The notes under the pieces: model-generated
The model's database searches: none
Seen by the model: the letters and a program-made list of their open reading frames with translations, nothing else
Told to the model about the DNA's origin: nothing
Part shown: piece by piece, positions 1-64,000 of the stretch
Position numbering within the stretch: the stretch's first letter is position 1
Layout of the letters: each line of letters starts with the position of its first letter
DNA from: Trichosphaerium sp. ATCC 40318
Taxonomy: Eukaryota; Protista; Tubulinea
NCBI GenBank assembly: GCA_038496445.1
Contig: JALMLS010000143.1
Location: forward strand, 448,508 to 512,507
DNA length: 64,000 bases
Direction: 5' to 3'
Made by a program: the position numbers and the translations under genes

Positions 1-1472
1 CGGTAAAAAACAAAGGAAAATACTAAGCAATTCTAACAGCTATTTCTCAATTAGGACTATTGGAAAATCCGGTTGAAGGTATGAAGATTGACGACGGTGC
101 ACCGACTGGCCTTATTTACAAAGGATCTCCTGCAATAAATATGCTACAAGAGATTGTTAAACCAAAGTCTGACGAGAGACTTTTGAAAGAGTCTAAGGCA
201 GCTCTCAAAGAGCTGAATAGGGCTGGTATAGTTGAGATACATGATATAACCACACCAAAACAAACAGAGTTATTTATAAAGCTACAAGAGCAAGGAGAGT
301 TAACGTCAAGAATATGGATGCGATCTGATTTAGCACGAGCACAAGAGTTTTTGGACAAAGGAATAAAAATGGGTAAGCCAGACCACTTTTATTTTCAGTC
401 CACAAAATAAGCCTATGTCGCATTTCTACGATCTAGTGCGTCCTCTAACGTTCGTATTAATAAGGTACCCATCCGGTGACTGGTAGATACGATAGTTATT
501 TACGATACGGCGCCTACAAAGGTAAGAAAAAAATACGAAAAGCAGTGCTTACAAATAGCGTAGGTTATACTGATGGTATAATGGGCAGCTATGGTGCTTT
601 ATTCTTTCAACCATATACTGATAGGCCTGATTGGTATGGTCACTACAGAAAACACTCAAGCGATACTCCACCAGACTATCTTGTAGGCAACATGACTAAA
701 CTTCTCGAGTTGCTTAAAGTAGCACATGTTGGTGGGTTTAAAGCAAATGTTCACGCTATTGGAACAAAAGGTGTCGCTGAAACCTTGGACGTACTAGAAG
801 AGTTACAAAGACTTATTGGGCCGGAATTTGAAGGTTATAGGATGATACATGCGCAGGTAAAAACCTAAACTCACCAAATATTCAGTGTGTTACTTTAGGT
901 TCTCAGACAAGAGGACTTTGATCGATTTAAAAATCTTAAACTTACAGCTGAGATAAATCCCTATCATGTTTATGATGATATGAGATGGATGGAAGAACGT
1001 ATTGGATATGAAAGGTGTAAAGGCGCTTATGCTTTCCGGTCACTTGAGAAAGGAGGTGCAAAGTTGATATTCGGATCAGATTGGCCAGGTACAGCTAATG
1101 CGTATTATGGTGTACAACCGGGCCTGTTATTGCACTCGGCTGTTAACAGAGTAAACTCAGATTTTGAGCCAATTGGAGGTATGAGCTTAATCACGTGATG
1201 GAATAATGATATCAATATTAGGTTGGTTTCCTGAACAAAAATTAACGATTGAGGAGTCTCTAAGAGCTTATACTATAAACGCAGCTGAGGGGACGTTCGA
1301 AGGGGATATAAAAGGATCTATTAAAGTAGGAAAACTAGCTGATATAACAGTATTTGACGTTAATCCTTTCGAACTGGAAGATACGAACGATTTACTAAAG
1401 ATCAAAGTACTCATGACTATGGTGGATGGTAACATAGTCTTCAATGAAGTCAAGATATTACCATCAGAATAA
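1..1472 (+). CDS. Amidohydrolase 3 (YtcJ-like) metal-dependent hydrolase, 5'-partial, multi-exon
   Basis: Exons encode DG..GSYGA, NVHAIG, RMIHAQ, LIFGSDWP and YTINAAEGTFEGDIKGSIKVGKLADITV, all typical YtcJ/Amidohydro_3 motifs. Short GT-AG introns; stop at 1472. Confidence 0.85.
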
Positions 1473-1846
1473 TAACTTCTTAGTACTGCACAGTAAATAA
1501 AAAGCCCACCTACTAAACCCAAAATGTTAAATGGAAATTGTGTGAGTTTTCTACATTATACGCAACATCACGTGCTTGGATTTACTGTTCTACTTTATGA
1601 AAATTTTTGTGTTTATATCAAGGTAGTTGCTAACTCAACACTCAACATAACCAGAACTAGGGATGTTCAGATAATCATGCTCGTTTAAAGGAAGTGTTTT
1701 CTTTTTTCAGAACGCTGTCTTTATTGCTCTAACGCACGTCGTATTTCAGTATCTTACTGGCACTCTATTACTCGAGTGCTTTTGCGCAAGTCAACTTAAG
1801 TTAGCGCTTAACGTTGATATTTCTTTGTACTTTTACTAAATTCTGA

Positions 1847-4345
1847 ATGGCAACACTTCGAGACGTTATAGTTTCTAACCTAAAGGATAACGGCGATAAA
1901 AAAGCTGTAGTTATTCCTGATGGAGGTCCTTCATTGAGCTACAAGTCGTTTTCAGAAGAGGTGACGCGCTTGAGAGACGTATTCGTTGCTGGTACGCGTA
2001 TTAGAACCTTTTTAGGAACTTATAACAATTAGGTGGATTAAAACCACAAGAAGTAGTGTCTATCGTCATTTCCAACAATATGGAGTACTTGACAACATTC
2101 TTCGCAGTGACATGGGCACGAGGTACAAAATAATTTAAAGAAAGTCACTAAATACGCCGAAACGCGTAGTTAACACTTTATCTGTAATTTTCAAGCCTTT
2201 CAAAACGTTCGTTGACGTTTTCACTCTAAACTGTCCGAATTAACCTAATCCTCCCTTTATAGGCATATCTAACCCTCTAAACCCAAAATACCGCGTTGAT
2301 GAATTTTCTTTCTACATGGAGGATGTAAAAACAAAGATTCTCCTTCTACCTAAGGGATCACCAGAAGATCATCCTGCAAGGTAAATACTAATAACGAATT
2401 CCTTTTCTGACTTCCGAAAACAAACAAAAAACAAAATTCTGCTTTTTTCGCTAAGGAAGCTGTTTTGAAGCGTGAAGCACACGTACAACACTTTATTTGT
2501 TGTTCTTTTTTCTCACCATACTACTTAGGGAAGCCGCTAAAAAATTGAGCGTTGCTGTATGGGAAGTAAGCCTTGAAGATGGAAAAGTACAATTACACCC
2601 TTCTGAAGCATTAGGCACTGCAAAGCACGATGAAGTACCAAAACCAGGTTAGCTTTTTTTGATGTTTTTTCTTTTTTCGGCGTGGCTGTGTTGACACTCA
2701 CTTAATTCTGTGTTTAGAGGATATTGCAATGTTTCTACATACTAGTGGTACAACTAGTAAGCCAAAAGGAGTACCATTGAGACATGTTAATATAACAACA
2801 ACATTGAAGAATATTGTCAGTACGTAAAAAAAAACCTGTTTGTATATTTAATTAATTTCTGTTGTAGATACGTACACTTTGACGCCTAAAGATACTTCCC
2901 TCATTGTTATGCCTCTATTCCACGTACACGGACTAATTGGAGCCACATTATCTACGCTCTTATCTGGCGGTACAGTACGTAATATCTTGTCAATTTTTTC
3001 TTCTATCTAGCGCCACCTTAAAACTGAAAAAACAGCCCTTCACGACAATTTTGAGCTTTTTCCTATTATAAAAGCCGAGTTATAACATCTGTATACATTC
3101 TAAGAGTACCTGTTTTAGGTTGTGATCCCTCCAAAGTTCTCAGCATCAAACTTTTGGAGATTGGTAAAAGAAAACAATGTTTCATGGTATTCGGCTGTAT
3201 CGACTATTCACCAAATCCTTCTATCAAGAGCTGATTCCGACAAAGCACCTACAGGCGTTTTAAGGTTCATCAGGTGCGTATTTACTAGAAAAGAAAAAAA
3301 AAACCCACACATTTTGTTTCATGTAGATTTTGAAGTCTCATGTGATTGTTTAGGTCTTGCAGTGCTTCACTTGCTCCTGTTGTCATTGAAGGTATTGTAA
3401 AGAGATTTGGCGCACCTGTCTGCGAAGCATACGGTATGACTGAAGCAGCTCATCAAATGTCTTCAAACCCAATCGGAAAAGCAAAGGTAATTTGTTTTTC
3501 GGTCTTGAGTTTTACATCCCAATTAATTTTCGACAAATTCTAACTCGTTCAATAGCCTGGAAGTGTTGGTTTACCTACAAATGTAGAAATAGCTATCATG
3601 GACACAGAAACAGAGGAGAAGAAACCACAAGGTAAGACTATCACGAGTCAAAAAAGAATAAAACAGTTTTCTCACAATATTCTTAGGTGAAAAAGGTGAA
3701 ATTTGCATCAGAGGCAAAAACGTTACATGGGGGTAAGTGTATCGCACTCCTGTCTTACTGTTTATACTGACTATTAAATAGATACCATAATCGCCCAGAA
3801 GCAAATGAAGCATGCTTCACAGAAAACAAGTGGTTCAGAACTGGAGACCAAGTACGATTATTGTTTTAGTGCTTGCTGCTTATGATGCTCTTTCGCAGGG
3901 ATTTTTGGATGAAGAAGGTTACCTTACCCTCACTGGTCGTTTGAAGGAGCTTATTAACAGAGGAGGAGAAAAGATATCTCCTATTGAGCTCGATAGCGTT
4001 CTATTGGTAAGTGTTGAAGATAGTAACTTTCCTTTTTACATTTGTCTCTTTGCTCTTTTAGTTTTACAGTCTTTTAACATGTTGTAGGCACACCCAAAGG
4101 TTGGTGATGCTGTAGCTTTCGCTATTCCTGATGAGAAATACGGAGAAGAAGTTGCATGTGCTGTTATTCCTAAAGAAAACGAAACAGTTACTGTTGAAGA
4201 AATCCAAAACTACATCAGGGAGAAACTTGTTGATTTCAAAGTACCAAAGCGCGTATTTGTTACTGATGGATTCCCACGTACTGCTACTGGTAAAATTCAA
4301 AGACGTGTTGTTCGTGAGTTCTTCCTCAGCAAGGATAAAAAGTAA
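1847..4345 (+). CDS. Oxalate-CoA ligase / acyl-activating enzyme (AAE3/PCS60-like), multi-exon
   Basis: AMP-binding [73 protein letters not shown] and [10 protein letters not shown]. Confidence 0.88.
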
Positions 4346-4564
4346 TTGAAAAACAAAAAACAAAAAAAAGAATAAACTGAGAAAACAACAAATTTATTGC
4401 TAATGGCGTATGCTTGAGTTGTTCACGTTAAATATTTGTTTATAAAACAAGCAACTACAACGGCATAGTTATGTTACGTATTTAGCTTGGAGGATACCAC
4501 CATTACAACCCAGTTGTCAAGATGTTTTCAAATTTAGCTTTTTGAAAGACATTTTAGTTTTGTC

Positions 4565-5623
4565 TTAGATTGGTTCTCCTGAATTCCACTTCTTGTATGC
4601 ATTACGTATTCTGCCATAACAACACTCGTAGTGGCAAGATAGCTGTCCATTTTCACGCCACTCTTTGTATTCACCATGTATTTCATTGTCGACATAGAAA
4701 GTCTTTGTTTCAAGATGTCCATTCTCATACCACTTTTTATACTCACCAATTCTTTTGTCATCAACATACATACACATTTCATCAAGCTGTCCATTTTTGT
4801 ACCAACGCTTAAGCTCACCATTCTTTTTACCGTTAGTAAAGTTACATTGCCAGTTAATTTGACCATTCTTAAACCACCTCTTACAGACACCATGCCGTTT
4901 ATCATCAACAAACATGTGATGTATACTCATTTGACCATCCTTTTCCCATGCCTTGTACTCTCCACTTTTCTTGCCATTGATGTAGACAACATGTACACAT
5001 AAAAGACCATTCGTATGCCACTCTTTAAACTCACCATTCTTAACACCATTAGAATAAAAGTAGTGTTGGGAAATTTGACCATCCTCTAACCAATGCTTAA
5101 ACTCTCCATTCCTTTTGTCATCAATATATGCTGCCTGTATATCTATTTGTCCGCTGTTGTACCACACCTTATACTCTCCTTCAAGCCTGCCGTTCACGTG
5201 ATAGCAATGCTTCCGCAATTTACCATTAGCGTGCCATGCCTTGTACTCTCCTTCTCGTTTACCATCAAAATAAAAACCATTCGTTTCCATTTGAGCATTG
5301 TAATACCACTTCCAGTATTCCCCTTCTTTCTTGTTGTTGACGTAATTTTGATGCCTTTTTTTAACACCCATATGCCAGTCTTTACACACTCCTTCAACTT
5401 TACCATTTACATAGTCGCAGTGTCTAATGAATGGGATCAGTGAATCCCTATCATTGTATCGTTTCTTCCATTTGCCGTGTTTCTCAAAGTTGCCATCAAA
5501 CCTTGATGACATTGCAGTGTACTTTGATAAGAGAGGCCACATGACATACAACCTAAAGTCTAAATCAGTGACACAAAGATGTAGCTCAACAGGAAGCCGT
5601 AATAAACGGCATATCTCATCCAT
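4565..5623 (-). CDS. Intronless MORN-variant (MORN_2/YwqK-like) repeat protein with N-terminal F-box-like motif
   Basis: 352-aa uninterrupted ORF with ~11 repeats of YxNGKKEGEYKxWYxNGQL; N-terminus MDEICRLLRLPVELHL. Confidence 0.85.
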   Translation of the reverse strand: MDEICRLLRLPVELHLCVTDLDFRLYVMWPLLSKYTAMSSRFDGNFEKHGKWKKRYNDRDSLIPFIRHCDYVNGKVEGVCKDWHMGVKKRHQNYVNNKKEGEYWKWYYNAQMETNGFYFDGKREGEYKAWHANGKLRKHCYHVNGRLEGEYKVWYNSGQIDIQAAYIDDKRNGEFKHWLEDGQISQHYFYSNGVKNGEFKEWHTNGLLCVHVVYINGKKSGEYKAWEKDGQMSIHHMFVDDKRHGVCKRWFKNGQINWQCNFTNGKKNGELKRWYKNGQLDEMCMYVDDKRIGEYKKWYENGHLETKTFYVDNEIHGEYKEWRENGQLSCHYECCYGRIRNAYKKWNSGEPI

Positions 5624-6478
5624 TTTAGTAATATTTATCTACGTAAATAAATTATTACAATAACTGAAACAAATCTTGTGCTGATCTCAATTTTGTTTAT
5701 GCTGGTGAGAGCGGATAGAAAAATACTAACAGCGAATAACGTTTTATTCTTAGGCGGTTAAAAATGGTAAATAAATAAAACGCACGTGATAGATTTTTCA
5801 GATGTCTAAATGTTAGACCAAGGATCCCTAGTCGTTACACCTACGAAAATAGAATACCACGAGTTTTCTACGTTAGGTCAACGGTTTTAAAAAAACCATC
5901 ACTGCTAATTTTTTTTCCATGTTTTGAAAAAGTACCAATTTCTATTGTCAAGGTGTTCTTGGCAGCCATAGTATGCTTTTTAGGTTTTTTCATCTCAACA
6001 GCCTTGATATTGCTTTGTAAGTTGCAACTTGACTACAGTCGAAAAAAATCAGCTAAATTTGCCAGGAAGCAACGAAGATAATAGCACTATAAAATCGAAT
6101 ATATTACCCTCCCAGTTGAGATCAATCTTGATATAAGTAGGTGTCATGACGCCCTTTTTATTCTTGTATGCTTATTCTGCTTGCAGAGCAACCCTGTTGT
6201 TCATCAAGTAATCTAGTGTCTAGGTTGCGTATCTTAGTCTATTTTGCTGACAAAATCAGTATCACGTGCTCTGTTTACAAGTAAAACAACTTCCAACTAC
6301 TGTCACGAAATATCGTCATCTCTAACAATAGAATGTGTTGCCTCTCACGTTCATTTTTCAGTTCGGTTTTCTATTCTCAGATTAGTTTACCACAAATTAC
6401 GTGAATACCTTTTTTGTCGAAAATCGTATCGTTATTAGGCAAATACAAAAATAATACTTACAATACAGCAACAATACA

Positions 6479-8329
6479 ATGCAAAATATATCAGCGGACT
6501 CTTTAGCACAAAAAGGCAAAGAATTAAGCCAAACAGAAACAACAGTAACAAAACCTGATGGGAGCCAGCACACAGGTAATATAGCGCCCCGCATAGGTTT
6601 TGCAAGGCGTTTTAACACTTTTACAGAGAAACGCGGTAAACAAACAGAAAAAGGAAGCGAAACCACGACTTGTACGCTGACGAGTACAGACGCCTCATAA
6701 AACGCTAAAATAAAACATAGATGTAAGAAAAGTAAAGAAAAAGGAGTGGGAAGACGAACCAGACGTGCTCAGTAAGAAACTTAAAAAACTGGAGGTACAA
6801 ACAATCAAAAACAATAGCGTTCAGATTCGGAAAACGCTAAAAATACAACATCCTTTTGATCAAAATAATTATTCTCAAACACTCTTAGGCACTTGCTCAT
6901 TCGGCTTCCAATATTGTTTTTTACACTGGCGCTGGTGTAAGCACTTCTGCAGGAGTACCGGACTTCAGGGTATGTTGTATTAGGGATTTAGAGAGACGCT
7001 AAAAGTAGCAATAGGGAGACAAGGGACTTAGAAAAAGAGGTCTTCTTGGTTTACGAGAAGAGGATTTAGATAGTACGTTTTAGATTCTGTTTTTCTGTCT
7101 TCTGGCTCACGTGTGTTAGCTACTATGCCAACAATATCTCACGTGATTATTCAACACTTCTTGGACAAGGGTATTGCTAAAGCTATTGTCACCTCAAACC
7201 ACGACAACATGCATCGCAAAGCAGGTACACAGAACTTTCAGTAGCAGTCTTTGTTTTCGTTTATTTGGTTTTTTACATTGGTCTGTACTCACTTGTACTA
7301 AGGTGCACCTGATAACAAGCTAGCAGAACTCTTTGGAAATGCGTAAGTGAAGTTTGTTAAAGAGTTACTCATGCTGATACTTTCAGATACATCGAAAAAT
7401 GTCTTAAATGTAAAAAAATGTTTCAACGTAAAGTGATTGTTCCTCATCTCGGAAGAACATGTGAGGAGTGCTCTGGTAGATTAGTAAAGACAGGTAACAT
7501 TCCTTTTGGTATGTCACAAGTATTAACAAGTAATTATAGGAGTACGCTATGGGCAAGCAACGCCAGAGGAACCGCTTGAGCTAGCTTGTAAGTTCACAAA
7601 AAAAGCTGACTTGGCTATTGTTCTTGGAAGCTCTATGAGAGTACGTCACGTGATTTTTGTCTTTCCCTAAATGAGGGTACAATACTTACCTGTTTCTTTT
7701 GTAGACAGGACCTTTTTGTAACCTACCACCTAAAGCAAAGAAAATGGTTATTGTTAACTTACAACCTACACCTTATGATTCTAAAGCTACCATTAAAATT
7801 AACGCTCCTTGTGATAAAGTTATGACATACCTCGCAAATACTTTTAAGATAAATCCAACAGAGTTCACATATGAACAAGAGTTCCAGCTCGAGTACAAAA
7901 AGTCTGATGATAACGTAGATTACACTGGTATGTATTTATTGTAGTATATAACTCAAGCTTTGATGGTTTGTTATTAACTATATTTTACAGTTAAGAGTAC
8001 AAGGACAAATGAACCTGTCACATGTATAGATGATGTAACGATTGACGGTAGTTACATGCAGGTAAGCTCTATACTTTGGACTTTTCAGGTATTAATTTTG
8101 TTGACAGGAAACACAAAAAAATGATTTGGTGTTAACAAAACCAATGAAAGACTCAATCAACATTGTATTCAATTTTAAAGAGGTATGCCAATACAATTAA
8201 AGGTTTTCTATAAATCATAAGTATTAATCTCTGTAGGACTATAACGTGGACCCTCTAAAAATGACATTATCTCTTGATAAAAAATCAGATGTTTTAAAAC
8301 TCAAGATGACAAAGACTATACAACTGTAA
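6479..8329 (+). CDS. NAD-dependent deacylase, class IV sirtuin (SIRT6/SIRT7-like), multi-exon
   Basis: Spliced EWEDEPDVLSKKLKKLEALAHSASNIVFYTGAGVSTSAGVPDFRG, IVTSNHDNMHRKAG, AELFGN, CxxC...CxxC, DLAIVLGSSM and VIVNLQPTPYD. Confidence 0.85.
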
Positions 8330-8684
8330 TATAGACGCTCCAACAATTCAATTTATACACCAGAAAAATTGTAACTTTTATTGCACTACAAGTGCCCCAT
8401 GTGTTAGCTTGGCTGCAAAATAAATAGGCCTAGCAAACAATTGTTTCAGTAATTTTTTTTTTTTTAAATAGTGGGTTGCAAACCAACACATGCCAGTAAG
8501 CTAACTACCTTGACAGCAAAGGAACTTGATAAACTTTAAAAAAAAAGACAAATTTTTTTTATTTTGCTTTTACCATACACGTGTGTCTTTAATTCATTTT
8601 TTTTTCTTGTTTTGGGGGTTTTTGTTTAACATTCTTTTTTTTTCTTTTTTTTTTGAAAACAAGCGGTTTTTTTTTGGATTTGTT

Positions 8685-11600
8685 TTATATTTTAAAGTCT
8701 ACCAAGTCCCATATTTTATGCCACAGTGTAGTTAACTTCTTCTCTGGAGGTGGATCATATGCTTTAAGCTTATGATCAACACCATTAGAGGTAGTACCAG
8801 ATACTTTTGTCTTCAATGTTTGTTCAGGTGATGCTGCCTTGTATGAGTATTTTTTAGTCAATGCAACCTCTTCTGGTTCATCTGTTTGGTACTCTTCTGA
8901 AATAATACGATCCTTATAATCCATTCTACAAAAGATTATGAGTTACAGCTTACCAGACAACAAAAATTAAAAACAAACAAATGAATGGCGTAAAAAAGGT
9001 TTTTTTTTTCTTTGTTGAAAATCAAAAATGATTCATGTTCACGTACTCTTTGAACATTTTGGTCATTACTTCAAGTACCAAGTGTCTTAGATGAGAACGT
9101 GTTTCACGAAGCTCAGACATAATACGCCATGCGGTATTAAGAGTTAGAAGAGTGGACATTGTCTTTAGTACAAAGCTTCCTTCTTCAAAAGCACGAACAC
9201 TGTAAAAAAATAAGCGTCAGAGGGATAAAAACAACTAGGTCGTACCCAAAGTAAGATACGAAAGGCAAAGAGCAGAAGAAACCGACACCAACGAAGAAAC
9301 CGTAGAAATACATAATAATGACAGTGTAAAGTGCGTAGAGCGAAGGTACAACAACCAATCCAATTACAAGCTAAGATGAAGTGTGAGTTGAGGTTGTTTA
9401 ATTATTTGTAATAATAAAGAACCTTTTGAGATGCTAATACATCAAGACCCTTTATCTTTACTGTTGACTTGTTCAATGCTTCAATTTGCTACAAACAAAG
9501 AGTCAGAAAAGTTACGCAAAATAGTAGCCAACTGTGTTGGTTTGTGGCTAAAATTTTGATGGCACGTGTGTTCGATGGTACGGTTATAAAGATACTCAAA
9601 AAAGATATTCGAGTATATTTGGCCGTATTTCTCTCTTGTTAAGTTTAAACAAGCCACAAAATGATGACGTCATCATTGACGCTTGTTGAAGGACAAAACA
9701 AAAGAAATGCCAACCATGTCGCGGGTTTTTTTACCTTTTTCTTTGAGAGGTAACGGACGATTAATCCAGCAGGTGCGTTGATTAGGATAGAAGGGAATGA
9801 TAGTATAGCGGCTAATACAACCAAAATAAATCTTGTTACAGTCAACTTCATGAAAGTAAAAATGCCAATCTCTGGGTAAGCAACCTTAGAAAAAAAAGTT
9901 AGTAGAGCCAGAAAAAAAATCATTGTCTTGGACACCACGTGTTCAAGTGATAAAAACCACGCACGTGATGGTCTGTAAGTCCATATCTCTTTAGTTTACT
10001 GATGTAATCTCTAATTTCTTTGATAGGCTCTTGGAACTCTGGTTTATCGTTGAAACGCTTCCATCCCTCTGAAAGAAAAAAAGTTAAGAAAAAGTTGACA
10101 AAAAAAAACAAACTTTTCTCTTTAATGACTGTACCTGATAGACGTCTACGTAATGCCATAAATTCTTTTGGAGATAGTACGTAGTTTACAGGTTGGTATA
10201 GACGTCTTAGAATGTGTACGACTTCGAAAGATTCGAAGTCAGGCATGTTTACTGTTACCTATAAAAAAAAGTAAGAAAAAAAAATGTAACGGTCAATAAG
10301 TGATAGTTGTTTTTATGATACCACTGAGATTTTGAAAAATAGAACTGCGGTATGGGTGATGGTATTAAATATACGTACCTTTTCCAAGCCTTCCTTGATT
10401 GATGAAAGAAATTCATCGCCTGTAATAAAGTGTCAAATGTTGGTATCGAAAAGTTTAATTAATTTGAGCATCGTACCCGCTTTGTACTTATTCGCTGATA
10501 CACCTGTTTTATATAGATCGAGTAGGTGTGGTGGTATGCTCAGTGGAGTACCAAACTCTACGACTACACGACCGCTTAAAGACATGTGAGAAGACAACAC
10601 ATAAATTGTGAACAGATACCAAATCTTTAAAATTAACGCTTTTTGAATGCGTACCGAAATTTGTGGCCTTTAAAGTACGTTAATCCCACTGGCACAATAC
10701 GTACATTTGTATTGTAGTTAACAGCAGCATCCTAAACTTTCGATTAAAACAGGAATAACGGAGGAAAAAAACGAATCAAACAAAAAAGTTTCACGTCAAC
10801 TTTAAACCAAAAATAAAATTTCGCGAAATAGCGTACAAAAGCTATCCTAGATACACCGGCTTTGAAAGGAAGTAATTCTGGTCTATCATGGGACCCACCC
10901 TCAGGGAATATACCGACACTAGAGACAAAAAAAAATAAGAAAAAAGAAGAAAAAAAGACGTTGTGAAAAAAACAAAAAATCAATCAATTTTCATTTTTTG
11001 CGTTATAGCGTTTATCACGTGCCAGTGACCTTCTTTCAAACGATTACAAACTTCTTCAAAAGTTTTTGAGTGGTCAAGTTTAGGGTACACCTACAAGTAC
11101 AACGTGAGTTTCGTATGAACACGTCAACATGTGTTAAAAAACGAAAAAAAAACTTCAAACAAAAAGGATTGCTAACAGCACCTTAAACGCGAAATTAGCC
11201 ATTTCAGTATCCCAGGTACCCTTAATAACGATCTCTGTATCAGATAAGACCTATTGTAACATTAGCAAACAAGAAATAACGCCCAACCAACAATTTCGAG
11301 CAAAAAAAAAAAACCCACAAAAACACCTCATACCTCTACCACACGTATTGGTTTGAATGATCCTTTGTAATTTTTATCGTTTTTCGGTTTTGTAGGACAG
11401 ATTGCATCGCCAACGTTTACTTGCTTCAAAAACTGTGTGCCAGTACCTGTTACCTTTACTCCTGATACCTCAATAGTACCAACGCCCTTGACAAAAAGTG
11501 TAAACGTAAATAGAGTTGAGTTTTTTTCTTTTTAGTACAGCTTTTGCGACGTCTTTAGGCCTCGTTACTGGTATACTGTTTACTGCGCGAGCAAACCAAC

Positions 11601-11977
11601 CCACAATAGCGCGTTTCATAGACCTGAAGGCGTAAACGTCAACTTTAGCTGTTAAACTCGTACGAAGCAGCAATCATGAATCCAGGCTTCCTTGGTGCCT
11701 TTGTAATGAGTAGAAGTGCATCCTTGGCTTTTGTTAGTATTTTTTGTACTGAAGGTAGCCAAGTCCTCTATTCCGTACCACGAACTGATTTTGATGGTTT
11801 CCTAGCGTCCAAAGGGTAAGAAAAACGAGAAATAGTTTACTTGAACGTGCCGACAAATATCAAAGGCCCATCAGTAGGCACTTCAGAAGCGCCTACAATC
11901 TCTATACTACGAAAGAAGATGTGCAACAACATATCCAGGAAGCCATAGACCATCTGAACAAGTATCCCGTCCAACAT
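8685..11977 (-). CDS. Glycerol-3-phosphate/DHAP O-acyltransferase (SCT1/GPT2-like), multi-exon
   Basis: Spliced IFVGNHQNQFVD (HxxxxD), IPVTRPKD, GIFPEGGSHDRPELLPFKAG, IVPVGL.YFKGHKF and C-terminal TM helices. Confidence 0.88.
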
Positions 11978-12191
11978 TATTGCGTGTGACGTTCAAGGTG
12001 CAATGACCGTTCCCGTATTCTAAAATAACTTACAGAACTTGGTCTTTGACTTTTTTCGTACCACCTGTACTGTTTTTTTTGGTTTTATTTGCAGCTCTCG
12101 CATGCTCCTATAGCGCTAAAACCCCTACATTTTTGATAGAAACCATTTAGCAATAATACCGCCAACGGCATTTTCAATTTGGTAAAACAAT

Positions 12192-12921
12192 ATGAGTGAA
12201 GGTGCGGCACCAAAGACGCTATTTAAGAAACGAAAGCCTAAAAAGCGGAAGCTTCGAGAAAGAAGGCAAACAGATGGAGACGACGATGAGCCTCAAGATA
12301 TACAGTATGTTACTCAAACGCCTACCAGCATTCTCTTTGCTATTTTTTGCAAACTATCGAAGTCTCCGTGTCATTTCGCTCAAAAAAGCGTGTGCTAATC
12401 CCCACCGCGTAGAGCGCTCGTAGAAGAAACAAAATTAGTCCAACAAGTGAGACAACGTGCAAAGGTACACCACACTTTCCCAAATCACATAAAAACGCAT
12501 AAAATCATCAAAACTACGCTCAATAACTCAATGGCACTAATAAAAAAAAATAAAACAGGGTACTAACTTCAACGAAACTCAAAAAACGGATGAAGAACAG
12601 ATAAATAATAAACCACTCCATCAATTTACATCTTTACTTCCAGGCGCAAATATGCCTGCAGCACTGGAATCAAAAATGTACGTACTAGCTAGCTGCAATA
12701 ACATTGTTGCTGTGAGTTGTAGTAGCGAGAATGTAGAATGCTGACACGTGTTTGATAGGAATGAGTATATCGAAACTGAAATACAAAAAAAGAGAAGAAA
12801 AACAGAAGACGGGTATGTAGAAGTGGGTGATGCAAAAGTAGAAGATAGTACTGTAGATAATAATAATGATGAACAAAATGTGACTGGTGATGGGGTACAG
12901 GAAAAAGAAAAAAGCTCGTAA
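12192..12921 (+). CDS. TLS1/C9orf78 (Hep59)-like protein, apparently short
   Basis: LFKKRK..KRKLRER, EETKLVQQVRQRAKG and KMNEYIETEIQKKRR resemble C9orf78 (MMKYIETELKKRK); 3 introns; stop at 12921. Confidence 0.6.
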
Positions 12922-13532
12922 CTTGAGAACTAAAATTGTAAAGAACATTGTAAAAAAAAAAAGAAAAAAGTGTTTGCACGAAACGAGTTCTCAATTTCAT
13001 GTACTGACAAGAAGCTCTGCTTTCTTATGCTCAAAGTTCTGTTAAGATACTTTCTTTTCTTAAAAAGCAAATTGTCGTATCTAATAGTGCATCTTTTTTT
13101 TTGTCGATTTTAACAACAACCTTTTGCAACAACACTATGATGGCTTACTTGGAATTGCAAAACCAGTGCTTGTATTTTTAAAAGGCAATCTGTTGCTTAA
13201 ATCTCTAAATATTTGATTTACAATCAAGTGGTGCCAGAGAAACACTCTTGATAGCATCTGATCGGCTTATTTTCAACTTGGAAACAATGAACACTGGTTG
13301 TAAGTATAGAACGCCTGTGATGGCATACTACAAAGCAATAATCAAATGGTGTCAGAGTAGTAACACTCCTGAAATCCAATTGCATCCAAGTCTTTGAGGT
13401 GCCAACATCCAATAAGCTCAACTGACTTGAGAGATTTTAAGTACTTCATCAATATCATTACAAGTCAAAGATGTTCACTTGCGGCATGAGAAATTTAAGC
13501 TTGTTCATCTTTATATCTCCAAGGGCAGCTCT

Positions 13533-13772
13533 GAAATCAATCTTATATTCGTATTGCGTGACAACTTCAAGATGTCCAAAGATATAGCATGCCTGGCGCA
13601 GAATTCTCTTTCACTGTCGGAGAACATTGTTCGCACTTCTCCACAAAAAGGACTATAGCAAGTTTCACCAATATTATGGTAACAGTAATCTTACCACAGA
13701 CATTGTTGTTCTCATTCATAAGCCAGTTTGCAACTTACAATTACGTAAAATCGAAACGGAGATTTTCTGAAA
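13533..13772 (-). pseudogene. Collapsed relic of the LRR-BTB gene family (paralog of the gene at ~45.7-48.3 kb)
   Basis: Reverse complement matches three separated blocks of that gene in order: ~45861-46002, ~47634-47725 and ~48189-48219 (e.g. GTCACGCAATACGAATATAAGA). Confidence 0.75.
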
Positions 13773-14121
13773 ATTACTTGTTGCCTATTTGGAACTGGCT
13801 TGAAAATCGTATGTATTGTTTTCAACACGTACCCTCATAGTACTAAAACATCCGTGCATATAAATTCTAACGAACACTACCGTACTAACCGAGCTTTCTA
13901 TTCAGGAATAAACCGGTTCGGAATTTCAACCGTTTTTACCCTTTGACCGTTCTATGAGTTAGCTCTCTACCTGATAACACTAACAAATGATTTAGGCTAA
14001 AGTGAGATTAGGATGTGACAAAAGAATGGAAGATCATTGAGAATAGTTCCGTAGATATCAAATGTCAACTTACTTCTCGAAGTTGTAAAATGTCAAAGTG
14101 AGTCTTTTTTCTGAGTTGCAA

Positions 14122-14718
14122 ATGGCCAATAATAACGTTAACGCATACTATATTGATAGACTTACAAGACTGCAAGAGCTATGTGACAGGTATAGAACCG
14201 CTTATGAACAAGAAAGAGAGGACAAAAATGCACAAATAGAACAACTTCAAATCTTCCATAGACAGTATGAAGAGCGCACTGAGAGCGAAAAAGGACAAAT
14301 GCAGGAACAAATTAATATCTTGACTGTAAGTTTAACCGTTTCTTTGTTTTGTCAAAAAAATAGCATTATTTCAATTGCTCACACAATGGTTAAAGGCTCG
14401 CCTACGCGAAAGACAACCAGTAGCACCTGTTCAGCGATACCGACATGACCAACAAGTAGAACCAGCATATAACCATCCGAGGAGACATAGTTTTACCACT
14501 GGACATGTACACGTCCATTCAACGCCTGAGCTGAATAGGTAAGGTGTTCTTGTAAGGTTAAATCTCACGATGAATTCTATTAGTGAGAAACAGTTTGATC
14601 CTCTTGATTATGACCCTAGAACCAGCCAGCAACAGCTGTATGATTGGGTGCGTCATATAGACATTAATACAAAACAATTGTTCGCCATATTAATTTGTGA
14701 TAGCAACAAATGCCTTGA
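14122..14718 (+). CDS. Hypothetical coiled-coil protein, multi-exon
   Basis: ATG at 14122; Q/E/R-rich heptad exon; further exons bounded by GT-AG; predicted TGA at 14716-14718. Confidence 0.5.
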
Positions 14719-15092
14719 CGCCATCTCGTAATAATTGTACCACCGAGAGCTTGTAAAACAGTGAATTCTTAATGTTATTGTAGCATTTTTAGCTTGTTTT
14801 TGAGTAGTCCCGCTGTAGGAGCAGCTGTTGCCTATAATATCAAGTGATAGCTCGTTCTATGGCGTTTTAGCTGTAAAGACCTCCCAAGTTACAACTTTTT
14901 CGTGTAGTGTATTAAATCGCGTAATTATGTGTTTTCAGACAACACAGAAGGTTTGAGGACAAAACCTGAGGCTTGCTAAACAACTTTCGCGAGAAGTGAT
15001 AGTAAATGAAAGTAAAACTTTTTTTTCAAACTCATGACATTTCATTTATTGTTTGTCTTGAAATACGATTTTATAAGCTTCAAGGGTTTATA

Positions 15093-17098
15093 TTAGCTTT
15101 GTTTTTGCTTCTTGGATGTGCAAAAACAACAAGCACAACAGCAATATAGCGTATACATGCTTAAAATGAATATTAAAAAAGTTACTGCGTAAACAATATA
15201 ACCCCATTTATACTTTGGCCACTTTGCCCAATCAGGTCCCTCTGTGCACTCCTCTGTAGAAGGTTCAAATGAACCTTCTTTCATATTTGCAAAAGGTAGC
15301 ACATGTTCAATGACAACCTTACAAAGAGTTCAGTAACAGCAGAAGCGGTTGGTGTAAATAAAAGCGAAATTTACCTTTTTCTTGTCACGGATTTGAACTA
15401 TCACATTCTTTGCTTCCCAGTCTATTTCAATGACACCAAAATTTAATCCAGTGTACACATCAAGTTGTGTAACAGATTTCATCGGATTTTTTAACAGCCA
15501 CTCACAAAGATCTAAAAAAGGATAAAAATAAAAACCTGTCACGTGACTAAAAAAAAATATCTAGGTTAAGTTTTTTCGTACTTCCTGGGAGTTGAGTGCC
15601 ACAGGTATGAGTGATACCGGATGAAGTGACTTCAAAAAGGGGATATGCAAGTTCTTTGTTGTAGATTGAGAATGTTTCACCTGTCAAAGCATTTAACAAA
15701 CACAAAGCAATTTTTGTGTACCATGATGAACGTCACCAGATAGAATTATGGCACCTGGTACTTTAGTATCACCTATAAGTTTGAAGAGTCGCTTTCTAGC
15801 ATTTGGAAAACATGACCTAGGCCAATAAGACAAAAAACGAAAATGACGAAAGTGTCAAAATGTCATGTACCATTTTTCAATGAATGCAATGTCATTGGGT
15901 ATAACTTGTGTACCAGATCCAATCAAATGAATTTGAGCCGTGGAGTTTGTTAATTGGTCCTCTAATGACATAAGAAGGAAATAAATTGCGTCAACACAGA
16001 AATGACCGAAGTAGAAAAAAAAGTTTGACAATTGAACACATAGTAATAACTAACCTAACCAAGCCCATTGGGCTTCACCCAGGATATTACCATCTCCAGT
16101 GTAACCTTCTCTAAAATATCGAGTATCAAGTAGTATTATCTTGACTTGATTTGGAGGTTCTCCATACGACTGAGGTTTGAGTGAGTTGAAAGAAAGAGAA
16201 AAATAGTATCAAAAATCTGCTTATTATCTTCAACGTACGTAGCTCCCATAAAGGCCTGTTCATATTACTTAATTAGATACACACGTCATGGAGGGAAAGG
16301 GTACCTTCTCTTGAGCGTCTAACGCTGGTTTCTGGCTCATCAACAAAATCCATAAAAATTTCTTTAACTTCGTTTTTGTATTTGTAAGTGTAATCGCCGT
16401 CATTCCTTCAAACTGTCACAGATTGTAACGCCAATAATTGATTACGTACATGCCATAGTCATGATCATCCTAATAGAGGTAAGGAGATGACGACAAGCCA
16501 ACAAAAAGCAAAAAACATACCCAAACGCCAATTATTTTTGAAATGCCTCTCAATTTAGTGTACGCAGGCTTGTTCTTTTGTTCATTGTAAATGTCTTTCA
16601 TCTCATCAATAGTAGAACTCTCCCAGTAAGTTCTGGATTGTAGAAAGTCAATTAGAACGTCAAAGCACAAGTCTAAGCGTAAAACGTACGGATATGTCAT
16701 TTTGTCAGCGTAGACAACGTCACCAAGCCAGACTACACAAAACGCGTAAGCAAGTATCAGATATACCGTATTTAGTATATATTCATGCTTTAGAGCGGGT
16801 TTTAGATTGTCCGCAAGAAAAGGGTACATAACGCATATAAACGCTTTCCTGTGTTAGCATACGCGTGCTTACGTACCCCAAAGGTCAGGTTTGTAGTCTA
16901 CGATGTCATCCCACATGTCTTGAGGCAATTTGCGTCTATTGCAGCTTCCAAACGCGATTTTAGATACTCCATCGCTAATTACTTCATCTGCTGGAACCTG
17001 GCACTCAGTAAGCGCTAAAACTCATAGTAAATACGTACACAGTATACTACTTGTATTAACACAATAAGTGTCGCTACTAGGCGACCAAGCACAGTCAT
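15093..17098 (-). CDS. phoD: PhoD-family alkaline phosphatase with signal peptide and C-terminal TM helix, multi-exon
   Basis: KIAFGSCN, VWLGDVVYAD, GVWDDHDYG, IILLDTRYFR, ILGEAQWAW, ILSGDVHH and EVTSSGITH. Confidence 0.9.
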
Positions 17099-17260
17099 TC
17101 ACCTAGTTGCAACCTTCAATGAAGACAAAGTGAGTAAGTGAGCAACTTAGTTTGCGCCAGTCATTGTGACTTCAATGAAAACAATTTACGTTAAACTTGT
17201 TATCCAGTGTAGTATGTACACAAAAACTTGATTGCTCAAGTGTATTTTAACCTCGCAATC

Positions 17261-17780
17261 TTAGTGTAAGTGTAAAATACCATAAAAGGAAGACAGTTTG
17301 AATATAAAAAACGGAAATAGACAAAAATGGTCAGTTTGCCTCTCAGGATTTGTTGCATTTGCGAGTCTGTCAATCAATACCTGTTTGTTTCCTTGCTTGT
17401 TAAGGTTCAATGTACTATAATGTCTTGCAGAGAATGATTTTTTCTTGTTTTCTACCATTTCCGGGGTCAGGTGAGCACGGCCTGAAAACACTTTTGTGTA
17501 AAAATCGTGACAAATTACTACACCATTCTTTGGCCTTACTTTTTCTCTTCCCTGTCTTATTGTCCCAATCAAGGCATTCATAGTGGTACCATATATCACA
17601 GTAATCTCATCGTATCATCGCTTTGTCTGTTACTTCTTTTCTACTGTCGGCAATCTTCAAAACAATGAAATTTTGGTTTTTTATCTCTTTTCTGTGATGT
17701 TCACTTAACGAAGCTTTCTACCTTTTCTTCTGATAACGCTTTTACTTTCTCGGATAGGAGCTCACACACCTCCTGTGCTA
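17261..17780 (-). pseudogene. Degraded coding relic with SAP-like motif
   Basis: LNLNKQGNKQVLIDRL resembles the SAP consensus (GLxxxGxKxxLIxRL); upstream frames are interrupted by stops. Confidence 0.25.
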
Positions 17781-18185
17781 ATACTATATTGTTGCCTATA
17801 CCATGTCTGTTGCACTTCCGTGACAAAAAACTTAAGTCACGAGATAGTCCACAGTTTTTTTTCAAAATCAGACAAACACGTGGAGTTGGAATCTGTTTTG
17901 GATCACCAGTATTTTAGCCACTATCCAAGTAACCACTCAACAATCTTACCCTAGATATTTTTCTTACGCATGAAAGATGCCACCTTAACCTTAGAGTTAG
18001 TTTTCTTTGGTTTATTGCGATACTCGCACAACAGGTTAAAAATGCGCACGTGATGAGTTTTTGAAGATTGTTAGGAAGTTTTGACAGGGTTTTACCATAA
18101 TTTTCAACTACCGGAAAGAGCTAACATCGGAAAGCAATTACAGTACAACTAAACAGTAGCCTGTAAAGCTTGGCAACGAAGTATT

Positions 18186-21100
18186 ATGGCCACTACTGAA
18201 AAGCCACGCCTTGGTAAAACCTATAATTGCGCCTGCTGTTTCAGAAAAATTAAACATGGTGAAATACGCTATGGGTGTACCTCTAGTTCATGTACAAAGA
18301 TTAGTTTTTGCGTTCAATGTAAAAACGCGAATATTCATTCAAAACATACTCTTTTCCCTGAAGAAGGTACTTATTAGCTAATCAGACCGCCTAAACTATC
18401 GTTTAAAGTATAGTTTGATTCGAAATGTTAACGCCTGGTTAATATAGTGTTTAAATATCATCGAAAACACCTAGTTTCAGCTGATACAGTATCAGGATCA
18501 CTGTGGTACGTCAGGCTTTACGCTTGTTTGTTAATTGAATCGTAACGTATCAAAAAGGAAGGCGTTCCTTCTCTACGCCAATAGGCCAGCTATTGGTTAT
18601 CAAACACCTGAAATGACAGAACCAAAATGGCTTTCTTACAGAGATCTACATAAGCTTGTTTTTCGATTTCGTTGTGTTCTTTCAGAACGTCTTGGATTAT
18701 GTCGTGGAGACTTTGTTGGTATTTCAAGTGCTAATTGTATCGAATGGATAGTAGCTGACTTGTCTTGTATTACACTTGCAATCATCCCCGTGCCAATACA
18801 CGTGCCTTTTGGTAATTGTTTTTTTTAATGATCTTTTTTGGTCATAATTTCTCTGTTGATTTTTCCGCTTATGCTGTGGTCAACACTTTAATGTACTATC
18901 CTTAGATGCAACCCAAATATCGACAGTTGTAGATAAGACAAAAATGACGTGTGTTGTATGCTCAAAGGCTTTGAGTGAAAAGGCAAGTTTAAACTGTACT
19001 GAAATCAAATACCAACATACTTGAGGTAGTTTCTGAATGTTAGAGAGCAAACCTATTCGCTAAAGAAATTGGTTGTGATAGGAGATGTTGCTACCGACAA
19101 GAGCAAGAATATATATTCTTATACATCGCTTATGGATGATATAACAGAACCTACAGATGAGCAACTAAAGTTCTTTATCGATCCTTCTTCACCGAACGAT
19201 ATATTTGCTGCAGAGACAACAAGTGGCTCCACTGGCGTGCCAAAGGCAACTACATATTTCTAATTAGTGTACATGTATCTAATATTGCTTGTTAGTGCGT
19301 TATGTTTAAAGCAGGCGCTTATCTATGTGATGCTCTTCGTGTTTTTTATGGACAAGGAAACGTTTTGCTACATGCTCCTTTTGCTTATTGTACTCGAAGA
19401 ACAATAATTAGATCACTTATTCATGGAACACGTCTTGCCTTATCAACTAATGCAAGTATAAGTTGGTGTCCCCTTTATGCCTTTCTAATATATAAGTTAG
19501 GGATCAGCCAATGTGTTTCAAGATATGTATGTGTTCAAGCCAACAAGAATAAGTGGTATGCTTTTTTTTTCTTCTTTGAAATAAATTTATTTGTTGTTTT
19601 GTTTGCACTTACTTGAGTGGTAAGGTGTCCCTCGATTTTGGAAAATATTATATTTAAGATATCAAGATCTACTCGAGGAACACAAAAGAAGAAACAAAAG
19701 TGATACAGTAAGTAGTGCTGCCGTTGTAAAAAAGTGAGTTCACAGTACGAAAATATTAGCCTTTTGATGAAAATGTTGTACGGACAGATTTTTACGAGAG
19801 GCTTGGCGGACAGCTTGCTGGTATATCTATTGGAGGTGCATCGGTACCAAGAAAGATATTGAAATGGATGAAGAGGTACAAAGCATTTTTCATTCAAATC
19901 TAACGTGTGTAGCACATTTGGTGAAACGACGGATATTTATGAAGGCTATGGTATGACTGAAATCGGCGGTATTTATTCAAACAATCAGATCAAATCAGCT
20001 GCACATGTTAAACTTGTTGATTGGCAAGAGTATAAAGCAACAGATAAACCTTATCCACGTGGTAAATATCGTCAAAAAAACATTAAAAAAAAAAAAAGGA
20101 AGTTTCTTTTTCTATTCAGTAACTCTTTGTACAGGTGAGATTTGTGTTAAGGAACCATCCATGTTTTGTGGTTATTATGGAGACGAAGCAAAGACGTAAG
20201 TTACAGACTTGTGCTAACTGTGCAGTATAAATAATAAACGAAAAGGGCTGAGGTTATTGATAAAGAAGGGTATTTCCACACAGGCGATATAGGAAGACTT
20301 GATAATGGTAACCTTGTCATTGTGGATAGGTATGTTTTTGAACATACTACAAAATTCATGTATTCTAAACATTGTTTAGGAAAAAGTCGTTGTTCAAGCT
20401 TTCTCAAGGAGAGTTTATTGCGTATGTACAAACATGTTTTAAATAATTTATATTATTGTAGGCCTGAATGTTTGGAGAATATTTACGAACGGAGTGAGTT
20501 TATAGATCAGATATTTATTTGGGGGGACGTCCAAAAGAGTTATATTATTGCAGTTATCATCCCAAATGAGGAAGCTGTCCTAAATTGGATTCAAAACAAC
20601 AAAGAACCTCCAGTGCGTTGCATTAAAACCCCAAATCCCTTTTAATATGGTTTGGTTTAGAAGAGTGTTGATGACGCCCTCATGGACAAAAGGTTGATAA
20701 ATGATATTATGAATACTATAAACGATCTTGCTAAGAAAGCACATGTGCGTCATTGAGCATCATTTCTTAGGGACAGTCCGGAAGGACAGAGACGAGTTAT
20801 TGTTGTGCTAAGATTATTAAATCTTTACTAGGTCCGGCGCTATGAAATACCTTCTGGTATAATACTCTCAAACCACAGGTGGACACCGATGAATCAATTA
20901 TTAACGCCTTCTCTAAAGCTAAGAAGACCGTTACTGGAAAAACATTATCGTGCTTCATTAGAAAAAGAAATGGAAGAAATAGACAACCAAAGTGGTTCTG
21001 TTACAGCTAATACTAAAGGTACAATGGTGGGTTATTTGCGGGTTTTCTTTTATAAGTATTAACACTAATTAAGCTACTGGAATGGCGTCAATCTTAAACA

Positions 21101-23154
21101 GAGTTCTACAACTCGATGCAAACAGAGATATTTCAAAAGCAGATGATTTTTCTTCTCTTGGCGGAGATTCAATGGCAGCTGCTCAAGTAAGAAAGACGTC
21201 TTCACAACTAAACTAACCAATGTACTTTAAATAGCTTGTTAAGATTGTTAAAGATGAAATGGACGTTGATATTTCTGTACAATCTCTTTACGAAGTTGAA
21301 GGGTACTGACAAGCTTTTTCTCTTTTTTTTCTTGTGCTTCACTCAGAATAATTTCATTGATAATAATAATATCTAGACTACGCCAACTTGCAGATTACGT
21401 TGATGGCGCTTCATTACTACCGAGTGAGCCTGTAGAAGTGAATGGAGACTTACAAATCTTCGACTGGGCTTCTGAGACCTCTCTTGATGATGACATCAAA
21501 CCAAACACGTCTTATAGCGGCCCTAGAGGAAGCGATATATTTCTCACTGGTGCTACAGGGTTTGTTGGGTGTTTTCTTTTGAGGGAATTATTGGATAAAA
21601 CAACCTCTAAAATTCTATGTTTGACACGTGTGAACGAGTGTTCAAAAGATCAATCTCTCAATGAGAAACATGCGAAAGAAAGGATTGAATCTACTGCAAA
21701 AAAGTTTGGGATATCTCTAGAAGGATACAACGAAAGAATTATACCTGTACACATCATGCACATAACGTTGACTAAATGTTTTGTTCAAGATTGTTGGAGA
21801 TTTGTCACAACTGAGGTTTGGACAAAGTGAAAAAGATTTTTCTACGTTGGCTTCACGCATAAATACCATATATCATTGTGGTGCTCTGGTGAATTTTATA
21901 AAGCCTTACTCAGCACATAAACCCGCAAATGGTACCACTCAATACATCTTTCTCAAAACATACTTAATCTTTTCGTATCATAGTGACAGGGACACGTGAG
22001 GTTATTAAACTTGCTTCTATTGGATATCCAAAACCTATACACCATATATCTACTGTATCAGTATTCCCACCTGGATTTCCCGTATGTTAAAAGAGTTTAA
22101 TACCCATGCTAACCTAAGGTTACAGATAAAACGAGAGGAGGAAATTACTGATGAAACTCATAAAATGAGTGGATACGGGTACCTTTTTTCATAGAATGTT
22201 TGCGTTTGATATGTGCTAACAAGTAGTAAGGTTAAGCAAGCTTGTTTCTGAAAAATTGTTGTTAAAGGCAAAAGAAAGAGGACATCCAGTAGTCGTGTAT
22301 AGACTTGGCACAATAACAGGTGAGATTGACTGATTTTTGATTAACGAAAAAAACGTAATTGTTTGTTGTTTTTCCACCTACTCAGAGTCTCCATACTTAG
22401 TTTCTTTGTAATTTTTGCCTATTCGGTCCTATTCTTTTCATTTCCTTCTTCATCCTCTGATTGTTTCTTTGCGCTTATAAAAACCTGCACAGTTTTTTGC
22501 ATTCATTTTGTTGTTAACTTTTTACTTCTACAGGCCACTCTGTCACTGGCAACTGCAATGAAACAGACTATATCAATAGACTAATTATTGGTATAATCAA
22601 TGCAAAGTGTATACTGCCATATGATAAAGCAGCATATAAAGTCGTACCTGTCGATACATGTGTACAAAAGATAGTTCAAATAAGGCACAAGAAAAACTGT
22701 CTTTTCTGTTGCTCTTTGCTAACTATGTTGATAGTTTGATGCCTGCATTGAAACACTACATATTCCATATAGATCATGAAGGTGAAACAAAGTTATCTCT
22801 TGTCATAGATCACGCAAGGAAAAGTGGATATAGCATTGATAATGTCGGTATAGAAGATTTTCGAGACAAAATAAAGAACAAATCAAACCCGCTCTGCGTG
22901 TTACAGCATGTTTTCAAAGATGGACACAAATGGCCTAGACTAGTTAAAACAGTGTAAGTAGCCTTACCAAACCCTCATTTATTTAATGCTAGCCCTTTAA
23001 AACTTACAAACAATGTAGATGTGACAACACCAATGAAGCATTGAAAGAATCTGGATTAGAGTTTCCTAAACTTGATGTTAAGCTGATTGATGTCTACTTG
23101 AATTATTTTGAGTCCAGAAATCTTATACACAAGGATTCTAAATTATATGACTGA
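18186..23154 (+). CDS. Carboxylic acid reductase / NRPS-like A-T-R enzyme with N-terminal ZZ-type zinc finger, multi-exon
   Basis: Exon 1 CxxC..RYxCxxxxC....CxxC....H..H. A domain TTSGSTGVPK, EGYGMTE, PYPRGEICVK, YFHTGDIG, FKLSQGEFI. PCP LGGDSM. Reductase IFLTGATGFVG, IYHCGALVN, HHISTVSV, SKLVSE, YRLGTI. Confidence 0.85.
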
Positions 23155-24068
23155 ATATGTGGTACATTTCAGGCGTTTGAACAATATGAACCAGATCCAA
23201 CGACAGTACTAGTATACGACAACAACAACCCGTCAGATAGCAAGCAGAAATCACCTCCCAACCCTCAAAATTTTTTTTCTCTACCTTTTGTAAAAATTTC
23301 CTTTTTCTAAAAACTTTATTTTTGCATGACGCGATCGTGACTGTAATGTAAATAAATCACACACACTCACTCTGCGCCTGAGCTATCTGTCAGTAAATAT
23401 ATGTTCCTACCTCCCAAAATAACGTCGTAGTTGCAAGTGAGGATCTGGAATAAGTGGTCTAAAATTGAGTTTTGCACAGTAACCAACCAAGAACATTCTT
23501 CGAAAATATGGGCATTAACTTGAAAGCGTTGTCTTGCAAAACCATGTACTATGTTAAATACCTTTCTGTTAACAAGGTTTAATATCTTATTAGTGTACCT
23601 TGTTTTATTTTGGTAAGTACCAAATGTTAGAACCCTGAGAGCATTGATAGCATGCTGGGTAGAAACCAAAGAACGATTTTCTTTGGAAGAAAAAATTTAT
23701 TTACTCACTTAAATAATGCCAGCCAGTTTACGTATATCGGCCTAAGGAAATATGCATATCCTCATAAATCTCTATCAAAGGGTTTTCTAAAAACATGTCA
23801 TGATAGTTAACAAAAATTGTGAGCATACGATCAAATGGAACTCGATGTATTGAGCCTACCGAAATCCTTGTTATTATACTCTCTGAATTCAATGGAAACT
23901 TTTGTACAGATACACTACAATTGCTACAGTCACCTGCATCGAATGGTTAACGTAAAACGTCATACTACATTTACAAACGACATTCTAAAATCACAAGAAC
24001 AATCAAGACAATTACCATAGCTAGTAAAAAAAATTCATGCATACATTTAATCTTTTGGTTGCTTGCGT

Positions 24069-25590
24069 TCATACAAAAAAGTTGTTCTCAGCATGTGTTC
24101 TGTCTGTCTGAATAGGATGTCCACTTTCTTTTTCAAGTGCTTTTATGCATTCTTCCGTAATTGAAGTGCGTTCAAAGTATATTGTATGAATTGTGTTCAG
24201 TTCTTTTACACCTTCATCTGTCAAATGCTTGCACGATCTCACACTAAGTGTATGGACTCCTTTCAGAGCTCTTATTCCTTCATCCGTAACAAAAGTGTAA
24301 TCTAGGTGTAGGCTATGAACTCCTTTCAGTGTTTTGATCCCATCATCCGTCACATTTAAACACAGTGTAATGCTAAGCGAATGAATTCCTTTCAGAGCTC
24401 TTATTCCGTCATCTGTAACTGAAGTGTTAGTGAGATCAAGGGTATGAACTCCTTTTAAGGCTTTAATGCCTTCATCTGTCACATTCGGACAATCTGTAAG
24501 GTCAACCGCACGAGCACCTTGCAGTGCTTTCAATCCTTCGTTTGCTACTGCCGTGTTACTGAGATTTATCGTATGAACTCCTGACAACGCTTTAACACTT
24601 TTATCTGTTGCTAAAGTGCCAGCAAGGTCAATGGTATGAACTCCTTTCAACGCCTTTATCCCTTCATCTGTTATTCCAACACATTCTCTGAGGTATATGG
24701 TGTGAACTCCTGCTAGCGCTTTGATTCCTTCATCTGTAACTGAAGTGTAGTCAAGGGAAATGGTATGGACTCCTTTCAAGTCTTTGATGCCTTCATCCAC
24801 CACATGCATACAATTTGTAAGGTTAACATCGTAAGCACCTCGAAGTGCTTTGAGACCTTCATTTGCCACAGCTGTGTGGCTGAGATTAATTGTGTGAACT
24901 CCTGACAACGCCTTAACACCCTCATCTGTTGCTAAAGTACCCTCAAGGCTAATAGTATGACAACCTGCTAGTGCTTTTATCCCTTCATTTGTAAATTCTT
25001 CTGAATAGTCAAGGCCAATGGTATGAACTCCCGCCAGCGCTTTGAGTCCTTCATCTGTAACTACTGTGTAGTCAAGGCGAATGGTGTGTACTCCTGACAA
25101 CGCTTTGACTCCCTTGCTTGTAACATTTGTCCCATCCAGGTGAATGGTGTGAACGCCTTGTAGTGAACTTACACCTTCATCTGTTATACTCATACAATTG
25201 TTAAGGTCAATCGTGTGAACTCCTGATAGTGCTTTGATTCCCTCATCTCTAACCATTGTATTACCAAGACAAATTGTGCGAACACCAGCAAGTTCTTTTA
25301 GATTAGAACTATTAATAGAACCATCATTTGGATGTGGAGGTTTGTGTTCCATGTAGCTTATAGTAATTTTAGTATTGTTCATGACTCCTCTATACTGTTT
25401 TATCTTTAACATATCTTGAACACAAGCTATTTTAACCTCATAATATCCAACTACATCGTGAATGACATCAGCCATCAAGTGACATGATTGAGCAACAGAA
25501 AACTTATCAAGATTTTCTGTATGGCATAGAATACGTGCAATAACCTCGACTGGAAGATCCAGAATAGTACATTCTTTGACACCTGAGACT
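24069..25590 (-). CDS. Intronless F-box + leucine-rich-repeat protein (GVHTIDL..VTDEGIKAL repeats)
   Basis: >1.4 kb open frame with ~17 LRRs of 22-24 aa. The frame extends upstream of the tracked ORF through TILDLPVEVIARIL (F-box). No in-frame ATG found upstream of the F-box. Confidence 0.8.
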
Positions 25591-26502
25591 TCTCTTTTTC
25601 TATTTTAGCGAGTTAAAACGATTGAACTTTAACACAAAGGGGTCGCACTTTCACGAAATCACGATTTACGAACAAGCTGTGTTTTTTTTCAAATGTTGTA
25701 CAAAAGGCGGTAAAAGAACTGATTTCTTAGAATGACTGAACAAACACTTACCTGGACAAAATCTCGTGTGTTTTTGAAAGGGTATCAGAGTGCTTTGCGT
25801 TTACGACAGGATCCACGTGATTTAGTATTAATTCATCAAGTTGCTTTGCCAGAGACGCATTTGAGATGTTTAAGATACTCTCAAGCTGTTTTATAAACGT
25901 TTTTTGTTTAGTCAGTGCCATTTTATTGAACGCTTCTGAGTGCTTGTTTTGATAGTATAGTAGTGCTTGTTGAACTGATGTACCAAATGAAGTCATTTGT
26001 TTAGACGTTGTAGTGCAAGCGCTTTGTCCCAATGTCTTTAAGTAACGTCATAGAAATAATCGTTTCTTCCACGAAAAATAGTTTGTTTGACTGAATAGTC
26101 GAGTGAAGGAGTAGCTGCGTTTATCGCCCGGAAAACGTTAGCTATTTCGGGTCAAATCCATGCTTTGAAATAATCTCAACTTGAATATGTTTCCAAAAGG
26201 ATTCTCGGGTAATGACAAAACTAGTTTAGAAGTAATCTTTTTCCTATTACGGAAGTATATTGGAACTATTATCTTGAATTTATCCGAGTTCGCTCTTACT
26301 TACTTATTTGATGGCTTCGTTCTTTACGCTTTATCTTTCATTCCCATATGTGCGCTCCATGTTATAAAACAGAAAAGCAAGGAGGGCTGCTAGTTGTTTG
26401 AGGAAAAGGTGTTTATTATGTGTACAAAAAAATTGTGGTACGGATATCTTGTTTTAAAGAAGAGCGCGATTACACGCCCAGTGGTACATCGTAAATAATT
26501 TT

Positions 26503-28865
26503 TTATCCAATTACCCATGTATAAATAGCATACCACATTGTGAAGTTTAAAAAATACACTAATCCTATTGCTAGAAAGCTCAAAATCCTGAAATAAAGTG
26601 GTGTGTGATATAAATTATGATTTTTAGGCAATGTGGTGTTGGCTGTTAACATGGCCTTGTATGAACGCTCCAAAAGTGTATGTGGTGTATCATCTTCACT
26701 GACTAAACATTGCGTAAGTAACAAGCATCAAGAATGAGAAAGTTAGAGTGAGATGAATCCAAAGTACTTTTAGTAAAAGTATCAATTTCTTTTATGAAAT
26801 ATTAATTCATCAGGCGAGACAATGACTTTTGAGTAAAGCACTTACCTGTGATTGGTTTTAAAACACGTAGAATTACATGTCCTGGTTTCCATAACTTATG
26901 TCTTGGTGGCCATAAGTCGTACGCTCCAAATAAAAGCTTAAACAATTATTAGGAAATGTAAAATAAGCGAAAAGAGATGCTAGCTTGTGTAAAATGGAAC
27001 GTACAATTGGAACTAATGGAGATTTTGTTTCTTCTGCAAGATAAAATGCTCCTTTTTTAAATGAAAGTAATTGGCCACTCTAAAGTAACGTACTTTGTCA
27101 GCTCGATAAAGAACAAAGATGTCAAAAAAAAAGAAGAAAATACAAAGATAAAACTTGTAGTGTCATTGACATACCTTTGATCTAGTACCTTCTGGTGAAA
27201 TAGCAACTGATCGATCCCACTTTAACATTGCTTTTGAAGCTTTTTTGAGAGTATTTACAGCTTTTGTCCTAAAGCTCGTCACACACAAGTTAAAATTGAC
27301 GCCTTTCATTCATTGGCGGAGTCAAATAAAACTATCTCGCTAGTATGGTCCGTTTCAGTCAAGTGTCAATCTTTCACCCGTTATTTCGCCAGTTATTTTC
27401 CGCTCTCAAAGCTCTTTATTTGTATTGTAGTTTGCTCCTTTTCGTGGGAAAAAATAAATGACGAAATAACGGGTGAAAGAATTGACTTGCTTGACTGAAA
27501 CGGACAATAAAAGACTTTTAGTGTACCTATTTGTTCTCTCAATACTAAAATTACCAAGTAAATATCCTGCCCAACCAATATAAGGTACATAAAACACTAA
27601 AAAGTAATAAGCTACAACATTAACATTCCAACTGAAAAAAGAAAAAAAAACGTGCAACGTGGATAAAAAGAAAAAAAAGAAAAACCAATTCACTTCACCC
27701 TTTAACACGTGCTGTAGAAATTTTTTATCCTCGAAAAGGGATTGGTACAACTATTATTCTTTGCGTAGAAAATACTTTAAAATTAATAAAAGAGCTTACA
27801 GAAGCAGAAAACAAAGTAACAAAAAAATTTTAATTTAATGTCAAATTGTCTCGTCAACTCACAAGACGTCAATGGTCTTAAATCTCACGTACTTGATTTT
27901 TTTCCTACCCATTTAAAGTAGATAGGGCTCTCTGACATTACAGAAAAGAAATCAAGGAAGCTAGAGTGTTGAAATAATCCTATTGTAGAGCTACCTTTCT
28001 TCACCATATCTTTTATATGTTCTGTACCTTCAGTCTTAGTGATAAACAAAGTCAGTATGGTTTTTTTTGTAGATTCGTATAAAACGAACTTTGCGTCTAA
28101 TGATTAAAAATCGCCGAAAAACCCTTGCTCGTTATTGCTACGCATAGGCGTACGCGTTGAGGTTATGTTTTCGGCATAAAAAGAGTTTTGTGAAGAAACA
28201 GTAATTTAAACGGGAATGGTATTTCTTTCCATACCGTAATGTAAACGCCTGATACTAGGCACAGCGCTTTCGCCCATAATCTAGTCAGTAGATCAACGGG
28301 AAGCGAATTATTCTGAATACCGAAGAGTTTACGCAGAATAGGGTGTAAAATGCGTATAGGCACCGCACACACGATCAAAATGAATCCCCAGGGTAATGGA
28401 CCAATAAGCAACGCCTAGCAAAGTGTAACTTTAGTGTCGGCTCTAAACGGTCTTGAATCATACTATTGCCCGAAGAACTGCCACGATCCAGTGTAACCAT
28501 TGATTCTTTTCGAAGCTGTCGAAACTACTGAGATACAAAGCTTTTTTCAACGTATTATATTCTTTCTGTAATATACATTGAATACAAGCGTAGAAATGGA
28601 GTAAAAGAAACGAAGAAATTTCCTCTTAACATTTTTTTTGATCAAAAAAAAGTTTTTCGCGAACCTCTATTTCCTCTGCTTCTTTTGAGTCTTTTGGTAC
28701 TGTTTGACGCATTGTCCACATGAAAGAAGATAGCTGAAGCCATAACCGGCGTTTTATCTCTGAATCTTCATAGCGGTACGATTTTGGTTCTAGAGCTTGT
28801 GTTTTCTCGAATGTCTTTATTTTTTGGCGTAGTGCCTGCCACTCCTGCAGTAGCTCTTCGTTCAT
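26503..28865 (-). CDS. 1-acyl-sn-glycerol-3-phosphate acyltransferase (LPAAT/PlsC family), multi-exon
   Basis: LFQHSSFLD (HxxxxD), VAISPEGTRS, LLSFKKGAFYLA and PLVPI; N- and C-terminal TM segments. Confidence 0.85.
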
Positions 28866-29753
28866 GGCCTTCTTCTTACGTGTCAGAACCTATGATTTAC
28901 TTGTGAAGACTTGTTCTCAAAGTCTCCAATCCATCTCTTTCTGTAAAACAGCGCTACTACGCGCAGCTATGAGTACGCATAAAAGTTGGTTTCTTTTCCC
29001 AAGTCTACCTTTGTATTCAGCATTTTTTGTATTCTTTGAAAGGCAGCAATTTAAATCAAGTTGAAGTCAAACATGTGCAACGACCTACTTGTAAATACAA
29101 TATCGCTAACTTGCATCTCAATATTATTTGACACTTGAAACGTCGTAAAAGTGATGTAAAGATAATGTCTAATTTCGGTCTCTGCCTTGTCATTGGTTGT
29201 TTGCGAAACAGCGCTGAGTATTTTGACAACATAATTTGTAGTAAGTTGGACGTGTAGTAAAAAATACTTTCTATTCACGTTTGGTAACATACTCTTTGTT
29301 ACCAATCGTCCTTTAAGATCATGCAAGGTCTCGGTAATTTTTTAGTAAACTTGAGCTAAGATGCCAAACAAAATTGGATAATGTCGATACTTGTCATCTT
29401 CTCTTTATGTGTGGAGTCACGACGGCGTACCCAACGCGGGCCAATCTACAAGTGCTGCTGCAGCAGGGATCAATATGGTGCACTATGTATTTGGACCACG
29501 CTTCCATGCAGGAGACCTCGCTGGGTAGCAAATGCCCTCAAAACACAATACGATTGTTATATGTTAGATTAAAGGAATGTGATGTACAGAAAAAGATACC
29601 CAAACAGGTGGTTAAATTACTCAACCAAATAAATCATTGACTTGTACTGTACAACTTTTACATACCTATTGCACCGAACGTACCAAACACTACTATACTA
29701 ACGCTGTATCTTTGTTATAGTATGTTAAACTCTTCTAGACCAATTAAGGAAGT

Positions 29754-30022
29754 GGGGCGGCATCGCTTTTTGAGATAGTTTCGAAAAGTACATTTTTTAT
29801 TTTGTATTTTACGCGTTTCAGAATCTTTGAAACGTTTTTACTCACCTCAGAACTATCTTACACTTCAATTGCTATTTTACCCATGTTATAATTATGCTAT
29901 ACTTATGGTTGCATAACCATTTTGCGATTCATTTATGCTGTGCCGAGGAAAAGTACCAAAGCAATTTTTTTCAAAAAAAACATAATTTCATTACTTTCTG
30001 AAACTCAAAAGCGATGCTGCCC
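29754..30022. mobile_element. MITE-like non-autonomous DNA transposon (~270 bp)
   Basis: Left GGGCGGCATCGCTTTTTGAG..TTTCGAAAAGTA versus reverse complement of right end GGGCAGCATCGCTTTTGAGTTTCAGAAAGTA. AGT flanks both ends (possible 3-bp TSD); AT-rich non-coding interior. Confidence 0.65.
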
Positions 30023-30195
30023 AGTCGCTGATGTTAAAGTCAATGTGTAACATTACAAAAAGTGTCAAAATAATTGTCGTACTAAGACCTATACCGAGTC
30101 AAAAGGCGCTATAGAGAGTCATGAACAATACCAAAATAGATATGCTAAGCATAACAAACATTTTAATGGTACTTTCTTATTTTACAAACGTCATT

Positions 30196-31450
30196 TTATA
30201 GCACTGTTGTCGGATTCCAACTTACACGCATATCCACATGCTTGGTTTCTAGTACATGCATATCATCATCATCCAGAGTAAAGTTAAAAATATCCGCATT
30301 GGCTTCAACACGAGCAGGTTTTGTAGATTTTGGAATGGTGATTGTTCCAGTTTGCCAACTCCATCGAATAAGAACTTGTGCTGGTGTCTTTTTATGTTTC
30401 TTTGCTATACCAGCGATGCATCTATCACTCAGAGCACGTCCTTTGCACATTGGTGACCAGCCCTCAACCAGAATTCCATTTTGTTTGCAATACTGTTTAA
30501 GCTCGTTTGGATTCTGGTAAAAAAGTTATTTTGTTAGGTTTTGGTTGTTTATTGTTACCTGCAATGGATTGTATTCGACTTGATTTATCATTGGTAATAT
30601 GCTAGCATGCTCTGAAAGATGTTTTAAGTGTTTTATTAGGAAGTTCGAGACACCAATGGATCTGCATTTCCCTATCAACAAAATAAGGCTTTATTCTTGT
30701 AGTAAAGTAATCGTTGATCAAGTCTTTTATACCAGCTTTAAGTAAGTCCTCTAACGCTCTCCAGGTCTCAATACGATATTTTATATTCATCTCAGCAGTT
30801 CCTGGAGGACTAAAGAACCCAGGCCAATGAACCTAAGGCATTGAAAGAGTAATTAAAAAGTGAAAACAAATAAACAAACAGAAAAACTGCTGTGCAACTA
30901 ACACTACTTATAAAAACACGTACAAGGTAACAATCAATGTATCCGCAATCCAACTTCTGAAGAGACGTATTAAACGCCTTTATCGTATCTGGAAATTAGT
31001 TTTTTAAGCACGTGATACGACCACCATAGAGCTGTCACTAACCTTCGTAAATAGACCCAATATGGACATCACCTGGCCACAACTTTGTTGTGATGAAGTA
31101 CTCCTCCCTGGGAACGTTGGACGCTTTAAGAATTTTACCTACTAGTCGACAGTGTAAGTGTTGTTGATTTGTAAAAAAAACTTCAATCAACAGAAAATTG
31201 TGAAAACTACAACGTCCAAATGACGTGTTTAACATTGCTACATACACTCTTTTTCGTTACCATAGCGTGCAGCTGTATCAAACAGTCTGTATCCAGCGTT
31301 AAGAGCCGTGATGATTGCTTCTGATGAAAACCCTTCAAGTTGTCAGTACTGGTAATGTTAGAACCACGTACCGCCACGGTGGCTCAAACCTAACCCAAAT
31401 TTTGGTATCTGTACACCATTTCGCATTTTACAGACAGTACGAATTGACAT
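30196..31450 (-). CDS. Aldo-keto reductase, multi-exon
   Basis: IPKFGLG, GYRLFDTAARYGNE, YFITTKLWP, HWPG, IGVSNF, INQVEYNP, KTPAQVLIRW and IPKS. Confidence 0.92.
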
Positions 31451-31549
31451 GACACTCAAGAGCTGCTAGACGTACAGCACAACAATATATACAGGCCTGA
31501 CTTAAGAATAAATCCGTTTAGACTGTTTGCGCTCATTTACAACATTCCA

Positions 31550-33009
31550 ATGAGCGCAAAACGTAAACCTCCTGATCCCACGTTTGTACTGCGAGGGCAG
31601 GTACAACACTAAACGGACCAATTGCCTAATTAGCATTATAGAATACCAGTATTCGCAGTGCGTGCTTTGGAGATACTAGCGATAGATTGTGGACGGCAAA
31701 TGAAGCTGGTGATCTTCTATTGTATTCTATGACAACGAGACGGTACTTTTCATAATCTCCTACGCGTACAATACTCAAATAATCGTTAGACCGGCACATA
31801 CAATAAAATCAGCTCACAGCACTGCCATTATTTCTCTACAATATGTTAATGAACCTCAAATAGTAGTATCGTACGTAGCCAACGCACACAAAAATATTTC
31901 AGACTAAAACAGCGAAGACGAGGTAGAATGGGAATAGTTAAGGCTTGGGATGCGTCAACGTATCAAGAAAAATATCGTGTACTCTGCAACACAGCTAGTT
32001 TTTGCAATGCTCACGCTTGTACGTGTCAGAGGTCAAAACTGTTTCAAAATAATAAATACATTTTTTTAAAACTAAAACATGTTTTTTTGCAGGTACTTCA
32101 AACGGTAACACCTTTGTGGCAGTACCAAGTGAAGAGAAAGGAGAAGTACTCATATTCAATTCAAAAACAGAGAAACAAATTGCTAAAGTGTCACCTGGAC
32201 CATCAGTCGGTTAGATTTTTTATTTAGATTCAATGAAATAAGTTTAATTTTTTTTAACAGGAATGCTCATGCATTTGAAACTCTATGAGGTTGGAGATAA
32301 ATTAATAGTAGTCACAGCACATGAAAATGGTGGTATATACTTTTGGGATGCGATGAGTAGTAGTGACAATGCGATAACAAGCATAAAAGACCATAAAGAA
32401 CCAGGTCAGTTATAAAAACAGAAGTTTTTAACTTACGTCACCACTATCGCTAAAATTCTCTCAGCTTTATGTTTTAATATGAACAAATCATTGACAAGAG
32501 GTATATCAGGTGGAGCCGATAATATATTATCATTCTTTAACGTTGATTTGGCATCAGTACGTTTAAAGCGTTGGTTGCAACAGAAGAAAAAAATTCTGTC
32601 TGTACAACTCAACTCTAACTAGGGAACAAGTAAGAGTAATACACAGATGTTAAGTAGTAATGGAGTAAATGATGCTAGTATAAGACCAGACGAGAAGATT
32701 TGTGTCACAGCTGGGTGGGATAACAGGTGAGGAGAGAAAATTTGGTTTCTTAACGTGGTTTGTTTGTACTGACAAAAAAATTTGTAGAGTTCGCGTTTTT
32801 GGCTGGAAGAAAAGAAAACCTCTTGCCATTTTGAAGTACGTACTGAACCCACACTGTCTATCTGGCTTTTCCTGTTGCTTTCCTAATTCTCACTTCTTTA
32901 CAAAAGGGGCCACTCTAAAAGTGTCTATGCTGTTGCATTTGCTCCAGAAGGAAATAGATTCGCATCAGTTTCTGAGGATGGAAATGTAGCTGTATGGAAC
33001 ATATACTGA
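31550..33009 (+). CDS. GNB1L: WD40 protein GNB1L/ASA1-like, multi-exon
   Basis: N-terminus PPDPTFVLRG; C-terminus [32 protein letters not shown]...VAVWNIY*. Confidence 0.8.
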
Positions 33010-34457
33010 ATGAAACGCAGGTCCACACCGCACAGCAACCCACTAAGAAATTTGAAAAAAATGACAACACCGGCAGGTGTACGCCAAACAAAGCAAGGCA
33101 ACGCTGATGCGTTTAGCACAGCACATATTATTGTACTTCTAATACGTTGTCATAATAAAACAAGCGAAAACAACTAAAACCTCAGTTTAAACCCTCATTC
33201 TTCCCTACAAGCGTAACAATACCGTGAAAGTCCAACGAGAATTGTTAATAGAGGCCACAATTCGCAATTTGTTTGCATTACAGTTGTAATTATAGGTTTC
33301 AGATAATTCTAAAAATTGCAAACCAAAAAAGCCAAACTCTTCTGAATTTAGGAGCAGCTAAAGACATACAACTTTGTTTAGGTCATTTGTACACGTAATT
33401 CACCTCGTTCGGCTTAATAGTAACTCGTAAAACTTTGCAAAAGATATTTTATCCACAAACTTTTTACTTTGGCTGCTGGTACGCTTGGCGTAGCGTATCA
33501 TGCAGTATTTCGAGGCTACAAACGCCTCAGAGGAAATCGCTATGAACGCATTATATTTCAGTTTGTACCGGACAACCTACTTCAAATGGGCTACTATCGC
33601 TGTAGAGCAAACGTACGCAATACTACAAAGCAGATTTTGACTCCTTTTAGGTCTTTTTCCGCGGACTACGTTAGTTCCCACTTTTATTTCTCTAAAAATA
33701 TTTCGTTTCGCTCTGCGATACGCACACCCGCAAAAGAATGGTACGTCACGCATTTTTGATGAACAACAAACGAGTTCTTTTCAAAACTACCCTTAACGCA
33801 AACCTTTCTAACTTCCGAATGTTTAGTGTTGTCGCGAAAGTACTCTTGGAGCGAAAGAGAGCCTCAGAAAAGCCTAAAAGTAACGGAATTCTTTGGTTTT
33901 TTGCAAACCGAACACAGGCCGGTTTTTCTAGCGTACTAAGCCTGAGAGTCTACACTATAATGCAAGTGCATCACAACAAGCGCGAACAAGCCGCTATGTG
34001 TCACATATCATGTGTCGTTTTTTTGTGTTAGTTTGTCACGTGAGCAGTTTATTTTTGTTTTGTTCAAACAAAAACTGAGAAAGCGGTTTCGGTTTTGTGA
34101 GAGATCATTCCGCACTTTGTTTGTATTTTTAAGTTCTTACACACCACAAGTGTATTCCCTCGAGCACGTGTGTGGTAGGCTTCGAAAAAGCGTGGAGGCA
34201 TGAAAATCTATTTTTGGTTTTTCAGTGAAGGGTATTATTTATATGTTGAATATTTATTTATAGCTAATACTCGCACACACAAAGCGCTGCCTGTTAATAA
34301 CTTTCCTCATTCTGGTACACTTGCCATTTCATACCTAGTTATAACCGTTGGTGTAAAATCGAAGCGGTTGAGTGCTTATTTCAATACCGTTCGGCTTTTG
34401 TATTTGCACACCTTTGTTTACGCCCCGTAGTGTACCCACAACGCGTCAAATACCAAC

Positions 34458-35943
34458 ATGGGAAGAAAAACAATAGAAATAAAGAAGATAAAAGATAATA
34501 AAAAGAGACAGGTAAGTGGAACACAAAAAAAAACAAGCGAAGTGAATAAGAAAAAAACAATATTGAACGTTTGTAGATAACGTTTAACAAAAGACGTGCT
34601 GGTGTACTCAAAAAAGCCATGGAACTGTCTATCCTATGTGGTTGCCCTGTTGCTGTAGCCGTATACGAGACTCACGAACTAGGAGACGCACAGTGGTACG
34701 TTAGAAAGAAAATTTTTGCCAGCCACAAACGTTGTGATAACTGACAATAAAAAGGCACGTGTACGAGTCACAACCGGATTTTCTAAAACAATGCGTTGAC
34801 TGGAATACAAAAGCCACAGAGAAGAAGGTATGGGAACCAATGACAAACGAAGACGTAAGTGCAAAGAAATTGTGTTTCATATTTAGCTGATATTCTCTTT
34901 TGTAGTACTTTCGCATGCACCCTACAAAGAAGAATGGTTTTGTCAAAGAGAAGCAAAAGGTATGGAATGCGGTTTTGACTATTTGCAGCTTATTTGTTAA
35001 CTTCTCGTCAGGTTCCAACTACCAGACTTGAATCAGGATACAGTGCAATCTTACCAGATGTTACACTACCTGCTGTTAATGTAGCGTACCATAACTATTG
35101 TCAGTATTGGCAAACAGTAAAGAACGCCAATCTTCAAGGTAAATAGCACCTAAACTCAACTAAATCTAAACCATTCTAGTTACTCAACCACCTGCGCCTG
35201 TACATACGTCAACTATACCAGTGTTTTCACCTCAGTTCATGATACCAGGACTGGTATTTGGTACGCTCTTGACTAGATTGTGTATAGCAATTGTCCGCTA
35301 ACTTTGGATCGTATTGCAGCTCAACCAAGTATTCAACAAACACAGCACCAATACAACCAAATGCTACAAACACTTCGTCCTATCCAACCCTTAAACAACG
35401 TCAATGATAAGGCACCAGCACAACCAGCACCAACGGTCGTTCCCAGTATCACGCTCCCATTTGCCCAAAATCAAATCCTTACACAGCCAGTTGTTCAGTT
35501 TCCCATTGTTCAAAGTAAACCAGTTGACTCCAGTACGTTAAACAACCGCAACTGAGGATAAAATCTTAACTACCTCTATAGATTCTGATCCTGTAGAACC
35601 TCTCGAGTCTTCTACGGAATCTACGACTGATGATCAACCTGGTAATTATAGAAAACGTCAACAAGTAACAAATCCTTCAACTCAACCACCTGCCAAGAGG
35701 ATGAAAAAAGGACGAGAATTGTCTATTATTATACCCAAGACACCAACATCTGCAAGGCCTTTTTGTTGGCCAATGTCGGCTTCTGGATATCTCACATTGA
35801 ACACACCAAGTGAAAGTATGTTCACACCTCCCCTCTTCCTTCCACAAACAAATCTATTTTCACCCGTGTCACAAACAGACACAGCTTCCCCATTGGAAAC
35901 AGTTCAACCTGCTGATTTTTTAGACTATGAAGGATTAGAATAG
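34458..35943 (+). CDS. MADS-box transcription factor (SRF/MEF2 family), multi-exon
   Basis: Spliced MGRKTIEIKKIKDNKKRQ|ITFNKRRAGVLKKAMELSILCGC (absent from the ORF track); Q/P/T-rich C-terminus. Confidence 0.9.
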
Positions 35944-36159
35944 AAGTATATTAGCGGTTAGAAACTGGAAGATAGACTCCACACAACTTTTTTTTTTTAA
36001 TTGTACATAATAAAGTAACTATTGGCTTGATCATGCTGTCAACTGTGCAACTTTGCTCGTTGCTGGTTTCTGTTGCAAATCGCTATCGCGTCATAGAAAA
36101 AGGGAAAATTCACTGAAGCAGTTTAGCATTTGGCTCAGTTATTAATCGATTTGCAGCAT

Positions 36160-36384
36160 ATGGGCAAAAGCAGAAATAGCAGAAAGGGTGTAAGACAACG
36201 TTACGGCGACCACGCGCACAAGGACTGGAAAAAACGCGCAAATGGATGCAAACGCGCAGCATACCGTAGTTCATTATCTAAAAATGAAGTAGATGGAGCC
36301 GAAGACCTTCCTCAAATAATTAATCATGGTAAAACCTATTGGGACTGCAAACCATATAAATCCAACGCAGCAAACCGCATTTAA
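36160..36384 (+). CDS. Small basic hypothetical protein (74 aa, intronless)
   Basis: ATG-initiated K/R-rich ORF followed by AATAAA; no recognised family. Confidence 0.35.
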   Translation: MGKSRNSRKGVRQRYGDHAHKDWKKRANGCKRAAYRSSLSKNEVDGAEDLPQIINHGKTYWDCKPYKSNAANRI

Positions 36385-36488
36385 TTGTAGAAAAGAATAA
36401 ACCGTGTATTTGTATCAAAATCGCTCATTTTAAGCCTGATTTACAAACTTAATGACGCACCAGGTTGTTTGCCAACGGTCGTTTAGCA

Positions 36489-37678
36489 ATGGATACATGG
36501 CGTTTAACCGATTTAAAGCGTAACTACGTTCATTTCGCAACACGAAGAAAAAGCAACTCTACAAGAAGAAAAGGTTCGATGAGGGCCCTTTTTAGATACA
36601 ATGTACGTGTTAACGAAGTGTTACACTGTTATTTGTACATTTCGGCGTTTGCCCCATTTGTTTCAAATAAAAACTGAAAAAAAAACCAAAGGCCGACTCT
36701 TCAGATTGTCATATACCGTTCATCCCTGAGGTTTGGTGCTGCATTTTTCGCTTTGTGGATTACAACGACATGCTTAAAAGTGAACTGGTACGATTTCTTT
36801 GCCACTTGAGAGCCATCGCTTTCAAGCAATCAAATGATAGAAGTCAGATCTGCGCTCTAACTAAATTTTTTCTTGACATTTTTTTTGGTTTGTCACGTGC
36901 TTTTCGTTTAATTTTGTCCATGTAGGCATGCAAATTCTTTATGAGGGTCATAGATGATGTAGTATGGAAGTACCATTATGAAAAGTTCTTTTATTGTGCA
37001 GAAGGAAAGAGTTCTCCTTTGAGTTGGAAGCAAATGTTCAGAAAGAAACTTGATGATATTTCAAAGCAAGGTGCTTTGTATTTGAAACACCCAGGCAGAT
37101 GGTTCTCTACATGGACTAGAGTATGGGTAAGAGTAATCAATAAAGTAAAATCAGTCATTCTAAATGAGTTTAGGTCGTTCTAGAAGGCGTGAACTTTATT
37201 TATTTTCCGTACAATTGGTACGCACTTGTTTCATCAAAAACACGCTTTGGTATCATAACCATGTTATGCTACCCTCATAACAACGTAGAATAGGCCATGT
37301 GGCTACATCTTTACCATTTTAGAACGTTGTATAACAAGACCTCTTACGTCAATTTAGTAAAGATGACCCGAAACATATTCTATCCCTTATCAGATCCGTA
37401 CCTCCTTCAAATGTCGCCTTCCTGCCTTTTATGAATAGTACGCATACTACAAAATTGATTGTACATACTCTTCATCATCGTAACTCGGTATAGTCGGTTG
37501 CAGTAAAAGCACACGTTGGTCAGGGAAGTTTGAAATATTTATAACAGGATTCGAGTCCGAGTATTTGGTGTTTGGCGTTGACAACGAGCAAGACGGGAGG
37601 CTATGGCTGAATGCTATTCAAAGAGCAAAGCTAAAGTTCCAGTCTCAAATGTACGGCCAAGAGATGGCTGTAGGATAG
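36489..37678 (+). CDS. F-box + PH domain protein, multi-exon
   Basis: F-box FIPEVWCCIFRFVDYNDMLKSELACKFFMRVIDDVVWK; PH start SKQGALYLKHPGRWFSTWTRVWV and end VFGVDNEQDGRLWLNAIQRA. Confidence 0.75.
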
Positions 37679-37881
37679 CTTACTGTTACTTTGTACTTGT
37701 ACAAATAACTGTAGTTGTATATTTTGTGATTTGATAATGAGTAAAGCGATTGGTTACCGCGTAGTGTAAGCATGTTTTTTCATTAAGATCCGAAAAAAAC
37801 GCGGCCAAAGTACATAGTTTCAGTTAAACTTGCTTACAAAGTCAACGCACCTCCTTGTAACGTTACAAGGTAAAAAGCAGC

Positions 37882-38434
37882 ATGTCTGCACCACAAGAGA
37901 ACCATGTACAAAAAACTACGGCTACTGGTTTGGAAGGAGTCGATAGGAACCAAGAAATGAACCAATTTGTACGTTAGATACCGTGGAATATACTATTCGG
38001 TTCGTAAAACATAATGCTTACTTTGTTCTAGATGAATAATTTAGTAAGCGCTCTCGTACGTCTAGAACCAATCCCCATTGCGTATTTTTACCACAAAATA
38101 GTACAGGAGTAACTTCGGTTGCAACATGTACAAAACGCGAACTTATCGCATCTTACCACCTTACCACGCACTAAAAACGCTTTAATAACATTCTACCATA
38201 GTCTGTAAAATTCGAACAAATGTCCCAACAGATCATTGGAAAACGTATCCCAAAGTGATCAGATAACATTTTGTAATTCGTTTTTAACAACAATAACTCC
38301 TTAACGATACAGTGGACCAGATGGGAGACAGAATTGATAGCCTCGAGAAACAAATGGACGATATTATGGACCAAGCTGGTATTGACAAACAACAAGTACA
38401 TAATCAGACAGATAGAACATTAGACAATCACTAG
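37882..38434 (+). CDS. HSBP1: Heat shock factor-binding protein 1, 4 exons
   Basis: Spliced EMNQFMNNLVSALSVKFEQMSQQIIGKLDQMGDRIDSLEKQMDDIMDQAG matches the HSBP1 pattern. Confidence 0.8.
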
Positions 38435-38610
38435 TAATTTAACAAACAAATGAAGCCAAAGCAGGCAAGCCTCTGCAAGAATAAAAACAGAAAACAAAAT
38501 AAAATCTTGCTTCTCCAATGTCACGGCTACTCAACAAGTTTAATCCTTTCTAAAGCAGTAAAACTTTGTTTGTCATCAGTACAGCCGCGCCATCACGGGT
38601 ACAAGAGTAT

Positions 38611-39165
38611 TTACTTAGTCTCAGGCTTCTTTGCGGCGATAGCTTCAATCTCAATGAGGCAACTAGAAAAAATAGTTAGCGCCTTGCCACTAATGAATAA
38701 AGAGTACCCAGGTGGTAGCGCTTTGACAGCGAACGTAGCTCTGGCAGGTGGTGGAGAACCAGTGGCTTCTTGGCTGAAAAACTCACTATACTTCTCATTG
38801 AAAGCCTTGAAATCATCAAAGTTTGCCAACAAACACGTTGTCTTTAACACGTGCGCCATGCTAGAAAAAAACAGTAAATGAATGCTGACCAGCGTTTTAT
38901 AAGGTTTAATACTTACCTTGAGTTGCCAGCTTCTAGTACCGCCTTCATATTCAACAATACACGCTCTGTTTGTACTTTGATGTCACCCTTTATCCATTCA
39001 CCTTGTAACGAGTTTGTTTTAACCCTTAGTATAATACGCACGCGTCTTAGGGTCTACGGCTACTTGTCCAGCAACGAAAACGAGGTTACCGTATGCGATA
39101 CCTGGAGAATAGCAACCACCTGGTGCTGGAGCGTTTTCGCTGACAATTGCTTGCTTTGTTGCCAT
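38611..39165 (-). CDS. ridA: RidA/YjgF reactive-intermediate deaminase, multi-exon
   Basis: APAPGGCYSPGI..GNLVFVAGQV, VLKTTCLL, PPARATFAVKALP and IEIEAIA. Confidence 0.9.
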
Positions 39166-39313
39166 TGTTTCGGTTGAAAAGTTAATGAAAACTTTCATTT
39201 ACTACAATTGACTCTGGTTGCCAGTGACATGTTGTTGGTTGCCTACAATGAGCGAGTGCCAACTATTAATTTTAATCAGTTTATTTTACAATTCATCCCA
39301 GCGCTACGCAATG

Positions 39314-39784
39314 TCAATATTTCAAATGATCCTGTATTGCCTGGCGCTCTACAGATTCTTTAGTACCATCGTGAGTGACTTCTCGCTCGTTATTAAGATA
39401 ATCGTCTATTTCTGTATAAAAGCCCTCCCAGCCCAGACCCTCAGGAAATTCCTTTCGATAGAACGTTTTTTGAGCTTTAGACAATGTCTGCCAACCGTCG
39501 TACCACGCCAATTTGTACCCTTCGCCGCCACCCATCCGCCATCCAAGGCAATAGCGCTCATAGTTAGGGAATTCCAGCCACAAAGGAAGCATTTTTAACG
39601 GCGTACTCCACTTATTAGCCTTTCTTTTCTTCAATTTGCTTACAAACTCCGCTGGCGTAATATTTTGAACGTGTTTTACGCAGTAGAAGTTTGCTTGCTC
39701 CCTTTGAACTGCACAGCACTTACCACACAGGTCACGAGTGCAATCCGCACTTCCTTGCTCGTTACAAGCCTCACACTTCAACAT
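39314..39784 (-). CDS. Hypothetical protein: C-rich zinc finger fused to a bacterial-type GWRMG domain
   Basis: CEAC-x7-C-x4-CGKCC-x11-CVKH followed by PLWLEFP..LGWRMGGGEGY..W..LS....YRKEFPE..GWEGFY; true start uncertain. Confidence 0.65.
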   Translation of the reverse strand: MLKCEACNEQGSADCTRDLCGKCCAVQREQANFYCVKHVQNITPAEFVSKLKKRKANKWSTPLKMLPLWLEFPNYERYCLGWRMGGGEGYKLAWYDGWQTLSKAQKTFYRKEFPEGLGWEGFYTEIDDYLNNEREVTHDGTKESVERQAIQDHLKY

Positions 39785-39965
39785 AACTGAAAAAAAAATA
39801 CGACCAAGATATGAAAAAAACGCCCAAAAATAGCCATCACACATAACCGTTAAATTTTTCTCGCAATTTCTACACATACGTACAGCTTTGTTAAAGGTGG
39901 TTTCATATTTATTAGAATACAAGTGAAGATACAAGAGATGGCGGAACAAACGCGTAAGTTTTTTT

Positions 39966-41311
39966 TTAAAAGTCAGCGTTCATTACGAACATGTGGTTAG
40001 AACCACTATCAGTGGCCTTATCACCAAGCGCTACGCCGGTCTTTTGATACTCCGAAACACGCTTCTCGAAGAAGTTTGTCTTACCCTAAGAAGTACAAGT
40101 TAGTAAACAGCCACTCGAGGTAAACAAAAAAAAAAGTGTCGGTTGCAAAAAGTAACTAAAAAGTTACGCGGTGAAAACAGATAACACGTGAAAAAATTAC
40201 GCCTTACGCAATCCGTAAGGTTACGATAAGACAAAAGAGAAAAAGAAACAACTTTGTGAACCAAGAAATAACGTACAGGAAGTGAGATGAGTTCCATCCA
40301 GTCGAAAGGATTTTTGGCATTGTACAATTTAGGATATCCAAGAGCAACGATGAGACGATCAGCGACGAATTCGATGTAAGTTCTCATCATATCAGAGTTC
40401 ATACCTGTTTGAAAAAAAAAAAGTTAGAGTCTAAAGAAAATAAAGGGTTTCAAGAAAAAGAAACAGTAGAAACGGATTAAATAACGTACCGATTAGTTTT
40501 ACAGGCAAAGAATCGCAAATAAACTCTTGTTCACACTCAACAGCGTTTCCAATGATCTTAGAGCGTATGTTAGTGTTAAAATTCCTGTAAAAAAACTTTG
40601 TGCCAAAAGTACCTCGTAAATTTTCTCAGCTGGTAATTTGTTGATGAGTTGAGAGTATAACAAGCAGGCGAAATCACAGTGTAATCCTTCGTCGCGGGAA
40701 ATGAGTTCGTTCGAAAATGTTAAACCAGGCATTAGATTTCGCTTCTTGAGCCAAAATACGGCACAGAAGGAGCCAGAGAAGAATATACCCTCAACTGCAG
40801 CGAAAGCGACTAAACGTTCGGCAAAAGAGGTTTCTTCGCTATTAATCCAGTTGGTAGCCCAATCAGCCTTCTTTTTGATGCATGGGATGTGATCAATAGC
40901 ATTAAAGAGCTCGTTGCGTTCTTTGGCGTCACGAATGTAGGTATCGATTAAGAGGGAGTAGGTTTCGCTGTGGATGTTCTCAATGGCAATTTGAAAGCCA
41001 TAGAAGCATCTAGCTTCTGGTGATTGTACTTCCTTCATGAAACGGACAGCGAGGTTCTCGAGGACAATACCGTCGGATGCAGCGAAGAAAGCGAGGACGT
41101 ATTTGATGAAATGTCTCTCGTTATCGTTGAGTTTTTGGCTCCAGTCTTTGATGTCGGTATGGAGATCAATCTCTTCAGCAGTCCAGAAGGAGGCTTCTGC
41201 TTTCTTGTACAACCGCCATACGGCATCGTTTTTGATAGGGAACAAGACAAAGCGTCCTGGGTTCTCTTTGAGTAGAGGTTCGTTCTTCTCAGCAAGTTTA
41301 ATAGCGTTCAT
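39966..41311 (-). CDS. RRM2: Ribonucleotide reductase class I small subunit (R2)
   Basis: [44 protein letters not shown] and [13 protein letters not shown]; ends MNADF*. Confidence 0.97.
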
Positions 41312-41461
41312 TTTTTGGAGTTGTGTTACTAGCCGTTGTAATTAGCGGTATTTTGAATTTACGAATTTGCCGGTCAAATGCCAATTCCACGCTTTTTTCT
41401 TTGTGGCGCCAAAATATCACTTATCGTTATAACCAATCCTACTTGACCACACTTCTCGAAC
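41312..41461. promoter_or_regulatory. Bidirectional RRM2/RRM1 promoter with E2F-like, CCAAT and CHR-like motifs
   Basis: 150 bp between divergent ATGs; TGGCGCCAAAA at 41404-41414, CCAAT at 41381 and 41433, TTTGAA at 41352. Confidence 0.65.
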
Positions 41462-44400
41462 ATGTCAATGTTCGTAGTAAAGCGGGATGGCGAAAGACAG
41501 AAAGTACGTGGTTGTTTTTCCTACTCCCAAACTTTTGGATATAAAACTTTCCTCCGCAAGTTTCTACGCTCGTATTAATCTATTTAACGCTAGGTTGCTT
41601 TCGACAAAATTACAAAGCGTTTAGAAAACCTTTGCCTCAACATAGAGCCTGTTTTGAAGCCTGATGATGTAGATCCTACCATTGTCGCTCAAAAAGTAAC
41701 TGCTGGTGTATACTCCGGTGTTACAACCAGAGAATTAGACAATCTCGCTGCTGAGACAGCCGCTTACATGGCTACAACTCATCCTGGTACGCGCCAAAAA
41801 TTACACGTTGGCATTCGCAGAAGTAATAACTTTAAACCCAGGATACGGTGCTCTCGCTGCTAGAATTGCTATTTCAAACCTCCACAAAGAGACTGAAGGC
41901 AATTTCGCCAACACAGTTGAAAAAATGTATACCTACATCAACCCTAAGACCCAAGAGAAGTCGCCACTCATCGCTGATGATGTTTACAAAATAGTAATGG
42001 ATAACAAAGACAAACTTGAAGCTGCTATTGATTACAACCGCGATTACCAAGTACGTTTGAGCTTGTAACATCTACAGTTACACTTTGAACCCTTTTTTTA
42101 CATTATCTAACGGCTTTTTTTGTAGTACGACTTTTTCGGTATTAAGACCTTGGAGCGCTCGTACTTGATCAGACTCAGCGGTGTTATCGTAGAACGCCCA
42201 CAACACATGCTTGTACGTTAAAATAACACTTTTTGTAGAATTAAAATTTTTTGTTTTGTCTTTTTTTCAGCTGTAACTAATGACTATTGCAGATGCGTGT
42301 TGCTGTTGGTATCCATAAAGAATCTATTGAAGATGTATTGGAAACATACGACAAAATGTCTCGTATGTTGTACACGCACGCTACACCAACTCTATTCAAC
42401 TCTGGTACGCTCAATCTCTTATTATCTTCACAAGCAACCTTCAACAGCTTATTTCCCGCTTTTTTTTTCTCGCACCATTTGTCCGCTACTCACTCTACAA
42501 AATAGGCACACCATGCCCTCAAATGTCTTCTTGCTTCCTTTTGGACATGACAGACGATTCTATTGAAGGAATTTACGAAACTCTAAAACGATGCGCACTC
42601 ATCTCTAAAAGTGCTGGTGGTATCGGCCTTGCCATGCACAAGATTCGTGCAAGCAACAGTTACATCAAGGGTACAAACGGTACATCTAACGGAATTGTAC
42701 CTATGTTACGTGTATTCAACGACACTGCACGTTACGTCGATCAAGGTACGATGCCAAACGAGCGTTAACGCCTATCCGTTATTTTTTCTTTTAAAGTTGT
42801 ATCTCTTTGTTTGTTATTGTTCTCGCTCTTACTCTGTGCTTAGGTGGTGGTAAAAGAAAGGGCGCCTTTGCCGTATATTTGGAACCATGGCACGCAGATG
42901 TCTTTGATTTCTTGGACTTGAAAAAGAACCACGGTAAAGAAGAACAACGCGCTCGTGATTTGTTCTACGCTCTATGGATATCCGATTTGTTCATGAAGCG
43001 TTGTGAGAGTAACGGCGACTGGTCATTGTTCTGCCCTAATGAAGCACCTGGCCTCCATGAAGTATGGGGTGAGGAGTTTGAGAAGCTCTACACTCGATAC
43101 GAGAAAGAAGGTACGAATAGATTTTTTTTTTGTTTTTGCTTTTCTTTGGATGTTTTTTCGTTCTTTGTTGTTGACTCTTCATCCAGGACGTGCCAGAAAG
43201 GTTATTAAGGCTCAAAAGCTTTGGTTTGCTATTATGGAATCTCAAATTGAGACTGGTACACCTTACATGATGTACAAGGACGCATGTAACTCAAAGTCAA
43301 ACCAACAAAATCTTGGTACTATCAAGTCTTCCAACTTGTGTACAGAGATTGTTGAGTATACTTCTCCTGATGAGGTACGTTGTGATTAACTATTGCCTTT
43401 GGTCCTGTACTCATGTTTGTATCTTTAGGTTGCTGTATGTAATCTTGCTTCTTTGGCTTTGCCTAAATATGTCGCTGAAGACGGAACTTATGATTATCAA
43501 GCACTTTACGACATCACATACCATGTCACAAAGAATTTGAACAAAATCATCGATGGTAACTACTATCCTGTACCTGAGGCTCGTGTATCCAACATGAAAC
43601 ACAGACCTATCGCTATTGGTGTACAAGTACGTACTTGCGCTTCTCTGCTCTATAAAATGTTCCTCTTTTTTTTGAAGCCATTATTGACTCGTGATTTTAG
43701 GGTCTCGCTGATGTATTCTTGAAACTAAGACACCCTTGGGATTCTGATGAGGCAAGAAAGGTCAACAAGAGAATATTTGAGACCATATACTTTGCCGCTC
43801 TTACTAGCTCCAAAGGTACTTGTCTTAGCGTCTCTATCCAAACTTGTCTTTTTTTCTTATTTGAAACTTTTTTATTTGTTGTTTCTTTTCTAATGCTTCT
43901 TCTCTAGACTTGGCAATCAAAAATGGTGCCTATGAAACGTTTAAAGGATCTCCTGCAGATAAAGGACTCCTACAGTACGATTTGTGGGGCGTTAAGCCTT
44001 CATTCGATAAATGGGACTGGGCTGGACTTAAAGCTGAGATTAAGAAACATGGCTTGCGTAATTCCCTATTGGTAGCTCCTATGCCAACCGCTTCATCATC
44101 TCAGATTCTCGGTAACAATGAATGCTTTGAGCCTTACCACTCGAACATCTTTGTTAGACGTGTTCTTGCAGGTGAATTCATGGTTATCAACAAACATCTT
44201 GTTAACGACTTGTTGAAACTTGGTCTATGGACTGATGATATTCGTAATCAAGTACGACTTTTGTTTTTGAGTTTTTGTCATTTTCTTATTGTGTTGTGGT
44301 TGTATACTTATGCTTTTTGCTCTTAGCTTGTTGCTGATAAGGGATCTGTTCAAAATATCCCAGAAATTCCACAAGAATTACGTGACCTTTATAAGACTAT

Positions 44401-44795
44401 TTGGGAAGTAAAACAAAGAATCATGATTGACCTTGCTGCTGATAGAGGTGCTTTTATTGATCAGTCTCAGAGTTTCAATTGTTTCATTGCAAAGCCTGAT
44501 GTACAGAAACTCACGTCTATGCACTTTTATGGATGGAAAAAGGGATTGAAGACAGGTACGATATTGAGACCTTCTTGTTTTTTATTTTCTTTTTTCTTGT
44601 TTTTTTCCGCCGTTTTTTTGACTTTGTTGTTTAGGAATGTACTACTTGCGTACACAGCCTGCTGCTCATGCTATTCAGTTTACTGTAGATAAACAAAAGC
44701 TTAAAGCACGTGCTGCCGCTGCTGCTGCTGAAGAACCTGAAGTTGTCGGACAAATTTGTAGAATGGAAGAAGGTTGTATTTCATGCGGCTCTTAA
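41462..44795 (+). CDS. RRM1: Ribonucleotide reductase class I large subunit (R1), multi-exon
   Basis: ATP cone [67 protein letters not shown] and C-terminal CISCGS*. Confidence 0.97.
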
Positions 44796-45030
44796 ATGAT
44801 TGGTTTTTTAAATTGTACTATAATTTGCGTATTGTGAATAAAGTGAGTTGTTGTTACTGTCCTTAAAGAACCTTGTATGTTTATCTCTTGGCCTGCAGTC
44901 CTTTTTTTATATTACTTCATCACTCGCGATAGTCACGTGATCTAAAATGGTACTTGTAAAGGATGAAATGGGAAGTCAATCTTGAAACAGCTTAATATTC
45001 ATTTTTTTATTTTTGTTATTTGCATAAAAA

Positions 45031-45362
45031 CTACAAAGAGCATACACTCCAAAATGCAGAAGCTTCATCCATAGCTTCATATAATCCGTCCCAATCAGAA
45101 GGAGGACAAGCTCCACGAAAATACATTGATTTTGGATAGTGAGCAAAACAACATGTATAAATATAATTAGCCAAGTCAGCTCGTTGATGTTCATCCTTTC
45201 CATCACCACCAAAAATAAAGGAAACCAGTGGTATTACGTTATTCTCAAGGTTATTTTTTTCTTTTTGCTCATCCTTTTCAGCTGCATTGTATGTCTTTTT
45301 CATCCTGAAAGATGTTGTTTGGCTTGTACCTGGAGTAAATAATGACTTAATTTTTTCTCCAT
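45031..45362 (-). CDS. Hypothetical protein, spliced; 3' end uncertain
   Basis: ATG at 45362, GTACAA donor, exon encoding RADLANYIYTCCFAHYPKSMYFRGACPPSDWDGL. Confidence 0.4.
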
Positions 45363-45699
45363 AGATTTCGTATTGTATCTCTTGTTCTCCTTCTGCTGTT
45401 TCTTTATCACCACTCTTGTAACGGGAGTATGTAAACTTTACAGGGAGCCCAGTAGCAAGAGAGTAAAGATTCCACTACGTAATAATAAGAGGTTTTGTCA
45501 AAACGATAAGAAAAAAAGGGGAAACACTCTTGAGCAAAAACTGTAAGTTTCGAAGTTGCTTGGTAAACGAAATGCGCCTCTTTCTGCCTAAAATACACAT
45601 TGAAATAAGCTCTTTGAAGCGGAGAAACAAAAATAGCGAAACCTAAGCTCATTCTTAGCTTGGTGAAGCACTGACTTTGGATTAAATTTTTCTGCCTTT

Positions 45700-48305
45700 G
45701 GACCAAAAAAGTCAACTATTTTATTGGCAGTGTGGTCGATAGGTTCAAATAGATTATCTTCAGCGTTACCTTGACGTATAAAAATTTCACTGATGTTCGT
45801 TGATAAGCAATTATAGCAAAGTTTATGAGACTGAATAAGAATTCTCAAGTTGATCTCATCTTTCGGAAAAATTCGTCCTATTAACGTTTCACGTAATTGT
45901 AAAGAGTTGCTGATTGGCTTATCAACGGCACAACGATGTCTGTGGTGCATTACCATACTGATGATGACCCATGTTATGGTCCTTCTTGTGGAGAAGTACG
46001 AAGTTGGTTTTTTAACGTAGAAATCCTTATAACGCGGTATTATCGTAGGTGCCCGTAATAGAATACTATCCTATGACAATCAGCACCGTAGCATACCATA
46101 AAACTGCTACATGCGCTTGTAATGCTCCTGAACGACTACAAGAGCCTCTACCAGCGCCAAAGGACAATATATTCCAATATGCCAATTTGACAACATTAAA
46201 AATACGCAACATAGGCATCAAGAGCGCCAATTTCGCCGAAATCAAGGTAAATACCACTATTTTGATGATTCTTAACGTGTTTGTAAGAAACTTCCTGGTT
46301 TGGCCCTCTTAGACATTTCAGGCAACGCAATAGACTCTATAGTACCACCTCCGAGTCTCCCTATATTCAACAGAGTAAATAGTTTCTCTAGGAAGGTGTT
46401 GAAGCGCTGACAACTTTGAAAAACCTCAACGTTTCACATAATTTGATAACATCGCTTCCTTCCAAAATATCATCTCTTACAGGGCTAAGAAAACTCTACA
46501 TCACCAGTAATAAGATTTCATACGTACCTTTGACTCTACTGAAGTTGACAGAACTCTCAGAGTTCGCTGTTGCTAATAATCCTTGGGTTTTCCCTCCGGA
46601 CTACATCATGTCTTCAAGTACGATTAGACAGTATTTGGTCTTCTCAGTATTCTGATGTATGTGTAGCTTTCAAGTATATCAAACAGGCGCTAGAGGTTGT
46701 CAAAGGTATGTTGGGTATTTATGAATGGGTATATAATTGTTTTCTTGTTGTATAGTGCCAGTAGTCGTTGACAAGCCAATGTATTCAGAAAGATTTAAGA
46801 AACTATTTAATTTACAAGTATTTTCTGACAAAACCTTTGATCTTGGAAGTACGACATTTCGCGTTCATTCTGTATGTCGTGCACCACAAAATTAGAAAAA
46901 GAACTTGCGGCTGACTATCTTAGGCATACTTGAAGTCAATTGAACCAGGACTTGAAACTAAAATGTCAAATCTTATTCAAAATGAAGAGATTGATGTCGA
47001 TCAGATGAGTGCTGTATTGACGTTCTTGTACGGAGGTAATAATTGAATACTATTTATCTTTTGGCAACTGGCATGTGCCAACTTATCAACAATTACGCAC
47101 ATCTCACATGACTTACATTTATCGAAAAAAATAGAAATTGTGAAATCCAATGATGTGTCAATACTCGAAGACTTTTCAACACTGTTATCCAGTACGTAAT
47201 TATAGAGACAAAAACGAGATGAAAGTATTTCAGTTCGCCTCGTTACTTTACTTTTAATTTGGTCGTAGAGGTTATCCCTAAAAGCATGGCTGATATTCCT
47301 CTTCAAAACAATGAAATCATGGCAAAGCGAAACAACATCAACCTGACGTAAGTGTACTCAGTATTTAGGTTCTTGATATTGTATAAGCTCCATCTCATCA
47401 TCTATTTAGTCTACAAACTACAGCTGGAGTGTTGCGAGATATAAAAGATGCATACGTGAAACATGAAGAAGCAACAAATTTTTGGCTTTCACCAGAACTT
47501 TTAATTCATAAAACGCTTCACGCCATGTACCTGGATGAATCAACAAAAGATGTGACTTTCACGTTTCCAAATATAACAGAAAAATATAAGGCACATCTTA
47601 TTGTGCTTTATATGTCATCAGAGATCTACAGCACAATGTTTTCTGGAAAGTACTCTGACAGTGAAAAAAGAGAATTTTTTGTACCAGACATTTCTTATGG
47701 TATCTTTGGACACATCTTGAAGTTCATGTAGTACGTTGCTTATGTATATCCTATCATACGTTAATATATCAATAGTGGTTTTGATATTGAATTTACAAGT
47801 GAGAATACAGTTGATTTACTTCAAGCTGCAAATCAGCTTCAACTGGTCAGGTGAGCGAAAAAGAGCAACTAATTTTCCCCGTTTAATTTTCTTCTCATTG
47901 CTCATTGCACACAAAGGTTACAACAAATGGCTGAAGAAGAAATATCTAAGTTTATAGACCATGATAATGCTGCAGGTAAGAATCTTTTAATTGGACTCCA
48001 GTGCTTTGATTAATTTTTTTCTTCTTTTTTTCTTAGGTCTTTTTGAGCTCTGTGATCGATTACATGTTCCTCAATTGAGAAAACAATGTTTACTTTATCT
48101 CATAAGACATGCTGGCGATGCAAGCTTAGATATGGATAAGTTCATGCCAGAAGAGTTGAAAAAAGTTGTTGATTCTGGTTGTGTTGATGTCACGCAATAC
48201 GAATATAAGACTGACTTCTCAGAAAACAGGGAAAAAATAAGAGAGATAGCATCCACCAGCGGAACCTTTCTTCATCATAACATCAACAGAAGGTTCAACT
48301 TCTGA
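45700..48305 (+). CDS. LRR + tandem BTB/POZ domain protein, multi-exon; start uncertain
   Basis: LRRs LKNLNVSHNLITSLP..LRKLYITSNKI; BTB-like VFSDKTF...FRVH and DVTFTF...YKAHLIVLYMSSEIYSTMFSG..ILKFM; BACK-like LRKQCLLYL. Confidence 0.75.
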
Positions 48306-49400
48306 ATTATCAGAAGTTCCTAAACCCAAAATTTTTATTCTTTTTCTTAGTAGAGCAGTAGTCAACTATTTAACAAGTCTACACCCCGAATAAAATATCC
48401 TCAATTTATATTACCGTTGTCAGCCAGAAAACTTTTCTCGCAGCAATTTTAGGTGTAGTAAACTTGTGAACTTCATGTACAACCCTGCCTTTAATTTAAC
48501 GGTACAGACTCAACGGCACGTGAGTAGACTGGGATGAAGGTTGAAGCTAATAACGCGAATTTACAAACTGTGGAAGTTACACAAAAATGTCGCTGTTCGC
48601 AATGTATCTACTACAACTACGTATGCGCCTCAACTAAATATCAATAATGTATGAGCGGTGTAACAAAAATACGTATTTTTATTTACACGTCCACTTGTGG
48701 GCCTATTTACAAAGTGGAACGGTTATTAGAGAAGTTCCTTATTTGTTTTCAACATGTCGTTTGTCTGGATTGTAGTCGTGGTTGGCGCATTGCGCTATGT
48801 TTATGAACTTTAAACCATTGATATAAGAACGAGTTATTGGAGATATCTCGTAAGAATGTTCTCACTACTTTTTAACGAAGAAAAAAAAGGCACTTCAAAT
48901 TTGGTTAAACTGTGATTACCCTTACGCATTACAGGGAAAACATTTCTCATATTGAATTCATAGCTAGCGCACTAGCGGAAGTATCTTGTAAAGTAACGCG
49001 CTAGTAACAGTTTCTCTTTAGAACAACATCATCCGTCCATAGTTGGTCTGACAGACGTTATCTAAAGAGTGGACTATTGCCGGAGAAATTGATAGTACGC
49101 GCCTCGCTTGCCACGTATCGCTTTATTTTATCTTGTCTGTGTGCTAAAGCATAAAACCTGTATTGAGAAGAAAGTTTACTGTCTCGCTCTGTCAGTATGT
49201 CGTGACATGGCAAACGCATATTAAATAACGGGTAATTAGTACCCGATACAGCCGAACCTTTCATTGCCAGGACCGTTACATCGGCGTAGTTGGTCTATCA
49301 AATCACAATTTATTAAAACTTGCAGAAAAAAATCACGTGAACACGTTATTGTACCAAAAAAGGACTCATTATACAAAACACAACACAACAGACGCAACTC

Positions 49401-50297
49401 ATGAACTTACTTATTCTGATTGCGCTAGCTTGTTTTATCGCCGTAACTACTGCACAATGGAACCCAAGGCACCCATCTTGGACTGACAGCTATTCTCGCG
49501 GCGGTAGATGCTGGTGCCGTTCTAGCTTCGATCACGACCTAGATGACATTACAAAAGTTTGGTATGTCATTAACGGCGTAAGAAGAAACATCAGAACAAT
49601 CTGTGAAGAACTCGAGCAGCACCCAAACTACGCAGCATTCAGAGATGGTACCGACCCACCTTACAATGACATTCAATGTGGAAATGGACCAGCAAACACT
49701 GCTGCTGATGAAACAGGTTGTCCTGGAAGAACCGATCTGGGACCAAGCGGATGTAATAACATTGGTGTCACGTGGGACACTACTTGGCTTCAAGGGCGAC
49801 CAATCTTCAACGGCGGCAGCAACACCTTTATTCTTCGCAAAGGTAACTCTAACGGATTTGCTCTTGACGGAGACAGTGGCGCAGCAAACGACCAAAATAT
49901 CTATCTTTGGCAATATGGAGCTTCAAACGTAAACCAACAATTTGAAGAGATCTCAATATCTGGTGGTTTTATCGCCCTCAGGAAGAAGAATACTAACCAT
50001 TGCTTGGACGGAGGTAACGGTGGTGGTAACGGACAGAATCTAAAGTTGTGGGCTTGTGGAACAAGCAACCAAAACCAACACTGGAGGAAGGTACAATAGT
50101 TAATTTTTTTTGCCTTTCAATCTAATTTTTTTGTGTCCAAGGTGTCTCTTGGCGGTGGTAAATATAGACTTGAAAAGAGAAATGCCCCTGCATACTCTAT
50201 CGATGGAGATGGTGGTGGAGCTAATGGACAAAACGTGTACTTGTGGAGTTCAAGTAACACAAACGGAAACCAACAATGGATTTTCGAGACTGTTTAA
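49401..50297 (+). CDS. Secreted protein: Cys-rich N-terminal domain + ricin-B (beta-trefoil) lectin, one intron
   Basis: Signal peptide MNLLILIALACFIAVTTA; SWTDSYS..CWC..FDH..YNDIQCGNGP..CPGR; three LDG..G..N.QN..LW....NQxW-type subrepeats. Confidence 0.8.
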
Positions 50298-50583
50298 TTT
50301 GTTATGCAATAAATTATTTTTAGAATTAATTGTGTAGATGCACGTTACATGGTTTGTTCCTTTCAGAACAGTAGGTGTTAACGATTTTGACTTGTATCAC
50401 TTGGAATGTTGTGATGATAATTTGTGAAGCTGAGTACTGAGAAAATCAAGCAAGCTGTTGGTTACAAGTTTTAGTTTTTTATTAGTTTATCTTTTCTTTT
50501 TTTTCTTTGTTTATTTACACAGATGAACGACGCAATGACCTTGTAGGTGTTATAGAAGCTTTTTTACGTCTTGTCAAACTAGT

Positions 50584-51319
50584 TTACATAAGCAACAATC
50601 CAGCAAATCCAGAAAACCCTTTGTTTATTTCGTACCTCAACTTTCGTTTTGCTTTTGTAAGCATAGACCTTTTATCTTTCCCTGAAGGCTTCCTTTGTGC
50701 TTTTTTGTGTGCAGAGGATACCTTCTTCATCATAGATGTCAAGCAAGGTTTAAACTTTGTATCAGAGGCAGATGTTTCGTAGAACTTCATATTATTTCTA
50801 TTAGCATATTCTTTGCCAGTTTCTAAAGGAACTTGTCTCTTCAGAATCAAGTCGCTCTTGTTCCCAATAAGAAAAACAGGCCTTGTTATACCCAACCTCT
50901 TTAAAATAGTGTTGTACATAGGTATCGCTGAGAATGATGCAGTACTTGTTATATCCTACAGTAGCATATCTTAGTCACGTGAAACTTTGAAGAAAAAAGA
51001 AAATGGCACGTGAAAATACTTAAACGTTTTTTTGCTTTTTGGTTTTTTAGGCTTATTTCGTACGTATACAAGAGCAATCCCTGAGGCTTCGCGTATGAGT
51101 TCCTTTTCATCATCTAATACTGCTAATACGTCTAATTCGCTTACATCGACTACTTCGTGTTCATGTGCTTTGGAACAGTCAAGAGACGCCAACGTTGTTT
51201 TACCTTTAGTAATATTAACCAGTTTTGATAGAAAAGAGCAACGAACCTGCGCCGGTCTCTCCTAGTAGTACAATGCTTATGAATGCGTCTGCTTCTATAC
51301 ATTTAACGTGCTTTGCCAT
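50584..51319 (-). CDS. Divergent Ras-superfamily small GTPase-like protein, 3 exons
   Basis: G1 IVLLGETGAGKTT, LVYDIT, G4 LIGNKSDL and G5 FYETSA; no DTAGQ switch II. Confidence 0.75.
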
Positions 51320-52660
51320 GTGTTGTGTTTTATGTGAGTAAGAAATAAAGAGGCAAGACTACGTTCTGTGAAATGAATTTGGCTTTTCTTGAGCCGTAGT
51401 ATTTTCAGATTATTACCATTATTTGAAGAAACTACAACCAGATTCATCGCATGACGTTTAGAGCTCCTTTTTTCTCGATTCAGTTTATTTGAAGTAATTC
51501 TTCTCTATCACACACGAGAAGGTGATCACGTGATATGTGATTTTACAGGTCATCCGCTGTTCGCTACTATACCGCTGGTGCATGTGAGGAATAAAAGTAA
51601 GAATGAACAAACAGTGGAACAAAACTACAATGCTTCCTTTTCTTGGCAGTTTTTGCAAGCGTTGTAGTAGACATAGACTACCAACTACTTTAACACAATA
51701 ATACTTATTGTAAAATAGAGTATGCTCACAAGACCTCTACCTATCTGTCAGTCATTACAATGTAGTATGAAGTATTTGCGTTAGTAATATTACGTGTACC
51801 AGTTGCCTGTACTGCAACCATTGCGCAATAATAAACTCATAGATACAAGAAGGAACTAAGTTGTACAACTAAGGTGTTTTCTTACGCTCATTGATGAAAT
51901 AGGCATTTAAAAGTATTAAATCATCAACCCTTGATATACTAGCTACTAAAGCGACAAGAGACAAGGGACAAAGGACTAATTCTGGTATGTACAAAACTTA
52001 TACACAATTTCTTTTTATTTGTTGAATCAGACAAGATCATGATTTGTATGATGACGTTTATTAGAGAATTTTTCGCTAAGCAGTTGAATGTGCTGCGGTG
52101 TAAGCACTGCATGCTTTGAATCTACACAGTAAGTATGAGAGCTTAATATAAACCTGTAGCCGTGAGAAAAAATAAATACGTTTTACTTTTTTATTATGAC
52201 GTTATTGTAAAATGTGAAAATCTTCTAGCTAGTTATTTTTGTTCATCATTTATACCTTGAAAGTGTATAAAGAGTAGTAGTGCATCGAACATGATTGTGC
52301 ACACTAAAACGTTAGTCGTGGCTCCGCAAAAAACGTCAAGTTCAGCTTATTGATCTTGATTAGCGATATAAAACGAGTTAACCGCTACAACAACTTATGC
52401 AACAAAACAGCCAGAAATCAACAAAAATGCCATTTCTCATATCTTGTTTTTTTTTTCATAAGTAGTACATTACTGTTTAAGCACTTGACCTGCTCTTAAC
52501 ATTACCTTTTTTGCTGAACAAGTATTTCCTATGATAATTGCATATAATGTACGTGCAAGATAATGAAATACATTAAATCATACAGTTTCAGGTGAGGCTG
52601 CTGTGTCAAACAGAGATCACTATCTCAAGTTGTATGAAGATGTGGTATGAGGAATAACGC

Positions 52661-55642
52661 CTACGAAAATGACTTGCTATTCCAAAAGTAATGCATAAAC
52701 AATGATGAGGAGGAACATGACGCTAGTATGAAAAAAAGGAAGGCAACAAAAATAGTCGTTCGTGTTTCTTTTTGGGCGTACTGACAGGAGAACCAACAGG
52801 AGAACCAACAGGCGCACTACTAACAGGTACTATGCTACTATGAGATGGAGTTATGGTAGTAGGGACGATTTGCGGCTCAGACGTTGGCGCAGCCGTCGGC
52901 GCAGTAGGAGCATCAGTGAGCGACACTGGGCTGCTACTAGGTTGCGCTGTAGGCGGTGCCGTTGGCATTGCTGTGGGCATTGCTGTAGGCGTTGCTGTAG
53001 GCGTTGCCGTTGGCATTGCTGTGGGCATTGCTGTTGGCGCTGCTGTGGGCATTGCTGTAGGCGTTGCCGTTGGCATTGCTGTTGGTATTGCCGTTGGTGT
53101 TTTGGTAGTTGGTGTCGATGTAGGCGTACTAGTAGGAGTCGATGTAGGTAAACTAGTAGGTACTATAGAAGGTACAGGTTCAGAAGGTACTTGTTCCTCT
53201 GTCAGAAGCCCTTAGATATTTTTCCACAACAAAAAGTTTTTCAGAGAAAAAAAATATTGCCGTACCTTCAAGCGTGAAGTTAACAACTGTAGGAGTATTG
53301 TCAACTACTGTTACTTCGATCGTTTGTGGAGTAAAACCGGTGATATTCTTGACTGTGAGTGTATGTACACCAGGGACCATAAGTCGTATGAACATGCCAG
53401 ACTAGAAGAGAAGTTAGAAAGAGGTCTAAGTACTTTTTTTAGTTGTTATGTACAGAATATATTTTTGTGTGATGTGTATTTCCTTGTAACTCAACGTATC
53501 CACCTTGAGTATTGATGGAATTACCATCTTTATCAAGGACAAAACCTCTTATGCCAGAGTTTTGAACTTGTCTTGCGTAGTTCAACAAAGCAGCTTTGTT
53601 ATCATCCCTACATTAAAAAAATTAGTGAATGCAAACAAACGCCAACAATTCTGGAAAAAGTGTTTGCAATGTTGCCTAATAACTATATACGACTTCAATA
53701 CAGTGACCATTTCACAATAATGTTCCAGCCGATTCAGCAATTGTGATTCGAAAAAAAAAAACCATAATGTAAAATTTTTTTGTTTACAATTTAAAAGTGG
53801 TTCTCCACGAGAACAAAGAGAAAAGCACTGAAGTAGGTAAAAATATAAATATAAATATGATAGTGTTTGTGTACCAATATCCTGGCAGCTCACTTGCAGG
53901 TGGCCACTTAGAAATCTTGGATACCTAAATCATTATAATTAATATCCAAAAATACGATTTCGTTTCACTGTTAACATAAAAACAAATAAAACCACTTACT
54001 TCTATCGTTGTTTCCATACAATCAAGGAACAAGTAGTTCCAATCTTGCATACCACCATTCAAAGCATACCAATCAGCTCCATTGGTAATACCTGTTACAA
54101 ACAAAAAGTTCAATACTTAGCAAAGCAAAGAAAATAATTCATACCATCACGGAAATATCTATTACTCATCATGGCAGGATTCAAGTGAGCGTAAGCTTTA
54201 GATACTTTTATGAATATGGCATCATCAGGAGTAGCAGAATACACACTTGTAGAGCGGGTGTTACCTTTTTGGTAGAGTGTTAATACTCCTACAACAAAAA
54301 AAACCCAACAAAGTCAATAAAGACTTACTGTCGTAAGGGTAATTAACAACTAGATCGCCACCATGTAGATTTGCTGATAGCGTCCATTTAAAGTCTTCAG
54401 ATTGTAAATAATCCATAACGAGCTTTACTTCATGTGCACGTCCAGATGAAGACCAGCGAGGATCACTAAAATGAACTAAGCACCAAAAACACAAATAACG
54501 CTCTTAAAGTTAATGTACGTGTATTGATCAGGGAACCCTCTGTTCAAGTCAACACCTTCTGAATTTGCTCTTTGCTGAAGATCGAACCCTAATATTTATG
54601 AGCAATTGCTGTATTCTTTGATTATCACGTGATTTAGCTTTTAAAATAACAACAATTCTTTTTTGTCTGGAGGCATTGTTTGAAATATAGACGCTCATCA
54701 CTTACCGTCTGGGTTCATTGTTGGTATGACGAACACATGAACATTGTCGATGAGGTCTTTGACCTCTGTATTGTTATGGTATTCGTTGGCTAACATCTTT
54801 GCGAAATTAATCAATAATTCTCTACTAACAACTTCATCACCTATAGTAATATAACACATTAATATCAAAGGCGCAGATTTATAATATTCTGAGATTTCAG
54901 CTGTTTTTGTTGAATAGAAAAAGAATTAAGATTAAAAATACAAAAACAAAAAAGCGCGGGTTATTTTTAGTGAAAACTCCTTTTAAAACGTTTCAAGCGT
55001 CGTTTGGATACTCTCAAAAAGTACATATACATACCGTGCATATTACCAATATATTTAAAGTCAGGTTTAGCTTCTGTGCGGACACCAGGCTACGAAAAAT
55101 GATTTAACTTTATTAGCAGAAAAATAAAAAAATTTTCTTGCGTCACATCGATGACACGTTGATGAAGGAGCTAATTTTATACTGTTGTCTAGCGTACGTT
55201 GTTGCTAAATTCAATACCATAGATATCTACGCCTGCTTTACTTTTACCAATAGTGAAGCGTTTAGCAAATTCTGAATGCTGTTGTTCTATCGCTAGGAGT
55301 ATATCCCCAATAGCAGCGTTGCTTACGTAGCCTACTTTTAGAGTAGGGCTCCAGCGTTGTTCAACTTCACGTTTTATCTCGTAATGGTGCTCAATTTTTT
55401 TAATGGCATCTTCTGACGCCTCTACAACAATGCTTCGCTTTTCTTTGCTTATAATTGAAAAATCTGCCGAAGATTGCGGCAAAGGAACACCAAATGGTAT
55501 TGTTACGCGATAGAGGTCTGATGACGTGTTAATAAGCAAAAAAATAATTTTGGACATTCGTACTTGCGCCTTTTGTCGTTTCGGCTATGGCTACAAGCGC
55601 TAAACACGCTACAAGAACGTATGGTAGCAACGATTTCGTCAT
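52661..55642 (-). CDS. Zinc carboxypeptidase M14 (CPD/N/E-like) with signal peptide and Pro/Thr-rich tail, multi-exon
   Basis: [52 protein letters not shown] and [20 protein letters not shown]; signal [20 protein letters not shown]; 3' end approximate. Confidence 0.9.
52930..53180 (-). repeat. Coding 12-bp tandem repeat ([12 protein letters not shown] mucin-like stalk)
   Basis: Tandem GTTGGCATTGCT-like units encoding [16 protein letters not shown]... Confidence 0.85.
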
Positions 55643-56592
55643 ATCACCGCTTGTAGTCTCGTCACGTTGATTTGAGCTGAGATGCCTAAAATAATTTAAG
55701 TTTAATTCACAAAACCATTGTTCTTCCAGGGTTTGCCCTGGAAGATCACCAGCCGTTTAAAACAACATCAAACACTGTTTACATGTTGAGTGACATAATG
55801 TCTGGCTTAACAATAGCCACTGTTGTTCGTTTTTATCAACTAGTACGCTTTCTTACCAGCAATTATGTCAGGAAGTTCATTTCTCCACGATTATGGCTAT
55901 ATTATGCTCTATGCAGCACTGACGCTACTGATTGGCATGGCTAGTACCATTATTCCATTTATTATAAAGCAACGCGGTCCTATGACCGATCCAAAGGCTC
56001 TGTTATGGTTCTTTCTATCTCTTACATTTAAATTCTCGGCGGGCGTTCTAATAAGCGCGGGTACAGTGCATATGGCAGGAGATAGCTTGTGTACGGTTTT
56101 TTCTGATGATAAAAAATTATTAACCTTATTTTCTGAAACTCAGCGTGTTTTCTCACCTCATATTTGCCCAAATAGCAAACTGGATAGAATACTCAAACTG
56201 TACTGGGCCACATTTTTCAGGTAATTGAAAGAAATAAATCACCCATGTCTCAAGACCTAAAGAAACTCTTTAGAGCCTTCATGTGATGATTTTGTACCTA
56301 TGGTTAACTCTGAGAACAATACTGTGTATTTTTGTGTTGGTCCATGCTCATCGTACCCTTGGCAAGTCTTTTTTTTCACTTCTTTGTTTTTCATGGTGCG
56401 TTGTCTTGTTTTCTGACATTTCGTTGTAGGTGGTTGGCGTGTATTGGTGGTAGTATTATTATTGTAGCTACACTTGAAGCGCTTTCTCCTCATGAACATG
56501 CTGGTAAGTAGCCTGAATCGACATAGTATCACGTGAACAAGTTGATGAAAGTTCCTCGTTTTTTACATTTTTTATCTTTTTCTTTTGCTCAT
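53480..56592. repeat. Arm 1 of a long inverted duplication
   Basis: Reverse complement of 60907-64000; identical ORFs mirrored (55189-55557 versus 61928-62296; 54261-54494 versus 62988-63221). Confidence 0.95.
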
Positions 56593-57492
56593 CCTCTAAC
56601 CAACCTTTTTCGCAGATTTTTTTGGTGGTCTTGATGAACTTAATGGGTTATTGCGATCACATGCTAGTGTCCAGTATGACGCTGTATTGGGAGGGTCCGA
56701 AAAACGAAGACGAGTACACCCGCTTCTTGGCCACTCTTTTGTGTTGTTGTTGGCCCTTGTAGTTCATTCTATATTGGCTGGATTCTCTCTAGGCGCATCA
56801 TTAAAAGAAACAGGGGAGAGTTGGGGAATTTTCGGGGCCATAGTGGCTCACAAGGTAAATCACGATAACTTATTTTTTGTTGCTTAAAGTTTTGTTAAGG
56901 GTTTTGCTGGATATGCTCTTGGTGTGAGCCTGGTAACTTCTAAAGTTCCATTTTGGGTATGTAAATAGAATATCTTTCTTATTTTGGTTAATCTAAATGT
57001 AAGCATTGGGGAGCAATTATGAGTGCAGCATTCTCCATAAGCACACCTACAGGTACCTTTTTTTTTCTTTTTTGAAACAATAAATCTTCCCCGTGGCTGT
57101 ACACAGACATGACTGCGGGTTTTCGTGTATTTTGAACCTTGGATGTTTGTTTGCATATTTTTCATATCTTAATAAACGGAACCATGGCGTGGTTAATCAT
57201 TGTATCGAACTGAGGATTTTTTGTGTTTTCTTTAATTGTTTTTTCTGATTACTGGGTAGGTATTATTATTGGTGGCACTTTGCTCAGTTTATTGGATGGA
57301 CCAGCTAGGTTGTTAACAGAAGCTATTCTTCTTGGGCTTGCTTCTGGGACGTTCATTTATATTGGACTTGTTGAAATGTTTTTGGCGGATATTTTCGTTC
57401 AAATGAGACGTGGTGTTTGGAGTGCTTTACTACATGGATTAGTAGCTTTCTTGGGATTTATAGCAATGTCTACACTTGCTATATGGATATAA
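55865..57492 (+). CDS. ZIP (SLC39) zinc/iron transporter, multi-exon
   Basis: FSAGVLISAGTVHM, LALVVHSILAGFSLG, AIVAHKFVKGFA and GLASGTFIYIGLVEM. Confidence 0.9.
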
Positions 57493-58244
57493 ACTTCGTA
57501 TTATAGAATAACCTTATTACATAAGTAATAAATAACAATTGTACAATTTCAAACACTTCTTTTGTTATTGTTGAGCCTCTCAAGTAGCGCAATTTTGAAG
57601 AATTTGTAAGCATTTCCTGTATAAATGAGGTCTTCGTTGTCATGTAAAAACCATGTGTTTTTCTTGGCAACTTTTTCCAATGACACCGCAATGACCCATC
57701 GAAAGATAGTGCGCAGGTGATTACACCCTTACTATTGTGGATACATAAAAGTACTGACTGGTAAAACGTAGTCATTTTGGTGATAAGTGGAGGTGGATAG
57801 GCTAACCAGCTAAAAAAATATTAAGCAGAAACTGTCACAGTACTAATGAAGCTATTATGTAAACCGAAAGATATTTAATGTTTGTGGCTGGTGTTAACCG
57901 ATTCAGCAATTTGTATCAGGCTTACTCAGAACAGTAACACGTCTTCATACTAAAGTAGAAAGCACACTTGTTGGTCAACAAACATTCGTATTTGTGCTAT
58001 TCGTTCAAACTGAATCAAGAAACACGTGGCTTGTAAGGAACTACAGTTTTACTTGCCATACAGTCTCCTTTTGTATTGGTTGATAAGAGACACACATTTG
58101 AAGGATTGGCGTTTGTTTAGCAAGCTCTCACTAGCAGTAAAGAGACTTGAGTTCAGTGTAACGTACAATGTCAGACAACAAGGTAATTTCGTACGGGTTA
58201 AAAAACTTCAAACTGTTTACTCCCATTAGCAAAGTTCGCTAGAG

Positions 58245-58915
58245 GTGTATGAGCCATGTCACTTATTGCGGCTTCCTGTTGAGCTACATCTTTATATCAT
58301 TGATCTTTCATACTGTCGATTGTATACCTTGTGGCCTCTTTTATCAAAGTACACAGCAACAACAACAAGATTTGATGACGAACTTAACAAACATGGCAAA
58401 TGGTGTAGACATCATCTGAAATAGGAGTGATTGGGAGAAAAAACACGAGACGTCATCGCGGATTTTGTTTTGTTAAGCAAGAGCAAGAGTTTGTAAAAAG
58501 TAAAAAAGAAGGAGAATGTAAAGAGTGGCACAACTTTAGACTGAGAATCCAGGAGCACTACGTAAATGATGTTAAAGTAGAGCAAATACAGTGGCATGAA
58601 AATGGTAGGATGCGTACTAAGAGACACTATATTAACGGTAAAGTTACTGGAGAAGTTATGGAGTGGCATGATAATGGTATGATATCGAGTAAGAGGCACT
58701 ATCTTAACGGTAAAGTTATCGGAGAAGTCATGGAGTGGCATGATAATGGCCAGTTGAAAATGCATGGGTTTTACATATGTAGTCAAATGCATAAAAATAC
58801 AATGAAATATTGGTGTGAAGATGGCGAAGTAGCTTATGAAAGCAAGAGTGTATGGAAACGAGCAACGCCAGTTTATAACAATTCAAGAGATAAGAGTAGA
58901 CAGTACCTTGTCTGA
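58245..58915 (+). pseudogene. Disrupted F-box-like/MORN-variant paralog
   Basis: VYEPCHLLRLPVELHLY...LWPLLSKYTA..RFD...KHGKW aligns with the 4565-5623 gene. The start is GTG instead of ATG and there is a frameshift/stop at ~58420 before the MORN repeats. Confidence 0.75.
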
Positions 58916-59089
58916 ACATATATTATAGCTAGTACTTAACGTAGCTTTCATTCTTAACCTTGATTTTACTTTTTTGTGAGTGTATTGTTTACTTTCAAAA
59001 TGGACTCATTTTCTCGCAATATTGTCTCTGAATTAAAACACATGCTCGACACGTGATTATTGAAAACACTGCGCATAGTGTACTTTTAT

Positions 59090-59982
59090 TTATTCATAAT
59101 CTTTAAACCATGTTTCTTCTTCAAGTTGTTCTACTATTTGACCTTGTTTATTCCACTTTAACATGTCTTCTTTCAATCTTCCATTATCATAAAATCCCCA
59201 CTTCTTCACTTGTCCACTGTAGTACCACTCCTTATACTCTCCATGCCTATTTCCTTTCGCATACTTACATTGTATTTCAATTTTACCATTATTGTGCCAG
59301 TGGTTGACCTTTCCTTCTAGGTTTCCATTAACATAAAACCCATCTTTCTTCAATCGTCCACTTTCATACCACACTTTGTATTCTCCTTCTTGTTTACCAT
59401 TTGAGTAAGTACGTTGTTTCCTCAATTGACCAGTTATGTACCACTTCTTATACTCTCCTTCTTGTTTGCCATTAACATAAAAACATTTTTTCTTCAATTG
59501 TCCGTTATTGAACCACTCCGTATAATCTCCTTGTCTCTTACAACCACTAGTGTAATTAGCTTGGATCCACAAAGTTCCATTTCGATGCCAATTCTTACAT
59601 TCCCCTTCTTGTCTATCATTGACATAATAACTCTGTTCCGTGAGTTGTCCATTGTCATACCACTCTTTATAGACTCCTTCTGATTTACCATCTATGTACT
59701 TACACTTTACCCATTGTTTGCCATTCGGATGCCACTCATTGTATTCACCTTGACGTTTGCCATGACTTAAGTACTCTTGACATAATACTCTTGATGTACT
59801 TGAGCTTCTTTTAATCCATTTTCCATGCTTTTTTAAGTCAGAATCAAAGCGTGTTATCATTGCTGTTCGTTTTGATAACATTGGCCATTTCAAATACATT
59901 TCAAAGTCTAATTCTATTATATCTAGTTGTAACTCAACAGGCAGGTGTACTAGATTTAAGAATTGATCTTTTTTGCTCTCAT
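59090..59982 (-). CDS. Intronless F-box-like/MORN-variant repeat protein
   Basis: ~9 MORN_2 repeats; the frame extends upstream through LVHLPVELQL; the ATG at 59982 is 1 nt out of frame across an A6 run (error or mutation). Confidence 0.8.
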
Positions 59983-60208
59983 TTTTCTAATTACACATTA
60001 GAGATTGCGTAAATCGCAAGTATATTGTACGTACTGTGCGTTTAGCCATTTGTAGCCCGTTATTGTCTGGAGATTTATTGCGTTTAATGATTTTAATCTT
60101 GGTGGCTCCACAAAGGTACTTGATACCTCGCTGTTGTTATTTCGTTAGTGCTGGCTTTTCTAGTAAACTATGTTGTATCTGACTTAAGGGGGCAGTAACT
60201 TAACACAG

Positions 60209-60819
60209 TTAGCATACCTATACCCGGACAACTTAACAGGAAAGGTACAAGTGATCCCTCAATAGACGCAAACTGTGATACCAGATCACAGTTTACTAGG
60301 CAACATGAGGCAACAAAACAAAAAAAAACATCACTAAAAAAGCAAAACAAACTCGCTGCCAATGGTCAATGGTGGTAAAGCCTTAGACTACCTATACCGG
60401 TTGTTTATTTAGAAAATGATACAATCAGGGCATTGGAGGCCATTGTACACATGTCCATGACAGTGGCCATCATCATAACACCTGTTTCTAGAAATGTTGA
60501 CAAACGATGGCTCAAAAACAATATGAGCACACTCAAAACACTCCTTGTTGTGGCACAAATGGCTACAATCAATCTTTCCCCTGTTGATACCACTCCAAAC
60601 ATAGTACTTGAGGTCTCCTTCAAGATCATGCACCTCATCATAAATGGTAACCCCATATTTGGCATACCTAGCGAGATGATGCAACTTGTAATTCTTGTAC
60701 CCAAGTAAAGCTCTAGGATACCCTGAATGATCCAAGTTCTTGTTGAAAGTGAGCACAAGACACCCATTGTCTGCAATAAAATAGTCAACACAAGTAAATA
60801 GTTAGACTACCTATACCCG
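60209..60819. repeat. Three dispersed direct repeats (TTAGACTACCTATACC core)
   Basis: Exact 16-mer at 60383-60398 and 60802-60817; variant TTAGCATACCTATACCCG at 60209-60226. Confidence 0.8.
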
Positions 60820-60900
60820 AGTATAGAGAAAAAAAAAAAACCCTAATCTATCAAAAAAAAAAATACCTTTTCTAACAGCATTGCGCATTAAAAGACCCAT
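60409..60900 (-). CDS. His-Cys box (His-Me finger, I-PpoI-like) homing-endonuclease-type protein, 2 exons
   Basis: Exon 60900-60867, GT-AG intron 60866-60771 and exon 60770-60409 give 131 aa: MGLLMRNAVRKDNGCL...GYP...CSHLCHNKECFECAHIVFEPSFVNISRNRC...CHGH...CPDC. Confidence 0.8.
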
Positions 60901-60906
60901 TTTTAG

Positions 60907-61626
60907 TGAGCAAAAAAAAAGATAAAAATGTAAAAAACGAGGAACTTTCATCAACTTGTTCACGTGATACTATGTCGATTCAGGCTACTTACCAGCATGT
61001 TCATGAGGAGAAAGCGCTTCAAGTGTAGCTACAATAATAATACTACCACCAATACACGCCAACCACCTACAACGAAATGTCAGAAAACAAGACAACGCAC
61101 CATGAAAAACAAAGAAGTGAAAAAAAAGACTTGCCAAGGGTACGATGAGCATGGACCAACACAAAATACACAGTATGTTCTCAGAGTTAACCATAGGTAC
61201 AAAATCATCACATGAAGGCTCTAAAGAGTTTCTTTAGGTCTGAGACATGGGTGATTTATTTCTTTCAATTACCTGAAAAATGTGGCCAGTACAGTTTGAG
61301 TATTCTATCCAGTTTGCTATTTGGGCAAATATGAGGTGAGAAAACACGCTGAGTTTCAGAAAATAAGGTTAATAATTTTTTATCATCAGAAAAAACCGTA
61401 CACAAGCTATCTCCTGCCATATGCACTGTACCCGCGCTTATTAGAACGCCGCCGAGAATTTAAATGTAAGAGATAGAAAGAACCATAACAGAGCCTTTGG
61501 ATCGGTCATAGGACCGCGTTGCTTTATAATAAATGGAATAATGGTACTAGCCATGCCAATCAGTAGCGTCAGTGCTGCATAGAGCATAATATAGCCATAA
61601 TCGTGGAGAAATGAACTTCCTGACAT
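60907..61626 (-). pseudogene. Truncated, frameshifted duplicate of the ZIP transporter 5' half
   Basis: Same start (MSGSSFLHDY); frameshift at FKFSA; copy ends inside an intron. Confidence 0.7.
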
Positions 61627-61843
61627 AATTGCTGGTAAGAAAGCGTACTAGTTGATAAAAACGAACAACAGTGGCTATTGTTAAGCCAGACATTATGTCA
61701 CTAACATGTAAACAGTGTTTGATGTTGTTTTAAACGGTGGTGATCTTCCAGGGCAAACCCTGGAAGAACAATGGTTTGTGAATTAAACTTAAATTATTTT
61801 AGGCATCTCAGCTCAAATCAACGTGACGAGACTACAAGCGGAT

Positions 61844-64000
61844 ATGACGAAATCGTTGCTACCTACGTTCTTGTAGCGTGTTTAGCGCTTGTAGCCATAG
61901 CCGAAACGACAAAAGGCGCAAGTACGAATGTCCAAAATTATTTTTTTGCTTATTAACACGTCATCAGACCTCTATCGCGTAACAATACCATTTGGTGTTC
62001 CTTTGCCGCAATCTTCGGCAGATTTTTCAATTATAAGCAAAGAAAAGCGAAGCATTGTTGTAGAGGCGTCAGAAGATGCCATTAAAAAAATTGAGCACCA
62101 TTACGAGATAAAACGTGAAGTTGAACAACGCTGGAGCCCTACTCTAAAAGTAGGCTACGTAAGCAACGCTGCTATTGGGGATATACTCCTAGCGATAGAA
62201 CAACAGCATTCAGAATTTGCTAAACGCTTCACTATTGGTAAAAGTAAAGCAGGCGTAGATATCTATGGTATTGAATTTAGCAACAACGTACGCTAGACAA
62301 CAGTATAAAATTAGCTCCTTCATCAACGTGTCATCGATGTGACGCAAGAAAATTTTTTATTTTTCTGCTAATAAAGTTAAATCATTTTTCGTAGCCTGGT
62401 GTCCGCACAGAAGCTAAACCTGACTTTAAATATATTGGTAATATGCACGGTATGTATATGTACTTTTTGGAGTATCCAAACGACGCTTGAAACGTTTTAA
62501 AAGGAGTTTTCACTAAAAATAACCCGCGCTTTTTTGTTTTTGTATTTTTAATCTTAATTCTTTTTCTATTCAACAAAAACAGCTGAAATCTCAGAATATT
62601 ATAAATCTGCGCCTTTGATATTAATGTGTTATATTACTATAGGTGATGAAGTTGTTAGTAGAGAATTATTGATTAATTTCGCAAAGATGTTAGCCAACGA
62701 ATACCATAACAATACAGAGGTCAAAGACCTCATCGACAATGTTCATGTGTTCGTCATACCAACAATGAACCCAGACGGTAAGTGATGAGCGTCTATATTT
62801 CAAACAATGCCTCCAGACAAAAAAGAATTGTTGTTATTTTAAAAGCTAAATCACGTGATAATCAAAGAATACAGCAATTGCTCATAAATATTAGGGTTCG
62901 ATCTTCAGCAAAGAGCAAATTCAGAAGGTGTTGACTTGAACAGAGGTTCCCTGATCAATACACGTACATTAACTTTAAGAGCGTTATTTGTGTTTTTGGT
63001 GCTTAGTTCATTTTAGTGATCCTCGCTGGTCTTCATCTGGACGTGCACATGAAGTAAAGCTCGTTATGGATTATTTACAATCTGAAGACTTTAAATGGAC
63101 GCTATCAGCAAATCTACATGGTGGCGATCTAGTTGTTAATTACCCTTACGACAGTAAGTCTTTATTGACTTTGTTGGGTTTTTTTTGTTGTAGGAGTATT
63201 AACACTCTACCAAAAAGGTAACACCCGCTCTACAAGTGTGTATTCTGCTACTCCTGATGATGCCATATTCATAAAAGTATCTAAAGCTTACGCTCACTTG
63301 AATCCTGCCATGATGAGTAATAGATATTTCCGTGATGGTATGAATTATTTTCTTTGCTTTGCTAAGTATTGAACTTTTTGTTTGTAACAGGTATTACCAA
63401 TGGAGCTGATTGGTATGCTTTGAATGGTGGTATGCAAGATTGGAACTACTTGTTCCTTGATTGTATGGAAACAACGATAGAAGTAAGTGGTTTTATTTGT
63501 TTTTATGTTAACAGTGAAACGAAATCGTATTTTTGGATATTAATTATAATGATTTAGGTATCCAAGATTTCTAAGTGGCCACCTGCAAGTGAGCTGCCAG
63601 GATATTGGTACACAAACACTATCATATTTATATTTATATTTTTACCTACTTCAGTGCTTTTCTCTTTGTTCTCGTGGAGAACCACTTTTAAATTGTAAAC
63701 AAAAAATTTTACATTATGGTTTTTTTTTTTCGAATCACAATTGCTGAATCGGCTGGAACATTATTGTGAAATGGTCACTGTATTGAAGTCGTATATAGTT
63801 ATTACGCAACATTGCAAACACTTTTTCCAGAATTGTTGGCGTTTGTTTGCATTCACTAATTTTTTAATGTAGGGATGATACAAAGCTGCTTTTGTTGAAC
63901 TACGCAAGACAAGTTCAAAACTCTGGCATAAGAGGTTTTGTCCTTGATAAAGATGGTAATTCCATCAATACTCAAGGTGGATACGTTGAGTTACAAGGAA
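61844..64000 (+). pseudogene. Duplicate of the M14 carboxypeptidase gene (3'-partial, frameshifted as assembled)
   Basis: Same exons as 52661-55642; 1-nt deletions in the signal-peptide exon (~61863) and at ~62945. Confidence 0.65.

Follow-up and report, generated by a model that had tools for sequence, protein, structure and literature searches.

A truncated I-PpoI-type nuclease gene in Trichosphaerium sp. ATCC 40318 probably belongs to a family of small, TTAA-bounded, Kolobok-like elements

INTRODUCTION

His-Cys box nucleases are textbook residents of group I introns in rDNA. I-PpoI falls in a eukaryote-only group of 62 fungal sequences (Jablonska et al., PMC5714182), and the His-Cys box genes of myxomycete rDNA introns can themselves contain spliceosomal introns (PMC9548176). 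Members of the Kolobok superfamily of transposons duplicate a TTAA target site and, unlike piggyBac, have 5'-RR...YY-3' termini; KolobokP, reported from animals only, always combines a DDD/E transposase with an I-PpoI-like nuclease (PMC9587614). No other published link between His-Cys box nucleases and transposons is known to us. I-PpoI cleavage leaves TTAA 3' overhangs, and cutting at the end junctions has been proposed for the KolobokP nuclease (PMC9587614).

Here we analyze a 64,000-nt stretch of the Trichosphaerium genome (the window; contig JALMLS010000143.1, positions 448,508 to 512,507). An initial annotation, made from the sequence alone, had described a free-standing, intron-containing gene for a 131-aa His-Cys box nuclease at 60409-60900, outside any rDNA group I intron, and had explained it as either a domesticated nuclease or the core of an undescribed small mobile element. 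We conclude that 60188-60906 (minus strand) is probably the 3' 719 nt of a small TTAA-bounded, Kolobok-like element whose only gene is the nuclease.

Like KolobokP, their nearest published relative, the elements described here are DNA transposons that carry an I-PpoI-like nuclease and show the TTAA and RR/YY hallmarks of Kolobok. Unlike KolobokP, they are 1.7 to 2.4 kb long, lack a transposase, and have a nuclease gene split by a spliceosomal-type intron; KolobokP also has long terminal direct repeats with inverted repeats of their own, whereas here there are simple inverted repeats and motifs of only 16 to 38 nt. The encoded proteins share with I-PpoI-type rDNA enzymes the catalytic His, the metal-binding Asn, and two Cys/His zinc clusters, and I-PpoI is their best match. 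However, the genes are dispersed and multicopy rather than fixed at one conserved homing site, and the full-length proteins have an unrelated N-terminal exon of about 80 aa, unlike rDNA His-Cys box enzymes. A TTAA site, small nonautonomous size, and short inverted repeats are also features of piggyBac-type TTAA MITEs, but these have CCC...GGG termini in place of the GGG...CCC found here, and MITEs normally lack a conserved coding gene. In the literature that we searched, we found no description of a nuclease-only form of a Kolobok-like element.

RESULTS

The nuclease domain resembles I-PpoI

60409-60770, minus strand: exon 2, with the entire His-Cys box nuclease core; about 120 codons and a stop (PF05551 and I-PpoI matches)

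The 115-aa ORF at 60409-60756 (minus strand) matched PF05551 (zf-His_Me_endon) in a Pfam profile search with 36.2 bits (E 8e-9), against a curated cut-off of 27 bits. The I-PpoI chains were the sole meaningful PDB sequence matches to exon 2, with an alignment spanning SHLCHN, the next Cys and His, the metal-site VN, and the following Cys; I-PpoI was also the best match when a ten-paralog profile was compared with the PDB (E 1e-5). The catalytic His (I-PpoI H98) and the metal-binding Asn (N119) correspond to H70 and N91 of the paralog alignment and are invariant in 10 paralogs. Among the ten exon-2 peptides, columns C3, C72, C77, H82, C97, C103, and C116 are invariant and H106 is nearly so. The zinc clusters correspond to C41, C100, C105, and H110 and to C125, C132, H134, and C138 of I-PpoI, numbering that was assigned by position outside the HMMER-aligned core. 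The initial annotation had seen an I-PpoI His-Cys box with a second C/H zinc cluster and with equivalents of the catalytic His and metal-binding Asn intact, and had named the zf-His_Me_endon profile as a check; the box, both zinc clusters included, is intact, and the profile match exceeds the cut-off.

The AlphaFold model of exon 2 had a mean pLDDT of 80.7. Foldseek placed I-PpoI at the top, but weakly (E 0.044), and VIA aligned the model to I-PpoI with Z 5.9 and an rmsd of 3.6 Å over 91 residues (chain residues 39-141). The VIA runner-up was I-HmuI (Z 5.5), followed by Smad MH1 and NFI domains, all of them His-Me finger folds. The sequence comparisons clearly identify exon 2 as an I-PpoI-type His-Cys box nuclease, and the predicted fold may lend this assignment moderate support.

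Neither exon 2 nor the ten-paralog alignment gave a match in a word-index search of proteins. A HMMER search based on the family profile retrieved 1,406 cluster representatives at a threshold of E≤1e-3, of which 40 reached E≤1e-10 and none E≤1e-30, so the blank word-index result reflects a limit of sensitivity. These outside relatives, from NCBI, JGI, ENA, and Logan, are small proteins of 110 to 250 aa with the same core (best E 3e-21); the closest scored about 90 bits, and all that we inspected were unnamed proteins. PF05551 clusters of similar size occur in Ascomycota and Rotifera in the protein Atlas. Judging from these profile matches, small I-PpoI-like proteins outside rDNA are common but uncharacterized.

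The 131-aa model begins within a longer exon

60771-60866, minus strand: 96-nt GT-AG phase-1 intron, with GT at 60866 and AG at 60771 (position and phase as in paralogs)
60867-60906, minus strand: exon 1 remnant, the last 11-13 codons, L-K-M-G-L-L-M-R-N-A-V-R-K (compared with C408, C54, C133, C76, and C297)

The exon 1 piece at 60867-60900 (34 nt) and exon 2 (362 nt) together make 396 nt, or 131 codons plus a stop. The exons can be joined only by splicing, because the exon 1 frame runs into a stop at 60811, inside the intron. In 11 of 11 paralogs examined, the window copy included, the exon 2 frame has no in-frame ATG, and exon 2 starts straight after the AG, in a phase common to all copies and with two codons ahead of the first zinc Cys. 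Since copies that are merely 32 to 37% identical to the window protein have the intron too, it appears to be old and shared. The predicted 96-nt intron, proposed initially from the GT-AG boundaries, therefore has comparative support: its splice arithmetic holds, and ten other paralogs share its position and phase.

In contigs C408, C76, and C297, exon 1 is 79 to 81 codons long; it begins MDNPGELLARLP and ends ...LKLGLLMRN..R, followed by the GT donor. No Pfam match was found for exon 1 of the intact paralogs. Homology of the window to paralog exon 1 reaches exactly 60906, and the ATG at 60898-60900 is aligned with the second Leu of the paralog L-K-L-G-L-L. The 131-aa ORF thus starts at an internal codon of a longer exon. 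Measured against its paralogs, the window copy is without some 70 N-terminal codons, and the 131-aa model is evidently not the native gene, which is predicted to have two exons and to encode a protein of roughly 200 aa. The splicing arithmetic of the 131-aa gene was right, but not its completeness or its start codon, as the ATG is internal and only a 3' fragment is present. The initial annotation had also reported that the frame stays open upstream to a duplication breakpoint; it is open to 60907, and the paralogs have a longer exon 1.

A dispersed family with TTAA and inverted-repeat ends

C408 element: 2,055 nt, inverted-repeat ends GGGTGC... at both ends
C76 element: 1,717 nt, inverted-repeat ends GGGCGTCCTC and GGGCGTTCTC
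C54 element: 2,443 nt, inverted-repeat ends GGGTGCGGTGACT and GGGTGCAGTAACT
C408:15677-16374: intact nuclease copy
C76:85012-85712: intact nuclease copy
C297:24841-25508: intact nuclease copy

Six-frame searches over the whole genome (70 Mb, 642 contigs) gave 28 matches to exon 2, with 21 matches above the PF05551 cut-off. The paralogs whose existence the initial annotation had left to a genome-wide search thus number at least 21 to 28 dispersed copies, many of them frameshifted, cut, or internally deleted. Exon 1 is frameshifted in C54 and C133, lies about 1 kb from exon 2 in C44, and is missing from C378, while the C66 copy has stop codons. Between subfamily members, dN is about 0.3 and dS is saturated, which indicates long-term purifying selection on the nuclease; dN/dS was 0.07 to 0.34 where computable.

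The C408, C76, and C54 elements, full-length but diverged relatives of the window copy, all have the arrangement expected of Kolobok, TTAA-GGG...CCC-TTAA, with short inverted repeats of 6 to 13 nt, and the window 3' end reads CCC-TTAA. From the ATG to the 5' end of the element, the distance in these three is constant (319 to 330 nt), and homology extends to that end, inverted repeat included, which implies that gene and element end diverged together. The C408 element contains no ORF over 128 aa and none longer than the two nuclease exons; the full-length elements are too small for a transposase. Read together, the element ends form a near-palindrome centered on TTAA. This end pattern occurs at 6 sites genome-wide, 5 of them at copies of the nuclease element and the remaining one on C197. 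We found no half-site common to the elements in the flanks outside the TTAA.

Several other features were observed in and around family members. A hairpin about 170 to 230 nt upstream of the nuclease ATG is conserved in C54 (L022:6612-6679), C408, and C76; it has 24-nt arms that are 96% complementary and a 20-nt loop, with changes between copies that are partly compensatory, and it may serve as a promoter or bind a protein. At C1:1159411, C54:242236, and C173:119120, a second nuclease subfamily is represented by one and the same 132-aa exon 2 frame. Exon 1 survives only in the C1 copy; at C54:242236 and C173:119120, the upstream sequence is replaced from mid-intron by a common 190-nt segment, and at C173:119120 the poly(A) end of a LINE lies directly upstream. 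Intron-less relatives with open frames of 290 to 425 aa occur at C382:19362, C382:21616, and C57:9766, with a central His-Cys box and a coiled-coil-like C-terminal tail; the two on C382 lie 2 kb from each other and are oppositely oriented. Both the window (24100-25500) and the DNA beside the C54 copy (L022:2474-3616) contain members of a leucine-rich-repeat gene family whose unit is 21 residues long (GVHTIDL...TSVTDEG).

The window copy ends at a TTAA that is unoccupied elsewhere

60184-60187, no strand: TTAA target site at the element 3' junction (C118 empty-site comparison; TTAA ends of relatives)
60188-60200, minus strand: 3' terminal inverted repeat, GGGGGCAGTAACT on the plus strand, the element ending in CCC-3' (matches C54 ends GGGTGCGGTGACT and GGGTGCAGTAACT)
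60188-60408, minus strand: 3' untranslated and subterminal region (near-identical copies on C54, C77, C9, and C160)

Window positions 45564-60188 are collinear with C118:184967-170690 at 96 to 99% identity, and the similarity ends at the TTAA. The window reads ...ctgccccc TTAA gtcagatac and C118 reads ...gtgc TTAA gtcagatac, with a single TTAA and no nuclease sequence at the homologous site. An empty site had been named initially as something to compare in related strains; a counterpart exists within the same genome, at the 3' junction only. Because the 5' junction is lost, the comparison covers half of the empty site, with the TTAA at one end of the window copy. The collinear C118 segment of about 15 kb represents a haplotig or else a recent segmental duplication; it is useful for comparing filled and empty sites.

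A 274-nt segment (60181-60454), which takes in the final 15 codons of the gene and its 3' untranslated region, recurs at 95 to 98% identity on C54, C77, C9, and C160, and 3' fragments that are 72 to 88% identical occur at about 15 further loci. Since copies are 5' truncated, we first considered the window-type 3' repeat as a LINE/SINE-like tail. This was rejected on the evidence of the TTAA and inverted-repeat ends; the C297 and C378 copies do lie in a LINE tail.

Genes with MORN repeats adjoin the element at window 58490-59899, including an ORF at 59090-59899 (minus strand) with 7 MORN_2 repeats (86.5 bits); a 72-nt periodic repeat at 58571-58749 lies on the strand opposite to this ORF. The MORN and RNR neighbors had prompted us to consider a giant-virus origin, for which there was no support: a search of IMG/VR viral contigs found no relative.

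The 5' part is cut off at a junction with inverted DNA

60907-64000, no strand: inverted copy of 53480-56591 that reaches the end of contig C19 (99.3% identity over 3,113 nt)

At 60907 the sequence switches into an inverted copy of DNA from within the window, and the 5' parts of the element are therefore missing. The arms of this 3.1-kb inverted duplication are separated by a spacer of 4.3 kb. The junction falls in an intron of a host gene carried by the duplicated segment: the native copy reads ...gctcat-cctctaacc...cag into the next exon, and the junction copy reads ...gctca-ctaaaaatggg. A three-way comparison with C118 gave the following private differences.

Junction arm, 60907-64000: 18 indel columns, 5 substitutions
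Native arm, 53480-56591: 1 indel column, 0 substitutions
C118 segment: 3 indel columns, 17 substitutions

From this pattern, the junction arm appears to be a copy of the native arm with read-like noise rather than an older, diverged duplicate. The junction could have arisen through a recent fold-back rearrangement, or it could come from a chimeric read by which the contig end was extended. If the read is chimeric, a full-length element may be present at this locus on the actual chromosome. A search of the rest of the assembly for an orphan exon 1 of the window type found none. The donor of the host gene (60993) is in phase 1, as is the nuclease acceptor (60771), and if the junction is real, an in-frame host-nuclease fusion transcript would be possible. 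That the distal arm differs mostly by private indels is itself suggestive of a chimeric or poorly polished contig end or of a very recent fold-back inversion.

A repeated motif and LINE tails as carriers

60802-60817, minus strand: motif copy 1, in the intron (equivalents in the introns of C408, C54, and C133)
60383-60398, minus strand: motif copy 2, GGTATAGGTAGTCTAA, 11 nt past the stop codon (38-nt, 76% direct repeat with the intron copy)
60209-60224, minus strand: motif copy 3, GGTATAGGTATGCTAA (motif search)

A short motif with the core GGTATAGGTAnnCTAA, also given as GGTATAGGTAGTCTAAC and often followed by a T-rich stretch and TTGAC, is repeated in the family. The window has three matches where 0.06 would be expected, and the whole genome has 17, compared with 1 for the reversed control; 15 of the 17 sites are on contigs with studied element copies or 3' fragments, and the others are on C171 and C260. 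The motif recurs, always in one orientation, at three positions: some 140 nt upstream of the ATG (C408 and C54), in the intron, and past the stop. Exon 2 of the window is thereby bracketed by a 38-nt direct repeat. C297 and C378 have the variant CCTATAGGnCCTCGAA, and the C1/C54/C173 group has units similar to GTGCTTAAGCG.

The nuclease copies on C297 and C378 sit within the 3' tail of a LINE with a poly(A) end (C297:24500-26800). An 843-nt deletion has left the C378 copy with half of its intron and without exon 1 or the upstream region. Both deletion endpoints fall in motif copies, which suggests that the motif is recombination prone. The motif may also be a target of the nuclease. Its possible resemblance to the I-PpoI site, with AGGTAG in common, is a lead only.

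Searches for a transposase, rRNA, or group I intron

Rfam searches for rRNA or a group I intron gave no match in 54000-64000 at E≤1 and none in the whole window at the gathering score, so the nuclease gene lies outside both, as first described. The earlier statement that no transposase is visible in or beside the window gene also stands. A transposase with matching ends was not found either; the resident piggyBac-like and the C54-adjacent MULE-like transposons were compared, and their ends are unrelated. The resident piggyBac-like transposon was rejected as a mobilizer since its inverted repeats, TATCTCTTTCT, do not match the element ends. This family (C84:134696-136822; also C405, C65, and C124) is 2,127 nt long and has four copies that are 99.4 to 99.7% identical; TTAA flanks are not obvious at its boundaries in the alignment. 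Classification of the elements as piggyBac-derived MITEs was rejected as well, since they do have TTAA but end in GGG...CCC instead of CCC...GGG.

Upstream of the C54 copy lie MULE-like ORFs that we considered as a fused or adjacent transposase; they proved to be part of a distinct transposon of 2.7 kb, which has inverted repeats of its own. This transposon (L022:3737-6459; C54:205736-208458) has a weak WRKY-type zinc-finger match and inverted repeats that start GTGATTGG; it lies 60 nt from the C54 nuclease element, and there are five copies that are 98 to 100% identical, along with older families at 68 to 70%.

DISCUSSION

The window copy would have inserted at the TTAA that is unoccupied in C118, and its 5' inverted repeat, upstream region, and about 70 exon 1 codons would have been lost where the sequence switches, at 60907, into inverted DNA from 4.3 kb away. 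What is left as the 131-aa ORF has an internal Met as its first codon, lacks its own promoter, and is unlikely to be a functional unit. The complete free-standing gene first described is thus a 3' fragment without the element's 5' end, cut at a possibly chimeric junction. The suggestion that the locus holds the core of a small mobile element came close; it was "undescribed" only in part, as KolobokP already links this type of nuclease to Kolobok. For the mechanism, we favor a model in which a Kolobok-type DDD/E transposase acting in trans moves the elements by cut-and-paste at TTAA, and the nuclease is a selected helper, kept because the double-strand breaks it makes would help the element to be copied. 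Its target would probably be the TTAA-centered palindrome or the repeated motif of the element. Against trans mobilization, no transposase with matching ends was found and the inverted repeats are short (6 to 13 nt); the C297 and C378 copies in the LINE 3' tail indicate that the gene may move as a cassette.

A bolder view, which we regard as unlikely but worth serious consideration, is that this is transposase-free eukaryotic mobile DNA, present in TTAA elements and in LINE tails, whose sole mobility protein is an I-PpoI-type nuclease. The nuclease would cut either the TTAA beside the GGG/CCC ends or its own repeated motif, and spread would be by restriction-like cut-and-paste or by homing into other repeats. 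One specific proposal is that the nuclease is the mobility enzyme of the TTAA element: a homodimer would cut the TTAA beside each GGG/CCC end, freeing the element and opening TTAA targets with no need for a transposase. The absence of a transposase from every copy, the small size of the elements, and the purifying selection on the nuclease while the elements diverged to saturated dS all speak for this, as do the near-palindrome that the paired ends form around TTAA, an end pattern seen at six sites only (five at these elements, the sixth on C197), the TTAA overhangs left by I-PpoI, and the end-junction cutting proposed for KolobokP (PMC9587614). We nevertheless consider it improbable: a Kolobok transposase acting in trans would leave the same TTAA and RR/YY termini, and the flanks past the TTAA have no common half-site. 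It also counts against this proposal that we know of no biochemical precedent for integration by a His-Me nuclease. Another proposal makes the nuclease cassette itself the mobile unit, a free-standing homing gene that would insert copies of itself in repeats with its target motif and for which TTAA elements and LINE tails are mere carriers or landing sites. The occurrence of the nuclease gene in two kinds of carrier, the inverted-repeat elements and the poly(A)-ended LINE tail, keeps this proposal alive; the motif that each subfamily has upstream of the gene, in the intron, and past the stop, the two C378 deletion endpoints in motif copies, and the 38-nt direct repeat flanking exon 2 of the window also point to it. 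It is doubtful all the same, given the constant 319 to 330 nt between the ATG and the 5' inverted repeat in C408, C76, and C54, and no cassette-free carrier was identified.

Domestication as a stand-alone cellular gene for a 131-aa nuclease, the other explanation offered initially, now looks very improbable. The intact exon 2 frame, with all catalytic and zinc residues, and the presence of an ATG and GT-AG sites are what such a gene would have. The ATG, however, is at an internal Leu position of an exon 1 of about 80 codons and only 7 nt from the rearrangement junction, inside a host intron; the C118 site is empty, the family is multicopy and decaying, its relatives have TTAA and inverted-repeat ends, and the window copy has kept its 3' inverted repeat and TTAA. 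We see next to no chance that the locus is the remnant of a homing endonuclease gene that moved from an rDNA group I intron to another nuclear location. The His-Cys box family is classically encoded in rDNA introns, and spliceosomal introns are known in the myxomycete genes (PMC9548176), but Rfam gave no rRNA or group I match, and the flanks consist of transposon ends and an ordinary protein-coding neighborhood.

The window copy offers an insertion junction whose counterpart in C118 is empty; it is itself damaged, and the intact copies of its family are better material. Copies in this family degenerate as they lose 5' sequence or suffer deletions at the repeated motifs. If the nuclease is site specific, it would be a new small eukaryotic rare-cutter. 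Under the favored reading as Kolobok-like elements, the family is diverged, under selection, still moving, and bounded by TTAA, and, unlike KolobokP, its only gene is the nuclease. This raises the question of whether a homing-type nuclease may sustain a transposon-like element, alone or as a helper.
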